Made by a program: the position numbers and the translations under genes
Shown here: in pieces, positions 1 to 37,881 of the stretch
Position numbering within the stretch: position 1 is the first letter of the stretch
How the letters are laid out: each line of letters starts with the position of its first letter
IMG/VR virus record: IMGVR_UViG_3300014202_000046
Coordinates: 1 to 37,881 of that record
Direction: 5' to 3' (one strand)
Length of the DNA stretch: 37,881 nucleotides
Origin: a virus
Taxonomy: Duplodnaviria; Caudoviricetes
The notes under the pieces: generated by a model
Database searches by the model: none
What the model saw: the letters and a program-made list of their open reading frames with translations, nothing else
Told to the model about the DNA's origin: nothing

Positions 1-22
1 TATTGGGGTTGGGTGAAGTAAC

Positions 23-103
23 TTGTTCTTCTGGATAGGACTAGGAATCTTCTGGTTCCTAGTCTTCTTCATTCTCTATCTACTAACGAGGCCCGTTGAA
101 TAA
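23..103 (+). CDS. possible 26-aa hydrophobic membrane peptide
   Basis: Read by eye: TTG...TAA, (M)FFWIGLGIFWFLVFFILYLLTRPVE. Its stop overlaps the next ATG (TAATG). Weak start. Confidence 0.3.
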   Translation: MFFWIGLGIFWFLVFFILYLLTRPVE

Positions 104-294
104 TGGCTAGACAATCATACGAGACACGCCTTATGCGTGAGTTCGTTCAAGTGACAACTCATGGTGGTGAGCCCCACCCCGAACTAGTATCCGAGATGAA
201 ACGTCTCGGTCTTAATAACAAACGAGGTATGGAAGAGTGCATACGAATCCTTCACGAGACGAAGCTTGGGATCTATCGGAACTTGGCAGCCTAA
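103..294 (+). CDS. hypothetical protein (63 aa)
   Basis: ORF track; GAGG upstream; TAATG coupling at both ends. Confidence 0.6.
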   Translation: MARQSYETRLMREFVQVTTHGGEPHPELVSEMKRLGLNNKRGMEECIRILHETKLGIYRNLAA

Positions 295-395
295 TGGGCA
301 CCTCAGACGTGATTCCGATGTGGGAGCGGGAGTGGTCAGATAACTGGCCCACTCCTCTTGAAGATGACCAATACGAGGATGACTCGGATGAGTAA
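294..395 (+). CDS. small acidic peptide (33 aa)
   Basis: Read by eye: MGTSDVIPMWEREWSDNWPTPLEDDQYEDDSDE. ATG overlaps the preceding stop and the ORF fills the gap exactly. Confidence 0.45.
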   Translation: MGTSDVIPMWEREWSDNWPTPLEDDQYEDDSDE

Positions 396-975
396 CTTAG
401 ATAAGCTGTCCGAAGAGGCTGTCTCTGTATATCACGCACTCGATGCCTACAAGGTAGGCTGTGAGTTACGGGAGACTATCACCAACAAGCTCAACGGGGA
501 GTATAACAAGTTACAAGAATACATAGGACACCTCCGTCACCGGAGAATAGAGACTCGCCCCGAGATTGAAGGTGTTTTGACGGAGATCGAAACCTATTGG
601 TTAGAAGATCGATACGAAAAGGCCGAGCCTTTCGTCACCGCTGATGGTAAATGGAAGTATCGTACTCTCCTACCCAAGGGATACAGTAGTGCTAAGAGCG
701 TGCTCTTGAGTGCTGTAGAACTCAATGTGTTTGGCGTAGGAGTGGGTAAGAGCGAACTTGAAAAACGTATCCGTGAGGCTAAGCGTGCTTCGAGCACGAG
801 TGCTATCTATAGTAGTGCTGAGATAATGAACTATCTAGACGCTGTAGAACGAAGTCTTCTGATCATGTTTGGACCATCTCCTGATCCCTTTGTAGTAGGA
901 CAAGTTGTTGGGAGGCTAACTAAACTGAGGGATAATATGATGTTGTTGGTCCCCTCAACAGCGGTAAGTCCATAA
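388..975 (+). CDS. hypothetical protein (~195 aa)
   Basis: Track ORF 358..975. Start moved to ATG 388 (GAGG at 375-378). Stop overlaps the next ATG. Confidence 0.7.
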   Translation: MSNLDKLSEEAVSVYHALDAYKVGCELRETITNKLNGEYNKLQEYIGHLRHRRIETRPEIEGVLTEIETYWLEDRYEKAEPFVTADGKWKYRTLLPKGYSSAKSVLLSAVELNVFGVGVGKSELEKRIREAKRASSTSAIYSSAEIMNYLDAVERSLLIMFGPSPDPFVVGQVVGRLTKLRDNMMLLVPSTAVSP

Positions 976-2846
976 TGGGAATGGACGTATTTGTTGACGC
1001 ATATGCAGCAGTAGCTGCGGCTCGTCAATTCGCAAGTCACTATCAATTGGGTGTAACGTTCGACGTAGTACCCGGACAAGCTCCGTATGCTGATGGTAAA
1101 AACATACACCTTGAACCTCCCAAACCTAACTGGGACAAGGCCAAGCTCAATGAGTGGTGGGCCAAGTTCATTCATGAGACTAAGCATATGACCCCTCGGG
1201 GTCGTAAGGCTTTCAAGTTATCGGATGACTTGAAGCTAGATATGAATAGTCTACATGGCATGATGATTAACCTCTTTGAAGATGCTTGTATCAACAATCT
1301 TGATTCGGGTAAGTTCTTAGGGATGGATGAGACACTCAGTGGATACTTGAGTATAGCCTTTGATAGACTGTTCAACAGCCCATCGTCTAAAGTTAATATG
1401 TGGCATAAGCAGAAGCTGTCCCAAGAAGAGGAAGTCTTGGGCACCTCTATCCTACTCTCGGCTAAGGGTATGGAGAGTTATATGCCTGACATGATAGGTA
1501 AAGTGGAGCCTATCGTTGATCATCCCAAGTTTAATCCTCGATTGAAGGAGTTGTACACCAAAGCAGTTGCCAACCACCTCGATGGTCTTAAGAACGAAAT
1601 CGAGAATGTAGATGACTCCGACACCCGTAATGTATGGGATTGGATGAACAACTACATGAAAGATTTGTGGGACATTCCCCCACCTCCACCCCCTCCACCA
1701 GAGGGTGAGGGAGAGGGTAAGGGTGACAAAGGTGATGGTGAAGGTGAAGATGGAGAGGGCGAAGGTACATCCAAGGGGAGTGGGAATAAGGAAGGTGACG
1801 GAGAGATTGATGAGTCTACCGGAGAGGCTATCAAGGGGTTCCTCAAGGAATTCTTGGATGACCACCAACCTGACCTTAACAAGCGTCGAAGTCACAGGGA
1901 CATGTACTACGAGCCTATCGACCTATCCAAGGGTAGTGGTGCTTATGATCCGCCGAAGGCAGAGGACTTCATTGTAGTTGACTTCAGAGGGAAGCAATTC
2001 TGTGATGGTACGATGCTTGGATCTCGGGGTAGAGCATCTGGTTACAGTATCAATTGGAATGATTTGGAGAAAGGTACTGCCCACTTCAGGAAATACTACG
2101 ATGAAGTAGTGACTAAGGACTCCTTGAGTAAGGATATCAAACGTCACATACAGAGTGAGTCTCGTGTTAAGATCCACCGCAACATTAAGAAGGGCAAGCT
2201 TGATGCTAAGAAGTTGTTCAAGTTAGGTGTGCCCGATGCTGGCACGGACTGGCAAGAGAAAGTCTTCTGGGAGAAAGTCCAGAAGGATATGACCAAGGAT
2301 ACTGTGATCTCCGTGGGAGGAGACTTCAGTGGTAGCATGGGTAGACAGAAGATCATAGTTCAGATCAAGGCTATGGAACTTCTGGATGAAGTGCTTACCA
2401 CCCTCGGTGTTAACCATGAGTTATGGGGATTCACTTGCTGGTCTCGGTGTCCAACTCACTTCCTGTTTAAGCAGTTCGGTGAGAGGGTTCGTAGACCTGA
2501 TTTAGTGAATCGGATGATAGCTGCCGCTGGTCATATGGAGAACAATAACGACGGAGATAACGTACTGTTTGCCTACAACAGACTCTTGGCAACGAGGGCC
2601 AAGCGTCGTATAATGGTAATCATGAGTGATGGTGCTCCTTGCGGTCCCGGTGGTGATATTCGCTGGTGGACTAAGGAAGTGGCTCGAAGAATACAAGATC
2701 AGAAACTTGTAGAATTACACGCTATCGGCATCATGTCTGATGCCCCCAAGATTTTTTATGACAGTAACGAGGTGATCCATCGAGTAGATCAATTGGAACC
2801 AGCTCTCTTGAACGTTCTTAAGAACAAGCTGATACAGGTGAGGTGA
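975..2846 (+). CDS. CobT-like VWA-domain protein with N-terminal HExxH metallopeptidase-like domain
   Basis: HETKH and NLFED motifs, a poly-Pro plus G/E-rich linker, then MIDAS DFSGS and MSDGAP. Adjacent to an AAA+ ATPase. Confidence 0.85.
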   Translation: MGMDVFVDAYAAVAAARQFASHYQLGVTFDVVPGQAPYADGKNIHLEPPKPNWDKAKLNEWWAKFIHETKHMTPRGRKAFKLSDDLKLDMNSLHGMMINLFEDACINNLDSGKFLGMDETLSGYLSIAFDRLFNSPSSKVNMWHKQKLSQEEEVLGTSILLSAKGMESYMPDMIGKVEPIVDHPKFNPRLKELYTKAVANHLDGLKNEIENVDDSDTRNVWDWMNNYMKDLWDIPPPPPPPPEGEGEGKGDKGDGEGEDGEGEGTSKGSGNKEGDGEIDESTGEAIKGFLKEFLDDHQPDLNKRRSHRDMYYEPIDLSKGSGAYDPPKAEDFIVVDFRGKQFCDGTMLGSRGRASGYSINWNDLEKGTAHFRKYYDEVVTKDSLSKDIKRHIQSESRVKIHRNIKKGKLDAKKLFKLGVPDAGTDWQEKVFWEKVQKDMTKDTVISVGGDFSGSMGRQKIIVQIKAMELLDEVLTTLGVNHELWGFTCWSRCPTHFLFKQFGERVRRPDLVNRMIAAAGHMENNNDGDNVLFAYNRLLATRAKRRIMVIMSDGAPCGPGGDIRWWTKEVARRIQDQKLVELHAIGIMSDAPKIFYDSNEVIHRVDQLEPALLNVLKNKLIQVR

Positions 2847-4273
2847 TGATTGGTTACTCAAAAGCAGCAGAGCTAACAGCTAAGAATCCCAAACGATGGG
2901 TGAAGCCGGGTGGTTCCGCAGGCGGGAACCAATTCGTATCATGGTGGTACGAGGACATAGAGAATTATCAAGTTACTCTGTGCGACATGTATAGATTTAT
3001 GTCAATTGAAGTGTTGGCTCTTAAAGAGGCGGACACTATAGCTCTCATTTCACCGTACAGTTTCTACCGTTTATACACTGTCCTTCAAGAGAATAATCTC
3101 TGGGACGAACTCAAAGATAAATATTTGGAGTTTTTACAAATGACCATATCTAAAGCAACCCCAGCCGCCGCCGAAGAATTGATGGCGATTTACAATGATT
3201 ACACTGGTAAAGTTGGAACGCCTGTTACGGGTGTCAAGGCTGCGCCTTCTCTGTGGGATGACAGTATGGCTGTAACGTTCCCCGCTCACCCGAGCAACTC
3301 TACTGGTGAGATCCATGTATCGAAGTTGTTGAAGGTAAAAGCTAGTAAGCTTCCTGGCCCTGACTTCACCATGCCCATCTTCGAGGCCAGCTCGTGGCCG
3401 GTGGAGGTTCTCCAACACATCCCCCGTTTGGATGAATCAGACATCGAGCACTACGTGTACCCGGTAGATGCCGCTTACTGGTTCTGCTACGGTATCCGTA
3501 TGAACAAACCGGTGTTCCTGTCTGGTGTTAAGGGTTGTGGTAAGTCCACTCTTCCCAAGAAGGTGGCCGCTGATTTGAACTGGCCCTTCCTGCGTAAGCA
3601 GATGGCGAAGGACATGGACTCTTCGGAGTTCTTCGGTTCTTGGACTTCCAAGGATGGTTCCACTCACTTTATTCCGGGTGACTTGCCTCAAGCTGCGGCG
3701 GCTGGTATGATGTTCCTCATCGATGAGATCTCTAATGCACCTAACGAATTGCACCCGGCCCTTCACCAGTGTCTGGAAAAGAATGGTAAGATTTACCTTA
3801 ATAGTAAAGCTGGTGATATCCATGAGAAGATCGTTATCCCTCACGAGTGTTTCCGAGCGATTGCGTCTGACAATACTCGCGGTCAGGGCGATACTCGTGG
3901 TGCGTATGCGGGTACCGATGTCATGAACTCTGCCACGATGGATCGCTTCCGCGTCATGATCGTGATGGATTACATGGAGCGTAAGCAGGAGCTTATGGTT
4001 CTTAAGAACACGGTTCCCGGTGCTACGGACCTCTTGTGTGAGAAGGTATTGGACGTTGCTGCTAAGGTACGTGCATCCTATCAGGCAGGTGATCTGTCCG
4101 AGACTCTCTCGATGCGCCCTCTCATTGAGTGGATTGAGAAGTGTGTCTTCACCCGTGATGTAATGAAGTCCCTCGAAGTTACTATGCTCAACAAGATTGA
4201 TTCTGACTCCGAACGTAGTCAGGTAATCAGCTTTGTTCAGGCTGTCTTTGGCTCTCTCTTGAAGGCGAAGTAA
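2843..4273 (+). CDS. CobS-like MoxR-family AAA+ ATPase
   Basis: Walker A GVKGCGKST, Walker B FLIDEI, DNTRGQGD...MNSATMDRF, SMRPL sensor 2. Confidence 0.88.
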   Translation: MMIGYSKAAELTAKNPKRWVKPGGSAGGNQFVSWWYEDIENYQVTLCDMYRFMSIEVLALKEADTIALISPYSFYRLYTVLQENNLWDELKDKYLEFLQMTISKATPAAAEELMAIYNDYTGKVGTPVTGVKAAPSLWDDSMAVTFPAHPSNSTGEIHVSKLLKVKASKLPGPDFTMPIFEASSWPVEVLQHIPRLDESDIEHYVYPVDAAYWFCYGIRMNKPVFLSGVKGCGKSTLPKKVAADLNWPFLRKQMAKDMDSSEFFGSWTSKDGSTHFIPGDLPQAAAAGMMFLIDEISNAPNELHPALHQCLEKNGKIYLNSKAGDIHEKIVIPHECFRAIASDNTRGQGDTRGAYAGTDVMNSATMDRFRVMIVMDYMERKQELMVLKNTVPGATDLLCEKVLDVAAKVRASYQAGDLSETLSMRPLIEWIEKCVFTRDVMKSLEVTMLNKIDSDSERSQVISFVQAVFGSLLKAK

Positions 4274-4274
4274 G

Positions 4275-4514
4275 ATGAAGAACGTAACTGAAACCACGTT
4301 TCTTGTACTTCATACCAATGATCTCCCGGAGGATATCCGGGATGATCTGTTGGATTATTGTCCGGGCAACGATACTTATGTCACGTACTGGATAGAACGG
4401 CCAGAGAAGTTCCGCGAGGAACTCAATGATGTAGATGACCGGCTTTGGAATTACATTGATGGTGATTCACAAGACGACGATCAATTGACACTATTGCTTA
4501 AGTGGGGTTGGTAA
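4275..4514 (+). CDS. hypothetical acidic protein (79 aa)
   Basis: ORF track; starts 1 nt after the upstream stop. Confidence 0.65.
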   Translation: MKNVTETTFLVLHTNDLPEDIRDDLLDYCPGNDTYVTYWIERPEKFREELNDVDDRLWNYIDGDSQDDDQLTLLLKWGW

Positions 4515-4527
4515 GGTGGGTGGTGAA

Positions 4528-4674
4528 ATGATAGCAGGGATGGTGTTGGGGTTCATAGCTGGTCTCGTTATAGGGGCCAGCATTATGTACTACTCCCACT
4601 GTAAGTGGGAAGCAGCTTACCAAGAAGTAGTGCGGCGTAGTCTCAACGCATACAAGGTGTATCAAGATGAATAA
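4528..4674 (+). CDS. small membrane protein (48 aa)
   Basis: Read by eye: MIAGMVLGFIAGLVIGASIMYYSHCKWEAAYQEVVRRSLNAYKVYQDE. N-terminal TM helix; fills the gap. Confidence 0.6.
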   Translation: MIAGMVLGFIAGLVIGASIMYYSHCKWEAAYQEVVRRSLNAYKVYQDE

Positions 4675-4852
4675 GTGGTGGGGATACAAGCACATTGATG
4701 GTAGCATTCAAGTTAAAAGATATTTTGACGAAAGGGATGTACAAGACGCTATGGAAAGTGACTTCGTAGTTAGCATTGTGCATCCATTTGATGCCATAGA
4801 TCGCTCTGAAGCACATAGAATCGCAACTTTAAAGGAAACTAGAAATGGATAA
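4667..4852 (+). CDS. hypothetical protein (61 aa)
   Basis: ORF track; AAGG upstream; overlaps both neighbours by a few bases. Confidence 0.65.
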   Translation: MNKWWGYKHIDGSIQVKRYFDERDVQDAMESDFVVSIVHPFDAIDRSEAHRIATLKETRNG

Positions 4853-5036
4853 GGTACTAATAAAATCTGACGAGTTTGGTGATATAACCTTTGTACAAAA
4901 GGTTCTTAAACTTATGGCCGAGAACTTGCGGGGGGACATAGAAGTTGGAATGGTGCTGGATGATGGACAAAGAGTGGATATGACTATCCTTCTCCGTGGC
5001 ATCACTGGGCCGGATGGTACCTATCATGAGGTGTAA
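4845..5036 (+). CDS. hypothetical protein (63 aa)
   Basis: ORF track; AAGGA SD. Confidence 0.6.
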   Translation: MDKVLIKSDEFGDITFVQKVLKLMAENLRGDIEVGMVLDDGQRVDMTILLRGITGPDGTYHEV

Positions 5037-5214
5037 AGCTTGCAATCATCCAATGTCCCCGAACGAAATAATCTGGAACCCTGAAAGGAAGACTCATGAA
5101 GAACTCTGTAAAAGATGTAGAACAGACGGTGAAAGCGGAGTCTTCTACTCGTCGGACTTCTACTCGGAAGAAGGTCAAGGTGAAGAAGACCCCTTCTTTG
5201 AGGAAAGCAATTAA
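5026..5214 (+). CDS. small CxxC...CxxC zinc-finger protein with acidic tail
   Basis: MRCKAC...LCKRC; start moved to ATG 5026. Confidence 0.65.
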   Translation: MRCKACNHPMSPNEIIWNPERKTHEELCKRCRTDGESGVFYSSDFYSEEGQGEEDPFFEESN

Positions 5215-5377
5215 CGATTACTGTACGTGGTGTATCTTCGATCCCAAAGATAGTGGCTCTCGTCTTATTCAGATACACAACTGTAAGAATGATGAGTGCC
5301 CACTGTATCTTGTACGCCCTAAGTCCACTTCAACAAAGGTAGAAGCACATGAAAGGGATGTATTGGATACTGAATGA
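5180..5377 (+). CDS. small Cys-rich putative Zn-binding protein
   Basis: AINDYCTWC...NCKNDECPLYLVRP. Start uncertain (GTG 5180 chosen; track ORF begins at 5096). Confidence 0.6.
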   Translation: MKKTPSLRKAINDYCTWCIFDPKDSGSRLIQIHNCKNDECPLYLVRPKSTSTKVEAHERDVLDTE

Positions 5378-5735
5378 GGATCACACAGTCCGTCCTACTG
5401 ACGATGTGATGGAGTGGGCAAAATCCCTAGAGAATGGAAGCAGATACGTAGCCCGTGATACAATAGGGGGACTCATTCTATCCACTGTGTTCTTAGGATT
5501 AGATTATAGCTTTGATGAGGGGGCTACACCCCTCCTCTTTGAAACCACGCTCTTTGATGGAGAGATGAAAGAGCTTGAATGTCTCGGTTCTGAGACATAT
5601 GATCAAGCTATGTATGCTCATGTTCAGATCATGGTTAAGTTAATTGATCGCTTTCATCCCAATTGGCTTCACGAAAGAGGGTATTTTCCATATTCATTAC
5701 TAGTGGAAGAAGATAATGACATGGCTAAGACATGA
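5349..5735 (+). CDS. hypothetical phage protein (128 aa)
   Basis: ORF track; STVFLGLD...PLLFET is a motif I recognise from phage hypothetical proteins. Confidence 0.7.
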   Translation: MKGMYWILNEDHTVRPTDDVMEWAKSLENGSRYVARDTIGGLILSTVFLGLDYSFDEGATPLLFETTLFDGEMKELECLGSETYDQAMYAHVQIMVKLIDRFHPNWLHERGYFPYSLLVEEDNDMAKT

Positions 5736-6585
5736 AGAGTTTGTAGAACAAGCTCCAACTAAACCCGGTACCGTACACGTCCACCATTGTAAATCTGGGC
5801 ACGGTAACGATAGACTTTACATAACGAGGAAAGATAATGATACCATATTGGCTCACTGTTTTCATTGTGGTGCTCGCGGTTACTACTCTATGGCTGGTAG
5901 TGGAGAGATATCGAGAGCGACACGCGCTCAAACTTATGCAAACTTGGATTCTCACGGTACTTATTCCACAAGTCCAAGTGTTGACAGTAGAAACAAAGAC
6001 ATTGACGGAAGCTTTAGGAAAGCACAACTCGATGATGGGAGGCGAAGCCTCATCAACTGGCCTGCCAAAGCAAAACGTTGGTGGCTTGAATGCGGTCTCA
6101 CAGTTCCTGAGCAAGAATACCACGGAGTAACTTACAATGACCAAGATAACACGATTGATATGCCTTTGTGGTATGATGGCGTCGTATCTGGTATGTGCTG
6201 TAGAACCCTCAATGGTGGGGAGCATACTCCCAAGTACGTACTGGTTGGTGACAGGACTTCCCATGTTGTCACACACCCTGGCGTATCCTATGACATACTT
6301 CCACTTGTAATAGTGGAGGATATGAGGTCAGCTTATAAGTTAGCTAGACTGACCCGCGCATATCCAGTGTTGGGAACAGAACTCCAAGCCTCTCAAGTCA
6401 TTAAGATCCTAGAAGCTAAGGCAGCTAACGCTCTGATATTTCTGGATAATGATAATGAGCAGGTCCGTAGAAAAGCCCAAGCAATCAAGAAACGCTTGGA
6501 CATATACATGCCCTGTGGTATAATTACTGTAGAGCAAGACCCTAAAAACTTAAGTACAGATGAACTCAGGAAGATAATCTCATGA
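5716..6585 (+). CDS. DNA primase (Zn-binding domain + TOPRIM)
   Basis: HHC...HCFHC Zn ligands, TOPRIM VIVED and IFLDND, C-terminal DPK; upstream of the helicase. Confidence 0.85.
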   Translation: MTWLRHEEFVEQAPTKPGTVHVHHCKSGHGNDRLYITRKDNDTILAHCFHCGARGYYSMAGSGEISRATRAQTYANLDSHGTYSTSPSVDSRNKDIDGSFRKAQLDDGRRSLINWPAKAKRWWLECGLTVPEQEYHGVTYNDQDNTIDMPLWYDGVVSGMCCRTLNGGEHTPKYVLVGDRTSHVVTHPGVSYDILPLVIVEDMRSAYKLARLTRAYPVLGTELQASQVIKILEAKAANALIFLDNDNEQVRRKAQAIKKRLDIYMPCGIITVEQDPKNLSTDELRKIIS

Positions 6586-6845
6586 AAAAGAACCCCCTCG
6601 TAGACGTGACCAACATTACCGCCGAAGAGTATGAAGACAATAAGGTCTTGTCTCTCGATGACTTCGATGATGTGCCTTGTGGCAGACTCTTTGAGAGTTT
6701 AATTGAAAGTATTACTAATCCTGATAAGGGGGCAGGCCGTCCTGCCCTACTCAAGGTTCGTAACAACAATGTGATTATTAGTCTGCTCATAGGTATTGTG
6801 GACGTTAAGATCACCGGTGCCCCGGAAGGAGAGGTGCTTAACTAA
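6582..6845 (+). CDS. hypothetical protein (87 aa)
   Basis: ATGA and TAATG overlaps with primase and helicase. Confidence 0.65.
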   Translation: MKKNPLVDVTNITAEEYEDNKVLSLDDFDDVPCGRLFESLIESITNPDKGAGRPALLKVRNNNVIISLLIGIVDVKITGAPEGEVLN

Positions 6846-8098
6846 TGGAGTTAGACATTCTAAGACTCCTAGCTACTAGAGCATCTTGGAATTCTTACCA
6901 CAAGTTCATTACGTCTGATCGCCTGTCCCCTGAGATACGAGATGTGTTCAAGGGGATGGGCCAGTACTATACTGAGACTGGTAAGGATGAGATTCTGTGG
7001 CCGGAGTTCCTAACGTGGTATACGGTAGTAGCCCACCCCTCATTGCCAAGTGATAAGTTTACTTTGGTTGAATTCATTTGTAACAAGTTAGCATCCACTA
7101 CGGATCCTATTAACCTGTCTGTTCTTAAGAACTTTCTCATCCGTGACTACGCTGCCAAGATAGCGGACACTGCTACCAGCGTGGCTATTGATGGTAAGTT
7201 AGATCTGATGAAGGAGGTGTTGAAGCAGGTCAGTGAGTTCACTAACTCCGTCAACGCTATCAGTGGTAGTAAGTACTACATATCCCGAGATGATTGGGAT
7301 GAACAACTTGCAACCCTAAGTGTTGGTGAGAAGTATGACTGGGCTCTCAATGAACTTCAAGTATCTATTGGCCCCATACGTAAGGGTGATTTCATCATAG
7401 TAGGTGCTAGACCCGATGGTGGTAAGACTACGTTCCTTGCGTATAACGCAGCATATTTTGCCAAGCAACTCAAGGAAGGTGAATGTCTCCTATGGTTGAA
7501 TAACGAAGAAGCCTTGCCCAAAGTTAAGTCTCGCCAAGCCCAAGCTGCTCTCAAGTGGACAGTGGGTGAGGTGATGAAGGATGGCACCGTCACAAAGGCT
7601 GCTATGGTCAAGGCCCTCGGAGGTGAGAGTAAGATCGTCACAGTAGATAAGACTGATATGTCTATCCAAGACATCGATGAGATCGTGGCGATGACTAATC
7701 CCAAGATCATCATCATCGATCAGATCTGGAAGGTGTCGGGCTTTGAGGATTCCAAGGGTACCGAGATCATGAGGTATGGACAGTTAGCCAAGTACATTCG
7801 TGGTATGGCTAAGGACATTGGCCCCATCATCGGGACGTCTCAGCTAGACGGTTCTGCTGAGGGTATGAAGTATCCTGATATGGGAACTCTATATGGTTCC
7901 AAGACTGCTGTGCAAGGTGAGGCTGATTGTATCATCATCATTGGTAGAGATCCTTCCGAACCACCAGATACTCGGTTCATCCATACACCTAAGAACAAGA
8001 TGGTGTTCGGTGATCCAACTAAACGTAACCAGACGTGGGCAGTAGGAATTGATCCTACCTATGCTCAGTTCGTGAGTAAAATACCGAGGCCAAAATGA
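6845..8098 (+). CDS. DnaB-like SF4 replicative helicase
   Basis: Walker A GARPDGGKTT, NNEE, IIIDQ, SQL, GSKTAVQGEAD, PKNK. Confidence 0.9.
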   Translation: MELDILRLLATRASWNSYHKFITSDRLSPEIRDVFKGMGQYYTETGKDEILWPEFLTWYTVVAHPSLPSDKFTLVEFICNKLASTTDPINLSVLKNFLIRDYAAKIADTATSVAIDGKLDLMKEVLKQVSEFTNSVNAISGSKYYISRDDWDEQLATLSVGEKYDWALNELQVSIGPIRKGDFIIVGARPDGGKTTFLAYNAAYFAKQLKEGECLLWLNNEEALPKVKSRQAQAALKWTVGEVMKDGTVTKAAMVKALGGESKIVTVDKTDMSIQDIDEIVAMTNPKIIIIDQIWKVSGFEDSKGTEIMRYGQLAKYIRGMAKDIGPIIGTSQLDGSAEGMKYPDMGTLYGSKTAVQGEADCIIIIGRDPSEPPDTRFIHTPKNKMVFGDPTKRNQTWAVGIDPTYAQFVSKIPRPK

Positions 8099-9360
8099 CC
8101 CTTTCACTTAAAGAGATTCTTAGTCAAGCGGCCGCCATCGACATTGAGACTACCATCAATGCTACTAATCCAAACCACTTTGGAGCGACTCCATTTGATC
8201 CCGCTAATTCAATCGTGATGGTGGGATGGAATTACTTAGACAACTTAAAATCAACGAACGTTCAGATTATCAATGGTGGGTCTGGGCGATTTGTAGCAAG
8301 TAGATTGAGTGCAATAAGAACTAACTTTGAAAGTCACGCTAGATTATTAGTTGGTCATAATATTCCATTTGATCTACATCATCTATTAGCATCTGCTACT
8401 AGTGAGGAATTCCATGAGATCATAGCTGATATGTACATATGGGATACAATGATAGCAGAATATTATCTAACTAGACAGGAGTGTAAATCCATTTCACTAG
8501 AAGATCTGGCAGCTAGGTATAGCATCCCATTCACCAAAGATGTGACGGTATCAGAGTCCTTCAAGCTTGGTATTGGTGCCGACAAGATAGATCCAAAAGT
8601 TCTTGAGACTTATCTAAAAGGAGATGTACAGACCACCACTAAAGTATTCTTAGCTCAACAGCAACGGGCACTAGAGATCGGTGGTCCCGAATACGTAGAG
8701 TATCTCATTGCTCTCATGGGAGCTAGGCTTACTACGATGTTGATGGAACGTAATGGGTGTCATATTAATGATGTGACTTTCACTATTGATAAAACTAATA
8801 TTGAACACCAAGTCAAGGCTGCTGGATTGGCATTAGAATCCATCTTGGAGGATGAGTTTGGACCACACTTTGATGGAGTGATTGCAATCAATTCTCCTAA
8901 GCAAGTTCACACATACTTGTTCGGCGGAGACATAAAACTTGTAGAACAGGTGGATGTAGGGGAAGTATATAAAGGAGGGGCTAAGAAAGGTCAGCCTAAA
9001 CTTAAGACAGTGCGTACCACAAGAACTTTAACATCGTTAATCTCACCTAACTTTGAGGGCAAGAAATTTGCAGCTATGAACTCTGTGGATAGTAAGGTAT
9101 TAAATGACATACTACTCCAATGTAAGATGGCTAGTCATACTAAGGCGTTCATAGAACGGTTGTTGCTCTTAAGAACACTGACCAAGGATCTCAGTACTTA
9201 TGAGACCTACGGTAAGCAGTTTTACCCATCTCCTTTGCCCCATTTAGTGATGCTACATCCCAACTTCAATCATGCGCTGACTAACACTAAGAGACCTTCG
9301 TGTAGTCAACCCAACTTACAAAACGTATCCAACAAAGACATGGACATTGATGTGTCATGA
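8095..9360 (+). CDS. family A DNA polymerase, N-terminal part (3'-5' exonuclease + thumb/palm start)
   Basis: Exo I DIETT, Exo II HNIPFD, Exo III YLKGD, INSPKQV; ends just after TNTKRPSCSQPNLQN. Confidence 0.88.
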   Translation: MTLSLKEILSQAAAIDIETTINATNPNHFGATPFDPANSIVMVGWNYLDNLKSTNVQIINGGSGRFVASRLSAIRTNFESHARLLVGHNIPFDLHHLLASATSEEFHEIIADMYIWDTMIAEYYLTRQECKSISLEDLAARYSIPFTKDVTVSESFKLGIGADKIDPKVLETYLKGDVQTTTKVFLAQQQRALEIGGPEYVEYLIALMGARLTTMLMERNGCHINDVTFTIDKTNIEHQVKAAGLALESILEDEFGPHFDGVIAINSPKQVHTYLFGGDIKLVEQVDVGEVYKGGAKKGQPKLKTVRTTRTLTSLISPNFEGKKFAAMNSVDSKVLNDILLQCKMASHTKAFIERLLLLRTLTKDLSTYETYGKQFYPSPLPHLVMLHPNFNHALTNTKRPSCSQPNLQNVSNKDMDIDVS

Positions 9361-10253
9361 GTATCAAGAGACATTTCATCTCACAGCACCATGATGGAGT
9401 GCTTATCGAGTTCGACTATAAACAACTTGAGATTCGGGTACTAGCTCTAGCTACTGGCTGTAAAAATCTCATAGAGGATTTGAACAATGATGTGGACATG
9501 CACCGCGCCAGAGCTGCGGAGATGTACCATATCCCAGAGGATGATGTCACCAAACCACAACGTAGGAAGGCTAAGGAGTTCTCGTTCCAGTTACAATATG
9601 GTGCGTCCTGCGAGTCTATTGCCAAGTATTGGAATGAACCTGTACCTTTAGTGAAGAGATTCTTCGAGGCGTACTTCGAGAGATATCCAGAGATAAGTGA
9701 GTATCATGAGCAACTCATGATCTTCGTGAAAGATAATGCAGTCCATGATGGGGATTATGAAGCTCTCGATGGAAGCACGCTCCCAGTTAAGCGTAGTATC
9801 ATCCCATCTATTTGGGACCATACTGGTGCCACTAGCGGATTCTTCCTAAAGGAACGTGTGAGTGAAGGGTGGCACAGTGGTGGCGGAGGGGTGCCCAAGA
9901 GAAGTACTAGAACGTACTTCCCCCCAACTAAGATCAAGAACTATCCAATACAAGGAGGTGCTGCTGATATTCTATTGTTAGTCCTGAGTAGGATGCGCAG
10001 GATCCTAGCTAAATGGGAGGACAGTGTTCACATACTTCTCCAAGTACATGACTCTATATTGTTCGATTGGTACAATCCTGACAAATCCAGATTGGGAGAA
10101 TTCGTTAGAGAAATCAAGGAGTTAATGGAATCTGTCCCAGAGATACTTGCTAAAGTCCACTGCATCAACTCACCCATAGAATTCCCCGTGGATGTGACGA
10201 TTGGTAAGACTTGGCAAGACCGTAAAGAGCTAGACACATCTAGCTTAATTTGA
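9357..10253 (+). CDS. family A DNA polymerase, C-terminal catalytic part
   Basis: Motif A DYKQLEIRVLA, motif B RRKAKEFSFQLQYG, NYPIQGGAAD, motif C QVHDS. Confidence 0.9.
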   Translation: MSIKRHFISQHHDGVLIEFDYKQLEIRVLALATGCKNLIEDLNNDVDMHRARAAEMYHIPEDDVTKPQRRKAKEFSFQLQYGASCESIAKYWNEPVPLVKRFFEAYFERYPEISEYHEQLMIFVKDNAVHDGDYEALDGSTLPVKRSIIPSIWDHTGATSGFFLKERVSEGWHSGGGGVPKRSTRTYFPPTKIKNYPIQGGAADILLLVLSRMRRILAKWEDSVHILLQVHDSILFDWYNPDKSRLGEFVREIKELMESVPEILAKVHCINSPIEFPVDVTIGKTWQDRKELDTSSLI

Positions 10254-10259
10254 TATACT
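10231..10259 (+). promoter_or_regulatory. sigma70-type promoter upstream of the SSB gene
   Basis: TAGACA-17 nt-TATACT with extended -10 (TGaTATACT). Confidence 0.65.
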
Positions 10260-10284
10260 GTATATACACACTTGAGGTTTGAAT

Positions 10285-10824
10285 ATGATTTATAAGAATG
10301 GTACTGTAGATAAGGTCGCCCGTCATGGTAAGGCTTTCACTCTTGTAGAAGATGGAAGTACTCTGTGGTATACCGCGTTCTCCGCATCCCAACTTAACGG
10401 CTGTACTTCTGGGGACGTTGTAGAGTTTGCCTTTCAGGAAAGTGTGAAGGCTGGTACTACTTGGAACAACATCAAGAATGATGTGAAGATTGTGGGTAAG
10501 GGTACTGTTGGTACTCCGATACTTCCCCCTAGTGGTGGGAGTACAGCAACTCCTGCTGCTGTCTTTGGTGCAATGACTCTTTCTAAGGATCGTTCTATTG
10601 CCCGACAGAATGCTTGTAACGTAGCTGCGACTATTCTTGCACATAATCTGTATCGGCGCGACACCACTGAAGATGGCAGTGATGGTGATGATGCTAGGGT
10701 AGATCCTAGCAAACTCTCTGCGTTTGTTCTTAAGATCGCTCGCGACATCGAAGCATACACCACTGGTGATGAAGATAAGGCCGCTGCCCTTGCTTCCTTG
10801 GAGCAGGAAGGCGATGAAGACTAA
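10285..10824 (+). CDS. putative single-stranded DNA-binding protein
   Basis: Beta-rich OB-like N-terminus, acidic C-terminal tail EQEGDED, located between polymerase and exonuclease; GAGG SD before ATG 10285. Confidence 0.55.
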   Translation: MIYKNGTVDKVARHGKAFTLVEDGSTLWYTAFSASQLNGCTSGDVVEFAFQESVKAGTTWNNIKNDVKIVGKGTVGTPILPPSGGSTATPAAVFGAMTLSKDRSIARQNACNVAATILAHNLYRRDTTEDGSDGDDARVDPSKLSAFVLKIARDIEAYTTGDEDKAAALASLEQEGDED

Positions 10825-11734
10825 GATTGGTCTATTGTTTGATGGAGATATCCTGCTTTATCGAGCAGGGTTTGCTGCCGAAAAGAGGGTCTATCGACCC
10901 TCTCCCGGCTCTGCATTGCAGCGATCAGCGCCGTGGGCTGTATGGACATCAGCCAAGGCTGCTAAACAAGATTGTGATCGTCTTGGTTACAGTTACAAAA
11001 CCGATGTAACATGGGAACGTCAACCCGAACCTGTTGAGAATGCCATCCACAATCTCAACAGTCTTATCACCAACGTGCGGAATGGATTCGCTAGCGATGA
11101 GATCATACACACTTGGAGTGCCCTGCCAACAGCAGAGATCCCTGTAGAAGTGTTTATCTTCATAACTGGGTGTGGTACCAAGCCCAACTTCAGAGAGGCT
11201 TTGGATCCAGCTTATAAAGCTAATAGAGATCCGGCTCATAAGCCGATTCATCTGAACGCTTTGAAGACATACATCCAAGAACACTATCCTACGATAGTGA
11301 CACAAGGGTGTGAGGCTGATGATTATCTTGGTCAAGCACAGCATGACATGGAACGCATCCATCCCGACATGCTTCCAGTTATTGTGACCCTAGATAAAGA
11401 TCTTCAGCAGATACCGGGATACAAGTATGACTTTGTAGCTAAAGAACTTACGTACAATAGTCAGGAGGAAGGCGATAAGTTCTTCTTCCGTCAGATGTTA
11501 TCGGGAGATAAGGCAGATAACATCTCGGGTCTACGGGGGTATGGTCCAGTGAAGATTGATAATCTGTTTGCTAAGTGTGTCTCAGTAGATGACTACCGCA
11601 AGAAAGCACAGCAGGCTTACATTGGATCCTACGCCAACAAGGATAATGCTATAAGGGCTTGGAACACTAATTGTGATCTGTTGTGGATCTGGAGACAAGT
11701 ACCGGATGTCTGCCCGTACAAAATTCCGGTCTAA
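10814..11734 (+). CDS. 5'-3' exonuclease (T7 gp6/FEN-like)
   Basis: DGDILLYRAGFA, NFR...YKANR, EADD, DKDL.QIPG, GDKADNISG; start moved to ATG 10814. Confidence 0.9.
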   Translation: MKTKIGLLFDGDILLYRAGFAAEKRVYRPSPGSALQRSAPWAVWTSAKAAKQDCDRLGYSYKTDVTWERQPEPVENAIHNLNSLITNVRNGFASDEIIHTWSALPTAEIPVEVFIFITGCGTKPNFREALDPAYKANRDPAHKPIHLNALKTYIQEHYPTIVTQGCEADDYLGQAQHDMERIHPDMLPVIVTLDKDLQQIPGYKYDFVAKELTYNSQEEGDKFFFRQMLSGDKADNISGLRGYGPVKIDNLFAKCVSVDDYRKKAQQAYIGSYANKDNAIRAWNTNCDLLWIWRQVPDVCPYKIPV

Positions 11735-12131
11735 ATTCGAGCAGACCTTTGCCGAACATTTAACCAAGAAAGGACATAAGTTTGAATATGAAACTAGAAA
11801 GACGAAGTTTCGTAAGCCGGTGCAAGGAGGTCTTTGTGAAGACTGTTCTAGCACTCGTGTTAGTAAGCGCGCTACCTATCTCTGTGATTTTCTTGTGGGG
11901 AACCCCCCAGTATATGTTGAAACTAAGGGGCGATTTGTTTCCAGTGATAGAACAAAAATCCTCGCGATGCTCAGTACATCTCCCGACATCAACCGTTCAA
12001 ATTTCCGACTGTTATTCATGCGTGACAACTTCACAACAAAGTCCGGCAAAGAACGTTATACAGATTGGTGTAAACGGAACGGTGTACAGTGTGCAGTGTG
12101 GCCCAAAATTCCAAGGGGATTCTTGAAGTGA
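11706..12131 (+). CDS. endonuclease I-like Holliday junction resolvase
   Basis: FRSKFE, YLCDF, YVETKGRF...DRTK, YTDWCKRNG; start moved to ATG 11706. Confidence 0.88.
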   Translation: MSARTKFRSKFEQTFAEHLTKKGHKFEYETRKTKFRKPVQGGLCEDCSSTRVSKRATYLCDFLVGNPPVYVETKGRFVSSDRTKILAMLSTSPDINRSNFRLLFMRDNFTTKSGKERYTDWCKRNGVQCAVWPKIPRGFLK

Positions 12132-12895
12132 CCAAGCACGTATTCATACCAGATACCCAGATAACTCCGGGGTCTGATATACGACATATCATTGCGGCTG
12201 GTAATTATATCAACGATAAGAAGCCTGACGTAGTGATCATTGGTGGTGATTGGTGGGACATGCAAAGCCTTTGCTCCTACGACAAACCGGGCTCTAAGGG
12301 ATGGGAAGCTAAGGATGTTAAGGAAGACTACATAGCCGGTTGTCACGCTATGGATGTGTTCTTAAGAGCAGTAACTGGTAAGAAGGGTTCGTACCAACCT
12401 CGAATTATCATGACTGAAGGTAACCATGAGAACCGGGTACACAGGGCAGCTATGGATCCCAACAACATGAAGTTCAAGGGCTTCCTATCTACCGATGAGT
12501 TTGCGTTAGATGAGTACGCACTACCCATAGAGTATAACGGGTTCTTGGAGATCGTTAATGTTCACGGTATTATGTATAGCCATTATTTTCTCAATCCTGA
12601 TTCTCTGTTTACCAATGCAATCGGCGGTACTGTTGAGAACAAGCTACGGAAATTGGGACACTCTTTCACTATGGGTCACCAACAACATAAGCAGACTGGA
12701 GCTATTTATACGGCTACCGGAGAACGTCGAGTTGGTCTCGTGTGTGGGAGATTCTACCAAGAAGATCTCGATTACCTTGGCCCCCAAAAGAACAAGCAAT
12801 CATGGTCAGGAATCTTCATGAAGCACGAAGTTAACAACGGAGATTATGACCTCATGGAAGTATCTATGAAGTATCTCCTTAAGGAGTGGACGTAA
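12128..12895 (+). CDS. calcineurin-like metallophosphoesterase
   Basis: IPDTQ, GDWWD, GNHE, YSHY, MGHQQ; GTG start overlapping the upstream TGA. Confidence 0.85.
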   Translation: MTKHVFIPDTQITPGSDIRHIIAAGNYINDKKPDVVIIGGDWWDMQSLCSYDKPGSKGWEAKDVKEDYIAGCHAMDVFLRAVTGKKGSYQPRIIMTEGNHENRVHRAAMDPNNMKFKGFLSTDEFALDEYALPIEYNGFLEIVNVHGIMYSHYFLNPDSLFTNAIGGTVENKLRKLGHSFTMGHQQHKQTGAIYTATGERRVGLVCGRFYQEDLDYLGPQKNKQSWSGIFMKHEVNNGDYDLMEVSMKYLLKEWT

Positions 12896-13143
12896 TGGCT
12901 AAACAAATTTCTAGGTGTCGTAAGCCCGTAGTGAATATGCGGCGTGATGTCTACCACGATTTTGTTTGTGATGTGTTAGAACTCCAGTTTCCTTTTGAAG
13001 ATGGGGATATGTACACAGTTACTTGGGAGATTCAGGGTAACGAAGTTCGACAGATCACAGGTGGTATTCCACCATTAGATAGTTTGTATATACTCAAAGT
13101 TGTAAACGTTCCGGATCACGATGAAGACTCTAGCGGAACTTAA
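12895..13143 (+). CDS. hypothetical protein (82 aa)
   Basis: AAGGAG SD, TAATG coupling. Confidence 0.65.
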   Translation: MAKQISRCRKPVVNMRRDVYHDFVCDVLELQFPFEDGDMYTVTWEIQGNEVRQITGGIPPLDSLYILKVVNVPDHDEDSSGT

Positions 13144-13288
13144 GGAACTTGTGGCAAGTAACTATGACCCAGACTTAGTAGTAGAAGTCTTGGAAATAAC
13201 TACGGAAGAGTTGCTTGATAACTTCGAGGATAAACTATGGGAACACAGACACAAGTTCTTAGAGCTTGAAGAGAGGGAAGATGAATGA
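13121..13288 (+). CDS. small acidic helical phage protein (55 aa)
   Basis: Read by eye: MKTLAELKELVASNYDPDLVVEVLEITTEELLDNFEDKLWEHRHKFLELEEREDE; below the track cutoff; fills the gap. Confidence 0.7.
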   Translation: MKTLAELKELVASNYDPDLVVEVLEITTEELLDNFEDKLWEHRHKFLELEEREDE

Positions 13289-13889
13289 TGATAAGTATGA
13301 TTCTATAATGCCTCCCGGAGGGCCTGTGGTAGACCCTCATATGTGGGGGAAGGAGCTCGTAAAAAGCGTACAAGAAAATCACAGTCTCCTAGATAGTTTG
13401 AAGTATGGTCCCGGTATCATTACAGGCGGTGTTGCACCGCGGCGACGAGTGGGTAAATCAACGGGACCGTTTCCCTCGTCTGGCGTGTCGGGCATGTTTG
13501 TATCAAAGGACCCATTAGCTGAAATAGATGGGCTCGCTAGCCTAGAATATCAACCGTATCAGGACAAACTCAGAGAGTTATGTTTTAGATCTCTGTTAAT
13601 ATGTTTACCTCATGGGTATGGATTCTTTCCGGTATTGCCATCCAATAGGACAAGCAATTGCAATCTTGCATTTGGTAGATTGGGGTATGATAAGTATGTA
13701 GAAGTCATGGTGGAACCAACAGATGATCGCATTTCCCATGAATTCAAACTTCTGTATCACATTAAGAATGGGAAGACCTACAGTCATCACGAGATACGAT
13801 TGTTTGCATTGGATATAGTGAATACGATTAACGACTTGAATGGAATAGATGACAGTGAGCAAGACGATAAAGGATCGGATAAAATATGA
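13281..13889 (+). CDS. hypothetical protein (~202 aa)
   Basis: Track ORF 13266..13889; ATG 13281 with GAGGG SD. Confidence 0.6.
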   Translation: MNDDKYDSIMPPGGPVVDPHMWGKELVKSVQENHSLLDSLKYGPGIITGGVAPRRRVGKSTGPFPSSGVSGMFVSKDPLAEIDGLASLEYQPYQDKLRELCFRSLLICLPHGYGFFPVLPSNRTSNCNLAFGRLGYDKYVEVMVEPTDDRISHEFKLLYHIKNGKTYSHHEIRLFALDIVNTINDLNGIDDSEQDDKGSDKI

Positions 13890-15856
13890 GTCCGTGGCTC
13901 CTAGAAACAAACCCTACGAACGAAGCAAGATTAAAAGAGAATACACGTATGAACGAGGAGATCTTGAAGAGGATGGAGACACCGAACAATATGAACCTGT
14001 ACCAGACCTATATCCATACGAGTAGATATGCGCGGTACCGAGATGACTTGGGTAGACGAGAGACTTGGGACGAGACTGTTAATAGACTCCACAAGTTCTG
14101 GTTCGATAAGATCCCCGAGTCCTTGAGAGGGGAACACGCCATTGCTATGCGTGAGGTGGAAAGTTTGAGTGTCATGCCCAGTATGAGAGTTCTCATGACT
14201 GCTGGCAAAGCTCTTGACGATCACCACGTAGCGGCGTATAATTGTGCGTATACTCCCATTGATAGTATGAAGAAGTTCTCTGAGATCCTGTACATCCTAA
14301 TGTGTGGAACAGGTGTAGGGTTCTCAGTAGAACGCGAGTATGTAAATAGACTACCAACCCTCCCGGAGGAATTTCATGAATCGGATTCACTCATTGTTGT
14401 TAAGGATAGTAAGCTTGGATGGGCAGTCGCCTACAAAGAACTTATACAGTTGCTTTGTGGAGGTCGAGTACCCCGATGGGACGTCTCAAACATTCGACCT
14501 GCCGGCAGCCGCCTTAAAACCTTTGGTGGCAGAGCTAGCGGACCCGCGCCACTTGAAGCTCTCTTTCGATATACGTGCGAAGTCTTTAAAGCCGCAGCCG
14601 GAAGACAGCTAACCACACTGGAGTGTCATGACATCGTATGCAAGATTGCGGCGATTGTTGTTGTGGGCGGGGTGCGCAGGAGCGCCCTTATTAGTCTTAG
14701 CAACCTTACTGATGAACGGTTACGGAATGCTAAGTCTAGTGCCAACATGCCTGATCATCGCTACCTTAGTAATAATAGCGTTGCTTACACATGTCAGCCT
14801 GATATGGACAGCTTCCTAAAGGAGATGGTAAACCTCTATCAAAGTAGGAGTGGTGAACGTGGAATATTCAGTCGATATGCTGCACGAGAAAAGTACAGCG
14901 CTCATAGACGCGATGAGGCTCACGATTTTGGATGTAATCCCTGTTCAGAGATCCTTCTCAGACCGGACCAATTCTGTAACCTTACTGAAGTTATTGTACG
15001 ATCTGGAGATGACATTGATCGACTTAAGGAGAAGGTCCGAAGTGCCGTGTTCTTAGGAACACTTCAATCTACCCTTACGAGTTTCAAGTTTCTAAGTAAA
15101 TCGTGGAGAACTAATTGTGAAGAAGAACGACTCTTGGGCGTATCGCTCACTGGTATCTGTGATCACCCATTGCTCTCTGATCCTCATGGACTTAGCGTTG
15201 TCTTGGAACAGTTACGAGACTACGCTGTGGAGTGCAACCGAGAATTCGCTGGAGTTCTTGGGGTGGAACCTAGCGCGGCTATTACTTGTGTCAAACCTAG
15301 TGGCACTGTATCTCAGCTTTGTGATACTGCCAGTGGTATCCACTCTAGGTATAGCGAGTATTATATCCGTCGTGTACGACAAGATGACAAAGACCCCCTC
15401 TCCAAGTTCCTAATCGAGCAAGGAGTTCCGTGGGAACAGGATGTCCATAACCCACACGCTATCGTGTTTAGTTTCCCTATCAAGGCACCAGAGGGATCGG
15501 TGACACGTAATGACCGTACTGCACTAGAGCAGTTAAAGCTGTGGGAAGTTTACAATGATAGTTGGTGTGAGCATAAGCCTAGCATCACAGTGTTCTATGA
15601 AGATGAAGAGTTCCTCGAACTGATCAGCTATGTGTACTCTAACTTCGATAAGATGAGTGGCATCTCTTTCCTTCCCAAGGATAACCATGTGTATGCCCAA
15701 GCACCTTACGAAGAGATCACTAAGGAACAGTACGAAGAGTCGCTAGCTAAGATGCCCAAGGAAATTGATTGGCTTAAGCTCAAGGACTATGAGACTGGGG
15801 ATAATACTAGTGTCCAACCTGAGCTGGCTTGTACAGCAGGGGCTTGTGAACTATGA
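13886..15856 (+). CDS. nrdJ: class II adenosylcobalamin-dependent ribonucleotide reductase
   Basis: YNC, GTGVGFSV, GGRASGP, GGVRRSALI, NPCSEI, FCNLTE, TCVKPSGTVSQL and C-terminal CTAGAC; no beta-subunit gene nearby. The true start may be later (MNLYQ). Confidence 0.9.
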   Translation: MSPWLLETNPTNEARLKENTRMNEEILKRMETPNNMNLYQTYIHTSRYARYRDDLGRRETWDETVNRLHKFWFDKIPESLRGEHAIAMREVESLSVMPSMRVLMTAGKALDDHHVAAYNCAYTPIDSMKKFSEILYILMCGTGVGFSVEREYVNRLPTLPEEFHESDSLIVVKDSKLGWAVAYKELIQLLCGGRVPRWDVSNIRPAGSRLKTFGGRASGPAPLEALFRYTCEVFKAAAGRQLTTLECHDIVCKIAAIVVVGGVRRSALISLSNLTDERLRNAKSSANMPDHRYLSNNSVAYTCQPDMDSFLKEMVNLYQSRSGERGIFSRYAAREKYSAHRRDEAHDFGCNPCSEILLRPDQFCNLTEVIVRSGDDIDRLKEKVRSAVFLGTLQSTLTSFKFLSKSWRTNCEEERLLGVSLTGICDHPLLSDPHGLSVVLEQLRDYAVECNREFAGVLGVEPSAAITCVKPSGTVSQLCDTASGIHSRYSEYYIRRVRQDDKDPLSKFLIEQGVPWEQDVHNPHAIVFSFPIKAPEGSVTRNDRTALEQLKLWEVYNDSWCEHKPSITVFYEDEEFLELISYVYSNFDKMSGISFLPKDNHVYAQAPYEEITKEQYEESLAKMPKEIDWLKLKDYETGDNTSVQPELACTAGACEL

Positions 15857-16074
15857 AGTGGTATAAACCTTCTACTCATGGTCTAATAGGACAGATGCAT
15901 GAAGTAGATGAGCCTCACGGTTCCTACGTGATGTATAGTGACCATCTTGAGGAATTAGCTGGAGTTGAACGTAGGGCTAAGAAGTGTTGGCTAGATCAAC
16001 AGGAGTCCTACTGGAAGACTGAGTACGAACGTGTGATGAGAGACTACGGCCACTTGTTTGTTGGAATTGTTTGA
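15853..16074 (+). CDS. hypothetical protein (73 aa)
   Basis: ATGA overlap with nrdJ. Confidence 0.6.
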   Translation: MKWYKPSTHGLIGQMHEVDEPHGSYVMYSDHLEELAGVERRAKKCWLDQQESYWKTEYERVMRDYGHLFVGIV

Positions 16075-16084
16075 GGTATAATAT

Positions 16085-16411
16085 ATGGGTACTAGATTGA
16101 ACTTGGATGAGTATCTGGATAAGGTCGAAGAGAAACTCCAACTTGTCCAACGAGAGCTTGAGAGCTTCGGTAACGTGAAGACTCCAATGGATGAGAAGGC
16201 CATTAAGTTCTGGGGATTGATGTCCGTTAAAATGGCTATGGGTTTGTTGAAAGAAGCAGCAGCGGAAAGTAAGATACACGAGGTGGAAGATGATGGCCGA
16301 GTACTGGGAGACTCTCAAGATTCAGCGGTGGAAGGAACGGGAGAAGGACTTTCTGAGAGCGGGGGGATACAACAACGAGAACGCAAACGAGACGGTAAGG
16401 GAGGCAATTGA
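16085..16411 (+). CDS. hypothetical protein (108 aa)
   Basis: GAGG SD; its 3' part overlaps the next ORF. Confidence 0.6.
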   Translation: MGTRLNLDEYLDKVEEKLQLVQRELESFGNVKTPMDEKAIKFWGLMSVKMAMGLLKEAAAESKIHEVEDDGRVLGDSQDSAVEGTGEGLSESGGIQQRERKRDGKGGN

Positions 16412-16478
16412 GATAATAGAAGAGTTACTTGGTGTGATTAAGAACTTCAATGATATGCTAGAGGATGATGGAAAATGA
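16290..16478 (+). CDS. hypothetical protein (62 aa)
   Basis: GAGGT SD; ATGA overlap with the next gene. Confidence 0.55.
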   Translation: MMAEYWETLKIQRWKEREKDFLRAGGYNNENANETVREAIEIIEELLGVIKNFNDMLEDDGK

Positions 16479-16672
16479 ACAAGACCTTGACTGTGCGTGA
16501 TAAGATTCTCCGCGCGCTTATGCGTCGGAAGACTACCATTAACTCCACCAACCTTGCCGAGAAGATTGGACACCCTGCCCCGTCTGTTCGACGAACTCTC
16601 GCTCAGATGCGACGAGATGGTTTGGTAGATGCCATCTCTGGTATGTGGTACCCCACTCGTCGGGCCGCATAG
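16475..16672 (+). CDS. small winged helix-turn-helix DNA-binding protein
   Basis: RDKILRAL...STNLAEKIGHPAPSVRRTLAQMRRDGLV...GMW wHTH pattern. Confidence 0.7.
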   Translation: MNKTLTVRDKILRALMRRKTTINSTNLAEKIGHPAPSVRRTLAQMRRDGLVDAISGMWYPTRRAA

Positions 16673-16714
16673 AAGAAAGCCCGCGCACCGAGACATTAGT
16701 CTCTTTAGGCGGGC
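16671..16714 (-). terminator. probable intrinsic terminator of the structural arm
   Basis: GCCCGC/GCGGGC stem (16679-84/16709-14) with an inner GAGAC/GTCTC hairpin, followed on the - strand by TTTCTTCT. Confidence 0.5.
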
Positions 16715-16766
16715 CTAAAGACAGTCAGATTATTTCTAACTGTGAGAGGGTAGTTATCTTAGTAGG

Positions 16767-17306
16767 CTAGTGCCTACTTTCGGGGGAGCTTAATGCTCCC
16801 CTTTTCTTTTCCCAAGCTATCAACTCGATAAGTTGTTCTTTGACTTGTCGATACTTGGTGAAGTTGGATGCACTTGTTCTGGCGATATCAGCAAGTCCAA
16901 TTCCGGCGGCAGCCGCATCAAGATCTCCGGTGGAGATATCTGTGGGCAGACTACCCGTGATGGCTCCGTTGTACAGGCTGACAAAGCCAACAGGAATAGG
17001 ACACTCATCGTTAGCTTTCTTAGAGATATACTTGGGAACTTGAACGATGATGTCATCACCCTTCTCCTTTATGATCTTGATCTTCTCTTGTATGATTGGA
17101 GCTTTGGATTCATATTCAGATATGAGATTATCGTACTGCACACGTTGTACATCGGATTGATGTTGGACAATAGCTTTATCAGCATCCCATCTAGCTTGTA
17201 CCCTAGACGCTCCATTGTGATCCCAATACCAACTGTACGATATGAGCAAGGCCACCAGGGCCAGCTCCTTCCAGTATGTTCTTAGGAACATTAGTAAGAC
17301 TGTCAC
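16767..17306 (-). CDS. inner-membrane spanin (Rz-like)
   Basis: N-terminal TM helix, VQARWDA, coiled coil, ECPIPVGFVSLYN; contains a nested lipoprotein gene. Confidence 0.8.
   Translation of the reverse strand: MTVLLMFLRTYWKELALVALLISYSWYWDHNGASRVQARWDADKAIVQHQSDVQRVQYDNLISEYESKAPIIQEKIKIIKEKGDDIIVQVPKYISKKANDECPIPVGFVSLYNGAITGSLPTDISTGDLDAAAAGIGLADIARTSASNFTKYRQVKEQLIELIAWEKKRGALSSPESRH
16783..16810 (+). terminator. probable intrinsic terminator of the replication arm, antisense inside the spanin gene end
   Basis: GGGGAGC-TTAAT-GCTCCCC followed by TTTTCTTTT. Confidence 0.65.
16820..17008 (-). CDS. outer-membrane spanin lipoprotein (Rz1-like), embedded in the i-spanin
   Basis: MSVLFLLALSAC lipobox, then a Pro-rich periplasmic part; different frame wholly inside Rz. 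Start may be slightly upstream. Confidence 0.75.
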   Translation of the reverse strand: MSVLFLLALSACTTEPSRVVCPQISPPEILMRLPPELDLLISPEQVHPTSPSIDKSKNNLSS

Positions 17307-17458
17307 GCTTTTAACTCCGCTATATTCTTGAATGTGAAGGCTGCAAAGACTGTTAACATGAGGCCCACATAAGAGGAAGGATCCACGTACTTTAGCATAA
17401 CTAAGCCCGTGAACACCGCTCCCCAGATGTTAGCCATCCAGAAGATGCGAGACCTCAT
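17303..17458 (-). CDS. putative holin (51 aa, 2 TM)
   Basis: MRSRIFW start overlapping the upstream TGA (ATGA); two hydrophobic segments; directly before the spanin. Confidence 0.6.
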   Translation of the reverse strand: MRSRIFWMANIWGAVFTGLVMLKYVDPSSYVGLMLTVFAAFTFKNIAELKA

Positions 17459-17748
17459 CCGTGGAAGATTATAAGCCATCCCGCTTTGAGCCCCGCCCAA
17501 TTGAACGTTATCAGACTGACTGCCAAGGTCACTAGTCCTATGGCTATCCGTTTGGTTATCTTCCATGTCATCGCTGCCTCCGCTACGTTAGATTCCACAA
17601 CCTCCAGTCTAGTGACCAGATCCTTAAAGGAAGCTTTAGACTCAGCGATATGCTCAACCGTCGTTTCTTGTCTAGCTTTAATGGTGGCTACGTCAGCCCT
17701 CATTTCTAAAGCAGCCTCAAGTAGTTGGGTGAGGATGTGCTGATCCAT
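17455..17748 (-). CDS. coiled-coil protein with C-terminal TM helix (holin/XhlA-like, lysis-associated)
   Basis: Amphipathic coiled coil followed by IAIGLVTLAVSLITF; in the lysis cluster. Confidence 0.55.
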   Translation of the reverse strand: MDQHILTQLLEAALEMRADVATIKARQETTVEHIAESKASFKDLVTRLEVVESNVAEAAMTWKITKRIAIGLVTLAVSLITFNWAGLKAGWLIIFHG

Positions 17749-20700
17749 CAGAAGTTCAATGGAATCATCTGAGACTTCTTCCGAGAGGTATCAGTAGAAC
17801 CTTCTCGAATTTTCTCCTTGAGTCTCTGCTCGAAGGGGACAGTGGTGGTTCCAAATACGATGTCAGAAAGTAATCTTGTGACGTCCGGCTTATCCATATG
17901 TCGTTTTCCGGATTCCATGACCGTGTTTACGTCTGAGGCAACGGGACCGAGGAAGGATGTGGCTGGATTACGGGATCTAGTGATATCGTACCACATACCA
18001 AACCCACCGATTGTGGACAACCCTCTAACCAATCTTTCTGTCATAGTTAATTCCTTGTCGTCTCCCATCAATACGGATCTAAGGGTGCTCAAAGGTACGC
18101 CGATAATCACGGCTGCGCCAGCGAGAGTCAATCCACCCGCCACCTTGCCCCCGACAGTCTCGGCTTTCCATACAGGTTTAACCACATGATCCATGATGAA
18201 GTTCGTCTGGTTAAAGGCATACGTCTTAAACTTACGGAACCACAGAGCATGGGGGTGAGCCCATCCAAGGGGCATAGCCCCTGGAGTGTTACGGAAGTTA
18301 ACGTGATCTGACCATCTAAGAGCAGCGTCAAGGATCTCCTTCTCCGACCACGCAGTCTTAGTAGGATCCAGTTTCAACTCCCTCATCTGTGCTTCAATTC
18401 GAGTGGTACTCTTGCCAGCAGCCCTAGCCTTAGCAAGATCTTCCATCAATAATTCGGCATACGAGCGGCCCCAGTTGGAGCCGATGACTCGTTGCATTCT
18501 CTCTGCACCTACGAATCCCGTCATACGAAGGAAGGTTGTAGGATGGTTAAAGAACTCAAGGAACTTGAGATTACCAGTGAATTCTCTACCAAAGATACGA
18601 TGTTCGACCGAACTAAACTCTCCAATGATTTGCATCAAGGATGTCTCTAGCACAGCACCGCTACGCTCAGCAGTCTCTTGATACTTGGCTGGATTGTTCT
18701 TAAGATCTTTGAGCATGCTTCCCATGATGCGGAGATTAGACTTAAACCCTCCTGCCAAATGGGCAGTAGCAATCATACCGTTCACGGTGGCCTGAGTCAT
18801 ATTAGCCAAGGGGGCTAAGGTAAGTTTCAATGTCTGGAAAGCAGACACTCGACCTAAGATCTCACGCTCAGCTAAAGACAGTTCTCCCGCCTTAGCAATC
18901 ATGGCAGATCTTGAATCACCTACCCGTTGCCAGTACAACTCACCAGCGAACCGCGCGGCTCTGTTACCATACTTATCCTCAATGTACTTGATACCAGCAA
19001 TAGCCTTCTCATCATTAGCGCCGAACACATTGGCATAAGCAATACGCTTCTCAGCGTCAGCGACATACATAGCCATAGCAGCACGAGGATCCTTGATGAC
19101 GAAGGGGTCTAGCACAGACTCCTCCTCTACATGGATCTTCCGGCTGTGCTCAAGGTGCCCACTCCGACTAACCTTATGGTTCTTACGGAAGTTATCGAGC
19201 ATCTTCTTAGCTAGAGCAGGACTGATATAGATCTGAGATGTCTTGCCCGTAGTCTTAGATGTGTACTCACGAATAAGTTTAGCAGTCTCTTCATTGTCAC
19301 CCAAGATATTCTTGAGAGTGCCCTCCAAAGCTTCTGGCTTCCATTTATGAGAAGTCATGACTTCCACCCATTTATCTCTACCAGCTTGGGTAGACAAGAA
19401 GGCCATGTCATACTGACGGGGAAAGTACATCTTCTTAGCAGCAATGCTGGCGAGCCGAGTGTATGTCTTGGAGTCTACGATACCAGCTTGCATTGATCTC
19501 TTGAGGACATCCGTAAAGTAGCTGGACATATTCTTAGCAATGGACTTACTAAGTGAGGTCAATTCACCTTCCTTGATAGTTCCACGCAAGAAGTTCATGG
19601 CATCTGTCTGTGCTTGTTCCACAACAGCCTTGTCCACCCCAGACGCACGGGCATCTCTAGCGGGACGATTGATATCCCACAACTTGTCTCCTGCTGTACC
19701 TTCAAACTTAGTTTGGGCACGTTCCATCAAGTCATCGAAGAGTCTACCCAAGCCACCAAACTTAGTTCGCAAGATAAACGAAGGGGAACGGATAGCCCAT
19801 CCTTGCCAAGCGGCAAAGCTGTAATCTTCCTCAGCTCTAGCGATAGCTTCAGGAGACTTAGCATCGAGCTTAGTCCCCTTACCAATATACCGTGTATAGA
19901 GACCCTTTCCATAAGGCAAGCCGAGACCAATAGCGGCACCCATTAGTGCGCCATATTCGTCACCCGTTGCTACGTACCCGATCCCCGCACCAATACCAGC
20001 GCGGCCCATAGCCGCCAACAAAGAGGGGTCGATGCTACCCAACTCCTTACCACGAGACTTGGACAGAGTGGAAGCTCCCCTCATTGCTTTACCTTCAGCA
20101 TCTAGCAAACTATCCACACTTTCTGTTTTATCCAGAGGTAGAGAGTCTTTAGATACGATGAATTCTGGCGTATCTATGCCCTTCTCAACTGTGACTAAAT
20201 CACGAGACGGGGTGCCATAGATCTTAGTAAGAGCATTGACCTCTTCTTGTCCGGGAGTCTTCCACAAGTCTTCCTCGGTCTTCACACCACGGATGTTCTT
20301 AGGAACACCATGATCTACACCCAGTCTAAGCGTGGAGTTAATGAGTCCTGCTGCCGCGTCGTAGTTACCGGAAGCTATGTGACCAGTTAATTCGGTTCTG
20401 AGATTATCGGCCTTATCCTTAAGTACTCGGAACTCACCTTCTATAATATCACCAGAGCTAGGCAATGCTTTCTGACCCTCAATGAGAGGTCTACCAATAT
20501 TGGTCCCAGCCACACTCTCCGGACCAGTCAATAGTGGTTGCTGGGGAACCCCCTCGATAGTCGCACCTTCTCGGGGTTGTTGAGTTAACTGGGATTGGTT
20601 ACGAGGGATGAACTCCCCTTCGACTACTTCACTCTTGGGGGTAGGTATCGCTTCTCTGTATGGATCATCAGCAAGTCTCTGTAGCTCCTTGCCCGTAACT

Positions 20701-21389
20701 GGTGTATTGATGGCTTGCTTGTGAGCTAGATACTTAGCGTATGCTGCGCCTAGTCCATAGATACCTCCACCAATAGCAGCTCCGTACATCATGCCGTGAC
20801 CAACATCACTTATATTAGCTTCACCATCTTGGGCGATCTCTTGCATGGCTACAGACGTACCACCAAGCCCAGCCCCAATTCCCACAGCCTTTAGGAATGT
20901 AGAACCTACCGGGAGCAGGGATGAGGGGTCGGCAATAGCTACACCAATCTGTCCGGTCATGTGAGCCGTACGTTCCTGTTGGTCGGGAAGATTACTGATA
21001 TCCTTGTAAGATTGATATCCCAAGTCATTAGGACTTTGTGGACCTCTACGAGCAATGGTATCTTTACGGATATCTTCATCCGAATAGTCTTCTGATACTG
21101 CTCCCATGATAGAGTTTACAATTACATCGCCAATAGCCTCTATCAAACCAGCGCCACTCCTAGCGCCATGGGTAGCCACTTGGATAGCTGTTGGATTGAG
21201 GGAGTTGAGTCTATCTAGTTCAGATATGATCTGGGGATCCTCTACTCTATCCGGAGAACTCTCTAGATTTCTCTTCCACTTAGCTTTCGGGACAGTGCTG
21301 AGATCAGATGTCTCGGGCGCAAGCTGTCCTGCCGCTGAACTAATACGGGACAAGAGACCTTCATCTGTGATTCTGTTGGCTTCATTCAT
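17748..21389 (-). CDS. large internal virion / DNA ejection protein (1213 aa)
   Basis: Size, helical character, Gly/Ala hydrophobic patches, last position in a podovirus tail module. Confidence 0.7.
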   Translation of the reverse strand: MNEANRITDEGLLSRISSAAGQLAPETSDLSTVPKAKWKRNLESSPDRVEDPQIISELDRLNSLNPTAIQVATHGARSGAGLIEAIGDVIVNSIMGAVSEDYSDEDIRKDTIARRGPQSPNDLGYQSYKDISNLPDQQERTAHMTGQIGVAIADPSSLLPVGSTFLKAVGIGAGLGGTSVAMQEIAQDGEANISDVGHGMMYGAAIGGGIYGLGAAYAKYLAHKQAINTPVTGKELQRLADDPYREAIPTPKSEVVEGEFIPRNQSQLTQQPREGATIEGVPQQPLLTGPESVAGTNIGRPLIEGQKALPSSGDIIEGEFRVLKDKADNLRTELTGHIASGNYDAAAGLINSTLRLGVDHGVPKNIRGVKTEEDLWKTPGQEEVNALTKIYGTPSRDLVTVEKGIDTPEFIVSKDSLPLDKTESVDSLLDAEGKAMRGASTLSKSRGKELGSIDPSLLAAMGRAGIGAGIGYVATGDEYGALMGAAIGLGLPYGKGLYTRYIGKGTKLDAKSPEAIARAEEDYSFAAWQGWAIRSPSFILRTKFGGLGRLFDDLMERAQTKFEGTAGDKLWDINRPARDARASGVDKAVVEQAQTDAMNFLRGTIKEGELTSLSKSIAKNMSSYFTDVLKRSMQAGIVDSKTYTRLASIAAKKMYFPRQYDMAFLSTQAGRDKWVEVMTSHKWKPEALEGTLKNILGDNEETAKLIREYTSKTTGKTSQIYISPALAKKMLDNFRKNHKVSRSGHLEHSRKIHVEEESVLDPFVIKDPRAAMAMYVADAEKRIAYANVFGANDEKAIAGIKYIEDKYGNRAARFAGELYWQRVGDSRSAMIAKAGELSLAEREILGRVSAFQTLKLTLAPLANMTQATVNGMIATAHLAGGFKSNLRIMGSMLKDLKNNPAKYQETAERSGAVLETSLMQIIGEFSSVEHRIFGREFTGNLKFLEFFNHPTTFLRMTGFVGAERMQRVIGSNWGRSYAELLMEDLAKARAAGKSTTRIEAQMRELKLDPTKTAWSEKEILDAALRWSDHVNFRNTPGAMPLGWAHPHALWFRKFKTYAFNQTNFIMDHVVKPVWKAETVGGKVAGGLTLAGAAVIIGVPLSTLRSVLMGDDKELTMTERLVRGLSTIGGFGMWYDITRSRNPATSFLGPVASDVNTVMESGKRHMDKPDVTRLLSDIVFGTTTVPFEQRLKEKIREGSTDTSRKKSQMIPLNF

Positions 21390-21393
21390 ATAG

Positions 21394-22476
21394 TTATTTT
21401 ACATTCACCTTAAAGGCTTCTTTAGTATCAGCAAGGTACCAGTAGTACTGCCCATCCACTTGAATCAATCTAGCATCAGTCGGCATAGAAGTGGACTCCC
21501 TCCACAACTGTCCCTCATCCGCATTGGGATAAACGTTCTTAAGATCACGATAGTTGGAAGCTACGATGGCCCCTTGAGAAGCAAGGAGGGCTCGGGCTTG
21601 CATAGCCTCGGCATCTGTACCACCTGCCTTACTGAGGATGTCGTCTATCGACATACCTAGTGAGTCTTCTATGCGTTTAAGCTTCTGCTTGTCTTGTTCT
21701 TGATCACTTGCTTGTAGTTGAGTAAGGTGTGTCACGAAGTTTGCTGAACCCATCTTAGCTTCTTGAGTGGTCAAGGGTTTACCTAGTTGCATTCCCCGCT
21801 TAATGGTAGCCTCTTTGATGGCTCGATCTGTCCGGATGTTTTCTAGATCTAGATCGAATCCATACTTCATCTTCAATAGAGACTTATCTTTCTCAAACTT
21901 ATCATTCGGAGATTCCCAAGTCTCTTCATCCCAATCCTGCTTGCGAACTTCCAGATCAAGTTGACGATCCTTCTGACCAATCTGCCTTTCGTTCTGATCA
22001 ACGCCCGCTTCAAGTACTCTCAACTTCCGTTCGGGAGCATTGGAATTAATCTCTTGTCGCTTTCCTACATTATCAAGGAGGGTACCTTCAGTCTGAGCTT
22101 TCTTGTAATCACTCTCAGTCTTGAGTTGAATGGCTTGCATACGCTTCATTTCTACCATTTCAGCGCCTTGCATGTCACCAAAGTCAGTGAGCCTATCTCG
22201 GATATATCCGTAGTACTGATCTCCCATATCAGGAGTTAGACCATTGGCCCTAGCTTCCTTAACAGCGTCCATACGACGTTTGTTAGTGACCATGCCAGTG
22301 AGACGATCAAACGGATTACCACGTATAGCTCCGGATCCAGCGTACTGCATCTCCGCCATAGCGGCTTCCATTGGACCACCTACCGGACGAAAGTTGGTGC
22401 CGTAATCAGAGGGGGCGGAGTTACCGTCCCCAAACAATCCATAATCGAATGATTGATTTGCCATATTAGTTTCCAA
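21394..22476 (-). CDS. internal virion / ejection protein (360 aa)
   Basis: Coiled-coil rich; lies between two other ejection-type genes. Confidence 0.6.
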   Translation of the reverse strand: METNMANQSFDYGLFGDGNSAPSDYGTNFRPVGGPMEAAMAEMQYAGSGAIRGNPFDRLTGMVTNKRRMDAVKEARANGLTPDMGDQYYGYIRDRLTDFGDMQGAEMVEMKRMQAIQLKTESDYKKAQTEGTLLDNVGKRQEINSNAPERKLRVLEAGVDQNERQIGQKDRQLDLEVRKQDWDEETWESPNDKFEKDKSLLKMKYGFDLDLENIRTDRAIKEATIKRGMQLGKPLTTQEAKMGSANFVTHLTQLQASDQEQDKQKLKRIEDSLGMSIDDILSKAGGTDAEAMQARALLASQGAIVASNYRDLKNVYPNADEGQLWRESTSMPTDARLIQVDGQYYWYLADTKEAFKVNVK

Positions 22477-24184
22477 ACAAACTCATGAATTCAAGAGCGT
22501 CATCAATGAGAGATCCGTTGTTCTGCGACTTCAACGTGTTGCCGTGTGCCTGTACTCCGTAGGCGTCATAGGCATACTTGCCAGCTTGAGCAGTGCCCTG
22601 CTGCTGATCGTTTGATATGTTGGAAGCAACTCTCAGTGGTTCCAATACATTCATGTTATTGAACTCAGTACGGCCTTGGTTAAGGGCAAGGAAGTTCTTG
22701 AACATGTTGGTAGTGTAATCTTGTGCTGCTGTAGTAGCTGCAAAGACTCGCTTCTGTCGACCCTCTTCCAACTGTGTGCGGAAGTCCGCTACGTTAGCGG
22801 CAGTGCCTGTATTGATACCACTGCTATTGAACAACTTGGATTCAAGGCTATTGAACTGTCGAGCATCCCGTCTGGACTCAAGTCTATCAATCTGATCAAA
22901 GAACTCTTGGGACAATCCACGTTGATTGAGGTTACGTGCTGCGGTACCCGTCTTATTAATCAGGGCATCAAAGTCTCCGAAGGTTCTCTTCATCCCCGCA
23001 CTAAGGGTGGGCTTGGCATATCCATTGGACATATCAACACCAGACCCCATTGGATTCCTGATGTCAAATGGCTTGGCTTGAGCGTCACCGTACAACGCCA
23101 TAAGCTGTTTGTACAACGTCTCAGATGCCTTTGTACTACCTTTGGATCCGAAGATTGTTTCAAAGATTCCCGGAGATCCTCCAGAGTTTGATCCTGCCAT
23201 GCTACCGCCTCCGCCCCCTCCACCGAGAGCATTTGTTACTGTGCCTACACCATCACGAATAGTTCCGACGGTGCTTGCTGCATTACCAAGAGTTCCGGAC
23301 AAACCACCAGTGGCAGTGTTGATTCCGTTCTTTACGTTGGTAACAGTTTGATTGAATTGATTGAACGCATTCTTACCAGCATTAACAGCAGGTTGAAGTG
23401 GTCCAAAAGCGTTACTAGCTGCGGGTGCCCATGCAGCCCCAGCCCCCGAGAATCCCGGACCAAAGGTTCTGTTGGCCGCATTTACCGCGCCGTAGGCCCC
23501 AGAAAAAGGGTCTCCAGTTCCTACCGGATTAAACATCCCACCTGTTGAGAAGGGGTTAATTTTATCCAATCCATTCATTATAAAGGTGCCGGGGTTGGCG
23601 AAGGATGCTGCTATTCCGCCTGTGGATTTAATTACGTTACCGAAACCAGCACCGAACTTACCTGCTCCGTATCCACTAGCAGCGCCTGTGAGAGCGCCCA
23701 TAACACCACCGCCATTCATGGCACCAAGGGTGCCGCCTAATGTGGCAGCTAGAGCCGGTCCCACACCGGGGACAAAGCCTAGACCTATCTGTCCAACAGT
23801 CCCAAGTATCTTCCCAAATGTAGAATTCAGAAATGATTCTTTATGTTGCTGAGACCTAGTGTTCTCTCTGATGCCGTAGTCTAAGGACTCACGAGCAAAC
23901 TTAGTGAACTGTGCGGAGGGCGATGCGGGTAGTTTACCCGTATCTAGAAACTTCTGGAACTCCAGAGCAACCGGGCTCTTAGATCTGGCAAGACTCTTGC
24001 CTGTATTCTTGACAATGTTTTCCCATGCTTGCTTAGAACCACCTTCCTTTTCGGTACGGTGGTCATATAACTTGGAGAGCTTGGCAAACAGGTTCCTATC
24101 GGTAACACCCGCATACTCCAATCCAGCACCTTGAGTGCTGAACGGCAGATTCTTAGAGTTTAGTCCAGTAGACTTCTTTGCCAT
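22466..24184 (-). CDS. Gly/Ala-rich internal virion (pilot-like) protein (572 aa)
   Basis: Glycine-zipper segment (GFVPGVGPALAATLGGTLG), G/N/Q-rich composition, gene position. Confidence 0.6.
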   Translation of the reverse strand: MAKKSTGLNSKNLPFSTQGAGLEYAGVTDRNLFAKLSKLYDHRTEKEGGSKQAWENIVKNTGKSLARSKSPVALEFQKFLDTGKLPASPSAQFTKFARESLDYGIRENTRSQQHKESFLNSTFGKILGTVGQIGLGFVPGVGPALAATLGGTLGAMNGGGVMGALTGAASGYGAGKFGAGFGNVIKSTGGIAASFANPGTFIMNGLDKINPFSTGGMFNPVGTGDPFSGAYGAVNAANRTFGPGFSGAGAAWAPAASNAFGPLQPAVNAGKNAFNQFNQTVTNVKNGINTATGGLSGTLGNAASTVGTIRDGVGTVTNALGGGGGGGSMAGSNSGGSPGIFETIFGSKGSTKASETLYKQLMALYGDAQAKPFDIRNPMGSGVDMSNGYAKPTLSAGMKRTFGDFDALINKTGTAARNLNQRGLSQEFFDQIDRLESRRDARQFNSLESKLFNSSGINTGTAANVADFRTQLEEGRQKRVFAATTAAQDYTTNMFKNFLALNQGRTEFNNMNVLEPLRVASNISNDQQQGTAQAGKYAYDAYGVQAHGNTLKSQNNGSLIDDALEFMSLFGN

Positions 24185-24495
24185 TACAGTTTCTGATAGA
24201 TCGCTATTGCCTTGGTGCGTACCTGAGCTTCCGGAGTGTTAGTAAGATCAGCTACCAATTTAATAATCAATTGTAATGTGGGATCTTTAGCAATTCTGTT
24301 GGTAGTTATTGCAGTTTTGTAAGCGTCCTTGGCCCCAACCTCATTAACCGCATCAAGTTGATGTCGAGTCGGGATGGGTTCTGGTCTATTCCATGCGGAG
24401 ATAGTCACAATCCCGTCTCCAGCATCCATCAACTCCCAGTCGCCTGCTTTATAGTTAGGAAATAACACTAGTAATTTTTCATGGGAGATTGACAT
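24184..24495 (-). CDS. XkdW-like tail-fibre-associated protein
   Basis: LFP...DWELMDAGDG...ISAWNRPEPIPT...L pattern; directly after the tail fibre. Confidence 0.6.
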   Translation of the reverse strand: MSISHEKLLVLFPNYKAGDWELMDAGDGIVTISAWNRPEPIPTRHQLDAVNEVGAKDAYKTAITTNRIAKDPTLQLIIKLVADLTNTPEAQVRTKAIAIYQKL

Positions 24496-25175
24496 TAAGA
24501 AATCCTCACGGCGTATAGGGCGTGGATGTTACTGGAAGCTAGGGTTTCTCCGGCCTCTGAGTATCCAATCAGGCCGATATAATCACCGGATGCAAACGTT
24601 AATTGGACTATATTGACAGTATTCAGAATAAGTCTACCATTCGTAGTTACTTCTGCCTCATCAAACGTACTAGAAACGATGTTATTGCCTGAGTCGAACC
24701 GAGCGATTCCACAACGTTTTTGTCCCGCAGTGTTATCGAATAGGATCCTTCCAAAGCAGAGATAGCTCCCATCTTGTTCAGCAGATGTTAGAGTTATTTT
24801 GCTGCTAGCTGCGATACCTCCAAGATCTATCACCTCACTAGTTAAATTAGTGAGTCTAGTCACGGTCGCAGCAGCTAGAACCTGAGTAGAATTCCCCCGT
24901 ATATGTACTACGGTATTTCTACCGGGACCTAGTTTGTTGAGTAGCACTTTCTTATATGCAGTAGCACTCGCGTCGTAGGTCGCCACATAGTCAGTAGTTC
25001 CTATTGGACTGGAGTCTTCTGTAAGAGAGTTGGGGAGATCTAGCTTGGTTGCGATGCACGTAGCGATCTCATCAAACTCAGAGTCAAAGTCTACGCCACT
25101 AATAACCTTGGAGGGGTTGCCGGATGCAAGGGCATCCTTAGCGGTAAAGTTTGTATTCTTACTATAGTCGGTCAA
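24495..25175 (-). CDS. short tail fibre protein (226 aa)
   Basis: N-terminal anchor YSKNTNFTAKDAL.SGNP.K.I.G..FD.EF..I...I.TK.D and a beta-rich C-terminal head; TTG start with GGGAGA SD. Confidence 0.7.
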   Translation of the reverse strand: MTDYSKNTNFTAKDALASGNPSKVISGVDFDSEFDEIATCIATKLDLPNSLTEDSSPIGTTDYVATYDASATAYKKVLLNKLGPGRNTVVHIRGNSTQVLAAATVTRLTNLTSEVIDLGGIAASSKITLTSAEQDGSYLCFGRILFDNTAGQKRCGIARFDSGNNIVSSTFDEAEVTTNGRLILNTVNIVQLTFASGDYIGLIGYSEAGETLASSNIHALYAVRIS

Positions 25176-25177
25176 GA

Positions 25178-25264
25178 TTATTCTCCCAAAGATCTCAGGT
25201 AATTAGCGACAGTCTCTAATTCATCTGCGGTAGCGAATCCCTTAATCCAGTTTGCCTTGCTCAT
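25178..25264 (-). pseudogene. 28-codon mini-ORF resembling the C-terminus of a phage HNH endonuclease
   Basis: Read by eye: MSKANWIKGFATADELETVANYLRSLGE, matching from memory the 'xAN.iK..At..EL..va.yl' tail of phage HNH proteins. Confidence 0.5.
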
Positions 25265-26829
25265 TATCGTGCCTCACGTCCCACCTTGAGTAAAAGGGTG
25301 ATTTGTTCCACTGCCACTTGTGTGTTGTTCACAGTGACGTTAAATCCAAAACTAAATACTTGTCCTGTTCTAGATGCGGGAGTCCCTATCCTAGACAGAG
25401 TGACACCGCCACCATACTCGGCTATACCGAACTCAGCTTCCCCATATTCCGCAAGGGCCGCTGCGGGCGGGATGCTAATGTTAGCATTATCCGAGCTGGC
25501 TCCGTAGTCCACCTCCCAAGTGAATGTGAATATCTGACTACCAGCACCTTCTATAATTGTATTGATCTTCTTTAGGATCTTGAGTTTAGCGTCTCCAAAG
25601 TCAGACCAGCTACTAGCCCATGATATGTTGTAGGTTGAAGTTCCATCTAGATACCCAGAGTATTTTCCGATGGTACCAGCCTTTCCAAGATACAGTACAC
25701 CCTCATGATTGTAGGCCGATGTCCAATCGGTATTCACAAACTGTGTAATTCTAACGTCGTTAGTAGATTCAGCTACTATGTGCGTGTCAAAGGCCCAGAT
25801 GATCCCATCCGAACCAAAGAGTAGGTATAAAGCCTCCTCAGGGGAATAGGCACTACGCACCTTAAATGTGGACACACTACGAGTGGACTGCACCAACTCT
25901 CTACGTACCAACGCTGATACGTCACTCAACTCTAGATTATTCTCAGATTCAATAACTTGTCTCAAAGACCGTACACCGGTGGAGCTTAGGAAGTACAAGT
26001 CTATACCTGCTTGTTGGATAGAGTCCCTCTCGATACATCCAACGCCTTGTATGATCTTTACGATGGATAATGTGGAGGGGTCGTCTGGAGACCCATAGAT
26101 AATGATCTGTGATCTTAAGAACACTACGAGATACTTATCAATGGAGCTGATCGCAACTACTTCATCATAACCCGAGCTAACAGCAGTGGCTGTGCCCAGT
26201 ACATTAATCTCACCTGCTCCGGTGGACCAGTGGGTCTCATCCAATAGAGCGGAGTACGCTACGATACTTTGGCCAGTGCCTGTGGATGCCTTCTGTGCCC
26301 ACAGTCTACCGAATGCGGAATGAACACAGTTACCACTAGGGACAGTGCCAGAGCCAGCAGCTATGGCTGCAAAGTTACCTGACCCAGATTTGACAATCAT
26401 AGTGTTACCAGCTTGGGCACCTACCACCTTGTCATTGAAATTCTGCCATTGCCAATCCACACCTGTAGGAGTGAGGGCTCCAGTCCTATCTGTAAAGCTG
26501 GTGTACGAGCTGGGTGATTCATAGATCTTGTTAGATGCAGATACTACAGCACTAGAGATCAACATGTTTCCACTAGAGTAGTCATACATGAACAGTGTTG
26601 AGATGTCAGGAGAGCCAGTGAGTTCCGATCCACCACTAGTCAATTGACTGAATCCTTTACGACAAGCTAGTCTACCCGCTTTATCGTAGACTATGTTCTC
26701 GGCAACCCGCGCATACGAAAAGTCTCGGGTGACTTGATCACCCTCAAAGTTCAGGCCATTGATGCCAGGGGCTCGTAGTGTAATGGGGATTAGTGCCCCA
26801 CCCATTCTTCGTGTTCTAGAGTATGCCAT
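25264..26829 (-). CDS. tail nozzle / DNA stabilisation protein (P22 gp10 / tail tubular B-like)
   Basis: 521 aa, beta-propeller-like composition, GVGCIERDSIQ and LYFLSSTGVRSL; follows the adaptor. Confidence 0.75.
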   Translation of the reverse strand: MAYSRTRRMGGALIPITLRAPGINGLNFEGDQVTRDFSYARVAENIVYDKAGRLACRKGFSQLTSGGSELTGSPDISTLFMYDYSSGNMLISSAVVSASNKIYESPSSYTSFTDRTGALTPTGVDWQWQNFNDKVVGAQAGNTMIVKSGSGNFAAIAAGSGTVPSGNCVHSAFGRLWAQKASTGTGQSIVAYSALLDETHWSTGAGEINVLGTATAVSSGYDEVVAISSIDKYLVVFLRSQIIIYGSPDDPSTLSIVKIIQGVGCIERDSIQQAGIDLYFLSSTGVRSLRQVIESENNLELSDVSALVRRELVQSTRSVSTFKVRSAYSPEEALYLLFGSDGIIWAFDTHIVAESTNDVRITQFVNTDWTSAYNHEGVLYLGKAGTIGKYSGYLDGTSTYNISWASSWSDFGDAKLKILKKINTIIEGAGSQIFTFTWEVDYGASSDNANISIPPAAALAEYGEAEFGIAEYGGGVTLSRIGTPASRTGQVFSFGFNVTVNNTQVAVEQITLLLKVGREAR

Positions 26830-27080
26830 TAAATATTAGTAAGTTCCCACGCCGTCTTTACAGACGGAATCATTATATTGATTTCGCCACTGAAGTCACC
26901 AGTCTCGGGGTTAACATGGCCTGCTAGACGGACCACTTCATCGTTAGCAACGATACACCAACCGATGGATTTGATAACAATAGGCTCAAGAGTATCCCTA
27001 TAAGAACCCCAAGCCCCACTAGAATTAGACCAATGATCATTCCACTCAATAAAGTAGATGTGTCCGGGTTTGAATTCCAT
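26829..27080 (-). CDS. hypothetical phage protein (83 aa)
   Basis: IEWND...W...SIGW motif; TAATG coupling. Confidence 0.65.
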   Translation of the reverse strand: MEFKPGHIYFIEWNDHWSNSSGAWGSYRDTLEPIVIKSIGWCIVANDEVVRLAGHVNPETGDFSGEINIMIPSVKTAWELTNI

Positions 27081-27083
27081 GAC

Positions 27084-27770
27084 TTACGGGACGTACCAGT
27101 CGCCATCTGTGGTGCCCTCGTACTTGGAGCGTTGTTCATAGGCAATAGCGTCTCCGAGTGCTCGTACATACTGAGAGGTGATATCGGATGCGGTGGCACC
27201 GCCGTCCTCACCCTTCTCTTGTATCGCCATAGCAAGTGTTCTTAGGAACACCGGCATCCACGGAATCTTCAGATAGTCTTCATCACTAGTGAAATCATCC
27301 GAAGGGTTGTACACAGTGACCTTGAGGTTATACACTCCATCTGGTATCTGGAAGAACTCAATCTGAACGTTCTGTGTCTCGTCCATACCACCCATAGCCC
27401 AATAGAAAGGTTGGCCGGGAGTGTCCAGTGTGAACGTATTCTGTCTGATATATTCTCTAGTGTGTTTAACTAGGAAGCAAATACTATCAGTATCATAAAC
27501 TTCAATAACCCGAGATCGGGCATTAGTATAGATTCCTAGCGTGGTGTCTTTCACACTTACATATTGTTGAGAAGCTACTGTTGGGATATCCAATGTAACC
27601 AACAGGCTGTCCCAATTGAAGGCGTCTTCAACTTCCCGCTTGGCATCATTCAGGAATCCAAAGATCATCGTAGCATAGGCTGTATCAGAGATGTTCTCTA
27701 CCGTGTCCTCACGAAGACGGGTGAGAACTCTGTTCACTATACTCAAAGCTGTGACTGATTCAACAGACAT
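27084..27770 (-). CDS. head-tail adaptor (tail tubular A-like)
   Basis: LSIVNRVLTRLRE...FLNDAKREVEDAFNW..L; position after the capsid genes. Confidence 0.75.
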   Translation of the reverse strand: MSVESVTALSIVNRVLTRLREDTVENISDTAYATMIFGFLNDAKREVEDAFNWDSLLVTLDIPTVASQQYVSVKDTTLGIYTNARSRVIEVYDTDSICFLVKHTREYIRQNTFTLDTPGQPFYWAMGGMDETQNVQIEFFQIPDGVYNLKVTVYNPSDDFTSDEDYLKIPWMPVFLRTLAMAIQEKGEDGGATASDITSQYVRALGDAIAYEQRSKYEGTTDGDWYVP

Positions 27771-27782
27771 AGTTAATTCCTA

Positions 27783-27811
27783 AATGGGAAAGGGAGGGTT
27801 GCCCCTCCCCC
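27783..27811 (-). terminator. hairpin / probable leaky terminator after the capsid operon
   Basis: On the - strand GGGAGGG-GCAA-CCCTCCC followed by TTTCCCATTT. Confidence 0.6.
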
Positions 27812-27814
27812 TTA

Positions 27815-28162
27815 TTACCAAGCCGGTCGTCCGACCAATACTTTGATTGTGAGGCCAGATCCAAAGTCTAGGGCAGTAGAGCCATCCAGATTAGAGATCC
27901 GACACACGAGAGTGTTTGCGGCGCTCACAGTAAAGAATACATCACTCACTCCACCTTGACTGTATGAGAACGAGGCCCCTAAGACCACGTCTCCTAGAGC
28001 CAGTCCGGGGACAGTCCAACTCTGTGTGTCTTCTGCTCCCGCTGCGATAGATGCCGGGTTAGCTCCGGTGATAGTGATTCCGTAAACTCGACTGAACAGA
28101 GCTTGGTATTGCTGTCTCCCGTCCAGACTTACGGTTGCTGTGCCTGCTGTTGTAAACGACAT
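27815..28162 (-). CDS. putative capsid decoration / minor structural protein (115 aa)
   Basis: Small beta-rich protein right after the MCP, strong AGGAGA SD. Confidence 0.6.
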   Translation of the reverse strand: MSFTTAGTATVSLDGRQQYQALFSRVYGITITGANPASIAAGAEDTQSWTVPGLALGDVVLGASFSYSQGGVSDVFFTVSAANTLVCRISNLDGSTALDFGSGLTIKVLVGRPAW

Positions 28163-28182
28163 AGTTGTTTCTCCTAAGTTGA

Positions 28183-28200
28183 GGGGGTCTTTCGACCCCC
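28183..28200 (-). promoter_or_regulatory. GNRA hairpin downstream of the major capsid gene
   Basis: GGGGGTC-GAAA-GACCCCC with no U-tract; likely mRNA stabiliser or pause site. Confidence 0.5.
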
Positions 28201-28215
28201 GTTACTTGTTAGTTA

Positions 28216-29154
28216 TTACGCAGGTACAGCGATGACAACAGCAGCGTCGTCGCGGATCTCACCAACACCGTAGATGGTATCGGCTGTGAAGAGATCAGCA
28301 AGGAACTCCTGCTTGTACTGAGTCTGAGTGCGGACACTCATCTGCTCAACCAGAAGGATCGCGGAGCGGTGTGCCAGAACGCACATACGTGCATCCGGAG
28401 TAGCAGCGGCTTCTGTCGGGCAGTTAGTAGACACGTACACCGGGATACCGTACAAGTCACCGATCAAGCCGGTACGAATGGTATTCGCATTACCCGATTC
28501 ACCAATGAAGGCTTGCTCAGTGAAGCGGCTGATGCCTGTGAGGTTCTTCTTCTCGACCGGAGGTACGACAAGGAATCGCTCAGTCATCGGGACATCGGCG
28601 TCATCAAGGGTCTGGATAACCTTGCGGATGCCAGCGTCTGTCAGAGCGGCGTGGTTGTTGGAACCAACGACGTACAGAGTAGTACCGTCCGAACCGATCA
28701 CAGCCTTGTCACCGAATGAGGTAGCAGCACCGTCACCACCCTGAGCGAACCAGAAGGTTTCAAACAAGTGGGTGTCAACTTGCTTAGCAAGAGCGTAACC
28801 AGCGTCATCGGTATAGAACGCTCGCATACCTTGGAGAGCCTGCTTCTCAAGCAGATCTTCAATCAAACGAGAATACTCGTAGTGTTTGTTAATCGAGATA
28901 TCCTTGATACCTTCAGTTGCTGTAATAAGAGTAACAGCAGTAGAAGCAGCCTTAGCCGAGGCGGAGCCACGGGTCGGAGTCGGGATATGAATTGTGTCAC
29001 CCTTCTTACCATTATGGTTAAGACGAGTAACGAGATTGGCAAGTACGAGATTCTTTTTGTAAGCCGCAATAACTTCGTCGGCCCAAATTTCCGGGATAAA
29101 GTTTGCCCCGGTTGTAATCGTCATACTGTTTGTGGGACTAAATTCACCAGCCAT
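28216..29154 (-). CDS. major capsid protein
   Basis: FIPEIWADEV, KKGDTIHIP, FYTDDAGYALAKQVD, GDLYGIPVYVS, DTIYGV; follows the scaffold. Confidence 0.9.
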   Translation of the reverse strand: MAGEFSPTNSMTITTGANFIPEIWADEVIAAYKKNLVLANLVTRLNHNGKKGDTIHIPTPTRGSASAKAASTAVTLITATEGIKDISINKHYEYSRLIEDLLEKQALQGMRAFYTDDAGYALAKQVDTHLFETFWFAQGGDGAATSFGDKAVIGSDGTTLYVVGSNNHAALTDAGIRKVIQTLDDADVPMTERFLVVPPVEKKNLTGISRFTEQAFIGESGNANTIRTGLIGDLYGIPVYVSTNCPTEAAATPDARMCVLAHRSAILLVEQMSVRTQTQYKQEFLADLFTADTIYGVGEIRDDAAVVIAVPA

Positions 29155-29202
29155 AGTAGTTTCCTTAAGTGAGAGGTTAGTTAATTATTGTAAGTGTGCG
29201 CG

Positions 29203-29976
29203 TTACGTCACGACTCGTTTTTCAGCGTATGCTTGCATGATCTCCTGTTGCAAAGATGCGTACTTGTAGGGATCCTCTATCTGGAGGCGGACTAGATCAG
29301 ACCTACGGTAAATAGGTTTGTTAGCCGTGCTAGCATCTCTAGACGATCCTCGATTAATTGTAGTGGCGTCTTCGAGCCCTTGAGTGTTCTTAGGAACATG
29401 GGTGGTTGTGCCACTCGGTTCCTTGTGCAGCTCTTTGTAGAGCGTAAACATTTCATTGGCGTAATCGAAGTCACCATTAGCAGCCCGCTGCCAGTTAGCT
29501 TGACGTACCGGAGATGCCATAACCCAGTCTTGGAAATCTTGCTTCTCAACAAGCTGTCGCATATCAGGGTGAGCACGCTCCAATAGATCCAGAGCTTGCT
29601 GCTTACGCGCATTCTCTGTGGAAGCTTTAAGGGGCTTGACCGCTTCTTCAACTAATCGTTGTACAGTTTCGATAGGCTTTTCAAGGAACTCTTCTTCCGT
29701 AATGGGGCCTTGGGGCTTCTCGGCAGATGTGTCAGAATGTTTAAGATTCTGCTGTATCAAAGTATCCGTAATGCTACGCAGTTGCCCAAGTTCTTGTGCC
29801 TGTCTACCAGACTCTCGTTCGAGGTTCTGATACGACTCAATCATATCTTGGACTGTTTTGCCTTGGAATTTCTGGGGAATCTGATCGGATTCCACTACAG
29901 CAGTAAGACCTACTTTAGTGATGTCTGCTACTTCAACTTCAGTAGTCTTAGGATCGACAATTCTTTGTGAACTCAT
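29203..29976 (-). CDS. capsid scaffolding protein
   Basis: IPQKFQGK...YQNLE...GRQAQELGQLR, C-terminal EIMQAYAEKRV; upstream of the MCP. Confidence 0.8.
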   Translation of the reverse strand: MSSQRIVDPKTTEVEVADITKVGLTAVVESDQIPQKFQGKTVQDMIESYQNLERESGRQAQELGQLRSITDTLIQQNLKHSDTSAEKPQGPITEEEFLEKPIETVQRLVEEAVKPLKASTENARKQQALDLLERAHPDMRQLVEKQDFQDWVMASPVRQANWQRAANGDFDYANEMFTLYKELHKEPSGTTTHVPKNTQGLEDATTINRGSSRDASTANKPIYRRSDLVRLQIEDPYKYASLQQEIMQAYAEKRVVT

Positions 29977-30021
29977 AACGCACTCCTTAGTCTTTATCCT
30001 CTCGGGAGACTTGTAGGGTAA

Positions 30022-30267
30022 TTAAACAGGCTGGCCTAGTCGAATCAATTCTTCTCGGTTTGCCTTACGGTGCCTTTTAGCCCACTTATCAGCAGCAGTG
30101 GGGAAGGCGGTATCATGTCCGGGTAACTTAAAGTTACCTCCGGTTGTTATTCGTTTGGCTGGTACCTGACACTGAGGACAGGGCATGTCACCCTGTTTAT
30201 CTTCGTTACGGATAAAAGCTTCAAACTCATAACCACAAGCTTCGCAAGTATAGTCGTAGACTAACAT
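30022..30267 (-). CDS. FmdB-family zinc-ribbon protein
   Basis: YDYTCEACGYEFE...CPQC...AKRI. Confidence 0.8.
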   Translation of the reverse strand: MLVYDYTCEACGYEFEAFIRNEDKQGDMPCPQCQVPAKRITTGGNFKLPGHDTAFPTAADKWAKRHRKANREELIRLGQPV

Positions 30268-30536
30268 TACGATTCTAGTTCGTTTTCACCGTCGTCATCT
30301 GAATCCAACTCTGCTTGAGTCATTTCAGCTTTCAACAGATCTTCAAGGTTAATGAACTGTCCAAGGGTAAGTAACCGCCCTTGAGCAAGGTGGAGAGTCC
30401 GCTCATCGGGGAGGGACATCAAATCATTCTGTAAATCGTATGCTTCAGTGAATCGTTTCTGTATGTATTTCCACCCGTCCGACTGGAGGGTATTAAACAT
30501 GTCGTCGTATTCACGCCTCTGTTGTATCGTCAACAT
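30267..30536 (-). CDS. hypothetical protein downstream of portal (89 aa)
   Basis: GAGG SD; F...GWK...QG.L pattern typical of this gene position. Confidence 0.7.
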   Translation of the reverse strand: MLTIQQRREYDDMFNTLQSDGWKYIQKRFTEAYDLQNDLMSLPDERTLHLAQGRLLTLGQFINLEDLLKAEMTQAELDSDDDGENELES

Positions 30537-32702
30537 TCGCGGCTACCTCTCTCTTAGGGGGCGCGAGCCCCGGTTCTTGCTCTTCTTGTATTTGTCTAGC
30601 GATGGATGCTCGTACTCCGGCAACTTCTGGTGAGTTGCTCTCGGATTCAATTGTAGCATCTACGATGGCTACAGCCTTGGTAACCATAGAGGCCACGTTA
30701 GCACCCTCCTTACCAGCACCTGCTGCCATAGCAGTAACCAGTGCGGCGATAGCTTTAGCTCGTTCCACTTCACCCTTGTTGATGTTAGCAACAGCTTCAG
30801 ACATGTTCCAGATCGCTTCACCACGATCTCTAACAGCCTCGGCTTCAGCAGCAAGGTCATTACGAAGTTCCGCCTCAACAGCTTGCTGTATCTTGAAGTC
30901 CATCTCCCTCTTCTTGATCTCAATCGCGCCAAGCTTAGCTTGTTGATCGAAGTCAGGTTGCGGGGGTTGGGGATTCATAGACGCATCGAGATTCTGTTGA
31001 ATCAAGTTCATGAACATCTCTTTGTCTTCCATGTTATAGTTATGGAGGACAGACTTCATGAGAATCCAGTATCCCGTGGATCCGGGTTGTTGGGTCTGTA
31101 GCATCTGTGTAAGCTGCGCAACCTCGAACTCACGGGCTTGGGCACCAAGGGCACCAAAGATTCTGAACTTGTAATCACGAGTCGGATAACGTTCCGGATC
31201 GTATTGGATATATCTCCATGCAGCTTTGTGCACCAGAGGATCTAGCAACTGTCTTTCGATGTTACGAAGAGTTCTCTTAGCACGCTTGAGCATGGCTCCT
31301 AACATCATGGAGATGCCGGAAGCTGTCTCATTGCGGGGATTAACTCCTAAAGGGGCCGCTGTATCTAGACTTCCGGTAGCTACCGTAATCATACGTTCCA
31401 ACTCAGCAGACTGTCTGAATGTATTCGGATCAGGTCCGGGGAACTTGAACGGGGCAATAGCCTCATTGACGTTACCAGACACGATCACGTTACGTCCGGG
31501 ACGTACTTGATAGTCTTGGTTACGAGGTGCCATAGCACCATTGATAATCATCATGGGGTAGGTCGAGAGGGCCAAACTATCTACACGAGCACGAAGCTCG
31601 GCATCTAGAGCCTTCTGAGGATTGTAACCTTTCTCAGCAATACCACGCCCCCAGAATGAATTGGGGACTGTATCGTACTGGAATGCTACAAAGCTACGAT
31701 CTTGCATCGTAAAGGGATTACGAGCTACACGCAGGAGAGTGGATCTATTAGCAATCCACACAATCGCCTCAACAAGTTCTGCGGCGTCATCAATAAATGC
31801 GCCGTCAGGTTGTTGCATAAACGAAAGGGGATCTTCTACGTTAGACTTCTTCTGAGCTTCTTCAAAGTATCTCTTCGGTACTAGACCGTGATACTCGATG
31901 ATCTCTACACGATCTATCTGCTTACCATTAACAGACTTGAGCCCATTCTTATTGGAGTCAGATATACCAATGAATCCGTCGTAGTAGATCTTACGGACTT
32001 GATTCTGGAGGACTTCGTGACGAGGGACAAAGTATACGTGTGCCATACCAAGAGCGTTATCAATACGAGTAGCAGCAGTATCAATCACGAACTCATTCGG
32101 ATCAACAGCAACCAAACCTACTTGGATAAACTCACGAGTCTCGTAAGAACCGTCTTCTGTGGGATAGCGCTCTTTCTTCTTCTCTACTGTGACTTTACCG
32201 ATACCTGTGCCGTAGAGGGCTCCATTGAGAAGGATCTCTCCAATGGACTCGTCCACACCAGCAGCAGTGAAGTCCTCCACAAGCTGGTCAGTAAGTTGCT
32301 CTAACTCCTCGTTAGACTTTTTAGCGGCTTCTATAGCCTGCTCTGGACCGCCACCAGCGTCTTTGATCTTGGACATAGCCTTGAACTGGTTGGTCTCATA
32401 GACATCTTCTTCAAGGTCAAACCACCGCTTACGATGGAAAATAGACTCTTGCATCTCGGCAACAGACGCTTCTATCGCTTGTTGAAGGGCGGGAGCAATG
32501 AGCTGACTACGCTCTACTTGGCGAGTCTTATCTTCAGCCGCCCACCCCGCCACAGGCGATAGTACTCAGCCCATCGTCTGGAGTAGTTGTTGTTGCGAGT
32601 CTGTTCCCAATCATCAACCTTAGAAACTACCCAGCTAGTCAAGTCAGATGAGCTAGTGGGAGCAGTGCCTGTAGTAGGATTGTTAGCGTCAATAATTGGC
32701 AT
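30511..32702 (-). CDS. portal protein (~730 aa), interrupted by an apparent -1 frameshift near 32544
   Basis: Track ORFs 32514..32702 (...WAEYYRLWRG) and 30511..32553 (WAAEDKTR...) read as one portal. Motifs ALYGTGIGK, FVIDTAA, FWGRGIAEKGYNPQKALD, RNETASGISM. Confidence 0.85.
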
Positions 32703-32902
32703 TATTTGTTATTCGAGTCTGTGGTTTGTGCTTCCCGCTGCCGAGCAGCGCGTTGCTTATCAGCTTCAAGGTCTTTCTTTGATCTATGGGATTGGTTTGT
32801 CTCGGGATCGTACAGCCACTCCCGACCCTTCTCATCTCGGTATGAGTCGTAAATCTTACCGCCTTTTTCTTCTTGTACTTGTCCTGTGTATCTGTTTGGC
32901 AT
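32702..32902 (-). CDS. hypothetical charged protein (66 aa)
   Basis: AAGG SD; TAATG coupling to the portal. Confidence 0.6.
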   Translation of the reverse strand: MPNRYTGQVQEEKGGKIYDSYRDEKGREWLYDPETNQSHRSKKDLEADKQRAARQREAQTTDSNNK

Positions 32903-32903
32903 A

Positions 32904-33080
32904 TTAGTTAACCTTTGTTAAGTCTTTCAATTGGATCCACATAGTAGTTTCCTTGTTTGATTGGTCAGGCAAGTACCGAACAAATGCCCATGAGTCCGCG
33001 TGTTGTTTCTCTATTGGATCTATGTCTTCAATCTTAGCTTTATACGCATCTACGTATACAGTGTCATTAATATTGTACAT
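32904..33080 (-). CDS. hypothetical protein (58 aa, SH3/Tudor-like beta pattern)
   Basis: ATG overlaps the terL stop; YNINDTVYV...AKIEDI...FVRY...WI. Confidence 0.55.
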   Translation of the reverse strand: MYNINDTVYVDAYKAKIEDIDPIEKQHADSWAFVRYLPDQSNKETTMWIQLKDLTKVN

Positions 33081-34354
33081 TAGAATCCACTTGTCAGATC
33101 GTGGGGTATCCACGTATCATTCATGATTGCGTCGTTATAGAAAGGCTTAGCAACCTGATCTATGTACGCTAGAGAGTCCAACATGTCATCGTGAGCCATC
33201 GGGTTAGGGAAGTCCATCAATTGTCCGTGTAGTTTGTTAGTGTAAGGACCGGGCCTAAACGTTAACCTACCCTGTTGCATACGTCCTTGTAGTGCCCACA
33301 CGATTCTATCAGTCTTCTTCTTGTTCCCATGCGTCACTTCGGTAATTGGGGGGAACGTATTCAACCTCTTCATGTTGTCCATGAGGTACGGCATGAGAGC
33401 GTTTTTGAGAGCTCCTTTCTCGATACCGATCAATTGAGGTTTGTATTTCTGTGCTGTTCTTAAGACCGTAATAGCGGTCTCTCTTACGCCCCACCTTCCC
33501 GTGAGTATGTCCCATACGTGCCACCCTTCTGTATTTACCTTGACGATAGAGATAGCAGTCTCGTCAAGTCTCTTAAGATGTCCTTTGGCGATGCCTTGTA
33601 CATCTTCGTATCCAGCGGGATCCACAGTCATGTAGAACTCGCCGGGGGCATTGTCTTCCTTAACTACAAACAGATCGTTACTAAAGATTGTACCACCGAA
33701 AGAACTGAATGAAGCTTCAAACTCTTGGCGGACATATTCCATCGGCATGTCTTTAGTAGCTTGGAAGATCTCCTTCGGATCAATGAAGGGGTTGTCCAAG
33801 CTTGGGAATGTCCATGCTCCCCACTCATCATTGTCAACAGCTTGAGCAGCTACGAAGAGATCGTAGAAGTGGTTCTTACCATTGGGCGTACCAATGAATA
33901 AAGCCTCTCCCTTGACGTCTGCCAAAACAGGACGGACAATAGCGGACCACACTTCTTCCTTCATAAAAGCGTATTCGTCCATCACCACGTATGAAAGTCC
34001 TACACCTCGTAAGGTATCGGGTCTGTCGGATCCTTTTAGGTGGATTTGTCTTCCATTGATCAGGGTGATGATACACTCGTTCTCTCGTATACCCTTAGTG
34101 ACTGGCTGGGCCATCATCTTCAGGGATTGCCACATGATGTCCTTGGCTTGCTGGAATGTAGGGGCTATGTAGTACACCGCCTTATCAGACAAGTCATAAC
34201 CATGTTTATTAGTCATTTGTAGAGCGTGAACGATCAGCTCCACTCTCGCAAGATAGGATTTTCCAAACCGTCTTCCAGCACCAACTACTTTGAATCGATG
34301 AGGGTCAGCGAATATACGCTGTTGGGCTGGGTGTAAAGAAAATTCTAGATCCAT
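33080..34354 (-). CDS. terL: terminase large subunit
   Basis: HPAQ Q-motif, Walker A AGRRFGKS, YIAPT, LRG, Walker B VVMDE, IGTPNGKN, nuclease TVDPAG and HDDMLDSLAY. Confidence 0.95.
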   Translation of the reverse strand: MDLEFSLHPAQQRIFADPHRFKVVGAGRRFGKSYLARVELIVHALQMTNKHGYDLSDKAVYYIAPTFQQAKDIMWQSLKMMAQPVTKGIRENECIITLINGRQIHLKGSDRPDTLRGVGLSYVVMDEYAFMKEEVWSAIVRPVLADVKGEALFIGTPNGKNHFYDLFVAAQAVDNDEWGAWTFPSLDNPFIDPKEIFQATKDMPMEYVRQEFEASFSSFGGTIFSNDLFVVKEDNAPGEFYMTVDPAGYEDVQGIAKGHLKRLDETAISIVKVNTEGWHVWDILTGRWGVRETAITVLRTAQKYKPQLIGIEKGALKNALMPYLMDNMKRLNTFPPITEVTHGNKKKTDRIVWALQGRMQQGRLTFRPGPYTNKLHGQLMDFPNPMAHDDMLDSLAYIDQVAKPFYNDAIMNDTWIPHDLTSGF

Positions 34355-34357
34355 ATA

Positions 34358-34570
34358 TTACGACATATCTTCGTGCCCACAATAAGTGATCCCGTAGTTA
34401 CCCCATTCACCGGCCACACCGGGATTTAGTGGGGTATTGGTACCCATTGCAGTTTCGTTGTAGGTTTTACTGAAGGTTCCAGTGATATTACCTCCACCAG
34501 ACCCTTCTGATGGAGTTTGTGCGTCTTGTTTACTTGCCACCGTTGGAAACACCCACTCGACGATAGTCAT
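34358..34570 (-). CDS. G/T/N-rich hypothetical protein (70 aa), possibly the 3' half of a frameshifted gene
   Basis: ORF track; no SD before its ATG. Confidence 0.5.
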   Translation of the reverse strand: MTIVEWVFPTVASKQDAQTPSEGSGGGNITGTFSKTYNETAMGTNTPLNPGVAGEWGNYGITYCGHEDMS

Positions 34571-34682
34571 CCGGGGGACTAATGCCTGTTACAGTAGCGG
34601 CTTCACAGCCGAAGTCCTGTCCTTGGAGGTTGTGACCACCGGACTTACCGGCATTAGTTGCATCTGCGTTCTGATTACTCAT
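34530..34682 (-). CDS. 50-aa hypothetical protein, possibly the 5' half of a frameshifted gene
   Basis: Read by eye: MSNQNADATNAGKSGGHNLQGQDFGCEAATVTGISPPDDYRRVGVSNGGK; AGGAG SD. Confidence 0.55.
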   Translation of the reverse strand: MSNQNADATNAGKSGGHNLQGQDFGCEAATVTGISPPDDYRRVGVSNGGK

Positions 34683-35049
34683 CTTCATCTCCTATTTCTT
34701 CAAATTCCCCTTCAATATGGGGAAGTTTGGGAACATCGTCATTCAAACCCTTGATAATGATGTTGATTCCACCGAATCCTTCGTGACCACCGTAGTGTTC
34801 AACCGCTTTTCGTTGAGGAATCGCCCTATCAAGGAGCATTTTAGCTGCAACCAAGTCCCCTTCGAGAGCTTTCTTGACCACAACCTTGATTATCTTCTCA
34901 AAATCCTTGTTGATTGCCCCTGCGAACTGCTCAATAAGAGCGTTTTGCATCTGTGTAAGGGCGTTCTTTGATCCTACAGGTCTACCTGCGGGATTTCCAG
35001 ACTTGCCTTTGACTAGATTTGGGTTGCCCCTCCGTTTAACATCACTCAT
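34675..35049 (-). CDS. putative terminase small subunit (DUF5681-like)
   Basis: KGKSGNPAGRPVGSKN...KALEGDLVAAKMLLDR; upstream of terL. Confidence 0.75.
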   Translation of the reverse strand: MSDVKRRGNPNLVKGKSGNPAGRPVGSKNALTQMQNALIEQFAGAINKDFEKIIKVVVKKALEGDLVAAKMLLDRAIPQRKAVEHYGGHEGFGGINIIIKGLNDDVPKLPHIEGEFEEIGDEDE

Positions 35050-35050
35050 T

Positions 35051-36529
35051 TTATCTCAAACTAGTTAATTTGTTATAGAATTCTGTGCAAGTCACTACAT
35101 CAATTAGCCCTTGAGACTCCACAAGCCTCACATAAGCCACAATTTCATTCCACACGGACTCAGTAATAGTGAGCACAGCGGGAGTTGGGTCAATATCGTG
35201 ACCATAAAGCATCAGAGATCGGCCATATTTGATACATGTATTGATGTATCCTATGATCGTAGCCGCTGAAGCTTGGTCCATCGAGGCTCCAGACATCTTC
35301 ATCAATGCTTGAGGAGGGGAACATCTTGGATCCATACCAGCTTGTGTGTTGATTCGGGTGGATCTACCCATCTTATAACCTGCGTCAATCAATAGATTCT
35401 CTACATATGCGTTAGAGATTCCGTTAGAGTAGGCTATGAAGTCATTACCACGAGAGTATCCACGAGCTTGAAGCCAAGCTTTCGTCTGGGCAAACGATGT
35501 GAGGATCTGAGCATCAGTGAGTTTGGATGCTGTCGGACGTCCCGGATCGGGGGTTGTTGGAGTTCCGGTAATTGGAAAGGTGAATGTAGAGGCTCCGGTA
35601 ACTGTGACAGTGAATGTCCCATTGAACGATGGGCTCATGGCCCCACTAATCGTCACACTGTCTCCAGTAGTTAGTCCGTGAGCGAGACCTGAAACATTTG
35701 TCCATGTGGCTAAACCCGCCCCATTACTCACCAGTCCAGTTGTGCCCGCAAAAAGTAGCGGAACATCGGCGGAATCATTATATTGTTGTAGGCCAAAGTC
35801 CCATCCAGCGTTATACAACGTGGTATAGTTAGCCTCAGTTAGTCTCCCCACTCCACCTACTTGATAGGGAGATGAGAAGATTGTAGCTTTGAATCCTGCG
35901 GCTGCTAAAGAGGGGTATGCGTAGTTGATTTGTCCATCCATCGAATCATCAAAGGTGAACATCAATTGAGGCTTGTTTTTACCAATCCAAATCTTTCGGA
36001 TAAATACGTTAGCGGGAATGCCCTGTGCGGAGGCGTGCACGCCCAATCTAAAGTCTATTTTACCAATGGTGGCAAAGTTAGCAGGTCCCCCATTATTTCG
36101 TGTCCACGTATCTGTGAACATGGCTTGAGAAATAATCTGGCGTTTAGGCGTCTTATCGGCTCCGGATATTGGAGTTCTATTGATGTAGTTGAAGTAATCA
36201 GTCCCGGTCTGTTCTGTGATGAACACGACGATGGTGTCAACCACCGCCCCCGTACCTTCAGGCCATTCTGCCTCGAAGCAGAATATCTCTCCACCAGAGA
36301 GATCAATAGTGGCTCCCGGAGTAGTTTGATTGGGTTCGTATTTAAACGAAGCATACTGCGAGAGAGTCCCACCAGTGATATTAATACCTACCCCGCGTTC
36401 GTCATAAGTGTATGTACGCCCAGAAGCAGCGGGAGAGCCTGAGTTGAATACAATCGAAGAAGAAGGAATAGAACCGTCTGTGAAGTCGGCAATTAATCTC
36501 ATGCCTTGGGGGGATCTAAGAGAACTCAT
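35051..36529 (-). CDS. NodB/CE4 polysaccharide-deacetylase-like protein with N-terminal beta domain and an inserted Thr-rich domain
   Basis: FTFDDS, GFKATIF, LYNAGWDFG, IAYSNG, LYGHDI; insert HGLTTGDSVTISGA...FNGTFTVT...TFTF. Confidence 0.7.
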   Translation of the reverse strand: MSSLRSPQGMRLIADFTDGSIPSSSIVFNSGSPAASGRTYTYDERGVGINITGGTLSQYASFKYEPNQTTPGATIDLSGGEIFCFEAEWPEGTGAVVDTIVVFITEQTGTDYFNYINRTPISGADKTPKRQIISQAMFTDTWTRNNGGPANFATIGKIDFRLGVHASAQGIPANVFIRKIWIGKNKPQLMFTFDDSMDGQINYAYPSLAAAGFKATIFSSPYQVGGVGRLTEANYTTLYNAGWDFGLQQYNDSADVPLLFAGTTGLVSNGAGLATWTNVSGLAHGLTTGDSVTISGAMSPSFNGTFTVTVTGASTFTFPITGTPTTPDPGRPTASKLTDAQILTSFAQTKAWLQARGYSRGNDFIAYSNGISNAYVENLLIDAGYKMGRSTRINTQAGMDPRCSPPQALMKMSGASMDQASAATIIGYINTCIKYGRSLMLYGHDIDPTPAVLTITESVWNEIVAYVRLVESQGLIDVVTCTEFYNKLTSLR

Positions 36530-36954
36530 TATACGGGACGCCAGAAAACCAGAACTGTTTCGTCAACGGAGCCTGTGACTGTTAGAGCAGCAGCCGAATT
36601 AATGGCTCCATAGAACGGGAAGTGTAAATCTACAGTAGTAGAACCAGTTAAAACAATTGAACCAGACGCTATGACAGATCCTGTGTCTTTGGTGAATCCC
36701 GCTATAGTAGCAGTAGCTGGTCCAGCGTTCTTAAGAATTGTGATACCAATAAGGTGAGTATCATTCTGGACTCCACCTCCAATATCCACTGCTCCTGTGC
36801 CGTCACAAATAGTCAGATTAGATTCATTACGTGTTACGACGTAGCTAGCATCAGAGCCTCCAGTTCCCCCACCTTCTCGTACGCCCGGAATTAACGTCTT
36901 AAGGCCCACGGCCCAATAGGTATCCCCACCACTTGGATTAACTTCTGTTGCCAT
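36529..36954 (-). CDS. small beta-rich putative virion protein (141 aa)
   Basis: G/T/V-rich; first CDS of the late arm; TAATG-coupled to the next gene. Confidence 0.6.
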   Translation of the reverse strand: MATEVNPSGGDTYWAVGLKTLIPGVREGGGTGGSDASYVVTRNESNLTICDGTGAVDIGGGVQNDTHLIGITILKNAGPATATIAGFTKDTGSVIASGSIVLTGSTTVDLHFPFYGAINSAAALTVTGSVDETVLVFWRPV

Positions 36955-36986
36955 AGTTCATGTATCTCGTAGTTGATTGATGTGAA

Positions 36987-37062
36987 TGGAGCTGGATGCA
37001 GGAATCGAACCCGCTGCCTCGGCCTTACAAAGGGCGCGCTCTACCAGTTGAGCTAATCCAGC
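36987..37062 (-). tRNA. tRNA-Thr(UGU)
   Basis: GCTGGAT/ATCCAGC acceptor, GCTC/GAGC D-stem, loop TTTGTAA, GGTTCGATTCC, encoded CCA. One C:C mismatch in the anticodon stem. Confidence 0.9.
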
Positions 37063-37069
37063 GAATTGT

Positions 37070-37144
37070 TGGAGCGGGTTGAGAGAATTGAACTCTCGAC
37101 GTACAGTTTGGAAAACTGCCTCTCTGCCACTGAGTTAAACCCGC
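37070..37144 (-). tRNA. tRNA-Gly(UCC)
   Basis: GCGGGTT/AACCCGC acceptor, U73 + CCA, loop TTTCCAA, T-arm GAGAG-TTCAATT-CTCTC. Confidence 0.92.
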
Positions 37145-37148
37145 GAAG

Positions 37149-37222
37149 TGGCGGCTCCACTAGGTACTGCCCCCAGTTACGTAGGGTCAAAGCCTACTGC
37201 CTTACTTTTAGGCTATGGAGCG
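37149..37222 (-). tRNA. atypical tRNA-Gln(UUG)
   Basis: GTAGG-CTTTGAC-CCTAC anticodon arm, GCCT/AGGC D-stem, G73 + CCA. T-loop GGCAGTA, D-loop without GG, C1:C72 mismatch. Confidence 0.78.
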
Positions 37223-37227
37223 ATAAT

Positions 37228-37447
37228 TGGTGACGGGGGTTTAAAGTCTCCCGTCCGACATATATTAACGTAAGGTGCATGTATCTAAGGGGAGTGTGGA
37301 AGCAGGATCGACCTGCTCACGAAATGACAAGACTCGAACTTGTGACTTGGGCGTTCAAGGCCCATGTTCTACCAACTGAACTACATCTCTACCACAAAGG
37401 TTGCTTAGATCTCTTGACCTAGTATGACGACCTTAATCACCCGTCAT
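37228..37447 (-). ncRNA. candidate ~220-nt structured RNA with paired ends, 3' CCA and an embedded tRNA-like domain
   Basis: 5' TGACGGGTGATTAAGGTC pairs with 3' GACTTTAAACCCCCGTCA (16 of 18 positions by eye, including one G-U), followed by CCA. Inner stems ATCTAAG/CTTAGAT and TGTGG/CCACA. Begins at the predicted TSS. Confidence 0.6.
37320..37390 (-). tRNA. tRNA-like cloverleaf with UGA anticodon (Ser-type anticodon, no long variable arm, no CCA), nested in the ncRNA candidate
   Basis: GAGATG-TA-GTTC-AGTTGGTA-GAAC-A-TGGGC-CTTGAAC-GCCCA-AGTC-ACAAG-TTCGAGT-CTTGT-CATTTC. Confidence 0.65.
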
Positions 37448-37454
37448 GCTAGTT

Positions 37455-37483
37455 ATTATACACCATCTGCCACAGGTTGTCAA
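37455..37483 (-). promoter_or_regulatory. consensus sigma70 promoter driving the RNA cassette and structural arm
   Basis: Exact TTGACA-17 nt-TATAAT. Confidence 0.88.
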
Positions 37484-37518
37484 GCACTATCGTATTTTCT
37501 TAGGTTGGAAGGTGTAGT

Positions 37519-37610
37519 ACTTAATTAATTAATATATGTATTATCTATTATAGATAATTAATGTATTAAGTATAGTAGTATATATTATATAAGTACTCTT
37601 TAATGTAATG
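37519..37610. other. very AT-rich, palindrome-rich non-coding tract
   Basis: TTAATTAATTAA, ATTATCTA-TTA-TAGATAAT inverted repeat, TATATATTATATA. Confidence 0.6.
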
Positions 37611-37764
37611 TGAGGTCCGGTACGGACGGTTCCATTAAAACGGGGTTACAACCCCTGTCCGGAGTCCCTAGACTCCTATCCAGAGTCCCGTTCTTAAGAA
37701 CAAGAAGCCATGAGAATTATACCCAAAAAGAGTATTATCTAATTCATACCCAATTCCTTTTATA

Positions 37765-37777
37765 TTTCAATAACTTA
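37765..37777 (+). promoter_or_regulatory. IHF-like binding site
   Basis: TTTCAATAACTTA versus consensus WATCAAnnnnTTR (one mismatch), with an upstream A/T tract. Confidence 0.45.
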
Positions 37778-37881
37778 TAATCGAATTCATCGGTTTAATC
37801 GATTTGGAGGTAATTAGATAATAATTAGCTTTTCGATAGAAATTTTCCAAAAGTTGTTCTGTTGTGAGGAGTGGCTATCTC

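Follow-up and report, generated by a model that had tools for sequence, protein, structure and literature searches.

A candidate non-coding RNA at the head of a phage tRNA operon places a tRNA-like cloverleaf inside a CCA-ended helix

The stretch of DNA analysed here (the window) is a virus record of 37,881 bases, estimated to be 100% complete, from a podovirus-like phage, with replication genes on the plus strand and those for packaging and structure on the minus strand. No close cultured relative was found, the best large-terminase matches falling below 46% identity. On the minus strand a consensus promoter is followed by a 220-nt stretch, by tRNA-Gln, tRNA-Gly and tRNA-Thr, by two ORFs, and then by the terminase genes. 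The first-pass annotation had placed the 220-nt element upstream of the small terminase gene; the minus-strand order is as described, but the two do not adjoin, since the two ORFs (141 and 492 aa) intervene. These ORFs (35051-36954, minus strand, between the tRNAs and the small terminase), the longer of which has a weak polysaccharide deacetylase match, had no match in any related locus fetched, and other large genes occupy their slot in related phages. The features of the locus, read in the direction of transcription, are as follows.

37478..37483, minus strand: -35 hexamer TTGACA of a promoter scoring 12/12; kept in the relative from run X1 though the spacer differs
37455..37460, minus strand: -10 hexamer TATAAT of the same 12/12 promoter; kept in the X1 relative
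37228..37447, minus strand: predicted 220-nt non-coding RNA, from motifs and folding
37429..37446, minus strand: closing helix, 5′ strand; pair probability 0.75-1.0
37392..37420, minus strand: 5′ strands of the three inner rod stems; minority fold (6-10%), with an alternative local hairpin
37319..37390, minus strand: embedded cloverleaf; Rfam RF00005 at 64.2 bits; called tRNA-Ser by ARAGORN
37355..37357, minus strand: anticodon position, UGA; UGG in the X1 relative
37300..37318, minus strand: extra T-arm-like hairpin directly after the cloverleaf; core pairs at 1.0; one C-G is U.G in X1
37273..37299, minus strand: 3′ strands of the three inner rod stems; minority fold, with an alternative local hairpin domain
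37231..37248, minus strand: closing helix, 3′ strand; pair probability 0.75-1.0; -21.7 kcal/mol
37228..37230, minus strand: unpaired 3′ CCA, in the slot of a canonical tRNA 3′ end in another genome (run X2)
37223..37227, minus strand: AU-rich 5-nt spacer, the same in run X2
37149..37222, minus strand: tRNA-Gln(UUG); Rfam 36.7 bits; atypical GGCAGUA T loop; missed by ARAGORN
37070..37144, minus strand: tRNA-Gly(UCC), by ARAGORN and Rfam
36987..37062, minus strand: tRNA-Thr(UGU), by ARAGORN and Rfam
33080..36954, minus strand: start of the packaging and structural operon, on the same strand as the element, with the 141-aa and 492-aa ORFs and the terminases
35049-34675, minus strand: likely small terminase, from its position and a DUF5681 match
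34354-33080, minus strand: large terminase

Much of what the first-pass annotation had reported about the span itself is borne out. The sigma70 promoter that it called perfect (TTGACA-17-TATAAT, 37483-37455, minus strand) agrees with the consensus at 12 of 12 positions, and standard spacing puts the predicted transcription start near A37447. The span had been described as free of ORFs; indeed, no ORF of at least 60 aa overlaps 37228..37447, and all three frames are interrupted by stops. Each of the motifs named was located on the minus strand, from 37447 to 37228. The distance from the element to tRNA-Gln, which had been likened to that between the true tRNAs, is 5 nt, and the gaps among those tRNAs (all of which carry U34 and read A-ending codons) are 4 and 7 nt. 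Finally, the ends of the span, described as complementary with a CCA overhang, pair in a 16-bp helix (37446-37429 with 37248-37231), and CCA follows directly.

An equally strong closing duplex was reached by 4 of 5000 shuffles of the 3′ strand, by 15 of 25,240 genome 23-mers, and by four of the 300 other CCA ends in the window genome. It persists when the RNA is folded through the end of tRNA-Gln, and falls to a probability of about 0.24 once the entire four-tRNA precursor is folded together. As for the CCA, the second genome (run X2) has the same tRNA-Gln, the same spacer and the same ACCA, and what lies upstream there is an ordinary tRNA T arm and acceptor; the outer CCA of the element therefore sits in a normal tRNA-type slot. 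When positions are left free, an enclosing duplex of at least -21 kcal/mol strength is found around 8 of 97 other phage tRNAs, and the existence of these similar duplexes lends something to a plainer account of the locus. Under this account the element is a structured leader whose closing helix and CCA do no more than stabilise the polycistronic tRNA transcript or mark a boundary in it, with a decaying tRNA carried along as a passenger. We consider this unlikely, and the comparisons among relatives given below bear on it from both sides.

Inside the closing helix, the picture of a rod built from nested stems stands only in part. The motifs are present, but the three inner stems have an ensemble probability of 6-10%, and the best rod (-64.3 kcal/mol) lies 1.2 kcal/mol above the minimum free energy fold (-65.5 kcal/mol), which puts local hairpins in their place. 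Taken whole, the 220-nt fold has a z-score of -2.04, with 6 of 200 shuffles doing as well; keeping the cloverleaf constant and shuffling only the flanks gave a fold as good as the real one in 2 of 200 cases. Whole-element z-scores in the three phages discussed below are modest (-2.0, -1.3 and -2.0). The rod fold matters for the suggestion, also made at first pass, that the RNA is 6S-like and binds sigma70 RNA polymerase through an open-promoter-like bubble. In its favour stand the length of the closing helix and, within the rod fold, an asymmetric loop rich in A/U; however, the bubble is lopsided (about 5-8 by 20-24 nt) and belongs to the minority fold, the phage itself uses a sigma70 promoter here, and the 6S model (RF00013) has no match at E up to 10. 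This suggestion is thus unsupported, and we regard a 6S-like role as extremely unlikely.

The first-pass annotation had recognised a complete cloverleaf and a GAGCAGG-TCGAT-CCTGCTT hairpin, and both are confirmed: the former gives the Rfam tRNA match listed above, and the latter is close to 100% formed in the ensemble, with a loop that contains the self-complementary UCGA. The cloverleaf (37390-37319) is 72 nt long, with canonical D and T loops and a 4-nt variable loop, and it has the bases of the tRNA elbow (U8, A14, G15-C48, G18, G19, G53-C61 and a UUCGA T loop). Its acceptor end departs from the norm, with an A1.G72 mismatch and no CCA, GAG following instead. The automatic label tRNA-Ser(UGA) was considered and rejected: the long variable arm is missing, A1.G72 is unpaired, no CCA comes after base 73, and in the X1 relative the anticodon is UGG with C33. 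Base pairing between the anticodon loop and the D stem was also considered and dropped, being short and not kept in relatives.

These features also bear on whether the unit could be a storage precursor. The canonical elbow is consistent with this, as is the perfect 7-bp acceptor with A73 in one of the related phages (L041, below), and there are partial parallels in the YrlA RNA of M. smegmatis, which RNase P cleaves and which acquires a CCA (PMC4201824), and in the tRNA-Phe embedded in GOLLD (PMC12990946). On the other hand, the window cloverleaf has the A1.G72 mismatch, and its UGA anticodon is set on a short-arm body, whereas eight of nine other phage tRNAs with a Ser anticodon are 86-90 nt long; moreover, neither the anticodon nor U33 is kept in X1. 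In light of this, we judge a storage precursor to be quite unlikely.

It is informative to examine the X1 relative closely. In this public run, a 198-nt contig extends across 37463-37271 with 15 differences from the window, and the account of individual changes that follows is drawn from the 10 differences listed among those 15. The D stem carries a double change from U-A to C-G that keeps the pairing; G.U becomes G-C in the acceptor stem, C-G becomes U.G twice, once in the anticodon stem and once in the extra hairpin, and G.U becomes A-U in the closing helix, where the partner base lies outside the contig. One pair (27-43) is broken, and a further change falls at position 26. Altogether, six of the seven stem pairs touched by the listed changes are still paired (four of five in the cloverleaf alone), and the D and T loops are unchanged among these changes. 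The anticodon goes from UGA to UGG and U33 becomes C. Because the pairings are kept and the anticodon and U33 are not, the shape appears to have been retained and decoding lost, which points to recognition by proteins rather than by the ribosome. In this respect X1 is in company: U33 is found in 99 of 102 ordinary phage tRNAs and is lost in four of five cloverleaves of the present type, with C33 in X1, L041, L025 and L086.

A second X1 contig keeps both promoter hexamers, with 11 of 12 spacer positions differing and three differences between the -10 hexamer and the predicted start; we infer that the two contigs come from one phage. Both are single and of low depth (2.6 and 4.1), so sequence errors are possible. 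For the structured leader with its decaying tRNA, X1 has evidence of both kinds. The cloverleaf drifts faster than its surroundings, with eight of the listed changes in 72 nt compared with two in the approximately 104 nt of flank covered (and at most two further, unlisted differences in the flanks if both contigs are one phage), as a passenger tRNA in decay might; yet these changes keep four of the five affected pairs and leave the D and T loops untouched.

More distant kin were sought among 44 loci with at least 67% large-terminase identity, of which 23 reach a sigma70-type promoter. A paired T arm lies behind the promoter in 2 of these 23, L025 and L041, which belong to a five-member clade (support 88) that is sister to the window phage by large terminase in a quick tree; the position of the window beside this clade is poorly settled, and the clade's other three members stop short of the promoter. 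The element is absent from the remaining 21, all of which have the same packaging genes, so it is dispensable in most kin. The cloverleaves of L025 and L041 both have C33 and no CCA, with anticodon GAU in L025 and UGA in L041. Folded from the predicted start, L025 has an outermost helix (717-879) of 6 bp with CCA directly after it (probability 0.96-0.99 for ends at 880-920), and L041 has one (40-397) of 13 bp with CCA two bases later (probability about 0.85 for ends at 402-460). The minimum free energy fold of L041 lacks the full cloverleaf. A rod fold drawn by eye at 55-228 in L041 was superseded, as the fold from the predicted start gives a longer unit. Flank shuffles produced an enclosing helix with CCA within 0-2 nt in 9 of 300 cases for the window, 7 of 300 for L025 and 0 of 120 for L041, the CCA criterion having been defined after the data were seen.

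The elements of the three phages differ in length (220 nt in the window, about 166 nt at 717-882 in L025 and about 363 nt in L041) and their flanks do not align; hence no covariation of the kind that the first-pass annotation had looked to supports the outer helix, and homology of the flanks is unproven. What is predicted to recur across the three phages is the plan and not the sequence. The RNA is likely real; it belongs to no catalogued family, divides the parts of a tRNA in an unusual way, and is predicted in three phages. For the structured leader, the absence of the element from most kin is in keeping with a dispensable passenger, but L025 and L041 have no true tRNA downstream and nonetheless possess cloverleaf, helix and CCA, with nothing there for a leader to protect. 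The same comparison weighs on the idea that the RNA serves the late operon as a scaffold or in assembly, by oligomerising, for example, or by partnering a phage protein, with the tRNA domain only as a folding module. Its place at the head of the packaging operon, the two near-equal folds 1.2 kcal/mol apart and the self-complementary UCGA of the extra hairpin would suit such a role. However, 21 of 23 kin loci with the same packaging genes do without the element, and the flanks are unconserved across the three phages; we see only a slim chance for a scaffold.

Wider searches left the carriers at three phages and one partial contig. BLAST of the region, of the 3′ flank and of the L041 unit against 50,697 phage records gave tRNA-body matches or nothing. 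An exact scan of viral contigs for the extra hairpin returned an identical copy of the window phage (L001) and one match within an unrelated gene, and the 22-nt leader motif was found in none of the metagenome contigs. The promoter together with the 9-mer GTGATTAAG occurs at 51 loci, but the element is present only in the window's own copy and in L025, and this 9-mer is therefore weak evidence. A pattern for the anticodon and T arms gave 10 loci, three of them real (the own copy, L041 and L086). L086 was rejected as a homologue of the whole RNA, being from an unrelated virus with a gene following the cloverleaf at once; at the same place in L174 (about 1465-1575), this intergenic cloverleaf has arms resembling those of L041, a UGA anticodon, C33, a 10-bp acceptor, no CCA and a D-loop insert of about 35 nt. 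Searches with the capsid, small terminase and second terminase yielded no new carriers. In L041 the non-coding unit behind the promoter (40-402, about 360 nt) is structured and contains a second anticodon-like hairpin; a strong G+C hairpin lies just short of its 3′ end, and a further hairpin follows at 418-448.

The expectation that no Rfam family would cover the whole span was upheld: whether searched at the gathering threshold or with E up to 10, it is matched by the tRNA model alone, and the corresponding searches matched only the tRNA domain of L041 and gave nothing significant for L025. A literature search that covered mostly open-access main texts found no description of this layout; related phage RNAs could be among those in the YrlA tables of PMC4201824. 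Several known RNAs nonetheless share parts of it. In the YrlA RNAs (RF02553; PMC4201824) the two ends likewise pair in a helix, on which sits a tRNA-like domain with D and T arms; the same paper reports the RNase P cleavage and CCA gain of the M. smegmatis member. The window RNA differs in having the normal D-anticodon-T order, a free anticodon arm, a buried acceptor and a CCA on the closing helix, and in lacking both the Ro60-binding motif GNCGAAN0-1G, a mark of YrlA RNAs near their 5′ end, and a Ro60 gene, which for those RNAs lies within about 4 kb. Membership in YrlA was rejected on these grounds: the Rfam tRNA alignment is full (1-71) and not permuted (T, acceptor-like stem, D), and there is no exact GNCGAAN0-1G in the element, one-mismatch matches falling only in the cloverleaf and near the 3′ end. 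The motif is absent from L025 and occurs in L041 only inside the cloverleaf. A Ro60 (TROVE) gene was found neither in the window genome, estimated complete (0 of 1), nor in related fragments (0 of 5), so that the first-pass statement of no permuted order and no Ro60 gene is sustained. The only YrlA match lies across the Gly-Thr junction, outside the span, at 19.4 bits against 69. Much the same evidence speaks to a Y-RNA-like tether, in which the closing helix would bind a host Ro60 (Rsr) and the tRNA domain would recruit a nuclease or another tRNA-binding protein. The overall plan resembles that of Y RNAs (PMC4201824), but with the motif missing or confined to the cloverleaf, no TROVE gene in the genome or in any of the five fragments, and no YrlA match on the span, we consider this tether very unlikely.

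tmRNA also has a CCA-ended closing helix around an internal domain. The window RNA, by comparison, has no T arm beside the CCA helix, no G3.U70 and, as had been remarked at first pass, no tag frame; neither ARAGORN nor Rfam calls a tmRNA, three-frame translation gives no tag-like peptide ending inside the RNA, and tmRNA was thus rejected. The scar of a split tRNA was rejected as well, since no T arm precedes the outer CCA helix and ARAGORN, set to allow introns of as much as 300 nt, reports no split gene in the plus sense. A leader CAA could pair with the tRNA-Gln anticodon in a T-box-like manner, but this pairing was dropped, being short and not kept in relatives. T4 RNAC and RNAD have tRNA-like ends. 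They are likewise non-coding RNAs of unknown function beside a phage tRNA cluster (described in part in PMC3014915 and PMC9697503). The window RNA, too, is a non-coding unit inside a tRNA operon, but its flanks match none of the 50,697 phage records, and it has a whole internal cloverleaf, of which the RNAC and RNAD descriptions used for the comparison make no mention. The non-tRNA transcripts phi80 M3, P1/P7 C4 and pre-4.5S RNA are likewise handled by tRNA-processing enzymes, RNase P among them (PMC11143913, in part); the window RNA differs from these in a 5′ end that is the predicted transcription start, a full cloverleaf and no other Rfam match. GOLLD (RF02032; PMC12990946) embeds a whole tRNA in a larger phage-associated RNA near tRNA arrays. 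It was rejected as an identity for the window RNA, which has no match to the conserved 3′ domain RF02032 at E up to 10, is 220 nt long compared with 375-833 nt, and embeds a unit that is not a normal tRNA. Because GOLLD already places tRNAs within larger phage RNAs, the design is less unprecedented than it was first taken to be. The window RNA is a new architectural variant among the unexplained stable RNAs of phage tRNA clusters.

What such an RNA might do is best considered from its anatomy. The earlier description of a discrete RNA processed like a tRNA is supported by the promoter, the CCA slot, the conservation in X1 and the same predicted layout in two kin, but its rod shape is not. Host sigma70 polymerase would start near A37447, immediately ahead of the closing helix, and excision of tRNA-Gln from the polycistron would free the 3′ end, which exonucleases would then trim to the helix and CCA; the 5-nt spacer and standard tRNA processing suggest these steps. 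The cloverleaf would fold into an L shape, because the elbow bases U8, A14, G15-C48, G18, G19, G53-C61 and the UUCGA T loop are in place. Its acceptor end is buried and lacks CCA, and the CCA lies on a separate helix without a T arm; for this reason neither half should be a substrate for a synthetase or the ribosome. Driven by the strongest promoter, which stands first in the tRNA operon, the RNA could soak up enzymes directed at anticodons, elbows or CCA tails and so spare the three true U34 tRNAs. We accordingly favour, with somewhat less than even confidence, a stable, tRNA-processed 220-nt RNA that presents the elbow and anticodon arm of a tRNA, can neither be charged nor decode, and acts as a decoy for tRNA-cutting or tRNA-sensing proteins of the host.

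A decoy is favoured because anticodons are reported targets of defence nucleases (PMC11555353), as are the CCA tails of acceptor-like helices (PMC12851939). There are counterpoints: phage escape as published (PMC11555353) proceeds by supplying functional tRNAs and not decoys, and the faster drift of the X1 cloverleaf also fits a decaying tRNA. More doubtful than the decoy in general is the proposal that these elements constitute a new class of anti-defence RNA, with a CCA helix outside and an unchargeable elbow and freely drifting anticodon arm inside, baiting anticodon, elbow and CCA-tail nucleases and never entering the ribosome. The known phage answers to tRNA-cutting defences are working tRNAs, and an unchargeable look-alike, if true, would be a different strategy; it would also give the stable RNAs found in phage tRNA clusters, which have long lacked an explanation, a role that can be tested. 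Given that the unit is small and has a consensus sigma70 promoter, its processing, charging and decoy activity are directly testable in E. coli. It is also worth considering that automatic 'tRNA-Ser' calls in phages can mask larger RNAs.

Several other features of this genome can be recorded. Just upstream of the promoter, 37505-37600 is very A+T-rich and contains palindromes; in related phages, too, the same promoter has such a stretch in front of it. Beyond it, 37600-37700 (minus strand) holds a cluster of short hairpins, one scored as terminator-like; the cluster is kept in run X1 with a 13-nt insertion and possibly represents origin or packaging signals. On the plus strand, a family A DNA polymerase is split over two adjacent ORFs of 421 and 298 aa (8095-10253), and 975-4273 and 13886-15856 hold a CobT-like VWA and AAA ATPase gene pair and a B12-dependent ribonucleotide reductase.

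The tRNA-Gln(UUG) that follows the element is itself unusual. Its D loop lacks the usual GG, and its T loop is the same as that of alphaproteobacterial tmRNA. A literature search found no description of a phage tRNA-Gln(UUG) with an altered T loop. A pattern search for tRNAs of this kind returned 44 viral loci (L301-L344), and the anticodon and T stems are intact and freely covarying in 34 of 36 distinct sequences. Related stretches occur in cultured Streptomyces and Xanthomonas phages, where they are mostly unannotated or labelled tRNA-His. This widespread phage tRNA with its altered elbow may merit separate study.
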